Shown: positions 1 through 46,819 of the stretch, piece after piece
How the letters are laid out: every line of letters starts with the position of its first letter
Position numbering within the stretch: position 1 is the first letter of the stretch
Assembly: GCA_018238625.1 (NCBI GenBank)
Contig: JABCSY010000021.1
Coordinates: 1-46,819 of the forward strand
Origin: Promethearchaeota archaeon
Lineage (GTDB): Archaea > Asgardarchaeota > Lokiarchaeia > Sigyniarchaeales > SOKP01
Direction of reading: 5' to 3'
DNA: 46,819 bases
Notes under the pieces: generated by a model
Told to the model about the DNA's origin: nothing
What the model saw: the letters and a program-made list of their open reading frames with translations, nothing else
The model's database searches: none
Made by a program: the position numbers and the translations under genes

Positions 1-989
1 GTAGTCATTATGGTAAAGATTCTATGATGGGCTTCCTTTAAGGATACTCTTCCGCCCTTATAATCTCTTTTGACGCCTTGGAGAGAAAAACCCCTCTTCG
101 CTTTTATTATTAGGTAAACATCTTTCCAAAATCGTCTTTTTGCTGCGGGAGCGGTTGAAAAGGTGTATTTCCGCACCCGACCATGCTTTCCCTCGAGATA
201 TTCGGTAATGAACTGCTTAACCTTCTTGAATTGCTTGGCAGGGATTAAAACGTGTCCTCCTTTTCTTTCTATACCATCAATAAGTTCAGCCCTATAGAAT
301 TCACGATCCATCAATACATATTTCAACTCAAATCCTAATTTTAGTAAATGATCGAGAAACTTTAAAATAATTGGAATCTTAGATTGACCCAATGCGATGT
401 GTTCTAATCCTGCGTAAAGATGAACCTGGCGGGAAAGAAGCGAAAATCCAAGGTAATGCCGCATTTTCTTTGTTCCCTTCTGTCGATTCGTGCCCTTAAT
501 CATCTTATCATCCCGTTTCCCATAATATGGGTGTTCTGTAAAGTCAATTAGAACATTCACTTTTTGTGAAATCAGATTTAGTTTCAAAGCTTCCTTTAAT
601 TGCTCATCAAGACATTCACGCAAAATATTACGAGCTCTTTTAAGCCCAATTCCTCTTAGATACTTGTTAACCTCTGTTTGATGAGGTACCATACGTCGTC
701 TCCGGCCGTCAGTAAATACTCTTCGTCTTCCTCTTCTACAACTTATTAAATGTTCATTGAGCATCTCACTGGTGTCATGAATAGATCTACCGATTATTTC
801 AGAGAAAAAGAACACTTTAAGGAAATCAATATCGTTGTATTTATAATTTCTTGGCTTTTTGTACTTCCAGATGCGAGATGTAACTGCTTCACAAAACTTT
901 TTAAAAAATGCGAGCATATAATGGTTGGAAAGAAGTGATTTAATTCCTAATCTCATAATAGAGTTAGGAAATATATTGCTTGTCGGCAT
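1..989 (-). CDS. DDE transposase, ISH3-like (IS4 superfamily); 3' end runs off the window
   Basis: Absent from the ORF track. Manual translation from ATG at 989 (MPTSNIFPNSIMRLGIK...) stays open to the window edge and contains VLIDFTEHPYYG and YVLMDREFY, the first two catalytic Asp motifs typical of ISH3-type transposases. Confidence 0.85.
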   Translation of the reverse strand, partial: MPTSNIFPNSIMRLGIKSLLSNHYMLAFFKKFCEAVTSRIWKYKKPRNYKYNDIDFLKVFFFSEIIGRSIHDTSEMLNEHLISCRRGRRRVFTDGRRRRMVPHQTEVNKYLRGIGLKRARNILRECLDEQLKEALKLNLISQKVNVLIDFTEHPYYGKRDDKMIKGTNRQKGTKKMRHYLGFSLLSRQVHLYAGLEHIALGQSKIPIILKFLDHLLKLGFELKYVLMDREFYRAELIDGIERKGGHVLIPAKQFKKVKQFITEYLEGKHGRVRKYTFSTAPAAKRRFWKDVYLIIKAKRGFSLQGVKRDYKGGRVSLKEAHHRIFTIMT

Positions 990-1147
990 ATATAAATAAT
1001 ATCACTTCTTTCTAATAAATTTAGCGGTAAGTAGTCAAATAATTAAGAATTGCAAAAATAATATTTCAAAATACCAATTAAGTTACAAAAAGAAATAGAA
1101 TAAGTCACAGATCAATAGAATTATGACTTCAAAATCCTTTGTTACTG
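1..1147 (-). mobile_element. Partial insertion sequence with a candidate terminal inverted repeat at ~1147
   Basis: The minus strand from 1147 reads CAGTAACAAAGGATTTTG..., a CAGTA start like ISH3-family ends, ~160 bp upstream of the transposase. The partner end lies outside the window. Confidence 0.55.
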
Positions 1148-1176
1148 TTTATTTTATTTTCTAATATCTTAAATAG

Positions 1177-1374
1177 TTAAATTGTAACTATTTTTTTTAC
1201 TCGTCCAATTTCACCACTCCTCAACCGAACTTTAATCCCATGATGGTGATTAGGAGAATTTGTAAGCACATCTTTGACTATACCCTCGGTTAACCTGCCA
1301 GATCGCTGATCTTTCTTTAATACGATTAAAACTCGCATGCCTAATTTGATGTCTGCTCGCTTTGTTCCTTTCAA
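1177..1374 (-). CDS. YwbE-family small basic protein
   Basis: 65 aa with IVLKKDQRSGRLTEGIVKDVLTNS..H.HGIKVRL..GEIGRV, the YwbE pattern. Confidence 0.85.
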   Translation of the reverse strand: MKGTKRADIKLGMRVLIVLKKDQRSGRLTEGIVKDVLTNSPNHHHGIKVRLRSGEIGRVKKIVTI

Positions 1375-1566
1375 TTTAATTGCTCAAGTTTTTTGTAGGT
1401 CTTTTTTAATACGAAAATAGTTCTCTTCATATTATCTTTTGCCTTTATCTCCTCATTATTGCTAATTCTTCAATACATATTATTTTTGCAATATCTTCGA
1501 TACTTTTTCCATTTGAAACATTTTTTAGTGGTATGATTCATTTACTTTAAAAAATATATACAAATT

Positions 1567-3582
1567 ATGGATCCATCAAACGCCATGAAAATTAAATTAT
1601 CAGACGAGTTACCTCCAGATCCCGTCTTTAAAAAGGGTATACGAAGGGCGCCTAATCGTGGTTATGATTTGAATCGTGATGAGACAATAATTGCGTTAAA
1701 AAATGCTTTACGATATATACCTAAAAATTTACACGATAATTTAGCACCAGAATTTTTAAATGAGTTAATTACGAGTGGAAGAATTTATGGTCATCGATAT
1801 CGTCCAGAAGGAGAAATTAAAGCTAAACCTGTTGATGAGTACAAGGGTATTTTAGAAGCTCGTGCGATACAATTAATGATTGATAACAATTTAGATTTTA
1901 ATATAGCCCTTTATCCATATGAACTCGTTACATATGGCGAAAGTGGACAAGTCTGCCAAAATTGGATGCAGTACCGATTAATTAAGAAATATCTCGAAGT
2001 AATAAATGAAGAACAAACACTTGTGGTTATGTCAGGTCACCCTCTTGGTTTGTTTCCCAGCAAAAGAGAAGCCCCGAGAGTAATTATGACGAATGGTTTG
2101 ATGGTTGGCATGTTTGATACACCCGAAGAATTCAAACGAGTTTCAGCTTTAGGCGTGGCAAATTACGGTCAAATGACTGCGGGAGGATGGATGTATATAG
2201 GACCTCAAGGGATTGTTCATGGAACTTACATCACACTGCTAAATGCTGGTCGGCTTTATTTAAAGATACCTGCTAGTGAAGGGCTTAAAGGAGTTCTCTA
2301 TTTAACTTCTGGATTGGGAGGGATGAGTGGAGCTCAAGCGAAAGCAACTGAAATTTCGGGGGGTATAGGAGTTATCGCTGAAGTTGACGATTCTCGAATT
2401 AAAACTCGCTTTGAGCAAGGATGGGTTAGCAAAACTTCGAGCAATCTTGAAGAAATTTTTAGTTGGGTTGAAGAATATAGAAAAAAGAAAGAACCAATTT
2501 CAATTGCTTATCATGGCAATATTGTTGATGTCTGGAAATATATAGTAGAAAACAATATTAAAGTGGAACTTGCATCTGACCAAACTTCTTGTCACGCACC
2601 TTATGAAGGTGGATATACCCCCGCTGGTTTAAGTTTTGAGGAAGGTAGGGCGTTATTAAAGTCTGATAGAGAGAAATTTGAAAGGTTAGTTGACGAATCT
2701 TTAAGGGAACAATATAACCTTATCAAAATTATGGTTAGTAGAGGTACTATATTCTGGGACTATGGAAACTCCTTTCTAAAAGCAATTTACGACGCTGGAG
2801 CTCATGATATTGCAATTAATGGTGATCCAAAAAATGGTTTCATATTTCCCTCTTATGTAGAACATATAATGGGCCCATTATGTTTTGATTATGGATATGG
2901 ACCTTTCCGATGGGTGTGTCTAAGCTTAGATCATTCAGATTTAATAAAAACCGATCAAGTTGCATTTTCTTCCATCGATCCAAATCGGAACTCACAAGAT
3001 AGAGATAACTGGCATTGGATAAAGAGTGCCGAAAAGAACAACTTAGTAGTTGGTTCTCAAGCTCGTATATTATATGCCGATATGGAAACTCGAGTTAAGA
3101 TTGCTTTAAAATTCAACGAAATGGTTAAAAATAGAGAAATTGGACCGATTATGTTAGGACGGGACCACCACGATGTTTCTGGGACCGATAGTCCTTTTAG
3201 AGAGACATCAAACATAAAAGATGGCAGTAATATTATGTCTGATATGGCCCATCACAGTTGGGCCGGTAATATAGCAAGGGGAATGACAATGTGTGTACTA
3301 TCGAATGGAGGCGGGGTTGGTACTGGAAAGGCAATTAACGGCGGTTTTGGTCTAGTGCTAGACGGTTCAGAACGAGTAAATAACATAATTCGTTCTGCAA
3401 TTGAGTGGGATGTAAACTGTGGTGTCGCTAGGAGAGCTTGGGCTAGAAATGAAAACGCGTTAACAACAGCTTATGCTTGGAATCTTAAAAATCAAGGCAG
3501 AGGGCACATCACATTACCTTTTTTGGTAAAAGATGATTTATTAAATGATGTTATTAATGTGTATTTAAAAAAGTATAAATAA
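1567..3582 (+). CDS. hutU: Urocanate hydratase (long, ~670-aa type)
   Basis: Motifs YGQMTAGGWMYIGPQGIVHGT, GLGGMSGAQ, SDQTSCH, GRDHHDVSGTDSPFRETSNI. Confidence 0.97.
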   Translation: MDPSNAMKIKLSDELPPDPVFKKGIRRAPNRGYDLNRDETIIALKNALRYIPKNLHDNLAPEFLNELITSGRIYGHRYRPEGEIKAKPVDEYKGILEARAIQLMIDNNLDFNIALYPYELVTYGESGQVCQNWMQYRLIKKYLEVINEEQTLVVMSGHPLGLFPSKREAPRVIMTNGLMVGMFDTPEEFKRVSALGVANYGQMTAGGWMYIGPQGIVHGTYITLLNAGRLYLKIPASEGLKGVLYLTSGLGGMSGAQAKATEISGGIGVIAEVDDSRIKTRFEQGWVSKTSSNLEEIFSWVEEYRKKKEPISIAYHGNIVDVWKYIVENNIKVELASDQTSCHAPYEGGYTPAGLSFEEGRALLKSDREKFERLVDESLREQYNLIKIMVSRGTIFWDYGNSFLKAIYDAGAHDIAINGDPKNGFIFPSYVEHIMGPLCFDYGYGPFRWVCLSLDHSDLIKTDQVAFSSIDPNRNSQDRDNWHWIKSAEKNNLVVGSQARILYADMETRVKIALKFNEMVKNREIGPIMLGRDHHDVSGTDSPFRETSNIKDGSNIMSDMAHHSWAGNIARGMTMCVLSNGGGVGTGKAINGGFGLVLDGSERVNNIIRSAIEWDVNCGVARRAWARNENALTTAYAWNLKNQGRGHITLPFLVKDDLLNDVINVYLKKYK

Positions 3583-3610
3583 AGTAAGAGTTCTACTTGG
3601 TTTGGTTAAC

Positions 3611-5128
3611 ATGGAAAATGATTTTAAATACGGTCAAGATCACTTGACTGTTAATTTGGCTCTGAAGGTTGTTAGAGGTCAGATTAGTGGTGTTCTAACG
3701 GAAGAAACAAAAAAAAAAATAGAAAAAAACCATAATATTGTTCAAGACATTGCAAACGGGGAAGTCTTAGTATACAGCATTAATACGGGATTTGGGTCTT
3801 TGTGTACAACTAGAATATCAAAAGAGGAAGTTGGTAAATTACAATCAAACTTGCTTAAGAGCCATAGCGTAGGCGTTGGTTCACCTATTCAAAAGGAAAT
3901 TGCAAAATTAATGTTGATTCTCAAAGTCCACGCGTTAAGCATGGGATATTCTGGGATTTCTTTAAGTTTAATTGAAAGAATTCTCTGGCACATCGACAAC
4001 GATTTTATTCCGTTGGTTCCAGAACAAGGCTCAGTAGGAGCATCCGGAGACCTTGCTCCGTTAGCCCATTTATTTTTGCCCTTAATTGGTTTAGGTTTTC
4101 TGTCAAAAGATGGTAAAAATTATAAACCAGCAATAGAGGTTTTAAACCAACACGGATTAAAACCGCTTGAACTTCACGCAAAAGAAGGTTTGGCCTTAAT
4201 TAATGGAACCCAATTCATTACAGCTCATGGGGTTGTTGTCGCTGAAAAGTTTTTTAGTTGTTTAGAGCAAGCCGATCTTATCGGAGCTATGATGCTTGAA
4301 GGGTATTTAGGATCGCCTCAACCTTTCAATGAGAGATTAATTGCTTTACGTCCTCATAATGGTGCTAAAACCGTTGCCAAAAGAATCAGGAAGTTTTTGA
4401 AGAATTCTCAATTTGTAGAATCACATGCAGATTGTGGTCGAGTTCAAGATCCTTATTCTATTCGATGTATTCCCCAAGTCCATGGAGCCTCCAGAGATGC
4501 GTTTTCACATTTAAGCGAGAAGTTGGAGTGCGAATTAAATTCAGTTACGGACAATCCTATAGTTTTTGACGAAGATACTGCTATCAGTGGTGGAAACTTT
4601 CATGGACAACCTCTTGCCTTACCTCTGGATTATATTAGTTTAGCCGCTTCCGAGTTGGGAAATATCTCAGACCGACGAACATATCTTCTTTTAGAAGGAA
4701 AGTGGGGACTTCCCCCATATTTAATTCAAGAATCTGGTTTAAACTCCGGTTTTATGATTACTCAATATTGTTCAGCAGCATTAGCTAGCGAAAATAAATC
4801 AATGTGTTTCCCAGCAAGCGCAGATAGTATCCCAACATCAATGGGACAAGAAGATCATGTTAGTATGGGATCGATAAGTGCTAGAAAAGCGCTTCGAATT
4901 ATTTATAATCTTGAAAAAATACTAGCAATAGAACTCTTGTGTGCCGCTCAAGCGTTTGATTTTAGAAGACCGTTAAAATCTAGCGCGATTTTAGAAGCAT
5001 GCCATGCTTTTATTCGTCAAAAAATCCCCCATATTAACGAAGATGTAGTTCTTTCGGAATACATTGAAATTGCTTTGGAAATTATAAAAAGTGAAGAATT
5101 AATTAAAATTGCAAGCGAATTAAAATGA
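3611..5128 (+). CDS. hutH: Histidine ammonia-lyase
   Basis: MIO-forming GSVGASGDLAPL, plus KEGLALINGT, QDPYSIRCIPQVHG, SGGNFHG, QEDHVSMG. ATG 3611 is preferred to the in-frame TTG 3602. Confidence 0.97.
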   Translation: MENDFKYGQDHLTVNLALKVVRGQISGVLTEETKKKIEKNHNIVQDIANGEVLVYSINTGFGSLCTTRISKEEVGKLQSNLLKSHSVGVGSPIQKEIAKLMLILKVHALSMGYSGISLSLIERILWHIDNDFIPLVPEQGSVGASGDLAPLAHLFLPLIGLGFLSKDGKNYKPAIEVLNQHGLKPLELHAKEGLALINGTQFITAHGVVVAEKFFSCLEQADLIGAMMLEGYLGSPQPFNERLIALRPHNGAKTVAKRIRKFLKNSQFVESHADCGRVQDPYSIRCIPQVHGASRDAFSHLSEKLECELNSVTDNPIVFDEDTAISGGNFHGQPLALPLDYISLAASELGNISDRRTYLLLEGKWGLPPYLIQESGLNSGFMITQYCSAALASENKSMCFPASADSIPTSMGQEDHVSMGSISARKALRIIYNLEKILAIELLCAAQAFDFRRPLKSSAILEACHAFIRQKIPHINEDVVLSEYIEIALEIIKSEELIKIASELK

Positions 5129-6480
5129 CAGTGAGATCTACTCCATCGCCAAAAAGAATAAAAAGAAAAGATATTGACAACGGGGATCGAACAATCACGC
5201 TAGATTTGATTATAATTCACATCAACGAATTAGTAACCATGGATTCAAAATATGGGGTTCCAAGAAGAGGCGAGAGCATGGCAGAACTAGCACCCATTCA
5301 CGATGGCGCAGTTGCAATATCTGGTAATTCTATAGTTTTCGTAGGAACGACAAATGAACTATTTTCAACATTTTCTCCTAACGGAAAAACAGTAATAATT
5401 GACGCTACAGACCGTTTAGTAACTCCTGGATTTGTTGATCCGCACACTCATATTATCTTTGATGGTTATAGAGAAAATGAACTTGAAATGAAACTTGCTG
5501 GTAAGACCTACCTTGAAATATTAGAGTCTGGGGGCGGGATATTAAAAACTGTTAAAGCAACGAGAAAAGCTTCGTTAGAAACCTTAATTCAAAATGGAAA
5601 AAAGATTCTTAACAGGATGATGGAATACGGAACGACTACAATGGAAACGAAATCTGGCTACGGACTCGATGTAGAGAACGAAATAAAGTCGTTATTAGCG
5701 GCAAAAGAGTTAAACATCGAGCATCCCATGGATGTAATATCAACGTTTTTAGGCGCTCACGCCGTACCACCGGAATACGAGGGTGAAACAGACGATTACG
5801 TAGAATTAATTATTTCAGAAATGATTCCAAAAGTGGCTCAAGAAAAATTAGCTGAATTTTGCGATGTATTTTGTGAAGAGGGGATTTTCTCAGTTGTTCA
5901 GACCAAAAAAATATTATTGGCGGCTATGAAATACGGTCTAAAACCGCAGATTCATATAGACGAAATTGTTGACACGAATGGGGCATTGTTGGCAGCAGAG
6001 TTAAACGCTGTGCAGACGGGACATATGCTAAAATCTAACGACGAAGGTTTGAGAGCAATGAAAAAAGCACAAACAATTGCTACACTATTACCCGGGACGC
6101 CTTTTTGTCTAATGATGAGGGACTATGCTCCTGCAAGAAAGATCATCGAATTCGGTATTCCAATAGCTCTTGCTACCGACCTTAATCCAAATTGTTGGAC
6201 AGAATCGATGCAAATCATAATTGCTTTAGCGTGCTATCACATGAAACTCTCACCAGCTGAAGCTCTAACAGCCGCAACGATTAACGCTGCTTGTGCACTT
6301 CAAAAACAAGACCAAATTGGCAGTATAGAAGTAGGCAAGAAGGCAGACTTAATAATTTTCGATGTACCGAATCATAACTTTCTTCCTTACCAATTTGGAG
6401 TAAATCTAGTTTCAAAAGTTATAAAAAATGGTAAAGTTGTAGTAGATTTTTATAAGAAAAGAAGAAAATCAGTAGAATAA
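5125..6480 (+). CDS. hutI: Imidazolonepropionase
   Basis: Amidohydrolase motifs PGFVDPHTH, ETKSGYGL, FLGAHAVP, CDVFCEEG, ATDLNP. ATGA overlap with the hutH stop. Confidence 0.96.
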   Translation: MTVRSTPSPKRIKRKDIDNGDRTITLDLIIIHINELVTMDSKYGVPRRGESMAELAPIHDGAVAISGNSIVFVGTTNELFSTFSPNGKTVIIDATDRLVTPGFVDPHTHIIFDGYRENELEMKLAGKTYLEILESGGGILKTVKATRKASLETLIQNGKKILNRMMEYGTTTMETKSGYGLDVENEIKSLLAAKELNIEHPMDVISTFLGAHAVPPEYEGETDDYVELIISEMIPKVAQEKLAEFCDVFCEEGIFSVVQTKKILLAAMKYGLKPQIHIDEIVDTNGALLAAELNAVQTGHMLKSNDEGLRAMKKAQTIATLLPGTPFCLMMRDYAPARKIIEFGIPIALATDLNPNCWTESMQIIIALACYHMKLSPAEALTAATINAACALQKQDQIGSIEVGKKADLIIFDVPNHNFLPYQFGVNLVSKVIKNGKVVVDFYKKRRKSVE

Positions 6481-6525
6481 TATTTATATGAATAAGGTAG
6501 TAGTAGTAATTATAGCCTAAAAAAG

Positions 6526-6966
6526 ATGAATAAAATGGTAAAAGAGATAATAGAGAGATTGATAGATGACGATATGGTAATACGTATGGCTGCAAAATAC
6601 GAATTTTTAGGAAAGGGTGAAGCAGCTGTACCCGTGTTGTTAACCATCCTTGAAGAAGACCAAAGAGAAGTAGTACGGTATTGGGTTTACGATGTATTTG
6701 GAGGATTGAAAACACAAGCGGCAAAAGCTATTCCTATATTATTGAAATCATTAATAGAAGATGATTCTGAAAGGGTTCGTGCCGTATCTGCAGGTGCTTT
6801 AGGTGAAATAGTGGAAAAATTTGAGGATATAGTCCCAACATTCCTAATTGCAAAGAACAAGGATAAGAGCGACCGAGTAAAAAGAACTATAGATATGGTG
6901 TTGCACAAAATAGCTGGAAAATTGGGATATGGTAGTATTGAAGAGTTAACAAAGGCATTTGAATAG
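6526..6966 (+). CDS. HEAT/PBS-lyase-like repeat protein
   Basis: Repeated helical units: AVPVLLTILEEDQREVVR, AIPILLKSLIEDDSERVRAVSAGALG, DKSDRVK. Confidence 0.8.
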   Translation: MNKMVKEIIERLIDDDMVIRMAAKYEFLGKGEAAVPVLLTILEEDQREVVRYWVYDVFGGLKTQAAKAIPILLKSLIEDDSERVRAVSAGALGEIVEKFEDIVPTFLIAKNKDKSDRVKRTIDMVLHKIAGKLGYGSIEELTKAFE

Positions 6967-7028
6967 TAGTAAATAGAATTATTTTTTTAGTTTTTCTCTC
7001 GACTTTTTTTTACAGTTGCAATTTAAAT

Positions 7029-7946
7029 TTAAAAATCAAAATAATTCTCTAATAGATGTTTTGGCTCAAGTTTTTTAGGATTTTCAAGTTGTAAATAATA
7101 ATCTAAAGAATTAAGCACAGCACCTAATGGTAACACGCCAATTAATTCTGTACCAACAATAGGTACGCCATATCGAGCGGCTTCAATTCGTACGAGTTCC
7201 ATCTGACGATATAGAGGGGTTTTTTTATAATTAATATTACTAATCCCTACTTGAACGCAATCTCTCTCTTTTAAATCGGTCCCCATTGCTTTAACGTTTA
7301 CAAGTCCTCCCGAGCGTAAATGAATTGCTTTTGCTATTTTTTTCGCAATTTTAACGTCTTTAGTCCCAAGGTTGATATTAAAACTAATTAAGGGATACCT
7401 TGCTCCCGTTATTATTGCACCTGCCGTTGGATGAAATTTTGATGGGCCGTAATCCGGTTTCCTTTCAGGATCTGTTTCAATGGTTTCTTTTAATCCTTCG
7501 TATTCTCCAATTCTTATGTTGTCAATATTTTTCCTTTCAAGATTCCTTGCCGAATCTTCGTATAAATATACTGGAACGCCTTCTTTTGCCATTTCTTCAG
7601 CAAATTTTTTTGACAATTCTATGCATTCTTCGATTGTAATATTTTGAGCTGGAATAAATGGAACTACATCAATTGCTCCTATTCGAGGGTGTTGACCTTT
7701 ATGTTTATCCATGTCAATTAGTTCTATCGCTTTTTTAGCCGCTGAAATATTTGCTTTCAGCACAGCTTCTGGAGTACCAACAAAAGTAATTACGGCTCGG
7801 TTGTAATCAGAGTCGTATTGAACGTCTACGATGTTAGTTTCGGGAGTGTTTTTAATCTCTGCTACAATTCGTTCGACTTTATTTTCATCTGTACCTTCGC
7901 TATAATTCGGTACAGACTCAACAATTTTTTTATTTTTATTTACCAT
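7029..7946 (-). CDS. ftcd: Glutamate formiminotransferase (FTCD N-terminal domain only)
   Basis: ESVPNYSEG, HKGQHPRIGAIDVVPFIP, PDYGP..HPTAGA, GTELIG. Convergent with the hut genes. Confidence 0.93.
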   Translation of the reverse strand: MVNKNKKIVESVPNYSEGTDENKVERIVAEIKNTPETNIVDVQYDSDYNRAVITFVGTPEAVLKANISAAKKAIELIDMDKHKGQHPRIGAIDVVPFIPAQNITIEECIELSKKFAEEMAKEGVPVYLYEDSARNLERKNIDNIRIGEYEGLKETIETDPERKPDYGPSKFHPTAGAIITGARYPLISFNINLGTKDVKIAKKIAKAIHLRSGGLVNVKAMGTDLKERDCVQVGISNINYKKTPLYRQMELVRIEAARYGVPIVGTELIGVLPLGAVLNSLDYYLQLENPKKLEPKHLLENYFDF

Positions 7947-8064
7947 AATTATCTCCTTAAAACAACATTAATTCTAATTTTTAATACTATAAATTTATTT
8001 ATATAAATCTAATTTCAAATTTTTACATATTGAATTAAATTAGCTTTAGATTCGGCGTATTTGT

Positions 8065-9321
8065 TTACGGTAAAACATAATCTCTTCCATAGGTTTTATC
8101 AGTAAAGATGTAGATTTTATCTTCGCCATTACCAATTGCTTTTCCATTAATTCCTAATTTTACGAATATAGGCTTTTCTTTTGTTCCTCTTGGAGTTTTA
8201 CTAACTTGTTTTTCTTTGAATTTAATAACTTCTGCTTTTTGATGAATGTATGTGTCTGTATTATTGCCCATAATAATTATATCGTCGTTTTTAGTTAAAT
8301 AGCCATTATCCAACGAGATCTTAGCGTAATCTTTCGTATAATCCTCAACTTGACCAACTTTGATATATCTGAAATGTGATAAATTTGAAGGGGATTTATG
8401 TTGATGGTCTTCTTCAGTCATTCTCTTAAAGTAAAACCCTGGTGTAAATCCTCGATTATAAACTTTCTTTAAGTCTGTAACCCATCGACCAACTTTTTTT
8501 TTTGAAAAAGTCCCGTTATAATATGCCTCAATAGCTTCTCTGTAAATTTTTGTAACCACCTCGACATAGTGAGGGTGACGCATCCTACCTTCAATCTTAA
8601 AAGCGTCAACCTTGGCTTCAATGAATTTAGGTATGTGGGCAATTGTACAAAGATCTCTTGAATTCATGAACCTAACACCATCGTAGATATATTCTGCACC
8701 CGATTCTTCCTTTACCCACCAGCGTCTTCTACATGGCTGTATGCAATTGCCACGATTTGCTGATTTCTCTTCGGTTCCACAAATATCTTGAGAAAAATAG
8801 CATCTGCCACTAATTGAAGTGCACATTGCGCCATGAATAAAAATTTCTATTTCTGCTTTAGATAAATTCCTCTTTATTTCTTTAATTTTCTCTAAAGATA
8901 ACTCACGAGCCAAGATTAATCTTTCTGCCCCTAATTTTTCATAAAATCTAGCGGATAAAGAATTAGACACGTTACATTGCGTAGATATATGAAAAGGCAC
9001 ACCAATACTTTTAGCTACCTCAATTGCAGCAACATCATGAACTATTACGGCGTGAATGCCCGCCTCTTTTCCTTTTTCTATGACTTCTTGTAAGTAATTC
9101 AAATCGTTGTCGTATAATAATATATTTGTAGCTAAATACGCTTTTAACTCAGCTTTGCGGCAAAAATCCATGATTTTAGTAAGATTTTCCAGAGCAATAT
9201 TTTCCGAACGCATTCTCATATTAAACTTCTCAATTCCAAAATAAACTGAGTCTGCGTATTTTGACGCTGCTTTAATCGCCTTGAGATTTTTTGCTGGAGC
9301 AAGTAATTCAACTTTTTTCAT
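8065..9321 (-). CDS. Peptidase U32-family protein (Fe-S, RNA-hydroxylation type)
   Basis: ELLAPA start, HISTQ, LARELS, HGAMCTSISGRC, NRGNCIQPCR, FKIEGRMR. Confidence 0.9.
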   Translation of the reverse strand: MKKVELLAPAKNLKAIKAASKYADSVYFGIEKFNMRMRSENIALENLTKIMDFCRKAELKAYLATNILLYDNDLNYLQEVIEKGKEAGIHAVIVHDVAAIEVAKSIGVPFHISTQCNVSNSLSARFYEKLGAERLILARELSLEKIKEIKRNLSKAEIEIFIHGAMCTSISGRCYFSQDICGTEEKSANRGNCIQPCRRRWWVKEESGAEYIYDGVRFMNSRDLCTIAHIPKFIEAKVDAFKIEGRMRHPHYVEVVTKIYREAIEAYYNGTFSKKKVGRWVTDLKKVYNRGFTPGFYFKRMTEEDHQHKSPSNLSHFRYIKVGQVEDYTKDYAKISLDNGYLTKNDDIIIMGNNTDTYIHQKAEVIKFKEKQVSKTPRGTKEKPIFVKLGINGKAIGNGEDKIYIFTDKTYGRDYVLP

Positions 9322-9403
9322 CTAATTAAAATATACTAAAAGAAAAAATAAAACTATCTTTTATTTTATGTAGATTTATTTAGGATATTTAATTTTTATT
9401 CTA

Positions 9404-10402
9404 ATGGAAGTTAAAACTAAACGCATCTTAATTGGATGTGTAACTGTAATAATATTCATATTAATGATTATTTATATTGATTTTCAAACAATTATCTCTA
9501 ATTTGCAAAGCATTTCTATCGTTGGTATCGTTTTATTTGCAGTCGTATATACTTTAGCATTTATTTTTCGAGCTTTAAAGTTGAAATTGGTTTTTAATGG
9601 TATTAATCTTCAACCCAACTATTTTGTAATTTATGGCGCGATAGGAACTGGATGGGCTATAAACGAAATCACACCTGCAAAGTTGGGAGATTTAGCAAAA
9701 ATGGAATATATTCACCAAAAAGAACCGAAAGTTTCGTTAAGTAAATGTGTGTGCGCAGTTTTAATAGATCGATTTATTGATTTAATAATTCTTTTTTCAA
9801 TTACTTGCTTTGCTTTGTTTTATATTTTTTTAAGTAATGTTTCCTATCCAACCGAATTGAACCTCCATTTTTTTATTATTGTTGGTGCTGGAATTCTTTT
9901 AGTTGGAGTTATAGGTTTAATCCTGTTGTTTTTTAAAACCGATTGGATTCTAAACATAATTGGTAAGATATCACAAAAAATTAAGAATCTGTTAGAAAGG
10001 TTTGTTATCAGGTTTGTTGAAGGATTAAATGATTTTCGAAAAGATAAAAGAAGAATATTATTAGTATTACTATACAATGTACCAACGTGGTTTTTTGAGT
10101 CGCTTACTTTAGTGATTATATTTTATTTAGCGGGATATCAAATAGATTTCGTTATAATTATAATAGCTCAAATTATAACTTTTTTTACAAAAACGATTCC
10201 GGTAACACCAGGAGGGTGGGGCGTATCTGAAATTATCGGTGCCTTATTTATCTCTTTATTTTACCAAATAATCCCATATAATGAGCTCTTATCACTATTT
10301 GTCTTAGACCACATTCTTCGAATGGTTTATGTTTTTATATATGGTGGAATTTCAACCATTGCGATTAATTTTAAGTTTAAAGATACTGAATTTAAAAGTT
10401 AA
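9404..10402 (+). CDS. Lysylphosphatidylglycerol-synthase-TM / flippase-like membrane protein (UPF0104-like)
   Basis: Multi-pass hydrophobic protein with NEITPAKLGD, DRFIDL and PVTPGGWGVSE motifs. Next to a GT2 gene. Confidence 0.8.
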   Translation: MEVKTKRILIGCVTVIIFILMIIYIDFQTIISNLQSISIVGIVLFAVVYTLAFIFRALKLKLVFNGINLQPNYFVIYGAIGTGWAINEITPAKLGDLAKMEYIHQKEPKVSLSKCVCAVLIDRFIDLIILFSITCFALFYIFLSNVSYPTELNLHFFIIVGAGILLVGVIGLILLFFKTDWILNIIGKISQKIKNLLERFVIRFVEGLNDFRKDKRRILLVLLYNVPTWFFESLTLVIIFYLAGYQIDFVIIIIAQIITFFTKTIPVTPGGWGVSEIIGALFISLFYQIIPYNELLSLFVLDHILRMVYVFIYGGISTIAINFKFKDTEFKS

Positions 10403-10438
10403 AATACTCTAAGTGAGTAAAAAAGGATTGAATCTTGT

Positions 10439-11152
10439 TTACAGATATCTTAGCCGTAATTTCAGTAGATTCAAAAAGATAAAAATTGGGTCATAAATCT
10501 TCATTTTAGATCCTTCTTCGTGTTTCCATTCAATAGGTAATTGATAAACCTTTATTCCATTTTTTCTTGCTTTGTAAAGTAATTCTACATCAAACTCCCA
10601 TCTATTAGCTTTAAGATCCTTGAAAATTTGAAGAGCGACATCGTGAGAAAATCCTTTGAATCCACATAACAAATCATTTATTTTAATTCGAAATAATACA
10701 TTAGAATATAAATTGAATATTTTACTTAACAACCTTCTACTTAGGGGTTGTGGATCTGTTATATTAGACAACGCGGAGATTCTTGACCCTACTACTATAT
10801 CGTAATTATATTTTTGGTAAATTCCGTGCAAATTTAATATTTCTTGTGGTTTAATTGAGCCGTCTGCGTCAATAAAAAGAATAAACTTACCTTTAGCTTT
10901 TAAAACACCCTGCAAAACAGCATGACCCTTTCCCATGTTATCGATATAACTAACCAATTTCGCTCGTTTATCGCCTTGGATTTTTTTTAAGATAATTTCC
11001 TTAGTTTTGTCTTTAGACCCATCGTTTACGACAATAATCTCATAACTCTCTAAATTTTTTCTTGCGAATTCTAGTAGGTTTCCCAAAAACTTAGGGATTC
11101 TTGTTGCTTCGTTATATGCCGGTACTATAATACTAAGTTCAATATCTTCCAT
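10439..11152 (-). CDS. GT2 polyprenol/dolichyl-phosphate glycosyltransferase (ALG5/DPM1-like)
   Basis: SIIVPAYNE, VNDGSKD, NMGKGHAV, FIDADGS (DxD), GSR, CGFKGF, WEFDVELL. Confidence 0.9.
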   Translation of the reverse strand: MEDIELSIIVPAYNEATRIPKFLGNLLEFARKNLESYEIIVVNDGSKDKTKEIILKKIQGDKRAKLVSYIDNMGKGHAVLQGVLKAKGKFILFIDADGSIKPQEILNLHGIYQKYNYDIVVGSRISALSNITDPQPLSRRLLSKIFNLYSNVLFRIKINDLLCGFKGFSHDVALQIFKDLKANRWEFDVELLYKARKNGIKVYQLPIEWKHEEGSKMKIYDPIFIFLNLLKLRLRYL

Positions 11153-11296
11153 TTCATCGTAATTTTAATTATGTAATAACTTTTCAATAATAAATTCTTA
11201 AAATTGTTAGAATATTTATTCTTAACTGTAAGAACATTTTAATTTAATTCATCTTATAAAATAATATCAAATTCTGTTAATCAATAAAAAATCAGA

Positions 11297-12391
11297 TTGA
11301 ATACTATGTTTAAAAAAGATCAAGATGGTTTATGGAAAATTAAAAACCATTACCGCTTAGGAATAATCCTTATCGCGTTAGGTATAGGAATTAGAATATT
11401 TATGTTAGTTTATTATTATACCGTTCATCTTGACCCAAGTATGTCTTGGGGCGATGTAATGATTAATTACCACACTACCGATTCAATGTTTACAGGGGAA
11501 TGGATTTGGGATATAACAGAATTAGAATATCCGCCTTTAACTTTGTATTTATTGGTGTTTTTCAAATTTATATCGTTTGGCGTTTTTGAAGTATTTGTCT
11601 TTTATGCGTTTTTTTTAGAATTACTTATTTCTCTATCTTTTTATTTTGTATTAAAAAAATTTAATCTTAAAAATAGTTTCTTTGTTCTTGGAGTATTTTT
11701 AGTAAATCCATTTGTGTTTTTAAATAACGTCTTTAGTTTAATTAACTGTGGATATCACATAACGGATAGCTTCTTTTATATCTTTTTAATCTTGTCTTTA
11801 TATTACTACCCAAAAGAGGATAAAGCATTATTCTACCTATTTTCGGGGTTAACTATGAGCGCTAAATGGTTTACATTGCCGGCTGCTGCTTATTTCTTTC
11901 TTAAGTTTTTGCTCGATAAGGATTGGAAGGAAATGAAAAAGCTCTTCGTGTTTATTGGAGTACCAATTATGTTGTTTTTAATTAGCCCAATTTTATATCT
12001 TCCAGATTATTTAAACCTTTATTTTGGGTGGCTATCTAGTACGGAAGTAGCCGCATTTTATAACCCTCCCCTACTCGTTAAGGTACTTCTATTTGGAGCT
12101 ATATTTTTCGTTTATTTTATATTCCGTGTAAAAAAAGCAGATCTTTTAGAAATCACTTTTTTTTCTATAATAGTTATGTTTTCACTATTGTTTTGGAGAC
12201 GAACCTATGTAAGATATCTTACGCCCCTAATTTTATATGGGCATCTAAAAACTAAAGATGCTATTTTAACTTTTGATTTTGATGTGAAAATTAGTCGGGT
12301 GCATTTTCAAATCGGTAATCACCTTTTAACTTATCTACTTTCCATTTTAGGATGTGTCGCATCTATAGCAATAATAATATTCATATTTTAA
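11297..12391 (+). CDS. Polytopic GT-C-type glycosyltransferase (GT87-like)
   Basis: About 10 hydrophobic segments, with a first loop containing GD...EYPPL as in GT87-like transferases. Confidence 0.6.
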   Translation: MNTMFKKDQDGLWKIKNHYRLGIILIALGIGIRIFMLVYYYTVHLDPSMSWGDVMINYHTTDSMFTGEWIWDITELEYPPLTLYLLVFFKFISFGVFEVFVFYAFFLELLISLSFYFVLKKFNLKNSFFVLGVFLVNPFVFLNNVFSLINCGYHITDSFFYIFLILSLYYYPKEDKALFYLFSGLTMSAKWFTLPAAAYFFLKFLLDKDWKEMKKLFVFIGVPIMLFLISPILYLPDYLNLYFGWLSSTEVAAFYNPPLLVKVLLFGAIFFVYFIFRVKKADLLEITFFSIIVMFSLLFWRRTYVRYLTPLILYGHLKTKDAILTFDFDVKISRVHFQIGNHLLTYLLSILGCVASIAIIIFIF

Positions 12392-12410
12392 TTTAATTGA
12401 AGGGTTAATA

Positions 12411-13238
12411 CTGAAAGCGGATAAAAATATAAAACATAGGGACAAAACCATTCGCTCTTATATTATATCAAGAAATTGGGATAAAAATCCAGAATTTCTT
12501 CTTGTTAGAGAAGTTGTTCAAAATTTAACAAAGAAAAAACCAAATCTGAATAATTTCAAATATGTCTATGATTACGAATGGGAGGTTGAAACTGGATTAT
12601 CTAATAAAGGCAAAGGAGATTTAATCTTCACGGATGGTAAGAACAATTTTCTAATTGTTGAGTGCAAGAATAAAAATACACAGGAAGTTAAAAAGCAAAC
12701 AATAGTTTATATGAAAAAGTTCGAAGAAATTCAAAAAGGTATCCAAATGGTAAGAGGGATGGCTGTTACCAAGGAAAGATGGGATCTTGTCTCCAACGAG
12801 TCTCCTTATTGGGATTTAGATATTAAAGAAAAGGACCGACCTTACTACGAATTGTTTGATGATCTTGACAATCCTGATGAGATTAAAAAAAGAAATAAAT
12901 TTCAAGAAATTTATAAAAACCTAGGTTTAATGCCAAATAATCCAATAAACGCACTTAAGGAATTAGAAGATAAGTGTTTCATTGAAATAAACTATAAAGA
13001 GCCCGAAGATATTATGCCGCCATTTTATTCCGAAGTTTGGATAAAATCTCTTAAATTTTTTCCCAAAGAAAACTATTATGGGGAAGGTCATGGGTTAAAT
13101 AAAAAAAAAGCTAAAGCGATAGCATATGTTGATATCTGCAACCAATTGTTTCTACCATATCATATGAAAGACCAACACATTCCAATAAAAGAGTTAAAGA
13201 ACTTCTCTTTAAAAGAAAAAAAAAGTATTAGTTCTTAG
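12411..13238 (+). CDS. Putative PD-(D/E)XK nuclease fused to a C-terminal dsRNA-binding-like domain; non-canonical start
   Basis: The frame of track ORF 12711 is open back to 12378. The extension encodes YEWEVETGLSNKGKGDLIFTDGKNNFLIVECKNKNTQEVKKQTIVY. The C-terminus has NPINALKEL...YGEGHGLNKKKAKAIA. CTG at 12411 is the candidate start; the exact start is uncertain. Confidence 0.7.
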   Translation: MKADKNIKHRDKTIRSYIISRNWDKNPEFLLVREVVQNLTKKKPNLNNFKYVYDYEWEVETGLSNKGKGDLIFTDGKNNFLIVECKNKNTQEVKKQTIVYMKKFEEIQKGIQMVRGMAVTKERWDLVSNESPYWDLDIKEKDRPYYELFDDLDNPDEIKKRNKFQEIYKNLGLMPNNPINALKELEDKCFIEINYKEPEDIMPPFYSEVWIKSLKFFPKENYYGEGHGLNKKKAKAIAYVDICNQLFLPYHMKDQHIPIKELKNFSLKEKKSISS

Positions 13239-13268
13239 TAAGTTAAAAAGAAATAGAAAAGTTTTAGA

Positions 13269-14501
13269 CTATGCTAACTGCATACTCGTAGGAATTATCG
13301 CTACTTTAGGAGAATTTCCGTGCAAATTTGATAATTCATTAATTAAGCCATTCCAATCGTTAAACAATTGGACGGAATTTGGATAGAAATGATATAAATC
13401 TGGTTTACTAATATTTGGAGAAAAGAAATATACATTTCTTCTCTTTACAAACGCTTTCCATAAAATTCCATTCCCGAAATTGTTATATAATTTAGCGCCC
13501 GTCTCAGCAATTAAACTATGAAAACCTTTGCCTTCGTACGAAGATGACATTACAACAATCGTGCCTTTTCTATCAAGAAATCTATTCGAAGCAGTCATTA
13601 AAATGTTAAAAGCTTTTATCGATTGGTTCAATTCAGAATCTTCTGGGTAAGAATTTAAGAAACAAATTTGATTTTCTAGGGTTATGTCTGTCGTATAAGA
13701 TTCCTTTGCGGCTTCCATAGCTTTTCTATGCGCGTCTCGATAATGACCTGAATAGATCTTAGTTATGTCGCCAATTTCATTCATCACTACATTAACCGAA
13801 AAATCTAAACCAACATTATCAGCAATATCCTCAATATCTTCCCTTATTTCAGTCATTCTTCCGATTCCCGCTCCAATCCCTCGCATACCTGCGGAATGAT
13901 TTGCCTCGAGCGTGCGAATACCACATACTCCGGGCAATACTATTTTAGCACCGCCCCCAAAGCCAGCTAAAGGGTGGGGGATAACACCTCCTACCGCAAT
14001 CTTTAAATCTGCGTTGTAATAAGTTTTATTTACGTCAATAGGCGTCCCTATCTTAGAATCTCCTAGATGTACAAGGTTCTCGTAAGGATGGTGATTTTCG
14101 ATTTTAAACCTACTTACGATTTCTTTGCCTAGTTTTAATAAGCAATCGTTTTTATTCATTGGTCTATGAGCGCCAAGAGCAAACAAAATTGTGATTTGTT
14201 CTTCTGAGATATCAGCTTTTTCTAGTTCTTCAAAAATAAACGGAAGAATTTTGGATGATGGCGTCGTTCTTGTCATATCGTCTACAACGATTACTGCGCT
14301 TTTTCTCCCCTGGGCAATAACAGATAAATTAGGAGTTCCTATTGGATTTAGTATCCCCTTTCTAATATCTTCGCTTGATAATTCTGGAGCGTCAGCATCT
14401 TTCATTCTACAGACGGAAACAGCCCAAGAATCGGGGAACTCTAGCTCTAAATGTTCTGGGTCTCTCCAAGCGGCCCACGGGACTTTAAATCGTTTAACCA
14501 T
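13269..14501 (-). CDS. LarA-family (nickel-pincer-dependent) racemase/epimerase
   Basis: VVDDMTRTTP, ALGAHRPM, PHPLAGFGGGAKIVLPG, ANH. Confidence 0.85.
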   Translation of the reverse strand: MVKRFKVPWAAWRDPEHLELEFPDSWAVSVCRMKDADAPELSSEDIRKGILNPIGTPNLSVIAQGRKSAVIVVDDMTRTTPSSKILPFIFEELEKADISEEQITILFALGAHRPMNKNDCLLKLGKEIVSRFKIENHHPYENLVHLGDSKIGTPIDVNKTYYNADLKIAVGGVIPHPLAGFGGGAKIVLPGVCGIRTLEANHSAGMRGIGAGIGRMTEIREDIEDIADNVGLDFSVNVVMNEIGDITKIYSGHYRDAHRKAMEAAKESYTTDITLENQICFLNSYPEDSELNQSIKAFNILMTASNRFLDRKGTIVVMSSSYEGKGFHSLIAETGAKLYNNFGNGILWKAFVKRRNVYFFSPNISKPDLYHFYPNSVQLFNDWNGLINELSNLHGNSPKVAIIPTSMQLA

Positions 14502-14654
14502 TCATATTCACTACATTTGAAAGAATTACTTAATAATATTAGTCGGTTTTATTCCTAATAAAACAACAATATTAAAACATCAATAATAACACTAAAAATC
14601 CAAGCGATTATTTAACCTCTCATACAATGTAAATTAAAAGATAAAAACAAGAAA

Positions 14655-15116
14655 ATGAACCAAAAATATGAAAATAGAATTTCTAAAAACGAATATTTCA
14701 TGAAAATAGCAAAGGTTGTCTCAGAAAGAAGTACATGCATAAAGCGCAAAGTTGGCGCGGTGTTAGTAAAGGATTCTCACATATTATCAACGGGATATAA
14801 TGGCGCTCCGTCTGGACTTAAACATTGTACTACAGAAACGTGCGTCCGAAAGAATCTAAAAAGCGGTGAAAGACCCGAACTATGCCGGGGAGTACACGCC
14901 GAATCTAATTGTATAATACAAGCTGCTATACATGGTACTTCAATTAAGGGTGATACAACTCTTTATACTACGATTTTTCCGTGTATGACTTGCTTAAAAT
15001 TAGTTATTAATGCTGGGATTAAAAAAATTGTGTATTTGGAAGGTTATAATATGGAAAATGAAGTTAAGAAAGATTTGTTAAATGAATCAGGTTTAATAGT
15101 TACTCCTTTACGATAA
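14655..15116 (+). CDS. dCMP deaminase family protein
   Basis: [22 protein letters not shown] and PCMTC zinc motifs. Confidence 0.92.
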
Positions 15117-15264
15117 AATAAGATTTGATTTTTCTTATCTTCAAAAAGATAAAAAACTAATTTAATATTTTTTACATAAATTCTGAATAAATTTAAAGCA
15201 TAATACATAGGAATAATTAACACACATAGAGAATAAATAAATAACAATTCAGAGAAAATAAAAA

Positions 15265-15576
15265 ATGTCAGACAAAGGAAAAGGAAAAAGAAGGGAAGGT
15301 CAAGAAAACGCGGTCTTTGTTGGGCGTCGTCCTACGATGAATTACGTAATGGCTGTGATGATGGTCTTGAACAAAGGAGAGGATTGTACGGTAAAAGCTC
15401 GCGGTAAGGCGATTTCTCATGCCGTTGATATTTGCGAGATTTTAAAAAATCGTTTCTTGAAGGGAGTTGAATATAAGGGCATTACTATTACCACAGAGGT
15501 ACTTACGGGCGAGGATGGTCGCCAAAATAATGTAAGCTCTATGGAGATCGTTTTATCCGCTCCGAATCAGAAATAA
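15265..15576 (+). CDS. albA: DNA/RNA-binding protein Alba
   Basis: VFVGRRPTMNYVMAV, VKARGKAISHAVDICEI, NVSSMEIVL. Confidence 0.95.
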   Translation: MSDKGKGKRREGQENAVFVGRRPTMNYVMAVMMVLNKGEDCTVKARGKAISHAVDICEILKNRFLKGVEYKGITITTEVLTGEDGRQNNVSSMEIVLSAPNQK

Positions 15577-15585
15577 ATAGAACTC

Positions 15586-15620
15586 GAATTTTTTGAAAAT
15601 TTTTTTTAAATCTTTTTTAG
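15586..15620 (+). terminator. Oligo-T tracts downstream of alba (archaeal-type intrinsic terminator candidate)
   Basis: Several runs of 6-8 T just after the stop codon. Confidence 0.4.
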
Positions 15621-15699
15621 TTGGTTAACATGTTTTTCTACTTTTTTTAAAAAGTATGGATATATTTAAATTTAAAATTAAAAATAAAATTAAAATAAA

Positions 15700-16122
15700 A
15701 TGGAAAAATTATTTCCTATAAGCGTTAACCCTCAATTTTGCGTCCGATGTCAAAAATGTATGTATTCTTGCCATCCAAAAGCTATTTTTTTTAGAGATAC
15801 CTTAAGGTATGTGGATTATAATAAATGTAAAGGGTGCCTTAAGTGCGTTGATGTGTGCGAACACAACGCAATTGAAGTAATATCGATGGAAGAAGGGCAA
15901 TTAATAGATTTTGAAATAGATAGCGAGAGATGTACTGTTTGTAAAAAGTGCTTAGAGGAAGGTTTTTGTTTCCAAAACTTATATGTTCTGATTAATGACC
16001 CAGCTTCGGATAAAAAGAAGATTAGTTTTAATAAGAAAAGTATGGATCTATGTCAGAATTGTTTAAAGTGTTTCGTTAATTGTCCGAATAATGCGATAAT
16101 CCCTGTAATATCTCACAAATAA
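15700..16122 (+). CDS. Polyferredoxin (four CxxCxxC motifs)
   Basis: CVRCQKC..SC, CKGCLKCVDVC, CTVCKKC, CQNCLKCFVNCP. Confidence 0.88.
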   Translation: MEKLFPISVNPQFCVRCQKCMYSCHPKAIFFRDTLRYVDYNKCKGCLKCVDVCEHNAIEVISMEEGQLIDFEIDSERCTVCKKCLEEGFCFQNLYVLINDPASDKKKISFNKKSMDLCQNCLKCFVNCPNNAIIPVISHK

Positions 16123-16219
16123 AAACCATTATAGAATTCCAACTTATTTATAAGTTTTCGATTTTTTCTATTCATTAGTATCTCAATTTAACTCAATAAT
16201 TTGGTGTTTTTTAGTTAGA

Positions 16220-17635
16220 ATGGAAAATCTAGTTGTAATGAAATTTGGAGGTTCTTGTTTAAAAGATGAAAAATCTTTTAGTCAAATTCATTATATTGTT
16301 AAAAAATATAGAGAGGCTTCTAAAATAATAGTGGTAACATCTGCGTTAAATGGAATAACTGACAAGTTAATAGATTTTTATAAGAAATCTTGTAAAGAAG
16401 AACCTAAGTGCGATTACATTATTGACGATATTTTTAACATGCATAAAAACCTGATTAATCAAATTCTTATCAAAGAAGAAAGCGAATTTAGAAAGGCTTT
16501 TGAATTTTTAAAAAAAGAAATTAGCGAATTAAAACAGATAGGGGGTGTAATTAAATTAATCCGGCCAAGTATGGAAATTCAGGATATAATTATTTCCTAC
16601 GGAGAAAAACTTAGCACGTTCATTTTAAGCCAATATTTAAAATCAAAAAATTTTAAAGCGGAATATATCTCTTCTGATGAGATTGTCCTTACAGACGATA
16701 ACTTTGGGAGAGCCCTTCCGTTATTAGAAGAGACTGAGATAAAGGTGACTGATAGAATAATCCCCTTGCTCCAATCTGAGTTAATTGAAATTGTCTGTGT
16801 AACTGGATTTTATGGCTCTACGAAAGACAAAAAAATTACTACCTTCGGAAGAGGAGGAAGCGATTTAACAGCGGCAATCTTAGCTTACTGTCTTAGGATA
16901 AACTTTAACTTAAAAGTAATATACTGGAAAAATGTTAAGGGTTTTTTAAACGCAGACCCAAGAATCGCTGAAAAAACGGCCCTCTTAAAGAGAATTTCTT
17001 ACAAAGAGGCAAAAGAACTTGCGTTTTTTGGTTCAAAAGTCCTACATCCTTTATGTCTTGATGTTAACGAGAAAGGAGACGTTCCCTCTGAAATTAAGTC
17101 TTTCAACGACCCTGATTCTGACGAATTTACAACGATAACGAAGGAAATAGTTAGAGACGACAAAGTAATTAAAGCTCTTACTTCAATATATAAACTCTCA
17201 ATGGTGACCGTTGAAAGCGAAACAATGGTTCCTTTAACGGGGACTGCTTCTAAAATTTTCTCTCTTTTAGGAGATAATAACGTCAATATCGTGTTTATAT
17301 CGCAGAGTTCCTCAGAAAATAATATTACTTTTGGCATAGAATTTGAAGATTCAATGAAAGTCAGTTTTTTATTAAGAAATTCAGATTTCTTTGGTAAAAA
17401 ATGGTTTAGGATTAAAATTGATAACGATATATCATTAGTTGCCGTCATTGGCGCAGGAGTCCTTCACACACCCGGTATAGCTGGAAGAGTCTTTACCTCT
17501 CTAGGAAATAGCAATATAAATATTAAAGCAATAGCGCAAGGCTCTTCTGAATTGAATTTTACCGCGATAATTGATAGAAAAAATTGCGATAAAGCTATTA
17601 ATGTGCTGTATAATGAGTTTATTAATCAAAAATAG
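16220..17635 (+). CDS. lysC: Aspartate kinase with two ACT domains
   Basis: VMKFGGS, TTFGRGGSDLTA, ADPR, LAFFGSKVLHP, SQSSSE and AQGSSE. Confidence 0.93.
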   Translation: MENLVVMKFGGSCLKDEKSFSQIHYIVKKYREASKIIVVTSALNGITDKLIDFYKKSCKEEPKCDYIIDDIFNMHKNLINQILIKEESEFRKAFEFLKKEISELKQIGGVIKLIRPSMEIQDIIISYGEKLSTFILSQYLKSKNFKAEYISSDEIVLTDDNFGRALPLLEETEIKVTDRIIPLLQSELIEIVCVTGFYGSTKDKKITTFGRGGSDLTAAILAYCLRINFNLKVIYWKNVKGFLNADPRIAEKTALLKRISYKEAKELAFFGSKVLHPLCLDVNEKGDVPSEIKSFNDPDSDEFTTITKEIVRDDKVIKALTSIYKLSMVTVESETMVPLTGTASKIFSLLGDNNVNIVFISQSSSENNITFGIEFEDSMKVSFLLRNSDFFGKKWFRIKIDNDISLVAVIGAGVLHTPGIAGRVFTSLGNSNINIKAIAQGSSELNFTAIIDRKNCDKAINVLYNEFINQK

Positions 17636-17649
17636 AAAAAAATAAGAAA

Positions 17650-18897
17650 TTAATTAATTCCAAAAAAATCTCGATTAAATTTACGTTCAGCTAGTTCTTT
17701 CCTTGTTTTTTCTCTTTCTTCAGGGGGAATTCTATTTTTTAATGCTTCGATGCCAATTTTTTTTCCTATGACTACTTTCGGATTGTTTGACCAGTTTACA
17801 TTTAATAATAAACATAAATAATAGACTGTTGATTGAATAAAAGCGATTAGATTGCCTATGTTAAATTCGTCACAGCGTTCAATTGAGACTTTAGCTGACG
17901 GAACTCCTTGTTCAATTAAGGCTTGAAAAGTAGCGCCTGCTTGGTAATTAACTATGGTTTGGGCCGTTTGACCGTTTACAAATTCTATTGAGGAATCTAA
18001 GTTAAAATCTGGGAATTCGTTTTTTATGGTCCACAATACTGGGACTACAGCGCCTTTAGTTCCACCTAATAGATATTCTAAAACTGAATGCTGGCACAGT
18101 GGAGCAGATTGATAAGCCGCAAGTAATCCTTTTTCGTTCTTCCCAGTGCTTTCTGAAGTTTCTTGCACGAATAATCCTACGCTTCCTTCAAGATTCAAAG
18201 AATACGGCATAGAAAATACAGTCTTGTAACCTTTTTCGTACAAATTGTAAAGAAATGCTGCAAAACGGAATGCTGGGTTGTCGTCAAAACCCATAAATTC
18301 TTTATAAGCGTCGGTTAACCCTTTTAAAAAATCTTCTATGTTAACTCCTAACAGAAAAGCGGGGACAATTCCAACATTAGAGATGGATCCAGCGAAACGA
18401 CCAGAGACATCCGGAACCTCCAGAATGGGGCACCCTATCTTTTCTAATATTTGACGCATCGTTCCCTTTGAAGAGAGCCCTAGAAATTTGTAATTATTTT
18501 TTAAGAAAATTCCTATAGTGGAGTTTACATCTAAAGTTTCACCCCCTCTCGAGATCGGAATTACAACCGAATTTTCAGGATCTGTTGCGTCAAGGCACCG
18601 TTTTAATTCTACAGCCCTAGAACTTGTAATAGAATATAGATTCTTTTTAGATAAATGTCTTAACGCGAGTAAAGTTTGAATTGAGCCCCCCGTTCCTAAA
18701 ACTATGACGTTCTTGATTTTCTCATTTAGAAATCCTTTAGACGCTTGATGGATTGCTCCCATGTCTATATAAGTTTCAGTATCAGTAAAGAATGGAGGAT
18801 CCCAGTGGTGTTTATTGGATTTAGAGATTGAAATTAATTTTTCCATTAAATTGGCGTTAATTTTTGGATAATATTCTAAATTTAAACCTAAACTCAT
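17650..18897 (-). CDS. Glucose-6-phosphate isomerase-like SIS-domain protein
   Basis: LGTGGS, SRGGETLD, VSGRF, QETSESTGK and QHS resemble PGI motifs. The C-terminal motif is divergent (NNPKVVIGK). Confidence 0.7.
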   Translation of the reverse strand: MSLGLNLEYYPKINANLMEKLISISKSNKHHWDPPFFTDTETYIDMGAIHQASKGFLNEKIKNVIVLGTGGSIQTLLALRHLSKKNLYSITSSRAVELKRCLDATDPENSVVIPISRGGETLDVNSTIGIFLKNNYKFLGLSSKGTMRQILEKIGCPILEVPDVSGRFAGSISNVGIVPAFLLGVNIEDFLKGLTDAYKEFMGFDDNPAFRFAAFLYNLYEKGYKTVFSMPYSLNLEGSVGLFVQETSESTGKNEKGLLAAYQSAPLCQHSVLEYLLGGTKGAVVPVLWTIKNEFPDFNLDSSIEFVNGQTAQTIVNYQAGATFQALIEQGVPSAKVSIERCDEFNIGNLIAFIQSTVYYLCLLLNVNWSNNPKVVIGKKIGIEALKNRIPPEEREKTRKELAERKFNRDFFGIN

Positions 18898-19033
18898 TTT
18901 TAATTCACCTACTAGTGTATTATATTTTTTTCTAAATATGGGTTGTGTTTATCTTATTTAAAAAAACATTATTAGAAAAGGATTACTTTATATCATTAAT
19001 GGTTTAAAATCATACTACGGGGTTACAGTTTCT

Positions 19034-19393
19034 ATGTCAGATGAGTATCTCTTTTTATTAGAAGATTTATATGAGGGTATCGATGGTATAAGATCTGCAG
19101 CGATCGTATCAATAGAAGGTTTAATTGTTCAATCGATTTTAGAAGAAGATATTTCTGATTTAAATTTAGCTGCGATGACAGCTACAATTCTTTCCGTTGC
19201 GGAGCGTGTATTAATAGAATTGAAATCCGGAAAGCTTGACATCTGTATTTTGCAAGGTGATATAGGCAATTTTGTAGTTATGGAGGCTGGGAGCGAATTG
19301 ATTTTAGCAGTGTGTTTAGATAATGAAGCTCGAATGGACACTTGCTTCGTTGAAATGAGAAAAATCTCGGAACAAATAAAAAGCTTGTATTAG
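19034..19393 (+). CDS. Roadblock/LC7 (MglB-like) protein
   Basis: GIRSAAIVSIEGLIVQS...LAAMTATILSVAERVLIELKSGKL, the roadblock pattern; 119 aa. Confidence 0.9.
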   Translation: MSDEYLFLLEDLYEGIDGIRSAAIVSIEGLIVQSILEEDISDLNLAAMTATILSVAERVLIELKSGKLDICILQGDIGNFVVMEAGSELILAVCLDNEARMDTCFVEMRKISEQIKSLY

Positions 19394-19532
19394 TCAATTA
19401 TTAAACAGCTAATAAGTCTAAAAATTGAAAAATTCGAGGTCTATTTTCTTTAAAATAGCTTTTGTTATATTTATCAAATAATGATTAAGAACTATAAAAA
19501 TTACACTAAATTTTAATAAATTGTGATTAGTA

Positions 19533-20792
19533 ATGGCTAAAGCAAGCGAAATGAATGATGGAGGCCCATCTGGGAACGGAGAGCCTTATTTTTGTAAAGA
19601 ATGTAAAAGAAACCATACAAAAGGTAAAATATACAAGGAGCATTTAAAATTTGCCCAGTTCGAAACAGATAAAAAAGAAATCGAAGAAAAATCTGAAAGC
19701 AATGAAGACGAACTTGAATCTGAAGTAGAAGAGATTTTTGAGGGTTTAGAGGAAGAGGAAGAAGAAATTATCGAATTAGGTGAGATGGAAGAAGATTTAG
19801 AATCAGATTCGGATTCAGATAGTAATGAAGTTATAATCAATGACGCAAATGCTTGTGTAGAAGCTGTTAAAAAGCTTCCTGGTGTAGGTGAAGCTACGCT
19901 TAAAAAGCTAATTAAAGCTGGATTTAGTAGCCTTGAATCCATCGCTTATACGCCCCCAAAAATAATTCAGAATGAATCCGGGCTTGGAGATAAAACAACC
20001 GCTAAATTGATTAAAGCTAGTATGTCCCAGTTAAAAATCGGCTTCAAGTCTGCTGAAGATGTGTGGGAGTATAGGAAAAATATTTCGAGAATTGCGACAG
20101 GTAGTCAAGAGCTCGACGATCTCTTTGGAGGTGGAATCGAAACGGGATGCGTTGTTGAGTTTTTTGGCGAATTCAGGACGGGAAAAACCCAAATAGCCCA
20201 TCAATTATGCGTTAACGTTCAATTACCCACGGAAGATGGGGGTCTCAATGGAAATGCATTGTATATAGACACTGAAGGAACATTTAGACCTGAAAGAATA
20301 ATACAAATGTCTGAAGGACTTGATTTAGACCACAAAAAGATTTTGAAAAACATTGTGTTTGGTCGTGCTTACAATTCTGACCATCAAATTCTCCTAATAA
20401 AAGAAGCTGCTAATCTTATCAAAGAGAAAAACATTAAATTAATAATAGTTGATTCTTTAATTGGGCATTTCCGAAGCGAGTATGTAGGTCGGGGGACGTT
20501 AGCAACTAGGCAACAAACTATTAATACCCACTTACACGATTTATTACGTCTAACAGATATTTTCCCTGAGCTATGTGTCATTGTAACAAATCAAGTTCAA
20601 TCAAAGCCTGATGTTTTTTATGGAAACCCAACCGTTGCAGCAGGAGGGAATATAGTTGCTCATGGATCAACAATTAGAGTATATTTAAGAAAAGGTAAAG
20701 GCGAGCAGAGAGTAGCGAAAATGATTGATGCGCCTCATCTACCAGAAGGAGAAGCTGTTTTCTCAATAACAGAAAATGGAATTGGCGATTAA
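19533..20792 (+). CDS. radA: Recombinase RadA with an N-terminal Zn-finger-like and acidic extension
   Basis: HhH motif LPGVG, Walker [23 protein letters not shown], Walker [32 protein letters not shown]. Confidence 0.96.
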
Positions 20793-20872
20793 ACAATTCA
20801 AAAATCTCTTTTTTAAAAATAGTAATAATGTAAAAAAAAATAGATAATAAAAAGAATTAATAAAAATAAAGT

Positions 20873-23800
20873 TTATTTTAATTTTTCGTATTCATTTGCT
20901 TTTTTGGTTAATCTTTTGACTTCTCTTGTCATATCGCTAGCGCCCAGTTTGAAGATTTCCGAAGCGATTTTAGAAGCATACTTATACTTCGTGCTGGCTT
21001 CAGCGTAATTCTTACTTTTAACAGCATCTTTTGCTTCTTTTTCTAAATCCTTCTTTTTCGTACTTAAATCTTCAATCTTAGTTTTTCGAATAATTTCTTC
21101 GATTTGAACGAATTCATTTGACAATTCCCAGTTAGAGGCCAACATAGCAGCGTTTTGATACAATTCAATTGTTTTAGGATAGTTTTTCTTTCCTTTCGCA
21201 ATTTTAGCCCGTTTGGTTAACTCCTTAACCCCTTTTTCAGCAGACTTCTTGTTATCAACTACAGTAGTTCCTATAGTAGACTTAATTGGGGCAGAGACAA
21301 TTTGATGTTGTTTAGCCAAGCTAGAAAGGTAAGCCTCTCTTTCTATTGGACCCAATTGGCCTAAATCGTTCACTAATTTTTGTCTTTCATCGTTAGTTAA
21401 CGTGGTTAATGAAGCGACTTTTTGACTAATAAGATTCAATTCCTGCTGAGAAATTGGTTGAGCTTCAATTGTAGAGATTTCTATTGGTATTAGAATTTTC
21501 TTATCCCTTAGTTCCTTAATTCCCATAAAAATTTCTGCGGTATCCTTATTCGATTTTTCAGATGCTTCTTTTAATAACGTTGCGATAAAGAAGAAATCTC
21601 GATCTGCTTCTTTACAACAGCTATGTGCGACCTTTAACACGTCTTTTGCGAAAGAGCTTTTTATCTCTTTAACGCTTGAGATATCGTACGATATTTGATG
21701 TGGAAGAATAATTGATGTATTCAAAATTTCATCTACAATTATACCCGCATTTCTAAAGTGGTTTAATTGACCTCTCCAATTTGGCAAAACTTCCTTGTAG
21801 GTTTTTTCATAAGAATCTATAAATTCTTTTAAATGACGACGAAGAATTAAAGATGCCTTTTTACCTAAAACCAAGGCAACTCTTATAAATTGACCGTCAG
21901 CTAGTAATAACATTTTATCGCCGTAAGAAATTTCGTTTAGTGATTCTTGAGTAGCCATTTCCTTACCAAATGAAGATACAGCCGTTAAAAACCCTCCTAT
22001 CAATTCTGGATCTATCTGTTCTGAGCCATAGGATTTAAAGAATATACACGTTCCAGTTCCTTTGTATAGTACTAGTATGTGCTCTAGATTAATAGCGTCG
22101 TCGAAAATAGTCTTAACTTCGGTTAAAATTCGTTGTTTTTCTCTCTTTTTGGGAACGACTACACCACGATAAACTGCTAAAGAACCACCCGCTAGAGCAA
22201 TAGCAGCCCCGATGATTATAATATAAGGGAGTAGCTCTTCAAAAGTTAAACCGGGTGTGAGTGGAATAACACTAATATCGGAGATATACAATGTGTCAGC
22301 TAAATGATTGTATTCAACTTGTAATTCTAGAGTTATATTCATCGTCCTAGCATCGCTTCTTATTGTTATATCGAACGATACTCCACCAGTACTATTAGTA
22401 CTTTTTGTTTGAATTTCAGTTGACGCAATTCCATTAAAATAAGGCGTCATGATAACGTTAGAGCCTTGTAGAATTAGCCATTCTGAACCGTTGTAAAATT
22501 CTGCTAAAAGTACGATTGAAAATACTTCTCCTGCGTTAACTTCAGTTGGTTGAAGTACAACCGTCAGACGAGTTTGATATTTTTCAATTACGGTGAGATT
22601 GAAAATGAAAGATGTATTTTCGTAATTTGTCTTAGAAACTGTGATATTAATTAAATAGCTTCCTGCAACTAAATTAATATTCGAAGTAGATATTGTCCCT
22701 ATGTGTCTATTGGTTATAAAATTTATATCGTAAAGAAGTGTCCCGTTCGATCCTGTACCAAGATTTATATAGGTTATATAATATGAATTAACGTCTCCTA
22801 ATACTGAATTGTTGCTGAATTCTAAATCAGTTATATTGAATTCGATATCAAGATCGCTTTCTTCGAAGATTGTAAAATTGTATCCTAATCCGGATGGTGT
22901 TAGTTCTCCTCCCGGATCCTCTAATGAAATCAAATTTATTTGAGTATAATTTCCTCTTAAGTAAAATTGAATGTAAGCCAAGCTCCAGTTGTAGTTCGGA
23001 GATTTAGAGATATTCAATTGTAATGTATATAAACCTGAGTTCTTTCCTACAGTGCTAATATTCAATTTATAATTTCCAGGTCCAGGTTGAATGAATAATT
23101 CAAATCCAGGTTGCCAAGTAGTACCGGCATAATAATCCTTAATTATGATATCACTATCAATTAAACCATCAATCGCGTCGATATTTGTGGTATCATTAAA
23201 GTAGAAATCTATAGATGCATTAATCCAAGTACTTCGAGCAAAATCAGCATTATTGTTCCATGATTGGATTTCAATACTTGTTTGAATTATCGTCACTAGG
23301 ATTGTTAAAGAGATTTCTTGTGATTGATTACCAAAAACTGAAATGCTAAAATTAAGTGTAAATGGATCAACTATAACCCCAACATTTGAAGAATTAAGAA
23401 AGAGCGTATAATTACCATCACCAACATCATTCCGTAGGTAGTATTGAAAACCAAAGAGAGGAGAGGTTGGTTGAAAAATATCATATTCAACTATAGGGTT
23501 TCCTGAAGTATCCGAATAATTAAATGTATAAGTCACATTGAGACCCTTCTCAATTTCTACTAAAGGAGGATTATTAAAGGGCGTAATTTGAGTTGTAATC
23601 TGGCGCTCAAAAGTAAGAGTCCTTGTTAAGTTAATATAATTTGTTTTATTTGCTCGAATAATTATATCTACATTACCATAATTTGTTCCAAAATCAGCAT
23701 CCCCAACATCTATAGTTATGTTATAAGTCCCATCTATATTATCTAATACATTATCCCATCGATAATTAGAGCCATCAATAGTATAGGTAATATCAGCTCC

Positions 23801-26554
23801 AGCGATCCCACTAGCAAGAGTGTGATCTTCATATCCTATCATAATATCAAATGTTTCGTCTTCTACATAAAATACAGAGCCAGTTGGGTCAAGAATAGTA
23901 AGAGTTGTATTGCCAACAACTATTTCTCCTAATATTTCCTCAGCAGTATAATAATGCGATTTCGTAATGTTAATTTTGATATTATATTTGCCATAAGGGT
24001 TAAATATTGGATCACTACAATCTACTGTGATATTATAATATCCCCCACCAAGGGGATCTATTATTACTGGAGTGTATTCTTGATATGAACTTGCAGATAT
24101 TTCTTTAACAAAAATTTTTGCTAGCCCTCCATTAATTCCCTCACTCCTACCAATATCTTCAAAGTATGCTGTAATATTAAATAGTTCATCAGAATTGTAG
24201 TATCCTATACTAGGATCAGGGAATTTTGTAGTGCTTAAACTCGTTTCTCCAGTAATATAAATAATAAACTCGGTTGATTGATTGTAATAATAAGATTTTT
24301 CCACATTAATGCTTAGATTAAAATAACCATACCCTTGGGATTGAAAAATATCATCATCACAATTTATTGTAATATTATAATTGCCATCCCCATAGTCATG
24401 ATTACTTATTGGAGTATATGGAGTTGAATTAACGTAAACATCCCTAATCGCACCAAGTATACCACTATCTTTAACGGTATCATTGTAAAACATAGAGACA
24501 TTAAAGGTTTCCATTGAATCAAAAGACACTTTTAGAATTGATCCATCTAATTCTGTTTCTCCCAAAATGATAATCTCTAATGTCTTAGTCTGATTATGAT
24601 AGTAAGTATTATTTGCTCTAATCGTTATTGTATTAGAACCATAATTAAATTCTGTGTTATTACAATCAAAAGTGATATTATATTGACTATTACCGATATA
24701 TTTTACGCTCGCGTTTACGGAGCTATAAGTTCCAGCGTTAATCTTATAGTAAATATCGCCATCAGAAATATCCAAAACTTGTCCTATATCGTCATAGGTG
24801 ATGGTAATATTAAAAATCTTACTTGAATTAAAGATAGTATTCTGCGACGGTTGATTAATGAGTAAACTTGTTTCTGCTAATATGGTTATGTTATCTCTAA
24901 AGAAACCCGCATCAGTACCGTTATTCCACTGAGTCAGTATTCGGAACTTTCCATATTTGGTTACCGTATCAGATATATCCCAATTACCAAAGTATATGTC
25001 ATCGCCTGAAACAAAAGAATTGTTAATAAGCGTATAATTCAATCGATCGTCTAAAGCTAACGGGTTATAAACGCTTAGATTAATACTTCCATCACTAATA
25101 GAGCTAGAAAAAGTTCCGTTAAAATGAACAAGATCGGTATAATTAAAAGTATCTGCTACTGATGTTGTACCAACATATTTTTTTATATCCGTAAGAAGAT
25201 TCGAAGATGTGGCGTTTAAAAACCAATAAGTACCATTTCCGGCATTAACCATTTGTATATCTTTATAATGATTGAAATTGTGTGTTTTTATATCACCTGT
25301 TTTATCGGTACCGCCATTCCACACTTCAATGTTCGTCCATCTGGAAGAAATAGTGAAATTTATCGTATAATTATTGAATCGCGAATCAAAATAGTTTAAT
25401 CCGCCAGATTTAGTTACATTCCAAAAAACATCTTGTCCGTTTCCTAAAACTTCAAAGCTAGAATCTGCTCTTAAATCCGTTTTAGTATAATTGATTTGAA
25501 CTTTTGTTATATTACAAGAAACATCCCACCAATCAGCTGATACAGTAAAATTTAATACATCAGATGTGCTTGAGTATGCTTCTTCTGAACTGTAATATCC
25601 TGATCCTTGGGAAATATCATAAAATAATGTAGTATTTAATTTAAGATTGATTTCAGAAGGTTTTGGAATATTATTAATAGGAGATAAATCAATAGATAGT
25701 CGGAAATCTACAGAAGGATCTCCAAGTAAAAAGTCATCTCTTAATACCCATCCCGAGCTATAATAATAAGCAGTACTCTCATCATCATTATCACCGTTAC
25801 TTTGATCAGCAACATAGTACCATCTAGTATCAGCTCCTACTCCTCCATCAAATAAACCAATGAACCAAGTATTATTTTCTGTAAAAGTATTGTTTAAGAG
25901 ATAGTGAACATGAAAAAGTGAATATGTACCTGTAGTAGTTGCTGGGACATTGAATGTTCCTAATGTGGATACATAGCCCAAATTTGTTCCATCGGGTTCA
26001 CTTCTGCTATTTCCAGTATCCCATGTTGAATTATATAGAACCATAGTTACTGTAGCTGGATTCCCAGCAACATTCCTAACATAAACAGAAATATTTTCTA
26101 AATAACCATTGCCTATAACTTCAAAAGAAGTTACATCTGGATTACTATTTGTAAAATCATCAAAATTAGTTATAGTATCATCTTCTACAACTAATGTATA
26201 GTTTGGGGCATTAATACTATCAACAGTCATGTTAATGAAGGAGGTGTTATAACCATTAAAATTAGGAAATGGTTCTAAAAAATTATTTTCACTATCTAAA
26301 TTCGTAAACTCAATAGTTGAAGTATTTAAATACGATTGATGTAATGTGATATTAACTTTATTTCCCATCCCTTTAGAAGAAGGAAGCGAATCAGAAGTTT
26401 TTGGAAAATTTATAAAATCGTCTTTATTCGCACCGTCTTTGTAAAAAGGAGGCTCGAAATTGAAATTTGCAAATATAGTTATAGATAAAAAACTAAATAG
26501 CAGAACTGAGCAAGTTATTATTTTCTTTTTTTTGTTTAAATTTTTCATAAACAT
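20873..26554 (-). CDS. Giant single-pass membrane protein: Ig-like ectodomain, TM, longin-like and helical cytoplasmic domains
   Basis: Basic and hydrophobic N-terminus, then ~1400 aa of beta-rich repeats with many NxS/T sequons, TM LLPYIIIIGAAIALAGGSLAVY, then HILVLYKGTGTCIF...DPELIGGFLTAVSSFGKE. Confidence 0.85.
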   Translation of the reverse strand: MFMKNLNKKKKIITCSVLLFSFLSITIFANFNFEPPFYKDGANKDDFINFPKTSDSLPSSKGMGNKVNITLHQSYLNTSTIEFTNLDSENNFLEPFPNFNGYNTSFINMTVDSINAPNYTLVVEDDTITNFDDFTNSNPDVTSFEVIGNGYLENISVYVRNVAGNPATVTMVLYNSTWDTGNSRSEPDGTNLGYVSTLGTFNVPATTTGTYSLFHVHYLLNNTFTENNTWFIGLFDGGVGADTRWYYVADQSNGDNDDESTAYYYSSGWVLRDDFLLGDPSVDFRLSIDLSPINNIPKPSEINLKLNTTLFYDISQGSGYYSSEEAYSSTSDVLNFTVSADWWDVSCNITKVQINYTKTDLRADSSFEVLGNGQDVFWNVTKSGGLNYFDSRFNNYTINFTISSRWTNIEVWNGGTDKTGDIKTHNFNHYKDIQMVNAGNGTYWFLNATSSNLLTDIKKYVGTTSVADTFNYTDLVHFNGTFSSSISDGSINLSVYNPLALDDRLNYTLINNSFVSGDDIYFGNWDISDTVTKYGKFRILTQWNNGTDAGFFRDNITILAETSLLINQPSQNTIFNSSKIFNITITYDDIGQVLDISDGDIYYKINAGTYSSVNASVKYIGNSQYNITFDCNNTEFNYGSNTITIRANNTYYHNQTKTLEIIILGETELDGSILKVSFDSMETFNVSMFYNDTVKDSGILGAIRDVYVNSTPYTPISNHDYGDGNYNITINCDDDIFQSQGYGYFNLSINVEKSYYYNQSTEFIIYITGETSLSTTKFPDPSIGYYNSDELFNITAYFEDIGRSEGINGGLAKIFVKEISASSYQEYTPVIIDPLGGGYYNITVDCSDPIFNPYGKYNIKINITKSHYYTAEEILGEIVVGNTTLTILDPTGSVFYVEDETFDIMIGYEDHTLASGIAGADITYTIDGSNYRWDNVLDNIDGTYNITIDVGDADFGTNYGNVDIIIRANKTNYINLTRTLTFERQITTQITPFNNPPLVEIEKGLNVTYTFNYSDTSGNPIVEYDIFQPTSPLFGFQYYLRNDVGDGNYTLFLNSSNVGVIVDPFTLNFSISVFGNQSQEISLTILVTIIQTSIEIQSWNNNADFARSTWINASIDFYFNDTTNIDAIDGLIDSDIIIKDYYAGTTWQPGFELFIQPGPGNYKLNISTVGKNSGLYTLQLNISKSPNYNWSLAYIQFYLRGNYTQINLISLEDPGGELTPSGLGYNFTIFEESDLDIEFNITDLEFSNNSVLGDVNSYYITYINLGTGSNGTLLYDINFITNRHIGTISTSNINLVAGSYLINITVSKTNYENTSFIFNLTVIEKYQTRLTVVLQPTEVNAGEVFSIVLLAEFYNGSEWLILQGSNVIMTPYFNGIASTEIQTKSTNSTGGVSFDITIRSDARTMNITLELQVEYNHLADTLYISDISVIPLTPGLTFEELLPYIIIIGAAIALAGGSLAVYRGVVVPKKREKQRILTEVKTIFDDAINLEHILVLYKGTGTCIFFKSYGSEQIDPELIGGFLTAVSSFGKEMATQESLNEISYGDKMLLLADGQFIRVALVLGKKASLILRRHLKEFIDSYEKTYKEVLPNWRGQLNHFRNAGIIVDEILNTSIILPHQISYDISSVKEIKSSFAKDVLKVAHSCCKEADRDFFFIATLLKEASEKSNKDTAEIFMGIKELRDKKILIPIEISTIEAQPISQQELNLISQKVASLTTLTNDERQKLVNDLGQLGPIEREAYLSSLAKQHQIVSAPIKSTIGTTVVDNKKSAEKGVKELTKRAKIAKGKKNYPKTIELYQNAAMLASNWELSNEFVQIEEIIRKTKIEDLSTKKKDLEKEAKDAVKSKNYAEASTKYKYASKIASEIFKLGASDMTREVKRLTKKANEYEKLK

Positions 26555-26741
26555 CGAATCAATTTATTAATAATAATTTTATTCTAAAAGAGTAATTACA
26601 ATAATAATCGCGTAATTTGAATTTAAAATTACTTTTTTTATATTATGTTGTTATGAATATTTGAATTATTTCAATAAATGCAAATAAAAACTCTTCTACA
26701 ATACGTTCTAAAAAGTGATAAAAAAAGATACAGAATTTATC

Positions 26742-27434
26742 TTATTTTTCAGGTTTTTTCAGAATAATCCTCGCATCTACGCAAATTAACCCTTTGTCGT
26801 ATATGAAAACGGGGTTTAAGTCCATTTCGTATATTTCTTCGTGTTTTATGACGAGGTCCGATACTTTCAATAGCGTTTGTACTATCGCATCTATATCGGC
26901 TTTTGGTTTTCCCCTATACCCATCGAGTATTGGAAATCCCTTTATCTCGTGTATCTGTTCTCGAGCATCGTATTCTGTAATTGGGGCAATTCTGAAACTT
27001 ACATCCTCTAAAAGTTCAACTAAAATACCTCCAATTCCAAACATTAGCGCAGGTCCAAATTGAGCGTCAGTAGTCATCCCAATAATTAATTCAGTTATTG
27101 GTTCGTCAGCCATTTTTTGTACGCTAATCAATTTCTCAGCTTGGGACGGAATATTCATTAGTTCTTCGAAAGCATTAGCAGCTTCCTCATCGTTTTTAAT
27201 GTTTAATTTAACCGCTCCCGTATCTGACTTGTGGACGATATCTTCTGCCATAAGCTTTAAAACTACTGGAAATCCAATGCTCTTTGCGGCTGAAACCGTT
27301 TCTTCTTTAGTAGAGGTTAATTTTTGGTCCGGAATAGAAATTCCAATCTCTTTTAGCAATTCCTTCGATTCAAATTCTGTAAGTACAGTTTGGTTTAATT
27401 CAAGCTTTTTTTTCAATAGTTCTGAAATATTCAT
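26742..27434 (-). CDS. ADP-forming acyl-CoA synthetase beta subunit (ATP-grasp)
   Basis: LTEFESKELL, GFPVVLK, HKSDTGAV, ELIIG..D.QFGP.LMFG.GG, EMDLNP, DARI. Confidence 0.93.
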   Translation of the reverse strand: MNISELLKKKLELNQTVLTEFESKELLKEIGISIPDQKLTSTKEETVSAAKSIGFPVVLKLMAEDIVHKSDTGAVKLNIKNDEEAANAFEELMNIPSQAEKLISVQKMADEPITELIIGMTTDAQFGPALMFGIGGILVELLEDVSFRIAPITEYDAREQIHEIKGFPILDGYRGKPKADIDAIVQTLLKVSDLVIKHEEIYEMDLNPVFIYDKGLICVDARIILKKPEK

Positions 27435-27601
27435 TACGTTTATCTCAAAAAAGTCAATTTAAAATTAAGATTTATAATAGGTAATAAAGGGATAAAATAA
27501 ATTTAAATATAACGAGTAGTATTTTTAATCAAATAGAGTCCTATATTTCACTAAAAAAAAGGAACACTATACTAATTAAATTTAGCTAAATTCTTATTTT
27601 T

Positions 27602-28690
27602 ATGGAGTCTCAAGCAACAACAAAGGAAGAAAATCTTCGGATTCTCTTAAAAAATTTTGTAGAGTCGCGAGATGATATTGTTATCGCCTTTTTATATTCA
27701 AACCAAGGACTTTTAATGACCAAATATGGAAAAAAAGATAGTACGACTAAAGACGAAAAAGAAACGGAAGATGTATACGGTGCCTTTACTGCATTGGTAG
27801 AAACTCTTTTGAATAAAATTAGCCTCGAATATAAAATTGGTCATTATGGTACGGGTTCATTTGAAACTGAGGATAATCGTATTATTTACTTAGAAGCGGG
27901 ATCCGATGCTATATTATTACTAATTTGCGATTATGAAACAAATTTAAACAAGCTTTTACCTATTGCCTACCTCGTAGTTGAGAAAATAGCTCAATTGCTT
28001 GAAGAGAGCTTCGATTTTAAATATAATACTTTAGAAATCCCCGATTTAAATATCCACGAAAATTTTTCCTTAGGATTAGACAAGTTTTCGATCAGCGAAC
28101 CAAAAACTGTAATAAATGGTTTGACCACAACACATCAATTTAGAAAATCTAAAAAAATAGAAAAACTCTTTAAATTAATTGTATTGGGATCAGCAGCCGT
28201 AGGTAAAACTACGTTAGTGAATCAATTTCTAAAAAAGGAGGATGTTATCGATTATCGACCAACTTTAGGTATATCGATATCAGCTCAACAATTTTACGTT
28301 CAAGGCTTCAAAGACGATATAATCAAATTTCTTGTGTACGACCTTGCCGGGCAAAGCTTTTTTAAGCGCGTTAGACACGAGTATTATAAAGGAGCAAATT
28401 GTGCTTTTATCGTTTACGATGTTACCAGAAGAGAGACTTTTGATGAAGCTATAGATTTCTGGCTCGAAGATGCTCAGAAGAAATTAGGAAACGTCCCATT
28501 TGTGCTTATAGGAAATAAAATTGATTTAGAAGATAAAAGGGAAATTACCAAAGAGGAAGGATTGGAAAAAGCAAAAAAATTGAAAAGCTTTTTCATTGAA
28601 ACCTCAGCGTTAAATAATATTAACGTTCAAGATACGTTCAAAATTATAGGAATTGGCTTATTTTTTAAGCACATTGAAGAGACCTTATGA
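27602..28690 (+). CDS. Roadblock-domain / Rab-like small GTPase fusion
   Basis: N-terminal roadblock-like fold, then G1 GSAAVGKT, G2 RPT, G3 DLAGQ, G4 NKID, G5 ETSAL. Confidence 0.9.
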   Translation: MESQATTKEENLRILLKNFVESRDDIVIAFLYSNQGLLMTKYGKKDSTTKDEKETEDVYGAFTALVETLLNKISLEYKIGHYGTGSFETEDNRIIYLEAGSDAILLLICDYETNLNKLLPIAYLVVEKIAQLLEESFDFKYNTLEIPDLNIHENFSLGLDKFSISEPKTVINGLTTTHQFRKSKKIEKLFKLIVLGSAAVGKTTLVNQFLKKEDVIDYRPTLGISISAQQFYVQGFKDDIIKFLVYDLAGQSFFKRVRHEYYKGANCAFIVYDVTRRETFDEAIDFWLEDAQKKLGNVPFVLIGNKIDLEDKREITKEEGLEKAKKLKSFFIETSALNNINVQDTFKIIGIGLFFKHIEETL

Positions 28691-28709
28691 TTAAAAAATG
28701 AAAAAAAAA

Positions 28710-29723
28710 TTATAAATGAAATTCTGTCCCTACGATCCCTAAAGTATGAGAGGGGTGTCGAGACATGAGTTTGTTAAAAGTAAAACCTGTACAATGCATA
28801 CCACAAATGATTTCTGGATTCAATTCTTCAAAATATTTTACTTTTTCTTCAATCTTTTCAATTGGGTTCCATTCTTCGTGAAATCCCCCAATTACAGCAT
28901 AAATTTTGTCGATCCCCGTTAACTTTTGCCCGTGTTTTATCGTATTCATTATGCCACAATGCCCGCATCCCGTTATGACAACTAAACCCTTATCCTTTAC
29001 GTTAATATAAATAGATGTTTCGTCTCTGAAATAGTTTGTTTCAAATTCCTTTCTACTCTTCATTATGTAGATTCCTTTAGTAATTTCTTCTTTATCGAAT
29101 AATTCAATTTCTCCACTTGTCGCGATACCTTTATATAATTTTACAGGTTCATTTGTTTCTACTAGCTTGATTCCATGTTGATCTACCAGATTATTTATCA
29201 TATTTTTACTAAGGATAGGTAATTTTATATTCAAACCAAGTTTCCCCTCTTTTTCTAGCGTTCGCAAAGAATCTCCTAAATCTTCAGCAGGAATTACTTC
29301 TCCAGATTTCATAATTGCTATATAATTTTGATTAAAGCAATTAGGGTTCAAAATAAATTCGGTACCTTTATTAAATAAAGGGAGGACTCCCGCTAACCCG
29401 CCAAAATGATCGATATGTCCATGACTTAAAACAAATTTCTCAACATCATTCAAATTCATTCCTAATTGCTTACTATTTTCAACTATAGTTTGAGATAAAC
29501 CTCCACTATCTAATAAGAAAAGATGTTTCTCATCATTATCTTGTACACTAATACTCATAGCTAACCCATGTTCGCCTACAGTTCTATTAGCCGAAACTTC
29601 TGGTTGGATAACTTTTCCATTAAATTTTTCTTCGGTGAGTAAAGTAATAGATGTCGTATTGGTTGCCAAAACTTTTAAAATTACCTTACCACTTTCTATT
29701 CCGTCCGTTATATCAATTACCAT
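28710..29723 (-). CDS. Metallo-beta-lactamase-fold hydrolase
   Basis: EHGL, LLDSG, LSHGHIDHFGG, TGCGHCG, IGGFH, GMHCTG. Confidence 0.9.
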   Translation of the reverse strand: MVIDITDGIESGKVILKVLATNTTSITLLTEEKFNGKVIQPEVSANRTVGEHGLAMSISVQDNDEKHLFLLDSGGLSQTIVENSKQLGMNLNDVEKFVLSHGHIDHFGGLAGVLPLFNKGTEFILNPNCFNQNYIAIMKSGEVIPAEDLGDSLRTLEKEGKLGLNIKLPILSKNMINNLVDQHGIKLVETNEPVKLYKGIATSGEIELFDKEEITKGIYIMKSRKEFETNYFRDETSIYINVKDKGLVVITGCGHCGIMNTIKHGQKLTGIDKIYAVIGGFHEEWNPIEKIEEKVKYFEELNPEIICGMHCTGFTFNKLMSRHPSHTLGIVGTEFHL

Positions 29724-29883
29724 GTTTTATCATATTTAATATTGAATAATTATTTAATAAATCTTTATTTTCCTCTTATATAATTATTTCCTTGTTTGGG
29801 TTAGAAACAAAATAAAAATGAGTTACACTAATCAAAAGAATAATTTAAAAATAAAAAATAATTGGATAAAAAAAAGAATAAAA

Positions 29884-32730
29884 TTAAGATTTAAATAAAT
29901 AATTAGGATCTTTTTTAATTTTCAATCTTATTCTATATTTCCTTAGTTCGTCGACGATGGAAACACTAAATGCGGCAATAAAGAGAGTTGCCCAGTGATA
30001 CCATTGTGTTAAAGGCACGACGTGAAAAGCGATAGCCATTGGCGTGTAAAGTATTAAAAGTTGTAAACCGAGAGAAAGTCCTGTAGCCCAAAATAAGTGC
30101 TTATTAGGGAAGTGCCAAAACGGTTTTGTATTACTAGTACATGTATAGACAAAAAGTAATTCACATATCACTAAATTCGTAAATAGAATTGTCTGCGCTA
30201 AACCTATGGCATATGTTTGGGATGCCCCTGGACTTAAATAACCAGCCAAATTTGGATCTATAAGGCTCCACTCAGGAATAAGAACGGTCCAAAGAACTAT
30301 GTAAAGAGTGATATCGGTAATTGAAGTATATATTCCTAATAGCAAAGCGGGACCTCTTATTTCTTTTAATAACGTAAATCCTTTTCTCGGGGGGCCCTTC
30401 ATGACATCGGGATCTGTTGGAGTTAGCCCTAAAACCATCGCTGGAATGCCATCTGTCGCTATATTTAGCCAAAGTATTTGAATTGGTTCGATCGGAGCTC
30501 CTATAAAGACATTAACAAATAGTTTCATGACAATATACGCAACCAAAATCAGAAATATTTCGTCAAAATTCGTCGAAAGCATATAGCGGAAGAAATTTGT
30601 GGTTGTTTCAAAGATTCCTCTACCTTCTTCGATTGCGTTTACAATAGTTGCGTAATTATCGTCGATAAGTATCATATCTGAAGCTTCTTGAGTGACCTCA
30701 GTACCTTTTAAACCCATTGCTACGCCCACGTGAGCGCCTTTTACAGCTGGAGCATCGTTAACCCCATCACCCGTCATGGCAACCACTAAATCGAGTTCCT
30801 TAAGTCGCTTCAAAATTCTTAGTTTATGTTCTGAAGTTACTCGTGCGAAAACATCAACGGTTTTAACTTTCTCGCGTAATTCGTCATCATTCATTTCTTC
30901 TAAATCTAACCCTGTAATTGCTTCATTTGACTCAGTTAGACCAATTTGTTGTGCGATTGCTATGGCAGTTACTTTATGGTCTCCCGTGATCATGATCGTT
31001 CGGATACCCGCCATTCTAGCTTCTTTGATGGCGTCTTTAACTTCGTCTCGGGCGGGATCAATAATTCCTACTAAACCTATATAAGTAAAATCCTTCTCTA
31101 CATCATTGAGATCGTATCCCGGTTCTAATTCCTTATATGCTACTCCAAGAACTCTTAAAGCATTTTCAGCAAATTGGTTATTTTGATTTAATATTTTATC
31201 TTTTGCGTTCTCAATTGACTTACTTTCGCCATTTGATAATACATGAGAAGCATTTCTCATCATTATGTCTGGAGCTCCTTTTATTAAAGCAACGATTTTA
31301 CCGTCTAATTTACCAATTACGCTCATCATCTTCCGATCGGAATCGAAAGGAATTTCGTCTAATTTCTCAAAAGATTCGTTGAGTTTCATCTTCAAAGCTA
31401 AGACTTTCATGGAAATTTCAGTAGGATCGCCAACAACACTAACTTCTCCTGTTTTTTGGTCGAGAACATTTACATTGGAATTGTTGCAAAACAAACAAAC
31501 TTCTAAAAACCGCTTAAGATCAGGGTTCATGCTCACAACATTTTCGTTTTCTTTAATATCCCCAATAAGATTATATCCTACACCCTCTACATCGAATACT
31601 TTTCCGTTTAAATACATTTTCACTACTGTCATTTCGTTTTTCGTCAACGTACCAGTTTTATCGCTACAAATGACGCTAACACGTCCTAGAGTTTCCACAG
31701 CGGTTAGCTTCCTGACTAAAGCGTTCCTCCCAGCCATTTTTTTCATACCTATACTTAGAACCACCGTAATAACGACAACGAGACCCTCAGGAACGGCCGA
31801 TACAGCTAAACTTATAGCAATTTTAAACGCATCGATCATATGCTCTATTTCTTCGGGACCGAAACCTAAACCTTCTGTAACTAGTATCATAATTATTTCT
31901 GTGACAAAAACGCCAGCACATATCAATAGGATTGCTATTCCTAATAACTTTCCAAATCGATTTACTTCTACTTGAAATGGACTAGGTTCTTGTACCTCTT
32001 GTTGCAAACTTTCAGCTATTTTTCCTATTTCGGTATTCATCCCCGTCCCAATTGCAATTCCTTCTCCATTTCCTCTCGTGATTATCGTGTTCATGTATCC
32101 TAGGTTAATTCTATCAGCTAGAATCATCTTTTCGTCTACGATATCTAATTGTTTTTTTACAGGAGCAGATTCCCCGGTTAAAATTGCCTCATCGACGTAA
32201 AGCGAAAACTCTTTTATTAACCTTAAATCCGCTGGAAATTTATCCCCGTCTTCAAAAAGGATAATGTCTCCTAGTGCTACGTCTTCTACGGCAATTTCAC
32301 TAACTTTACCATCTCTACGAACCTTTGCAAAATGGGGCGCAAGTTTCTTTAAACTTTCCATCGATCTTTCTGCTTGATATTCCTGATAAAACCCCAAAGC
32401 TGCGTTAGCAATTAAAATTGCGGCAATTACAATAGCATCGGTGTATTCTGAAGACCACGCTTCACCACCTTGAGATGCCTCCCATATTCCAATTATAATT
32501 GAGATGGCAATCGCGAAAAGTAATAAATAAACAAGAAAGCTTTTAAATTGACCTATGAAAATTTGAAGAGCAGTTTTTCCTTTTTCCTTCACTAATTCAT
32601 TTTTTCCATATTTTTCAAGTCTAGCTGCTGCTTCTAACTCAGATAAACCTCTTTCGATTGAAGTGTTCATTGCGTTTACGACTTTTTCAACAATCTCCGA
32701 ATGTGCACTAATTTGTTTTATTTCTACCAT
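29884..32730 (-). CDS. P-type cation-transporting ATPase, type IIA (SERCA-like Ca2+ pump)
   Basis: TGES, VPEGL, CSDKTGTLT, KGAPD, MITGDH, TGDGVNDAPA. TM5 reads STNFDE and TM6 reads ILWLNIATDGIPA. Confidence 0.95.
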   Translation of the reverse strand: MVEIKQISAHSEIVEKVVNAMNTSIERGLSELEAAARLEKYGKNELVKEKGKTALQIFIGQFKSFLVYLLLFAIAISIIIGIWEASQGGEAWSSEYTDAIVIAAILIANAALGFYQEYQAERSMESLKKLAPHFAKVRRDGKVSEIAVEDVALGDIILFEDGDKFPADLRLIKEFSLYVDEAILTGESAPVKKQLDIVDEKMILADRINLGYMNTIITRGNGEGIAIGTGMNTEIGKIAESLQQEVQEPSPFQVEVNRFGKLLGIAILLICAGVFVTEIIMILVTEGLGFGPEEIEHMIDAFKIAISLAVSAVPEGLVVVITVVLSIGMKKMAGRNALVRKLTAVETLGRVSVICSDKTGTLTKNEMTVVKMYLNGKVFDVEGVGYNLIGDIKENENVVSMNPDLKRFLEVCLFCNNSNVNVLDQKTGEVSVVGDPTEISMKVLALKMKLNESFEKLDEIPFDSDRKMMSVIGKLDGKIVALIKGAPDIMMRNASHVLSNGESKSIENAKDKILNQNNQFAENALRVLGVAYKELEPGYDLNDVEKDFTYIGLVGIIDPARDEVKDAIKEARMAGIRTIMITGDHKVTAIAIAQQIGLTESNEAITGLDLEEMNDDELREKVKTVDVFARVTSEHKLRILKRLKELDLVVAMTGDGVNDAPAVKGAHVGVAMGLKGTEVTQEASDMILIDDNYATIVNAIEEGRGIFETTTNFFRYMLSTNFDEIFLILVAYIVMKLFVNVFIGAPIEPIQILWLNIATDGIPAMVLGLTPTDPDVMKGPPRKGFTLLKEIRGPALLLGIYTSITDITLYIVLWTVLIPEWSLIDPNLAGYLSPGASQTYAIGLAQTILFTNLVICELLFVYTCTSNTKPFWHFPNKHLFWATGLSLGLQLLILYTPMAIAFHVVPLTQWYHWATLFIAAFSVSIVDELRKYRIRLKIKKDPNYLFKS

Positions 32731-32912
32731 TTTTTGTTCACTATTTTTCGATTTTTTTAATTAAATTAAATATTTTAGATAATAATGATTTTAAAATTTA
32801 TACATTATACATTAGTAAATACAAGCTAATAAAAAAATTATTGGGGTAAACATTGTTTAAATTATCGTTCTCAAAAACGGCTTTGGAGTATATTTTTGAA
32901 GAACAACAAAAA

Positions 32913-33227
32913 ATGGAATCAGAAAAATTAGTAGTAGTCCTTTTTTATCATTCCGCTGAATCGTGAACAATGTGCTTCTGTGGGAATTTTGTCGAGTTAG
33001 TAGAAAAACACAAACTCCTAGATGACCACGATTTTGTCGAATGGAAGGATATTGACGTTGAAAACGAAGATTTCGAGGACGAGCGTGTGGAGGTTTACGT
33101 CGAAAAAGAAATCATTCCTGAACTAGAAAAAAAACCTTTAATTATAGTGGATGCGGCAATAGGAGAAGTTGAAGGTAAAAAAGTAGGTATGTTGTTCATA
33201 AAAAAAAATTCAAATGTATACGGTTAA
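32913..33227 (+). CDS. Probable thioredoxin/glutaredoxin-fold selenoprotein (UxxC), 104 aa with TGA read as Sec
   Basis: ATG 32913 is in frame with track ORF 32970 and gives MESEKLVVVLFYHSAES-[TGA 32964-32966]-TMCFCGNFVELVEKH...VEWKDIDVE...KKPLIIV...GKKVG. A SECIS-like hairpin follows the stop. Confidence 0.8.
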
Positions 33228-33290
33228 TAGATGAACTTATCTTGGAAATTTTAGAAGATAAAGCGATAAACGGTTGTGCCCGTGCCGTAA
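33219..33290 (+). promoter_or_regulatory. Eukaryote-like SECIS element candidate (3' UTR)
   Basis: AUGA at 33231-33234, helix UUAUCUU/AAGAUAA, apical AAA 11 nt after AUGA, and CGAU on the 3' side. Confidence 0.7.
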
Positions 33291-33395
33291 TTAAAAAAAT
33301 TCCCTTTTTTTATTAAACTTGACAATAAATTTATAAACATCCTTTATCTTTTCATTGTTAATTTACTATATCTAATAAAAAAGATTAAATAAATA

Positions 33396-33962
33396 GTGAT
33401 AAATATGAGGTATTCACGACTTTTTAGATGGATTGTACGCGGCTTCTTGCTTGTTTTCACGCTATCGTTATCAGCAGTGTCTCTTTTAGGTGGTTTCTCT
33501 GCTATGACTATTTTTGATCCTAATGTAAATAATGTTAATGTTCCTGATGGAGATATAACAGCAAATTTTGATATTAGTAATCCAAGTGGAATGTTCATTA
33601 ATGTTCCTTTTAATATCTCAAATTCTGGAGTATATGATTTAACAAAGATTCGATTAGGTTTTCAAATTGCTATGACTTATGGTAATGCATCAACACCATT
33701 GAATGATACGACTACAGTAGTAATCTTTGATAAATCGCAATCTTTTGGAACTATTACTCAAGGGGTCACTCTGAAAGCGAATCTCACTGGTACGGCAGCG
33801 GATTTTGCAAATTTACCAGATCCTAACACAGAAGTAGATTGGTATAGAGCACCTTATGCTTTAGAATTTTATATGAACCTTACATTTAGCGCGTCTTATT
33901 CACTTAATCTATATACTTTTTCAGTTAATATAATTAACTTAACGGCGGGGCATTTTCCATAG
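33396..33962 (+). CDS. Membrane-anchored beta-rich protein (LEA-2/WHy-like pattern)
   Basis: N-terminal TM followed by INVPFNISNSGVYDLTKIRLGFQI, with several NxS/T sequons. The family call is tentative. Confidence 0.6.
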   Translation: MINMRYSRLFRWIVRGFLLVFTLSLSAVSLLGGFSAMTIFDPNVNNVNVPDGDITANFDISNPSGMFINVPFNISNSGVYDLTKIRLGFQIAMTYGNASTPLNDTTTVVIFDKSQSFGTITQGVTLKANLTGTAADFANLPDPNTEVDWYRAPYALEFYMNLTFSASYSLNLYTFSVNIINLTAGHFP

Positions 33963-33974
33963 AGGGTGATATAA

Positions 33975-34490
33975 ATGGGGCGTAATTTTAATATTTTTAA
34001 AGGGTTAATATATCTGAGCGTTTATATAACAACGACGATGGTTATTCCATTTTTCACTTTTACTTTAATGAAGGAAGTCTCGATAATGGGCGTCGACATT
34101 TTACTTGAGCAACCCGATTACGATAGAATAATTTATTGGGTTTCTGCCTTCGGATTGCTTATTAGTGCATGCGCATTTTTTAACTATTCTTCTCCTAAAC
34201 AGTCGATTAGAAAAGGGACTATCTCGTTAATTCAAATACTTTTAAATTGCTTGTATATATGGTCGTATAAGTTTAGCGGAGCTACTGAAGTTCGCTTTGA
34301 AATAATAATTGAATTAGCAAATTTAGGTTTTATAGCCGTAAACGTTCAAAACATGGTTATGCTATATATGGGAGTTTATTTTCTTACAATATTTCTTAAA
34401 GGATATGATTTTTTTGATTTTATCATTAATCGGGAAAAAATTCGAGAGAAGAGATATAAACCACAGTTAGGAGGCATTGATAAAGCGTGA
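33975..34490 (+). CDS. Hypothetical multi-pass membrane protein
   Basis: About 4 hydrophobic segments. GAGGGTGA SD-like site upstream; GTGA overlap with the next gene. Confidence 0.75.
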   Translation: MGRNFNIFKGLIYLSVYITTTMVIPFFTFTLMKEVSIMGVDILLEQPDYDRIIYWVSAFGLLISACAFFNYSSPKQSIRKGTISLIQILLNCLYIWSYKFSGATEVRFEIIIELANLGFIAVNVQNMVMLYMGVYFLTIFLKGYDFFDFIINREKIREKRYKPQLGGIDKA

Positions 34491-35386
34491 TTTTTCAAAC
34501 AATTGATTTAATTCAAACTATTGCGGATATTGTTGCAGCCATTTTAACTTTTTTAAACCCTATAGTATCGCCTATGGGTTCTTTCATGGTTCTTTGGATG
34601 GACTATGTTTTACAATTTTTTCCTCAAAATAACCTAACATTCTATATAATCATATCTGCATTAATTGTTACAACTGGGGCTATTGTTAATATAGCTTGGT
34701 CAGGGGATAAAAAACCAAAGTTTCTTGAAAAAGCTGAAGAACTTAAAGAAGAAGCGGAAAAACTTGAAGAGAAAGCTGAAGAACTTAAAGAAGAAGCGGA
34801 AGAGCTTGAAGAAAAGGTAGCGAAAAAAGCAAAAAAACTTAAAAAAGCAAAAAAACGCGAAGAGAAGGTAGAAAAAGCCGAAGAACTTGAAGAGAAAGCT
34901 GAAGAACTTGAAGAGAAAGCCGAGGAACTTAAAGAAGAAGCGGAAAAACTTGAAGAAAAAGCGGAAGAACTTGAAGAAAAAGTAGAAGAAGCAGAAGAAC
35001 TTAAAGAAGAAGCTGAAAAACTTGAAGAGAAGGCAGAAAAACTTGAAGAAAAAGCAGAGGAACTAAAAGAAAAAGCTGAAGAGCTTGAAGAAAAGGTTGA
35101 AGAACTTGAAGAAGATGTTGAAGAATTAAAAGAAGATGCCGAAGAGCTTGAAGAAGAAGCAGAAGAGCTTGAAGAAGAAGCAGAAGAGCTTGAAGAAGAA
35201 GCGGAAGAACTTGAAGAAGATGTTGAAGAATTAAAAGAAGATGCCGAAGAGCTTGAAGAAGAAGCGGAGGAACTTGAAGAGAAAGCAGAAGAGCTTGAAG
35301 AAAAAGTAGAGGAACTTGAAGAAGATGCAGAAGAACTAAAAGAAGAAGCAGAAGAAAAAAAAACTGATAATCCTAATACAGATTAA
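34487..35386 (+). CDS. Membrane-anchored long acidic coiled-coil protein
   Basis: Hydrophobic N-terminal ~70 aa, then ~210 aa of (K/E/D)AEEL(E/K)E heptads. Confidence 0.8.
   Translation: MIFQTIDLIQTIADIVAAILTFLNPIVSPMGSFMVLWMDYVLQFFPQNNLTFYIIISALIVTTGAIVNIAWSGDKKPKFLEKAEELKEEAEKLEEKAEELKEEAEELEEKVAKKAKKLKKAKKREEKVEKAEELEEKAEELEEKAEELKEEAEKLEEKAEELEEKVEEAEELKEEAEKLEEKAEKLEEKAEELKEKAEELEEKVEELEEDVEELKEDAEELEEEAEELEEEAEELEEEAEELEEDVEELKEDAEELEEEAEELEEKAEELEEKVEELEEDAEELKEEAEEKKTDNPNTD
34725..35355 (+). repeat. Degenerate 21-bp coding tandem repeat (7-aa heptad)
   Basis: Units resemble GAAGAACTTGAAGAAAAAGCA. A ~62-bp block is duplicated at ~35099 and ~35204 (offset 105 = 5 x 21). Confidence 0.9.
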
Positions 35387-35401
35387 AAAAAATTTTTATT
35401 T

Positions 35402-36034
35402 TTATTTTTTCATTTTTATAATTAATTCAGCAACTCTTTTCCCCGTATTTTTGGCAATTAAACCTCCTAATTCATCGACCTCTCCCTTGCCAACAAATTC
35501 TTTTAATCCAAATTTTTGGAGGCTAGTTATAGGTATGTTTCCCTCAAGAACAGGGCTACCAAGAGCGTTTCCAACCACGATCATTCCATGGATTAATCCA
35601 AAATTGATTAAATCTGAAATTACGCCTTGACCCCCATTTCTTAAACCTGTTGAAGCTAAAGGAGCGAAAATTACATCTTTCAGCATGTAATTTTTCATTT
35701 TCCACGGCCTTGAACGATCGATAAATACTTTTATTTGAGAACTCACGGAGCCAAAATAATTTGGAGCAGCTATAAGTAGAGCATCTGACCCTAATAATAA
35801 CTTTTCTAACTCGGTAGTTTCATCATCTTTCGCTAAGGGACAATCGTGTGGAGGTCTTAAACATTGATCGCACCCATTACAAGGTGTAAGTTTGAAATCA
35901 GTTATTTGAATTTTGTTGATTTCAAATTCTTCGTCTACGGATTTTATACCATCGATAGCTTGGTCAATCAAAAAGTTACAACTTCTATTTTTACGCGGTG
36001 ACCCTACAATTAAACAGATTTTCAACTTTTCCAA
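35402..36034 (-). CDS. Iron-sulfur flavoprotein / flavodoxin-family FMN reductase
   Basis: GSPRKN, PCNGCDQC.....C, APNYFGSVSSQIKVFIDR, RNGGQ. Confidence 0.9.
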   Translation of the reverse strand: MEKLKICLIVGSPRKNRSCNFLIDQAIDGIKSVDEEFEINKIQITDFKLTPCNGCDQCLRPPHDCPLAKDDETTELEKLLLGSDALLIAAPNYFGSVSSQIKVFIDRSRPWKMKNYMLKDVIFAPLASTGLRNGGQGVISDLINFGLIHGMIVVGNALGSPVLEGNIPITSLQKFGLKEFVGKGEVDELGGLIAKNTGKRVAELIIKMKK

Positions 36035-36135
36035 TCCCTTTATTTCTTATTATTTTTAATATATTGAATTTATATTTGTAATTTATCTTTTATGATATTA
36101 TAGGTGTAAAACAATCTTTTTTTATCTGAATTATT

Positions 36136-36876
36136 ATGAGCTTAAATGATAAATTCGACGGATATAAGCGTAAAAAAGAACTCTTAGAAGAGTTAAATGT
36201 TTATAAATCTATTATATTAAAAAAGTTAGATATAGACGATTTCAAATCTGCGTTGGTAAAAATTGGATCTGCTTTAATTTTAATCAAAGAACACCAGAAT
36301 TATTTCGATTTAAAGAATGAACTCGGTGAATTTAACGAATTACAACAAAAAGCTCGCGGTGAATTAGATTACCATCGCAAAATATATTTAAGACGGTACG
36401 ATAATCTTTTAAAGGAAAACCTAACTGAGGTTAACATAGAAAACTTCACAAAATTGTTAGCAATGCTGAAAAGCGAGGTTGACGAAAATCTAAATAGGTA
36501 TAATCTTCAAGAACTGAGCGGTAATATCAATATATATTTCAAGTTTATTAAGAAATTGTATACGATCATGAGTTCCTATAGAGTTCTAAACTATAACGAC
36601 GCCTCTGAGAAAATCCTAAACTGTATAAACGATTTAAACCAAGAGAATTTTCCTAATTTGAAATTACTAATTTTTAACATTTATCAGACTTTACTCCTAA
36701 TGCAATTTGAACAAATGTCGGAAAAATTCGAAAAACTAACAATAAATGAGATTTCTGAGCAATTATCAATTGTTCCTGAGAGGATTGAAGATATTATTAA
36801 TTTCATCCAAAATCAACCTAAAAATCCGATCAAAAAATATGTAGTACATAGTAAAGAAGTGTTTTTTAAAAGATAA
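36136..36876 (+). CDS. Helical protein with a C-terminal winged-helix (PCI-like) segment
   Basis: All-helical pattern ending in QMSEKFEKLTINEISEQLSIVPERIEDII. The PCI resemblance is by eye only. Confidence 0.5.
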   Translation: MSLNDKFDGYKRKKELLEELNVYKSIILKKLDIDDFKSALVKIGSALILIKEHQNYFDLKNELGEFNELQQKARGELDYHRKIYLRRYDNLLKENLTEVNIENFTKLLAMLKSEVDENLNRYNLQELSGNINIYFKFIKKLYTIMSSYRVLNYNDASEKILNCINDLNQENFPNLKLLIFNIYQTLLLMQFEQMSEKFEKLTINEISEQLSIVPERIEDIINFIQNQPKNPIKKYVVHSKEVFFKR

Positions 36877-36882
36877 TTTAAA

Positions 36883-37809
36883 TTATAAAGCTCGATAATT
36901 TTCCGATCTTAAAAATTCTTTATGACTCAATCCATAATCAATAGTTTCTAATATTTTAGCTTTTCCTTTCTCTAAAGTTCCTTTAATTGGTAAATAATTT
37001 GAGGCGTGGTTCGATCTGAAGATGCAATTTGCTTCTTTATTTTTAAAATTAATACTATCTATGAACATCTTCAATTCTAATAAAATCTCTTTTGAATTCA
37101 TTTCCTTAAATTCTCCACGCTTTTTTCTCTCATACATTATTGTTCCAGGAGGCGTCATTAGAGACAAAAAAGCGATATACCATATTCTATCATCATCAGG
37201 GCAAATTTTATTAACTAAATCTGCCGACTCAAGCGCATGAGCTTTAGAGATTTCTTCGTTATTTCCTCCTCCAAGCCCATTAATAAAGGTGGCTGATAAA
37301 GTAATATTTGCCTTCATTAATTTTTTTGAAGCATCAATAAAATCCGCTTTTGTGGCGTGTTTATTAACGTCCTTAAGGAGTTTATCATATCCGCTTTCAA
37401 ACCCTACATATGCGATTTTTAATCCCGCCTCCGATAATGCCATTAATTGCTTATCAGACTTTTTTAATATATCTTTAGCGTGAGCGTAAACTCCTACCCT
37501 TTCCAATTTTGGAAAAACTTTCATGGCATAAGTCGTAAGTTCTATGAGCTTGTCTGCAGGTGTTACCATGGCATTCCCGTCTAAAAAGAATAGTTTACGC
37601 ACTAACGAGCTATAATGCTTACTTGCCCCTATATCTAAATCTTTTTTAACCTCTTTAATTGATCTCACAATAAATTTTTTTCTAAGATTCGACATACAAA
37701 AATCACAAGAAAAAGTACACCCTTCGGTCAGCTGGATCAATAGAGAGTTTCCTTCCGATGGAGGTCTAAATACAGGTTCACAATAATAGATTATTTCTTT
37801 ACTTGTCAT
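36883..37809 (-). CDS. Radical SAM protein
   Basis: RPPSEGNSLLIQLTEGCTFSCDFC (CxxxCxxC), YVGFESG, FRSNHASNY. Confidence 0.92.
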   Translation of the reverse strand: MTSKEIIYYCEPVFRPPSEGNSLLIQLTEGCTFSCDFCMSNLRKKFIVRSIKEVKKDLDIGASKHYSSLVRKLFFLDGNAMVTPADKLIELTTYAMKVFPKLERVGVYAHAKDILKKSDKQLMALSEAGLKIAYVGFESGYDKLLKDVNKHATKADFIDASKKLMKANITLSATFINGLGGGNNEEISKAHALESADLVNKICPDDDRIWYIAFLSLMTPPGTIMYERKKRGEFKEMNSKEILLELKMFIDSINFKNKEANCIFRSNHASNYLPIKGTLEKGKAKILETIDYGLSHKEFLRSENYRAL

Positions 37810-37878
37810 ATCCGATTTTAGAAAAAAGTGTGATATAACTTATAGTCTTTGAAGGTTATTACTTATTTGTTCAAAATC

Positions 37879-38559
37879 CTACTTTGTTTTTGCATCATCT
37901 TTATTCGCATCCGCGTCTTTAGGTTTTTTGGGACAGGAATTAAGATGACGTCCTAATCGTATGAATTCCTTTCCACAATAAGGACATGCTTGCTTTTTTT
38001 TAGCCACTCCCCCTGCTGCAGTCCCTGGCTTTTTCTTCTTCCTCGTTTTGGTAGGCAAGATATCTTTTATATTTACATCATCAGGCGCAAATTCACAGTC
38101 TTTTATGTGCGTTCTAATATCACCAACTACTTCGCCACAGAATGGACATTCCATATCACCAAAATCTTCAGATTCGGATTTACCAGCTTTTCTTTTCTCG
38201 AATTTTAAGGGAATTTCTTCTTCATCATCTTCTTCAAATTCATCGAGTGATAAATCCATTTCGTCATCATGTTCAAGTTCTGCGAGTTCATATTCTTCTA
38301 ATTCTATCTTTTTCTCCTTTATTTTTTTCTCTGCTTCTCTTCTACTTTCTTCATAAACCTCAGAAACTTTCTTAGTTGCTTGTATGTATAACTTACAAAC
38401 CTGACACACATATGCTCTTTTACCAAGGACTAAGTCTCTCTCTGCGCAATAACAAAGTGGTTGCAAGTTATTTGAGATATCTCCCATAGAAGCGAGATGT
38501 TTGCAAGCAATTTTTCTCGAATATTTAATTTTTTGTTTTCTACGTGGAATAAAAATCAA
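37879..38559 (-). CDS. Multi-zinc-finger protein (Cys-rich N-terminus, acidic linker, two C2HC fingers)
   Basis: CPFCGEVVGDIRTHIKDC and CPYCGKEFIRLGRHLNSC, plus N-terminal CKH...CYC...CQVC. The start codon is uncertain. Confidence 0.8.
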   Translation of the reverse strand: MIFIPRRKQKIKYSRKIACKHLASMGDISNNLQPLCYCAERDLVLGKRAYVCQVCKLYIQATKKVSEVYEESRREAEKKIKEKKIELEEYELAELEHDDEMDLSLDEFEEDDEEEIPLKFEKRKAGKSESEDFGDMECPFCGEVVGDIRTHIKDCEFAPDDVNIKDILPTKTRKKKKPGTAAGGVAKKKQACPYCGKEFIRLGRHLNSCPKKPKDADANKDDAKTK

Positions 38560-38660
38560 CCAACAAAAGAAGTATGTAATAGATTAAATATTTCTTAAAA
38601 TTTAATTTTTTTGATTGTCCAAATAAAGAATTGTTATTACTTTTGTCTTAAAATCAGAAA

Positions 38661-40223
38661 TTAGAAGTTGTAAGTAATACTTTTTAAATCGTTAATTATT
38701 TTCTGCTTTGTATCAAGGTCTTCTATATCTGACAGTAAAACTTCGATAACATCTCTCAGTCCTATGATTTTGTCAACAAGTACTTCGGGTTTACTCCAAG
38801 GTGTAATCCTTAAAGGGTGGCTATAAATTAAACCGTTATTGTAATTTTCTATTGCTTCTCTATAAAAAAGGCAAGCGCTACCTATGTTTTTTATTTTTTT
38901 TTCGTATACTGACCCAATTTTATCAAAAGCCATTCCAGCTCCAGCAAAATCTTTAACTTCGATAAATTCTATAGCTGCATCTTCAATTTTTTTTAGACCG
39001 AATTCTAAAACATCTAAATCTCTTTCCTTTAAAAGTATGTAACCTATTATGTAATTTGCGATACCTTGATAAAAAGTTTGGTTGTTTATCTCTGCTACTT
39101 TATATAATTCTTCAGCAAATTCTCTAGCAAGCACTAGATGATTATTTGTAATACACACTCTCGATACTTTTCTTAACAAATCCAATAATCGATTCGTGTC
39201 ATTAATCTCTTTGTATTTCTCAATACCTTTTCGATATTTTTCTATGCCTGTAAACATATCTTTGTTTTCAAAAGCTCGATTTCCTTCGTAAATCAATTTT
39301 TCAGCAGATTCTTTTGCAATTGTACTACTCATACTTGTATCGTAATATATGTTATTAACATTAAATTGAACATCTTCCGATAATGGGATGTCTACAAGAT
39401 TCTTTTTAAATAAATCGTTGTTTGAGTTATCAAACACTTCGTCTATATCTCTATATCCTGATTCTAGTTTAGATTTTTCTTTATAAGCTTCTTGAAGTGG
39501 TTTTCCTGCAAAAGCTAAAGAAGATAACTCATTAAGAAGATTTGCAAAAAAGAATTTATTTAAACCTTTAACAATGTAATCCACTTTATGATAGTTATTT
39601 TCAAATTCAACCGAATTTGAATCAATTGTAATATCAGTTAATCTATAAATCTCAAATCCAGTATCGTATTTAGTTAATATATTATTATTTATATTTTCTT
39701 CTCTTTTTTTACCAAGAAGAGTATGATCAAATACTAGCCCAACGAAATCGTCATTGCTCTGTTGAAACCCTAACTGATTTATCAAGTCTACATAAGAAAA
39801 GAAGAGATTTAACCCTGGATGCGAGTGGAACCAACCAATCATGTAATAATCTTTCTTTTCCTCGTCATTATCTAATTTTCGCTGTATTTCATCAATAAAT
39901 CCATAATGTCTTTCGTCTAATTGAACATCTGTATCGTGACCAAACGTGAGAGCTTCTGCATGTTCTATATATACAAATTCATCGTCAGAATAACCAATTA
40001 AAATACCGTAGATTTCTTTCCAATCGCTTGAAGGAATTGCCTGATTTGCATATCTACTAGCGTATAAAATTATTGTTTTGTATGCTTCAGCCCTAAGAAT
40101 TACGGGTTTACCCGTTTTTTCTACCTCTATATGCTCTTTTACTTGTTCCTTGTTAATTTCTGGCTCGATTTGTTCGCTCTCCTCTTTTTTGTCATCATAG
40201 TTCTTATTAGGTCCTTCCGTCAT
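38661..40223 (-). CDS. MPN+/JAMM metalloisopeptidase (Rpn11/Csn5-like) with C-terminal TPR-like helices
   Basis: KEIYGILIG and GWFHSHPGLNLFFSYVDLINQ (intact E...HxH...S..D), GLVFD, and a helical-repeat C-terminal half. Confidence 0.9.
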   Translation of the reverse strand: MTEGPNKNYDDKKEESEQIEPEINKEQVKEHIEVEKTGKPVILRAEAYKTIILYASRYANQAIPSSDWKEIYGILIGYSDDEFVYIEHAEALTFGHDTDVQLDERHYGFIDEIQRKLDNDEEKKDYYMIGWFHSHPGLNLFFSYVDLINQLGFQQSNDDFVGLVFDHTLLGKKREENINNNILTKYDTGFEIYRLTDITIDSNSVEFENNYHKVDYIVKGLNKFFFANLLNELSSLAFAGKPLQEAYKEKSKLESGYRDIDEVFDNSNNDLFKKNLVDIPLSEDVQFNVNNIYYDTSMSSTIAKESAEKLIYEGNRAFENKDMFTGIEKYRKGIEKYKEINDTNRLLDLLRKVSRVCITNNHLVLAREFAEELYKVAEINNQTFYQGIANYIIGYILLKERDLDVLEFGLKKIEDAAIEFIEVKDFAGAGMAFDKIGSVYEKKIKNIGSACLFYREAIENYNNGLIYSHPLRITPWSKPEVLVDKIIGLRDVIEVLLSDIEDLDTKQKIINDLKSITYNF

Positions 40224-40356
40224 AGTTCCACTTTATTTAAACTTAGATTAGTGAATCCATATTTCTTTAAAATATTATAAAAGTGTTCTTAAATAAAATT
40301 ATGTCTTAGATAAAATTTAAGAAAAGAAATATAAAAAAAATAATTTTTAATATTAT

Positions 40357-41178
40357 TTAATACGATTTTTCTTTTTTCTTCTTTTTACTTGATCCGCCCC
40401 CTATCGAACTAAGACCTGAGAGGTCGCCACCTGCTCCACCACAGATAATTGCCAGCGCTATAATAATAAGTACAATAGCTACAAATACCATGGCTAAGAT
40501 TATAACCAAAAGCAACATTCCTATTATTTTATAAGCTACTAATAACCAAGGGATTTTATCTGCTTTTTTTACTGCTTTTGCTCCATAAAACATTACCGTC
40601 AAAACAACTACACAAATATAAGCAAATGTAATTGGAATTGTTAGTAAATAGTTTCCAATGCTAAAAATAATAATAAAAACAATTTCTACTATTAAAAATC
40701 CAAATATAAAAAGTCCAATATGAGCCCATATATATCCCTTAGCAAAATACCTGTCTCTTAAAGAAAGTGCCATTAAATAAACAATCAAATTCGCTCCAAC
40801 TGCTAATGAAACAAACATATGGACTTGAGGTAAATATTCAGTAAAAATAACTATTGGTATGCTAATAATTCCCGCAATAAAACAGAACAAGAAAAATATT
40901 AGGAGCCCGAGTAGAACCTTATTAGATTTCGCAACGAAGTACAATAATAAAAACAAGACCGCGTCAACAACTATCATTGAAATGTAAAATACTAGAAATG
41001 CTCCTGTGAGTTGGGCTTCAGAAAAAAAATAACTGAATACTATTTCACCTATTAACCAAATAATCGAACCAATTAGCAAGGTTGGAAGAATTTTTTCTAT
41101 AAAAACCTTACGTTGAGGGGGTTCGAGGATATATTTAGATTTTTTTTTAACTTTACCTTGTTTTTCTAAATTTGACAA
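40357..41178 (-). CDS. ~7-TM membrane protein, possibly Bax-inhibitor-1/YccA-like
   Basis: About seven hydrophobic segments with BI-1-like spacing, and a Gly/Ser then poly-Lys tail. The family call is tentative. Confidence 0.5.
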   Translation of the reverse strand: MSNLEKQGKVKKKSKYILEPPQRKVFIEKILPTLLIGSIIWLIGEIVFSYFFSEAQLTGAFLVFYISMIVVDAVLFLLLYFVAKSNKVLLGLLIFFLFCFIAGIISIPIVIFTEYLPQVHMFVSLAVGANLIVYLMALSLRDRYFAKGYIWAHIGLFIFGFLIVEIVFIIIFSIGNYLLTIPITFAYICVVVLTVMFYGAKAVKKADKIPWLLVAYKIIGMLLLVIILAMVFVAIVLIIIALAIICGGAGGDLSGLSSIGGGSSKKKKKEKSY

Positions 41179-41266
41179 TTTAAATTCACATTTATTGGAT
41201 TACTTAATTGATAATTATTATAATATCAAAATATGTTAAAAAAGATTTGGGATAAATTTTTGATCT

Positions 41267-42490
41267 CTATATAGCTCCCGTTTTTCTAAGTGCCTTAATT
41301 TCTTCTTCAGTGTAATTGAGCATTTGAAGAATTTCTTTGGTATTATGCCCCATTTTTGGAGCTAGGCTTCTTATAGATAAAGGCGTGCGAGAATATTTGA
41401 TTGGTGAAGCAATATTTTGGATGCTCCCAAATATGGGGTGTTCTATCTCAACAACCATGTTTCGCGCTTTAATTTGTGGGTCTTCGCAAGCTTCGCCAAA
41501 GTTTTTAACTGGCATAACGCACGAGTCTTTATTTGCGAAAATTTCCATCCATTCGTCTTGAGTTTTCTTTAAAAATTCTTTTTGAATTTCTTGAAATACT
41601 TTCTCTTTTTCTTCCCCTAGAGCATTCCCCTTCTGTATTAGATCTTCACGTCCAAGCCCCTCGCACACTCCACGCCAAAACTTTAATTCAATAGCGCCAA
41701 CGGATAAATATTTATTGTCTTTAGTCTTATAAATCGAATAGACTGGAACCTCACCGTGAAGAGGATTTACTGGATTAGTAGTTCCGTCATTTAAATTTTT
41801 AGAAAAGTGAAAGGCCGCCGCCATTGGCATGAAAGAAAAAACGCAATCCGTCATGGAAACATCTATATATTGGCCCTCTTTGGTAGGGTTCTTATTTCTT
41901 TCCATCAATGCCCCAAGGATACCTATCGTCGAAACTAACCCTCCACCAATATCTGCTGCTTGTACACCTGGAAGAAGGGGCTTTCTTTCTTGGTCTTTTT
42001 TTCCTAAAAATTCTCTTTCTTTATTTAGATCTAGCATACCACAAATACCAATATAATTCAAATCATGACCTGCTGTTTGTTCGTAAGGACCATATTGGCC
42101 GTATCCAGATAAAGAGCAATATATTATAGATTTATTTATTTTAAAAAGCGTTTCATAATCAATTTTTAATTTTTTCGTTACATTTGGTCGAAAAGTCTCT
42201 AATACTACATCAGCTTTTTCCACCAACTTATAAAATACCTCTAACGCTTTTTCTTTTTTTAAGTTTAGCGTAATAGATTTTTTATTTCTCATTAGTATCG
42301 AATTAAAAGCGCTTTCGCGGTACCTACCCTTCTGAAAAAAAGGTGGCGGACTACCGTAAAAATATCTCGGGTCCTCAACTCTAATAACTTCAGCTCCAAG
42401 ATCACCCAAGATCATTGAAGCGTAAGGACCGGGTAGCATCCTCGCTAAATCTATAACGACTATGCCTTCTAAGGGTAAGTGTAAACTCAT
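41267..42490 (-). CDS. Family III CoA-transferase (CaiB/BaiF)
   Basis: PLEGIVVIDL, LPGPYASMILGDLGAEVI, RNKKSITLNLK, SGYGQYGP, AGHD, AADIGGG. Confidence 0.95.
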   Translation of the reverse strand: MSLHLPLEGIVVIDLARMLPGPYASMILGDLGAEVIRVEDPRYFYGSPPPFFQKGRYRESAFNSILMRNKKSITLNLKKEKALEVFYKLVEKADVVLETFRPNVTKKLKIDYETLFKINKSIIYCSLSGYGQYGPYEQTAGHDLNYIGICGMLDLNKEREFLGKKDQERKPLLPGVQAADIGGGLVSTIGILGALMERNKNPTKEGQYIDVSMTDCVFSFMPMAAAFHFSKNLNDGTTNPVNPLHGEVPVYSIYKTKDNKYLSVGAIELKFWRGVCEGLGREDLIQKGNALGEEKEKVFQEIQKEFLKKTQDEWMEIFANKDSCVMPVKNFGEACEDPQIKARNMVVEIEHPIFGSIQNIASPIKYSRTPLSIRSLAPKMGHNTKEILQMLNYTEEEIKALRKTGAI

Positions 42491-42552
42491 AATATATAGA
42501 TTAAATCTTACTAAATATAAAAAAATTAAGAAAAATTGTAAATTTTTTTAGT

Positions 42553-43065
42553 TTATATTTCAATAATTTCAGCTTCTAAAGTTTCAGTGTTAACGATAGC
42601 AAAAGTAGGCTTATCCGTTAAATAGCCACAAACTTCGCCCGGGTTAACTACTAACACCCCGTTGTCATATTTTTTATTAACTGCTATATGTGTGTGGCCG
42701 GATAAGATTATATCAAACTTTTTTGAATTTGCTAAAGCTTCAATAGTTTCTTGTTTTGGCATATGAGAGACCCAAATGCGTTTTCCACCTAATTCTATTA
42801 TGTGTTCATTACCGTTTTGGGGAAAAACACATATTTGACCTAAATTTTGCGTCATATATAGGCGTTCTCCATCGTTGTTGCCGAATACGCCATAAAAATT
42901 CTTTTTAATCGAATCGTTGAGCTTATCAAACCAGAGTTTCACGAAAGGAGCGATAAAATCTCCGCAATGGATAAGCGCATCCACGCCTTTATCGTTGATT
43001 ATTGAAACTGCTTTTATTATATTGCTTTTATTATCATGTGAATCCGAGAAGACAGCTATTAGAAT
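42553..43065 (-). CDS. YfcE/MJ0936-like metallophosphoesterase; probable ATT start
   Basis: The track ORF (GTG 42984) lacks motif I. The frame extends to ATT 43065, giving (M)LIAVFSDSHDN...HCGD...GNND...SGHTH...NPG. Confidence 0.85.
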   Translation of the reverse strand: MLIAVFSDSHDNKSNIIKAVSIINDKGVDALIHCGDFIAPFVKLWFDKLNDSIKKNFYGVFGNNDGERLYMTQNLGQICVFPQNGNEHIIELGGKRIWVSHMPKQETIEALANSKKFDIILSGHTHIAVNKKYDNGVLVVNPGEVCGYLTDKPTFAIVNTETLEAEIIEI

Positions 43066-43214
43066 TTTAAAATCACTTTTTTTATTTTACTTCATAGATT
43101 TAAGAAATATTGGTAAGATAATAATAAAAATGTTGTTTAACAACACACAAAAAGATATATTATTATTAATTCTATATTAATACGAACTGTTTAAGAAAAT
43201 TTAGTGATTTTACA

Positions 43215-44291
43215 ATGATCGAAGAATTCCTAAAAGTAGAGAAAGCTGCCATTGATAAAGAATTAGAAGATTATTTTTCGTATTTGAACAATAATGAGAA
43301 CGAAATTCTGCTAAAAGATTTTTTTACACAACTTCAAGAATTTATTTTAAATAAAAAGGCGAAACGACTTCATCCCATTTTGTTAATCGCTTCGTTTATA
43401 GGTATTGTAAACCCTCTTTATTTGGATAATCAACTGGATAGCATTAGGAAAGTATCTCTGGCCGTAGAACTCTTGCATAGTGGTCATATAATACATGACG
43501 ACCTTATGGATGATGATCTCGAAAGAAGAGGTAACCCTACTTTTCATGTCCAACTTAAAAACGAATTAAATATGGTTTATAAGAACTTAGAGATTCCACA
43601 TAAAGACGAATTAATCAACAATTATGGCAGAGACATGAGCGTATTAGGTGGTACGCAAGGATATCTATTAGGTTTTGACATCATTAAAGCCTCAAAATTT
43701 CCCGAAAATTTAAAGCTATTAGCTCTAAATGAATACACTTCGGCAATGGATCATTTAATGAAAGGGCAAATAGTCGAAGAATATATGAGTTATCACAATA
43801 TAACTATGTCTTTAGAACAATATTTAAATATCGCAGAAATGCAAAGGGCTAGTTTATTGGAAAAATCAACGAAAATTGGAGCAATCTTAGCTAAAGGTAA
43901 TATTCATTATCAGATAAATCCGTTAAGTAAAGCAATGACCCTTATGGGCCAAGCCTTTGCGATTCGTGACGATATACTTGACATGCGGGACGATATTAAA
44001 TCAAGGAAAAAAAAGATCGTTTATATATTAGCCGTTCAAAATACGGATGAAGAACAATCAAAGATTTTGAATGAAATTTACCATAAAGAAGAAGAATTGA
44101 ACAAAAACGATGTCAAACAAGTAATGGATGTTTTCGCTGAAACAAACGCTATTATTATTGCAGAACACTTTTCTAAAAATTTAATTAGTCAAGCAAGCGG
44201 TTATCTAAAAAATGTCTATCCTGATCTAAATAAAGAGCAGAAAGTATTTTTTAATGAGTTCTCCGATTTTATTTATATGAGGACTTTTTAA
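43215..44291 (+). CDS. Polyprenyl (geranylgeranyl-type) diphosphate synthase
   Basis: AKRLHP, first Asp-rich motif IHDDLMDDDLERRG, KGQ, second motif IRDDILD. Confidence 0.9.
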   Translation: MIEEFLKVEKAAIDKELEDYFSYLNNNENEILLKDFFTQLQEFILNKKAKRLHPILLIASFIGIVNPLYLDNQLDSIRKVSLAVELLHSGHIIHDDLMDDDLERRGNPTFHVQLKNELNMVYKNLEIPHKDELINNYGRDMSVLGGTQGYLLGFDIIKASKFPENLKLLALNEYTSAMDHLMKGQIVEEYMSYHNITMSLEQYLNIAEMQRASLLEKSTKIGAILAKGNIHYQINPLSKAMTLMGQAFAIRDDILDMRDDIKSRKKKIVYILAVQNTDEEQSKILNEIYHKEEELNKNDVKQVMDVFAETNAIIIAEHFSKNLISQASGYLKNVYPDLNKEQKVFFNEFSDFIYMRTF

Positions 44292-44308
44292 TTTAATAAA
44301 AAATTTTC

Positions 44309-44920
44309 TTAAGACACGACATAAGAAGTATTGTTATGTCTTAATATCATATTATTTAACTCTTTAAATACTTCAAGCACGTTACAATTCTTTAAAGCTG
44401 AGGTTTTAAAAAATCCATCCAGTTCCTTTTCTTTAACAAAATCCTTTATAACTTCTTCTTGGATAATCTTATCTCTTGGGGATGAATCTAATAAATCACT
44501 TTTACTTCCTACTAATATCTTAGGGATTTTTAAGCCTTCAGCGTGTTCTAATAATTGGTCATACCAAAATTTTAATTGCTCAAACGATATGGGATTGATT
44601 AAGTCAAAAACTAATAGAGCCCCGTTAGCACCTCCTAAGAACTTAGGTATTAAGGGTTTAAAACGGTCTTGACCTCCAAAATCGAAAATAGAATTGATGA
44701 TAAATCCCGATTTTTTTGGAACGCTCTCTGCAACGTCTTTTTTATGAATTGGTAAATTTATTGAATGGAAGTTTAGACCTATTGTCATAGAAGAATCAAA
44801 ATTGAAAGAATTAAAACAAAATCGATTAAATAAACTAGTTTTCCCAACACTTGCCCCTCCAACGATAACAATTTTGCACGTATATAAGATTTCCTTCTTT
44901 TGGGTACTAGTACTTATCAA
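44309..44920 (-). CDS. Rab-like small GTPase
   Basis: G1 GGASVGKT, G2 MTIG, G3 DFGGQDRF, G4 variant SKSD, G5 TSAL. Confidence 0.9.
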   Translation of the reverse strand: MISTSTQKKEILYTCKIVIVGGASVGKTSLFNRFCFNSFNFDSSMTIGLNFHSINLPIHKKDVAESVPKKSGFIINSIFDFGGQDRFKPLIPKFLGGANGALLVFDLINPISFEQLKFWYDQLLEHAEGLKIPKILVGSKSDLLDSSPRDKIIQEEVIKDFVKEKELDGFFKTSALKNCNVLEVFKELNNMILRHNNTSYVVS

Positions 44921-45115
44921 TTTAAACCAAAAATCCTAATGTGATTAGATGTGATGAAACTTGTATAAAATTATTAATTATCTATTAAAAAAAAATTTTA
45001 TGAAATTGCCGTTAAAACATAAAGCTTAAATCTTTATTTAAAAAAGGCTTAAAATAACATAATAGCATTTGAATTTGCAATATTAAAATCTAAGATTAAT
45101 TAATGTAGAATTGTT

Positions 45116-46024
45116 ATGTTTTCTAAAGTCCCTCCGAGTCAAATAATTATAAGACCGCCAGTAGAAGCGAATAGCGTGCTCATCGCTGTAACAGGAGGCT
45201 GTAGTTGGAATCGTTGTCGCTTTTGTGGGACATATAAAGGTATTTACGGCAACATCCAAGATTATGCAATTAGACCATTAAAAGATGTTTTAAAGGAAAT
45301 TGATTACTACGCCGAGAAAAATTATCATAGATATCCCGTTTTTTTAGCTGGTGGAAATCCTACTTCAGCTCCCACTGATTATCTAGTTAAAATAATTAAA
45401 TATGTTCGATTAAGGCTTAAAAATGTTCCAAGAGTGAGTTCCTACGCTAAAGCCTTAGATATTTTGAGAAAGACAGACGAGGAGCTTAAACAATTGGCAG
45501 AGGCTGGATTAGATATCGTTTACATGGGATTAGAAAGTGGGAGCAGTAAAATCTTGAGAATGATGAAAAAAGGCACAAACGCAGAATCAATGATTAAAGC
45601 AGGAAGGAGAGTTTTAAATTCTGGAATTAAATTAAGTTTATATGTTATGCTTGGTTTGGGCGGAAAGAAGTACTCCGAAGATCACGTTAAAGGAACCGCT
45701 AGAGTTTTAACCGAAATTAACCCCACAATTTTTCGATTTAGAACGCTAAATATATTACCTAATACTCCGCTTTGGAAGGAGTGGAAAAACGGAGAATTTG
45801 AATTATTATCTCCCGTTGAATGTCTAAAAGAAGAAAGAGATATAATTGAAAACCTTGGAGAAAACGTTAATTCCCAAGTTTTTAACGATCATGTTAGCAA
45901 TTATTGCTCAATTGAAACTCCAAATATTAAGGAGGATCGAGAAATCTTTATAAAAACTATAGATTCGTTTATCAACGACCCAAGAATAAAAAACTTACCG
46001 AGGAAAAATCTAATTAGTATGTAA
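45116..46024 (+). CDS. Radical SAM protein (same family as 36883-37809)
   Basis: RPPVEANSVLIAVTGGCSWNRCRFC, YMGLESG, FNDHVSNY. Confidence 0.92.
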   Translation: MFSKVPPSQIIIRPPVEANSVLIAVTGGCSWNRCRFCGTYKGIYGNIQDYAIRPLKDVLKEIDYYAEKNYHRYPVFLAGGNPTSAPTDYLVKIIKYVRLRLKNVPRVSSYAKALDILRKTDEELKQLAEAGLDIVYMGLESGSSKILRMMKKGTNAESMIKAGRRVLNSGIKLSLYVMLGLGGKKYSEDHVKGTARVLTEINPTIFRFRTLNILPNTPLWKEWKNGEFELLSPVECLKEERDIIENLGENVNSQVFNDHVSNYCSIETPNIKEDREIFIKTIDSFINDPRIKNLPRKNLISM

Positions 46025-46173
46025 TTGGATAAAAACTTTTACCTCATTTTCAATAATTTAATTAATCATTTTTTCAGTTTTTTTTGTTCTTCGTTTAATA
46101 AGCCTTTGGACCCCCTAAAGTTTTAAATTGAATTAATTTATTATTATTAATAAATATAATTAAGGTAATCAAG

Positions 46174-46635
46174 TTGGGAAAAGACGATGTATCCATCCTC
46201 AGTGGAGACGACGAGTCCGACACTTTATGGACTTTACTCGAAATTATCGGGTTTGATTCTGAAGGATACGAGAATTTAATTGAAGATGATAACTTCAACC
46301 TCCTCACTGATGACCTTCCAGAACTGGTACCTACTAGAGAGGATTTAAACGCTCAGTTGTTGGACCCATATAGCGAACTAAACGTCCTTCTAAGTCGGTG
46401 CGAGATCGGATACCTTGATTTCCTTATCCTTGGGGTTTTCATTTTAAGGACGGGAGCAATCCTTCCTCCAGAATTAAAAGAGAAAATTCTTCTGACAGCA
46501 GCATGGGAAACTGATGAGTGGCGGTGGAAGGAGGAATTTAAAGAGGAGAGGAAGAAAGCGCTGCAATATTTTCGCTCCAAGATCGAGGACCATATAGATG
46601 GGAAAGTTTCTGTTTCTGATTCTGAATTTTATTAA
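46174..46635 (+). CDS. Hypothetical acidic protein
   Basis: 153-aa ORF with a TTG start, GC-richer than its flanks. No recognised motif. Confidence 0.65.
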   Translation: MGKDDVSILSGDDESDTLWTLLEIIGFDSEGYENLIEDDNFNLLTDDLPELVPTREDLNAQLLDPYSELNVLLSRCEIGYLDFLILGVFILRTGAILPPELKEKILLTAAWETDEWRWKEEFKEERKKALQYFRSKIEDHIDGKVSVSDSEFY

Positions 46636-46819
46636 CAATTCTCACATCTGGTTACGACACTTCAAGGAAGCGTTTATATGTTTAAAATATATATTTTACA
46701 TAATCTAATACCTAAAAACTTATAATCAGATCTTTATTAAAAATATTTAAATTTCAATATAAGAAATAATATTTATCAAATATATTATAAAAACAAATTT
46801 TTAACCTTGCAGAAAAATG

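Follow-up and report, generated by a model that had tools for sequence, protein, structure and literature searches.

To our knowledge, RNase III, Dicer and Drosha are almost the only nucleases known to be guided by a dsRBD. RNase III is a homodimer, and the regions of a dsRBD that usually contact RNA are helix 1, the GPxH loop and the KKxAK motif at helix 2. Most PD-(D/E)XK enzymes cut DNA, and RNA cleavage is therefore not the default expectation for a protein of this fold. A dsRBD is absent both from NucS, whose substrate is mismatched DNA, and from the cap-snatching endonucleases, which act on single-stranded capped RNA as part of a viral polymerase; homing endonucleases of the PD-(D/E)XK type exist. 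Asgard archaea are the archaeal lineage closest to eukaryotes. An rnc gene encoding a class-1 RNase III has been reported beside HrAgo1 in these archaea (available portion of PMC11217426). The HEPN-RNase III-dsRBD "two-headed RNases" of cyanobacteria and the HEPN-dsRBD protein CXorf38 have been proposed to serve dsRNA-directed defence (available portion of PMC3710099).

Here we describe a gene that joins a PD-(D/E)XK nuclease domain to a dsRBD, located in a 46,819-nucleotide stretch of DNA (the window) from contig JABCSY010000021.1 of the Promethearchaeota archaeon assembly GCA_018238625.1. The initial annotation had stated that this architecture was not known from any characterised protein, and our literature search likewise found no paper describing such a fusion, while the candidate-gene tables of Asgard defence papers could list the family. 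The wording "double-stranded RNA" had 0 occurrences in the available portions of two Asgard defence papers (PMC11291487 and PMC13700489). We put at roughly 55% the reading that the protein is a homodimeric nuclease aimed at A-form duplexes and probably related to genetic conflict.

A coding frame behind a shorter annotated ORF

The following features define the reading frame of the gene.

12399 to 12404, plus strand: purine stretch GAAGGG, weakly similar to a Shine-Dalgarno site and 6 nt 5' of the CTG, with a function suggested by its sequence
12411 to 12413, plus strand: CTG, not a usual start codon, where homologues have their start codon
12411 to 13238, plus strand: full-length nuclease-dsRBD coding frame of 275 codons plus TAG, delimited by end-to-end alignment with homologues of 270-286 aa
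12711 to 12713, plus strand: internal ATG (Met106), the start taken by ORF finders, 3' of the catalytic motif

The annotated ORF of 175 aa spans 12711-13238. It had been noticed that its frame is open for about 110 codons further upstream, and we found that it indeed stays open back to 12381, where it is preceded by two stops. A run of 110 stop-free codons has a chance probability of about 2e-4, computed from the base composition of the window, and tblastn returned a single stop-free HSP on the locus. A sequence scan detected no in-frame ATG, GTG or TTG in the open frame upstream of 12711, which is why ORF lists begin at that position.

The upstream portion is conserved. The homologue set comprised 34 proteins at E<=1e-3, and 25 of the 34 cover at least 89% of the 280-aa translation. 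The start methionine of about 25-30 homologues (270-286 aa) aligns exactly with codon 12411 of the window, and Met106 is an ordinary internal residue in the alignment. Identity to the window was greater in the upstream 100 codons than in the remainder for all 33 of 33 homologues, with values of 93% and 77%, respectively, for the closest one. All 34 rows of the alignment agree at W62, E63, K73, G74, D75, L76, E89, K91, Q101 and G177. The proposed upstream extension was thus borne out as a conserved region, but its translation in the window copy is doubtful because CTG replaces ATG.

It is quite possible, if short of probable, that the window copy has only recently been silenced and is a pseudogene in the making, which would yield at most the 175-aa fragment from ATG 12711, lacking the catalytic motif; this reading concerns the copy and not the family. 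The codon aligned to 12411 is ATG at 15 fused-family loci and TTG at 1, and the window copy, with its CTG, has no other usual in-frame start codon; near-cognate codons in frame further upstream are limited to ATA at 12408 and ATT at 12396. Against silencing, the 275 codons are free of stops and frameshifts, and all invariant residues are still in place. Initiation from a near-cognate codon or by coupling may also occur, as the purine-rich stretch is present and the co-directional upstream gene ends with its stop codon at 12389-12391, 19 nt 5' of the CTG. Several homologues carry GGAGTGA or AGAGTGA spaced from their ATG as GAAGGG is from the CTG. The CTG allele was also encountered with 0 differences at 12411..12413 in contigs of X1 and X2, two of three metagenome runs (X1, X2 and X3) that come from three studies, although one of these two may be the source of the assembly. 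The window copy may accordingly be weakly expressed or silent, and this one ATG-to-CTG change accounts for the catalytic half having been overlooked by gene callers in this genome.

The predicted catalytic domain and its modelled pairing

Structural models and the alignment place the following elements in the N-terminal part.

12423 to 12536, plus strand: two N-terminal helices, residues 10-47 (AF2 H10-25 and H32-47), the predicted homodimer interface
12561 to 12794, plus strand: PD-(D/E)XK core, residues 56-133, recognised from invariant residues, the AF2 topology beta-beta-beta-alpha-beta-beta and Foldseek
12582-12584, plus strand: putative catalytic E63, invariant
12618-12620, plus strand: putative catalytic D75, invariant
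12660-12662, plus strand: putative catalytic E89, invariant
12666-12668, plus strand: putative catalytic K91, invariant
12696-12698, plus strand: putative catalytic Q101, invariant

The AF2 model of the whole protein (pLDDT 90.0, pTM 0.85) shows a PD-(D/E)XK core followed by an alpha-beta3-alpha domain, exactly the two folds in the order that the initial annotation had expected. Modelling of the N domain alone (pLDDT 87.7) gave the same core elements (E56-60, E76-79, E84-90, H95-112, E118-124 and E129-133). The alpha-beta-beta-beta-alpha-beta core fold of the superfamily is present in the model, together with an acidic residue opening strand 2 (D75) and the (D/E)xK on strand 3 (E89, K91). The nuclease motifs quoted earlier (GKGDLIFTDGKNNFLIVECK and KQTIVY) are found in the translation. 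In a 72-sequence alignment that includes stand-alone relatives and has its own numbering, all sequences carry E84, and conservation reaches 90% or more at D70, K86 and Q96. From these features the N-terminal part is a predicted metal-dependent PD-(D/E)XK endonuclease domain with E63, D75, E89-x-K91 and Q101 as its putative active site.

The leading Foldseek matches of the N domain are all PD-(D/E)XK enzymes, with NucS 2vld ranked best (E 1.4e-3) and EndoMS 5gke aligned at a TM on query of 0.45 and an rmsd of 2.6 across 94 columns, in agreement with an earlier guess of a NucS-type enzyme. Other matches comprised bunyavirus cap-snatching RNA endonucleases, HincII, AdnAB, Cas4-like proteins and MGME1. 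The fold-search E-values are modest, with none <=1e-3 for either the whole model or the N domain. No curated PD-(D/E)XK family model in Pfam matched the window protein above threshold, and the sub-threshold matches were PDDEXK_15 (E 0.019), DUF234 (0.052), HSDR_N_2 (0.057) and NucS_C (0.11). Among the 72 relatives, PDDEXK_9 (5/72) and UPF0102 (2/72) were found at E<=0.01, and no named family fits. The best ESM Atlas feature score was 0.81, below the cut-off of 0.9, and its matches to N-terminal families of restriction enzymes serve as leads only.

The complex model supports the predicted pairing into a symmetric homodimer through the first helices. The homodimer scored 0.63 and the best of 3 controls 0.00; the score mark is reached by 20 of 30 proteins solved as one-chain pairs versus 1 of 23 solved as single chains, counts that hold only roughly here because our own alignment was used. 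The model runs agree in at least 100% of contacts, the partner pLDDT is at least 87, and the predicted interface comprises residues 11-33 and 61-69.

These models also bear on a different arrangement, which we regard as unlikely. In it the dsRBD is only a sensor that, once bound to viral dsRNA, would activate a non-specific DNase against host or viral DNA, as in abortive infection, so that RNA would not be the substrate. Most PD-(D/E)XK enzymes do cut DNA, including the fold matches NucS/EndoMS, HincII and AdnAB. However, cap-snatching RNA endonucleases are among the top fold matches too, in the AF2 model the two domains form a single confident body (pTM 0.85) with no hint of autoinhibition, and the layout copies that of RNase III, whose dsRBD positions the substrate to be cut.

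A C-terminal module shared with Asgard RNase III

The C-terminal half of the protein consists of three conserved elements.

12795 to 12941, plus strand: conserved linker, residues 134-182, including helix 160-176 (pLDDT about 95), with its second half common to Asgard RNase III
12942 to 13145, plus strand: dsRBD, residues 183-250, recognised by Pfam dsrm, AF2, Foldseek and hhalign
13146 to 13235, plus strand: conserved tail FLPYHMKD..PI and a final helix, with the FL[PE]Y part common to Asgard RNase III

The dsRBD had been placed at about 12939-13148, close to the predicted alpha-beta-beta-beta-alpha element at 12942-13145. This fold is present in the AF2 model as H183-192, E196-201, E210-218, E226-233 and H236-250, with block pLDDT of 86-96. 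Pfam dsrm (PF00035) matched residues 197-251 as a marginal pass (E 9.5e-5; 23.3 bits against a cut-off of 23), the genome scan scored the same match at 24.8 bits, and just 10 of the 34 family members gave dsrm at E<=0.01. For the whole model, Foldseek PDB ranks 1-41 are all dsRBD-containing chains, led by Loquacious, Staufen, Aquifex RNase III, ADAR2, TRBP and PKR, and the best match has E 2.1e-3 and probability 1.00, with TM on target up to 0.76. A PDB sequence profile search returned no dsRBD better than Loquacious at E 0.77, the remainder being chance-level nsP2 matches. Conservation extends over helix 1 (NPINALKEL) and the basic KKKAK/KKEAK region, with KKKAK opening helix 2 of the dsRBD. 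The intervening loop reads PPF or P-F, with no His, in all fused members, whereas Asgard RNase III retains GPDH.

When the family was aligned by hhalign with 11 Asgard RNase III proteins, 130 columns matched at a probability of 98.9% (E 1.4e-17). The aligned region begins ahead of helix 160-176, and the linker, dsRBD and tail are thereby homologous to the RNase III module. Matches to the family profile that are limited to the C-terminal part, in the phylum genomes, were RNase III proteins: all 3 of 3 tested carried Pfam Ribonuclease_3 and dsrm, and 8 further ORFs showed the RNase III signature and a dsRBD on reading, while one locus (L013) had the C-terminal part and dsRBD alone. The RNase III link comes from this profile search of genomes; a word-based homologue search with the C-terminal 126 residues recovered close family members alone (10 proteins) and no RNase III. 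On these profile comparisons, the dsRBD with its linker and tail was taken from Loki-type Asgard RNase III.

It had been stated that dsRBDs are uncommon in archaea. This has to be tempered for the phylum, as 78 of 400 genomes carry a dsrm match and most of these matches lie in ORFs about as long as an RNase III, although none of the 41 other genomes in the genus of the window gave one. Within the window's own genome, the nuclease-dsRBD protein is the sole Pfam-level dsrm match, and the genome has two RNase III-domain genes.

Sporadic distribution, population variation and genomic context

The gene is accessory and strain-variable. Any part of the family profile was found in 26 of 400 phylum genomes, an intact full-length copy in 2 of 400 (G000 and G228), and broken copies in G249 and G164. 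The other 41 genomes of the window's genus lack the gene, bar one broken copy. None of 29 syntenic loci in the genus carries it, and at 12 of these 29 the two flanking genes abut. The same variation was observed among contigs of the same metagenome runs.

12393 to 13242, no strand: 850-bp segment holding the whole gene, present or absent among metagenome contigs

One contig each in X1, X2 and X3 is gene-free: position 12392 is followed by 34 other letters and then by 13243, with just 30-35 letters on the right side of this joint. Gene-bearing and gene-free contigs coexist in all three runs, with the X3 contigs lacking cover over 12408-12627.

This pattern makes it highly improbable that the protein serves housekeeping RNA processing, replacing or assisting RNase III in rRNA or tRNA maturation, and the RNA-maturation role offered earlier is hard to sustain given a distribution that is both sporadic and strain-variable. 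The RNase III origin of the dsRBD module and the sole dsrm match of the genome would suit such a role. The near-absence of the gene from the genus, its absence from part of the same population, the two RNase III-domain genes that the genome already holds and the lack of a normal start in the window copy nevertheless speak against it.

Signs of decay were also noted. Nonsense or frameshift changes occur at 5 of 17 other family loci; in-frame stops as recoded codons were considered and rejected, as all three kinds occur (TAG, TGA and TAA). Contig depth was greater for the gene-free allele than for the gene-bearing one in three runs (12.3 vs 8.7, 10 vs 6.1 and 8.2 vs 2.2-4.5). A 94%-identical variant (X9) showed 9 synonymous and 17 non-synonymous changes among 26 differences listed. 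All three observations favour silencing of the window copy, and repeated inactivation would also suit a costly or toxic gene, as the sensor-only arrangement supposes.

A selfish, free-standing homing-type endonuclease gene, which would cut gene-free alleles and be copied into them with no benefit to the host, strikes us as very doubtful. It would account for the gene-sized, sharply bordered polymorphism between two convergent genes, for the sporadic distribution with a different context at each locus and for the frequent inactivation, and PD-(D/E)XK homing enzymes provide a precedent. However, neither an intron nor an intein was seen at the locus, and a repeat search gave no flanking direct repeats and no terminal inverted repeats beyond AT-rich expectation, hence no transposon hallmark; a dsRBD is unlikely as a sequence-specific DNA recognition module; and the loci have no common target gene.

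A survey of homologues for a defence-island context had been suggested. The window copy lies among housekeeping and glycosylation genes and in no defence island, but homologue loci often adjoin defence-type genes, as seen in a raw listing of immediate neighbours.

L062: complete type I R-M operon with a YgjP-like gene
L063 and L083: PLD-like nucleases
L077: Cas4-like/RNase_H_2 protein
L082: PD-(D/E)XK gene and RT-LRR protein
L087: STAND-TPR protein of 1633 aa
L088: OLD-like AAA_21-TOPRIM protein

The PLD, OLD-like and STAND neighbours are of the abortive-infection type and would agree with the dsRBD acting as a sensor only. The window protein (P0001) matched 0 families in PADLOC-DB 2.0 at E<=0.001, and 6 unannotated neighbours gave no match either. 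Most genes beside the stand-alone relatives of the nuclease domain have housekeeping or mixed functions (aconitase, pyruvate kinase, transport); PIN, transposase and BrxL genes occurred only a few times, and no consistent defence signal emerged. In G140 a viperin gene (pVip, E 7.2e-78) has its stop overlapped by a stand-alone relative; tblastn of all retrieved loci with this pVip and its neighbouring ATPase as queries placed both at that locus alone, and the viperin linkage is therefore a single case.

Proposed role

The gene is accessory, strain-variable, often decaying and often located amid defence-type genes, and therefore likely has a role in conflict. Its most likely function would be in conflict with viruses or other mobile elements and not in core RNA maturation. 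In the homodimeric nuclease that we favour, the dsRBD would dock the dimer onto dsRNA or an RNA-DNA hybrid, both of them A-form duplexes, which the paired active sites would then cut. The window copy may be translated weakly from a near-cognate codon or through coupling to the upstream gene, or it may be newly silenced. A more specific version, which we think somewhat unlikely as a whole, is a single-gene dsRNA sensor-effector of Asgard archaea: a homodimeric restriction-fold nuclease with a dsRBD borrowed from RNase III that finds and cuts viral dsRNA or RNA-DNA hybrids and persists in populations as a costly presence/absence polymorphism.

Should the protein cut dsRNA or RNA-DNA hybrids, it would represent a second, independent way of building a duplex-RNA nuclease, extend the defence genes of Asgard archaea by an RNA-sensing candidate and possibly offer a compact new reagent. 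The sensor-effector version would further imply that the closest archaeal relatives of eukaryotes have a route to dsRNA-triggered immunity that does not involve RNase III. The locus also carries a lesson for annotation, as one start-codon change hides a catalytic half, and gain, loss and inactivation in population data help to tell accessory conflict genes from core RNA-processing genes.

Relation to described nucleases

By structure, the N domain matches the C-terminal nuclease domain of NucS/EndoMS (2vld, 5gke) best, and both have the D...ExK...Q arrangement. The NucS_C model, however, stays below its family threshold on the window protein (E 0.11; 12.9 bits against a cut-off of 24). Membership of NucS/EndoMS was rejected, as the protein has no NucS N-terminal domain for dimerisation and DNA binding and the likeness is at the level of the fold only.

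Asgard archaea, cyanobacteria and proteobacteria also carry stand-alone PD-(D/E)XK proteins of 140-220 aa, a family without a name whose homology to residues ~10-130 is genuine (E down to 1e-19). They share with the fused proteins the RD..LR.Y...R.WD.NPEF helices (RD..[IL]R.Y...R.WD.NPEF in the N-terminal helices of the window protein) and the YDYEWEV...GKGDL...VE.K core. They differ in having no linker and no dsRBD, and most carry an Arg/Lys-rich insertion of 15-25 residues after ExK that is not found in the fused family.

The bunyavirus and orthomyxovirus cap-snatching endonucleases (e.g. 7ewz) occupy ranks 3-10 for the N domain at probabilities of 0.75-0.97, in alignments with a high rmsd of about 11 A, and provide a precedent for RNA cleavage by a PD-(D/E)XK fold. 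The HEPN-dsRBD proteins resemble the window protein in joining a second nuclease domain to a dsRBD, but this nuclease is HEPN and not PD-(D/E)XK, and the cyanobacterial forms retain an RNase III domain (available portion of PMC3710099).

The class-1 RNase III (Rnc) of Loki-type Asgard archaea is equal in size to the nuclease-dsRBD protein (~265-290 aa). Both have the same order of parts, namely a catalytic domain, a helical linker, a dsRBD and an FL[PE]Y tail; both are homodimers, the nuclease-dsRBD protein by prediction only; and their last ~130 residues are homologous. The GPDH loop is kept by Asgard RNase III and lost in the nuclease-dsRBD family, and the nuclease-dsRBD gene is rare in a phylum where many genomes carry dsRBD ORFs of the RNase III type. 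Membership of RNase III class 1 was rejected: the window protein has no Pfam match to Ribonuclease_3 or Ribonucleas_3_3 and no domain with the ERLEFLGD signature, its N fold differs, and only the C-terminal module is common to both. The catalytic domain of Rnc is all-helical, and in the nuclease-dsRBD protein its place is taken by the unrelated PD-(D/E)XK fold. The protein is therefore laid out like an RNase III with the catalytic domain replaced and the C-terminal module kept: targeting module, linker and tail have together been moved onto an unrelated catalytic domain of the restriction-enzyme type.

A conserved two-domain protein

The gene examined here is listed by automatic ORF calls as 12711-13238 (175 aa). 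Its frame is open upstream as far as 12381, directly after two stop codons, with no in-frame ATG, GTG or TTG between 12381 and 12711, and the chance of 110 stop-free codons is ~2e-4 given the base composition of the window (33% G+C).

12411-13238, +, PD-(D/E)XK nuclease-dsRBD fusion gene

The initial annotation had proposed that this upstream stretch is coding and that it joins a PD-(D/E)XK nuclease to a C-terminal dsRBD. All of the motif strings it quoted were found in P0001, the translation from 12396 whose residue numbering is used throughout. A search of 5.8 billion proteins with P0001 returned 34 matches at E<=1e-3, 25 of them with a coverage of 89% or more of the 280 residues and lengths of 251-300 aa. 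In the alignment of the family, the first Met of these full-cover homologues fell on window codon 12411, and W62, E63, K73, G74, D75, L76, E89, K91, Q101 and G177 were invariant. Similarity to the window was greater in the 100 upstream codons than in the annotated part for 33 of 33 homologues (for the closest, P0002, 93% vs 77%), so the extension is genuine coding sequence and is under tighter constraint than the remainder of the protein.

Both proposed domains were recovered. Pfam dsrm matched residues 197-251 (E 9.5e-5; 23.3 bits, cut-off 23) and was detected at E<=0.01 in 10 of the 34 family members, while the N-terminal part gave only sub-threshold matches, all to PD-(D/E)XK families (HSDR_N_2, NucS_C, PDDEXK_15 and DUF234). 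AlphaFold2 modelled the whole protein from a 34-row alignment with mean pLDDT 90.0 and pTM 0.85, starting with two helices and a beta-beta-beta-alpha-beta-beta core, followed by a linker and a C-terminal domain with the alpha-beta-beta-beta-alpha order of a dsRBD (H183-192, E196-201, E210-218, E226-233, H236-250). When the whole model was compared with the PDB by Foldseek, ranks 1-41 were all chains with a dsRBD, including Loquacious dsRBD3 (TM on target 0.76), Staufen, Aquifex RNase III, ADAR2, TRBP, PKR and DCL3. An N-domain-only model from 72 sequences (pLDDT 87.7) matched EndoMS 5gke (TM on query 0.45, rmsd 2.6 A, 94 columns), bunyavirus cap-snatching endonucleases, HincII, AdnAB, Cas4-like proteins, R2 endonuclease and MGME1. 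Because the fold-search E-values all fall short of 1e-3 (Loquacious dsRBD1, 2.1e-3; N domain against NucS 2vld, 1.4e-3), they assign the folds without establishing membership of a family. The model puts D75 at the beginning of strand 2 and E89-C-K91 within strand 3, the placement that the superfamily demands. The protein is a conserved two-domain protein with a PD-(D/E)XK core whose catalytic residues are intact.

Predicted homodimer and candidate activity

Two copies folded together scored 0.63 (best of three controls, 0.00), where 20 of 30 proteins with structures as same-chain pairs, against 1 of 23 with single-chain structures, attained the score mark, a calibration that is rough because our own alignment was used. 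The runs showed 100% contact agreement with partner pLDDT of at least 87, and the predicted interface is symmetric and formed by the conserved N-terminal helices (residues 11-33 and 61-69). This modelling supports homodimer binding as a prediction. A dimer with two active sites is the arrangement of duplex-cutting PD-(D/E)XK enzymes and of RNase III. We infer that the homodimer would dock on A-form duplexes via the dsRBD and cut them, with a probable part in conflicts involving viruses or mobile elements; a rival reading is that the protein is a DNase switched by dsRNA.

Relatives of the nuclease domain and origin of the dsRBD

Exhaustive searching of 1.84 billion representatives with HMMER gave 126 matches at E<=1e-3. 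Most were proteins of 140-220 aa aligned over residues ~10-130 only, covered by no Pfam family, and a few were larger fusions, among them one of 1044 aa in which HATPase_c_3 and HSDR_N_2 matched weakly. Named records assign the stand-alone proteins to cyanobacteria (Leptolyngbya, Nodosilinea), proteobacteria and Promethearchaeota. In common with the fused family they have the N-terminal helices (RD..LR.Y...R.WD.NPEF) and the catalytic core. Most also carry, after the ExK motif, an Arg/Lys-rich insertion of 15-25 residues (of the GRTARxRRxxKR kind) that is absent from the fused family, as if the dsRBD had assumed the task of binding nucleic acid.

The family profile matched 26 of 400 genomes of the phylum. 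The whole gene was found in four (G000, G228, and G249 and G164 with stops), fragments in two further genomes and the N domain alone in seven. The remaining genomes matched only at profile positions ~150-260, within ORFs of 250-293 aa. These C-terminal-only matches are RNase III proteins: Pfam Ribonuclease_3 and dsrm were both found in 3 of 3 tested, eight more ORFs carried an ERLEFLGD-type signature and a dsRBD on reading, and one locus (L013) held the C-terminal part and dsRBD only. In a profile-profile comparison, the family matched 11 Asgard RNase III proteins with a probability of 98.9% (E 1.4e-17, 130 columns) over the helix preceding the dsRBD, the dsRBD and a C.QI[FY]L[PE]Y tail, against E 0.77 for the best PDB dsRBD, which ties the C-terminal module to Loki-type Asgard RNase III. 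The module was therefore acquired from such an RNase III or has a recent common ancestor with it. In PMC11217426, an Asgard Argonaute is adjoined by an rnc gene of the RNase III plus dsRBD type.

Although dsrm was detected in 78 of the 400 genomes, the window's genus gave no match in its 41 other genomes, and the fusion gene is the sole dsrm match in the window's genome (97.9% complete). That genome has two RNase III-domain ORFs:

L105 1435-2160, +, 241 aa, no Pfam-level dsRBD
L106 1480-2166, -, 228 aa, no Pfam-level dsRBD

On visual inspection, the L105 ORF ends in what resembles a very divergent dsRBD.

Start codon, strain variation and decay

At the position equivalent to codon 12411, 15 fused-family loci read ATG and one reads TTG, and a further locus is frameshifted in an A-run immediately downstream. 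The window copy has CTG, with ATA 12408 and ATT 12396 as the only in-frame alternatives. Gene-bearing contigs from two metagenome runs of separate studies (X1 and X2) show 0 differences from the window, CTG included, so the codon is no assembly slip, though one run may be the source of the assembly. GAAGGG lies 6 nt upstream of the CTG and a co-directional gene ends 19 nt before it, so weak near-cognate or coupled initiation may occur; the alternative is that the window copy has been newly silenced.

The gene was found in 0 of 29 syntenic loci of the genus located via the LarA-like neighbour. In 12 of these the membrane-protein and LarA-like genes abut (14-250 nt between alignments), and in the two closest genomes (L033 and L034) the LarA-like gene adjoins the U32 peptidase gene. 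The block at 9404-12391 of the window (LPG-synthase-like, GT2 glycosyltransferase and 364-aa membrane-protein genes) is also absent from the site in L033 and L034; it looks like a variable surface-glycosylation island, and the membrane protein is only ~40% identical in other species of the genus.

Three metagenome runs from three studies (X1-X3) each hold one contig joining 12392 to 13243, with 34 other letters replacing 850 bp, the right side of this joint being just 30-35 letters (likeness threshold 90). The same runs contain gene-bearing contigs; depths of gene-free and gene-bearing contigs were 12.3 vs 8.7, 10 vs 6.1 and 8.2 vs 2.2-4.5. By eye, the 34 letters resemble the gene leader (~12 of 18 letters, ending ATG) plus its last ~15 letters, in AT-rich sequence that aligns easily. 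On that likeness, the empty allele would have arisen by deletion from an ancestor that carried the gene and began it with ATG.

Disruptions were noted in 5 of the 17 other fused-family loci.

Disrupted fused-family loci
L063, frameshift
L064, two TAG stops
L079, one TGA
L081, one TAA
L088, extra A near the start

The codon for W28, a conserved Trp in the predicted dimer helix, is stopped independently in both L064 (~1792, TAG) and L079 (~8070, TGA), either by chance at a readily mutated codon or by repeated selection for early knock-out. Near 2491 of L064, a third stop likewise stands in place of Trp. The gene is rare, strain-variable and often inactivated; a rival reading makes it a selfish homing-type gene.

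Gene neighbourhood

The window copy is flanked by the membrane-protein and LarA-like genes, with GT2 glycosyltransferase, LPG-synthase-like, U32 peptidase, dCMP deaminase and Alba genes nearby, so the site is not a defence island. The window also holds an ORF of 1893 aa (20873-26554, -). The neighbours of homologous loci are more suggestive of defence.

Immediate neighbours of homologues
L062 (genome G228), complete type I R-M operon and YgjP-like gene, co-directional, directly upstream
L063 and L083, PLD-like nucleases
L077, Cas4-like/RNase_H_2 protein
L079, weak HEPN match
L082, PD-(D/E)XK gene and RT-LRR protein
L082 2876-5119, -, the RT-LRR protein (748 aa, leucine-rich repeats and reverse-transcriptase domain), just downstream
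L085, DprA/SLOG protein
L087, 1633-aa STAND-TPR protein
L088, OLD-like AAA_21-TOPRIM protein

One stand-alone relative lies on contig C157 of genome G140 (L008 462-3468; L031 1186-1995), in the order RNase III (269 aa), prokaryotic viperin (328 aa; pVip match E 7.2e-78), nuclease (165 aa) and AAA-type ATPase (>476 aa). The nuclease gene overlaps the viperin stop by 8 nt, and the RNase III gene lies 0.5 kb upstream. The cluster may be an operon that couples this nuclease to antiviral viperin, RNase III being adjacent; the viperin linkage was seen in this single case. Against a defence role, no PADLOC model matched P0001 and the stand-alone relatives are adjoined mostly by housekeeping genes. 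A housekeeping role for the fusion is unlikely.

No account of a PD-(D/E)XK-dsRBD fusion emerged from a full-text literature search covering the main text of articles. Its closest published analogues are the HEPN-RNase III-dsRBD and HEPN-dsRBD proteins of PMC3710099. The fusion has a layout like that of RNase III but carries another catalytic domain.

Follow-up and report, generated by a model that had tools for sequence, protein, structure and literature searches.

A short reading frame in a 46,819-nt stretch of DNA from a Promethearchaeota archaeon (GCA_018238625.1 JABCSY010000021.1:1-46819; hereafter, the window) contains an in-frame TGA at positions 32964–32966. This raises the question of whether the codon ends a small gene or is read as selenocysteine (Sec) within a larger one and, in the latter case, what kind of protein carries the residue. 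A preliminary description proposed a 104-residue selenoprotein of thioredoxin fold with an unusual U-x-x-C-x-C active site. The follow-up analysis supports Sec, lengthens the gene and points to a different fold. The best overall explanation, to which a probability of about 0.6 is assigned, is a 124-residue cytosolic selenoprotein that would present Sec38 on a HesB/IscA-like fold and act as a ligand carrier.

The reading frame itself is as originally proposed. The ATG at 32913, the TGA and the ATG at 32970 share one frame that ends at the TAA at 33225–33227, and read-through yields the product ...KLVVVLFYHSAES-U-TMCFCGNF..., including the segments quoted further downstream. The 85-residue ORF at 32970–33227 is the sole piece returned by standard ORF finding, and public records carry it as an 85-aa 'hypothetical protein'; gene callers have thus truncated the gene, as had been suspected. 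The product is also acidic, with 28 D/E against 15 K/R residues counted on the translation. The length of 104 residues from ATG 32913 did not hold, and the gene and its associated elements are now placed as follows, in order of discussion.

32853–33227, plus strand: full coding sequence of the predicted selenoprotein; TTG start, 124 codons, TAA stop at 33225–33227; 375 nt.
32964–32966, plus strand: UGA codon 38, predicted selenocysteine; one alignment column.
32979–32981, plus strand: Cys43 codon TGT, conserved partner of the predicted Sec in a U-x4-C motif.
32827–32847, plus strand: A-rich box TAATAAAAAAATT (32827–32839), then a G-rich, Shine–Dalgarno-like GGGGT (GGTGA in relatives).
33305–33311, plus strand: run of seven T, read from sequence.

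The open frame extends upstream from ATG 32913 to the TTG at 32853 (it is open from 32850), and the 20 additional N-terminal residues, FKLSFSKTALEYIFEEQQK, are kept in relatives. At 30 loci in related genomes, similarity starts no more than two residues from residue 1 of the extended product, and in most of them the N-terminal extension is aligned from query residue 1. Where database entries for relatives translate TGA as Trp, the protein begins 'MFKISFS...', at exactly the position of TTG 32853. Furthermore, Met21, the product of ATG 32913, is Ile in many relatives, so this ATG is not the start codon there. The upstream open frame and the conserved N-terminus together define a gene at 32853–33227, with 124 residues and Sec at position 38. 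The codon aligned with position 32853 varies across loci L012–L041 (TTG, ATG, GTG, ATA, GTA, CTG, ATT and TTT), which leaves one to two codons of uncertainty for some relatives; the variation reflects either initiation at non-canonical codons or small shifts in the start.

In most of 31 upstream stretches, the A-rich box and the GGTGA-like motif recur at equal distance before the conserved start; in relatives, the GGTGA-like motif is found 4–8 nt, and the A-rich box about 20–28 nt, upstream of the start position. From this shared arrangement, 32827–32847 is likely to comprise the promoter and ribosome-binding region. Archaeal terminators are oligo-T runs, and the T-run at 33305–33311 is likely to mark the transcription end of a short monocistronic mRNA. 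Contigs of RNA run X18 span 32700–32797 only, outside the gene.

A six-frame search of 400 Asgard genomes recovered the gene in 56, the window's own genome included. Exactly one in-frame TGA occurs in all 53 best-per-genome orthologue matches (E ≤ 2.4e-14; identity down to 41%), which is far beyond chance; in three of the 53, the matched region includes a TAA as well. The TGA column is identical in 31/31 aligned copies (30 orthologues and one paralogue), where its context is conserved on both sides as [FY][FY]xSxxx-U-[TL]xx[FLY]C, and 11 further copies likewise have TGA at the Sec column. The expectation that Asgard relatives would place TGA at one codon, within protein conserved on both flanks, is therefore borne out. 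Nucleotide differences among 11 equal-length orthologues fall on codon positions 1:2:3 in the ratio 279:73:467 before the TGA and 780:367:1385 after it, compared with 304:352:342 in a control of the 60 nt before the start. The matching codon periodicity indicates that the same coding constraint acts upstream and downstream of the TGA.

These observations bear directly on the alternative that the TGA is a real stop codon, or results from an assembly error, and that the region holds separate 37-aa and 85-aa ORFs or a pseudogene. Standard gene callers do report the 85-aa ORF, and TGA, which closes 198 of 1745 long open frames in the genome, is thus an ordinary stop there and not a reassigned codon. 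A stop or an error is hard to reconcile, however, with retention of the TGA in every orthologue at such divergence, with equal periodicity on both sides, or with the covarying selenocysteine insertion sequence (SECIS) described below, which is missing from Cys-containing paralogues. Contigs of three independent studies (X4, X5 and X10) also span 32964–32966 with no difference listed, and this concordance again speaks against an assembly error. The probability of a stop or an error is almost negligible.

A second alternative retains read-through but has a near-cognate or suppressor tRNA insert a standard amino acid (Trp or Cys) at the UGA. Some public pipelines do give relatives a Trp at this codon, but those records are code-4-style gene calls and not evidence of decoding. 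Natural homologues that lack Sec have Cys at the column (P0048, P0049, P0058, P0064 and P0071, together with three tandem Cys paralogues identified in DNA), and never a TGG-coded Trp in the copies read at the DNA level. As the genome also holds a full Sec pathway and a SECIS lies 3′ of the gene, decoding as a standard residue is very unlikely. Genuine Sec decoding of UGA 38, judged from these sequence comparisons, is by contrast highly probable.

The predicted SECIS begins 4 nt 3′ of the stop codon and comprises the following parts.

33231–33267, plus strand: SECIS core hairpin, with AUGA at 33231–33234 and GAU at 33265–33267, from an alignment of 30 elements.
33235–33243 with 33255–33264, plus strand: SECIS helix of 9 bp with one bulged A.
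33244–33254, plus strand: SECIS apical loop GGAAAUUUUAG, A-rich.
33270–33283, plus strand: second hairpin, ACGG-UUGUGC-CCGU, immediately following the SECIS core; 4 bp.

The core reads AUGA in 26 of the 30 elements and is non-canonical in the other 4/30 (AUGU in three, AUAA in one); GAU is present in 30/30, and the AAA of the apical loop is conserved. RNAalifold predicts the long helix from the 30 aligned elements, with six of its nine pairs showing compensatory changes, and 94.6% of cells in this helix pair. Of the four pairs in the mini-hairpin, three are changed on both sides, and 87.1% of cells are paired. Taking both helices together, 92.3% of cells pair, compared with 40–50% when the 3′ partners are slid, and 9/13 pairs change on both sides; the observed values were reached by none of 500 shuffles. 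The 3′-UTR SECIS foreseen in the preliminary description is thus found as a covarying AUGA...GA hairpin. Rfam returned no SECIS and no tRNA family, either for the whole window at gathering thresholds or for 33150–33400 at E ≤ 10; a snoRNA match from Rfam was rejected as chance. A covariance model built from the family's SECIS elements and run on the whole genome scored its own element at 75.9 bits and the next at 22. Because it finds itself alone, this model is uninformative on other selenoprotein genes.

In four orthologues (L018, L036, L040 and L041), a second TGA, lying only a few bases before the SECIS, serves as the end of the frame. Read in this way, one mRNA in each of these four would use UGA both as Sec, at codon ~38, and as a stop. 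A UGA needs spacing from its SECIS, and a UGA stop directly before the element fits this requirement.

Published descriptions of type I eSECIS-like elements in Asgard archaea (PMC11227280; PMC4989117) give them an AUGA_GA core and an apical loop that contains unpaired adenines. The element found here resembles these 'lokiSECIS' as they are presented in both papers, in its 3′-UTR location, AUGA_GA core, helix and unpaired loop adenines. It differs in its placement 4 nt after the stop, in its covarying 4-bp 3′ mini-hairpin and in a family-specific sequence that goes undetected by Rfam.

Paralogues provide an internal control for the pairing of codon and RNA element. In G175, G170, G176 and other genomes (loci L087–L092), members of the family stand in tandem, with as many as three paralogues per cluster, of which two types have Sec and one has Cys; one copy of the family was found in the window's own genome. 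Type A corresponds to the orthologue (U-T-M-A-F-C-G-N), type B carries the motif R-S-U-S-G-x-F-C and type C is the Cys form (Q-A-C-A-G-S-Y). An AUGA...GA hairpin lies 3′ of 11/11 additional Sec copies, one of them with an ACGA core, and nothing SECIS-like is present in the 3′ flank of 3/3 tandem Cys-form paralogues. The presence of the hairpin with Sec copies and not with Cys copies indicates that the RNA element tracks the UGA and not the protein family. Cys43 has a similar distribution: it is invariant (30/30) in the orthologue alignment and present in both Sec subfamilies, but not in the Cys-form paralogues.

The genome, which is 97.9% complete with 7.6% contamination, contains all of the Sec machinery for which the preliminary description had called: tRNA-Sec, SelD, a PSTK-like gene, SepSecS and a SelB-like gene. 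SepSecS scores 479.9 bits, over its cut-off. About 4 kb from it lies the SelB-like gene, at 236.8 bits just under cut-off, and the PSTK-like gene, at 144.9 bits, is under its curated cut-off. Two tandem SelD genes, both over cut-off, are located outside the window (contig C148:29888-32282). Each has one in-frame TGA and, read from sequence, its own 3′ AUGA/UGA hairpin followed by a further hairpin; multi-copy Sec-SelD is already reported for Lokiarchaeia (PMC11227280). Of 135 genomes in this Asgard family, 130 have SepSecS, and three gene-bearing genomes with no SepSecS match are 72–85% complete.

ARAGORN and Rfam found no tRNA-Sec in the genome, and three weak Rfam tRNA-Sec matches proved to be tRNA-Arg, tRNA-Gly and tRNA-Leu. 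A blastn search with the tRNA-Sec of relatives matched 59 identical bases (positions 17–75) just upstream of SepSecS. The gene lies at contig C107:14173-14331 (locus L004:1267-1425, outside the window), has a compensated 9-bp acceptor stem and contains two introns, one in the D-arm region (about 32 nt) and one in the T-loop (about 30 nt). Rfam and ARAGORN missed it because these two introns split the gene. Within the genus, 16 genomes have a tRNA-Sec over the Rfam cut-off, of which the two-intron query matches only the tRNA body, suggesting intron-less genes. The 5′-intron part alone is matched in about 4 genomes, the T-loop-intron part alone in about 10 and the whole two-intron form in 5 to 6. 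The T-loop intron is the only tRNA-Sec intron mentioned in the main text of Mariotti 2016 (PMC4989117).

From these components, a decoding route can be proposed in which UGA 38 would be read as Sec with the aid of the SECIS that begins 4 nt 3′ of the stop codon. This is taken to be a eukaryote-like Asgard element of type I, in which a kink-turn core (AUGA/GA) flanks the 9-bp helix with its A-rich loop, and the mini-hairpin follows on the 3′ side. SelB/EFSec and Sec-tRNA-Sec would act at UGA38, 267 nt upstream of the SECIS core, and the genome's own tRNA-Sec, PSTK, SepSecS, SelD and SelB/EFSec would supply the remaining decoding steps.

The gene is found in 53 of 134 genomes of the window's own taxonomic family, and two matches outside it are weak (E about 0.003–0.009) and have no TGA. 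A profile search of 1.84 billion representative proteins returned 59 relatives. Many of these are broken at the Sec column, beginning at profile position 43 or stopping at 40, and the full-length ones either have W at this column, from alternative-code gene calls, or are Cys homologues. The source names in the database place the family in Lokiarchaeota/Promethearchaeota.

The nature of the protein fold is a separate question. The preliminary description assigned a thioredoxin/glutaredoxin fold, with a UxxC-type site after strand β1. Sec38 does follow a hydrophobic strand (LVVVLFYHS) and, in this genome, a Cys occupies the +3 position. Two AlphaFold models (pLDDT 78.8 for model 1 and 85.3 for model 2) nevertheless share the order β1-α1-β2-β3-β4-β5-α2-β6-β7, which is not a thioredoxin topology. 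Both place Sec38 in the turn of the β2–β3 hairpin, with Cys43 on β3, and not at a helix N-terminus. Of the U-x-x-C-x-C motif, U and the last Cys are conserved, but the middle Cys, at +3, occurs in 8 of 31 copies, so that the conserved motif is U-x4-C. The supposed cis-Pro position varies among P, S, T, G, D and E in relatives. The protein has no thioredoxin-type Pfam match at E ≤ 10, and Foldseek searches with both models gave no thioredoxin among the matches listed. This fold is accordingly very improbable. The known Asgard selenoproteins of thioredoxin fold, as they are described (the Prx-like and DsbA-like proteins and the AhpF-N homologue), are also small, have a Sec/Cys pair and occur in the same genomes, but their predicted fold and motif spacing differ from those found here, and neither a sequence match nor, among the matches listed, a structure match links them to this family.

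Several comparisons instead point to the A-type carriers IscA, SufA and HesB (PF01521). With model 1, nine of the top 10 Foldseek matches are of IscA, SufA or HesB type (E 1.9e-3 to 0.25; TM 0.45–0.64), including IscA (1r94, 1s98 and 1x0g), SufA (2d2a), HI1723, AQ_1857 and two 'putative Fe-S biosynthesis' proteins. Model 2, for which 2,000 candidates were aligned compared with 60,000 for model 1, gave no IscA-type match, the best E being 0.94. An hhalign comparison of the diverse family alignment with 24 canonical PF01521 sequences from other Asgard genomes gave an E of 6.9e-4 with a probability of only 26.6%. In this statistically weak alignment (probability 26.6%), the Sec column falls on the Cys of GGC*xG, the first ligand position of IscA/HesB. 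A laxer setting aligned 81 columns in the expected register, from β1 to the IDY-type strand. The hhalign score of 24.96 is higher than that of each of 81 controls: 12.1 for the reversed alignment and maxima of 16.2 for 40 column shuffles and 20.0 for 40 block shuffles. When the narrow alignment A1 was compared with canonical HesB, the result was not significant (probability 1.5%, E 0.034).

The Cys homologue P0048 is the family member closest to PF01521 (E 1.3e-3; 19.4 bits against a cut-off of 26.3), and the three ESM-Atlas clusters nearest to it belong to PF01521, at scores of 0.85–0.88 that are rated leads only. For the protein itself, no Pfam or NCBIfam model reaches threshold; TIGR01911, PF01521 and NF041239 (Moor_selen_rel / CC-Se) have no match in the genome at E ≤ 10, and a profile search of PDB sequences gave 0 matches. 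The C-terminal Cys-x-Cys ligands of A-type carriers are absent, the family ending ...FIKKxSNVYG; canonical Asgard PF01521 sequences end CxCG, with C-x-C ligands in 12 of 24. Taken together, the predicted structures and profiles make a HesB/IscA-like fold reasonably probable. Because the evidence for and against is mixed, the protein is filed, with similar confidence, as one that 'works and looks like' the HesB/IscA type, without being assigned to PF01521 or TIGR01911.

Comparison with two known systems makes this placement more specific. The element order and overall fold of IscA/SufA (PF01521; 1r94, 1s98, 2d2a and 1x0g) agree with model 1, and the profile alignment runs in register from β1 to the IDY-type strand, whereas the family lies under every HMM threshold, is without the C-terminal C-x-C and has Sec instead of Cys. 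The HesB-like selenoprotein of TIGR01911 (M. maripaludis MMJJ_08070 and anaerobic bacteria) is likewise a small single domain with Sec at the first conserved Cys of HesB/IscA; it is described as a distant IscA relative of unknown function, confirmed in M. maripaludis by 75Se labelling (PMC11097638). The TIGR01911 model scores over cut-off in M. jannaschii, in contrast with its lack of a match here at E ≤ 10. The Asgard family further differs in its U-x4-C motif, its lack of a C-terminal Cys, its eukaryote-like and not methanogen-type SECIS, and the confinement of the Sec gene to one Asgard family.

In the favoured explanation, the HesB/IscA (A-type carrier)-like α/β fold would hold Sec38 at the tip of the β2–β3 hairpin, the first-ligand position, with the invariant Cys43 five residues beyond it. 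The two residues would form a ligand site on a flexible hairpin, and the selenolate and Cys43, probably across a homo-oligomer, may bind and pass on an Fe–S cluster or a thiophilic metal. Such a protein would parallel the uncharacterised HesB-like selenoprotein of Methanococcus. Carrier rather than oxidoreductase chemistry is put forward tentatively, as a possibility short of an even chance.

A competing possibility is that the gene encodes a genuine selenoprotein whose likeness to IscA/HesB is spurious or irrelevant, and that it represents a new small fold or family with a U-x4-C selenenylsulfide redox centre, as in an oxidoreductase or a peroxide or disulfide sensor. This possibility is favoured by the finding that Cys43 always accompanies Sec in both Sec subfamilies and is missing from the single-Cys paralogues, the pattern to be expected if a resolving Cys had co-evolved with Sec. 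The lack of an IscA match for model 2 and of any HMM at threshold is also in its favour. On the other side, the Foldseek result for model 1, the hhalign comparison with controls, the subthreshold Pfam score and the ESM Atlas clusters all indicate PF01521, and a U-x4-C on a β-hairpin is not known as a redox motif. A 2026 review (PMC13188914) regards the majority of selenoproteins that are still uncharacterised as likely redox proteins. A redox centre of this kind, while unlikely, retains an appreciable share of the probability.

In a further extension of the preferred carrier reading, Lokiarchaeia may have evolved their own obligately selenium-dependent branch of the A-type carrier fold. This branch would comprise three subfamilies, two with Sec and private SECIS elements and one with Cys, in which U-x4-C replaces the three-Cys site, and would take the place of canonical IscA/HesB. 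None of the 134 genomes of this Asgard family has canonical PF01521, which is present in 17/400 Asgard genomes overall. This extension is speculative and, on balance, improbable; if true, it would describe a selenolate-ligated Fe–S or metal carrier, a chemistry undescribed for any carrier protein. The IscA-like reading, if true, would provide a second, independent instance in which an A-type carrier has Sec as a ligand residue, and would bear on the role of the enigmatic HesB-like selenoproteins.

The main texts of published surveys list five selenoprotein families for Loki (Mariotti 2016, PMC4989117) and seven across more than 400 Asgard genomes (Huang 2024, PMC11227280, which took known families as its starting point); the same seven appear in the 2026 review (PMC13188914), and Sun 2021 (PMC9723677) adds no family. 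No HesB-like or U-x4-C Asgard family appears in the main text of these four papers, the supplementary tables of which might list one, and literature searches found no other report of the family. The suggestion that the family is undescribed thus agrees with the main text of both Asgard selenoproteome surveys (PMC4989117 and PMC11227280). Both surveys, as described there, were homology-driven, and for this reason a family without recognisable relatives would be missed, which suggests that Asgard selenoproteomes are under-counted. The present family would be the eighth Asgard selenoprotein family and the first that is specific to Asgard archaea. With a 375-nt coding sequence and a SECIS 4 nt after the stop, it would also be a naturally compact system in which to test the eukaryote-like SECIS of Asgard archaea.

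The surroundings of the gene are conserved in part. Its divergent upstream neighbour in 26 of 30 loci, from several genera, is a P2A-type ATPase, which in the window is placed as follows.

29884–32730, minus strand: P2A-type (PMR1/SERCA-like) cation P-type ATPase; TIGR01522 605.8 bits and TIGR01116 584.1 bits, both under equivalog cut-offs.

Downstream, on the same strand as the selenoprotein gene, lie two genes for small membrane-like proteins of about 184 and 171 aa, which are conserved in 19 and 18 of the 30 loci, respectively, and gave no family match. They are followed by a gene whose 299-aa product has a hydrophobic N-terminus and then a long, highly repetitive, E/K-rich coiled coil; the three genes together occupy 33396–35386 of the window.
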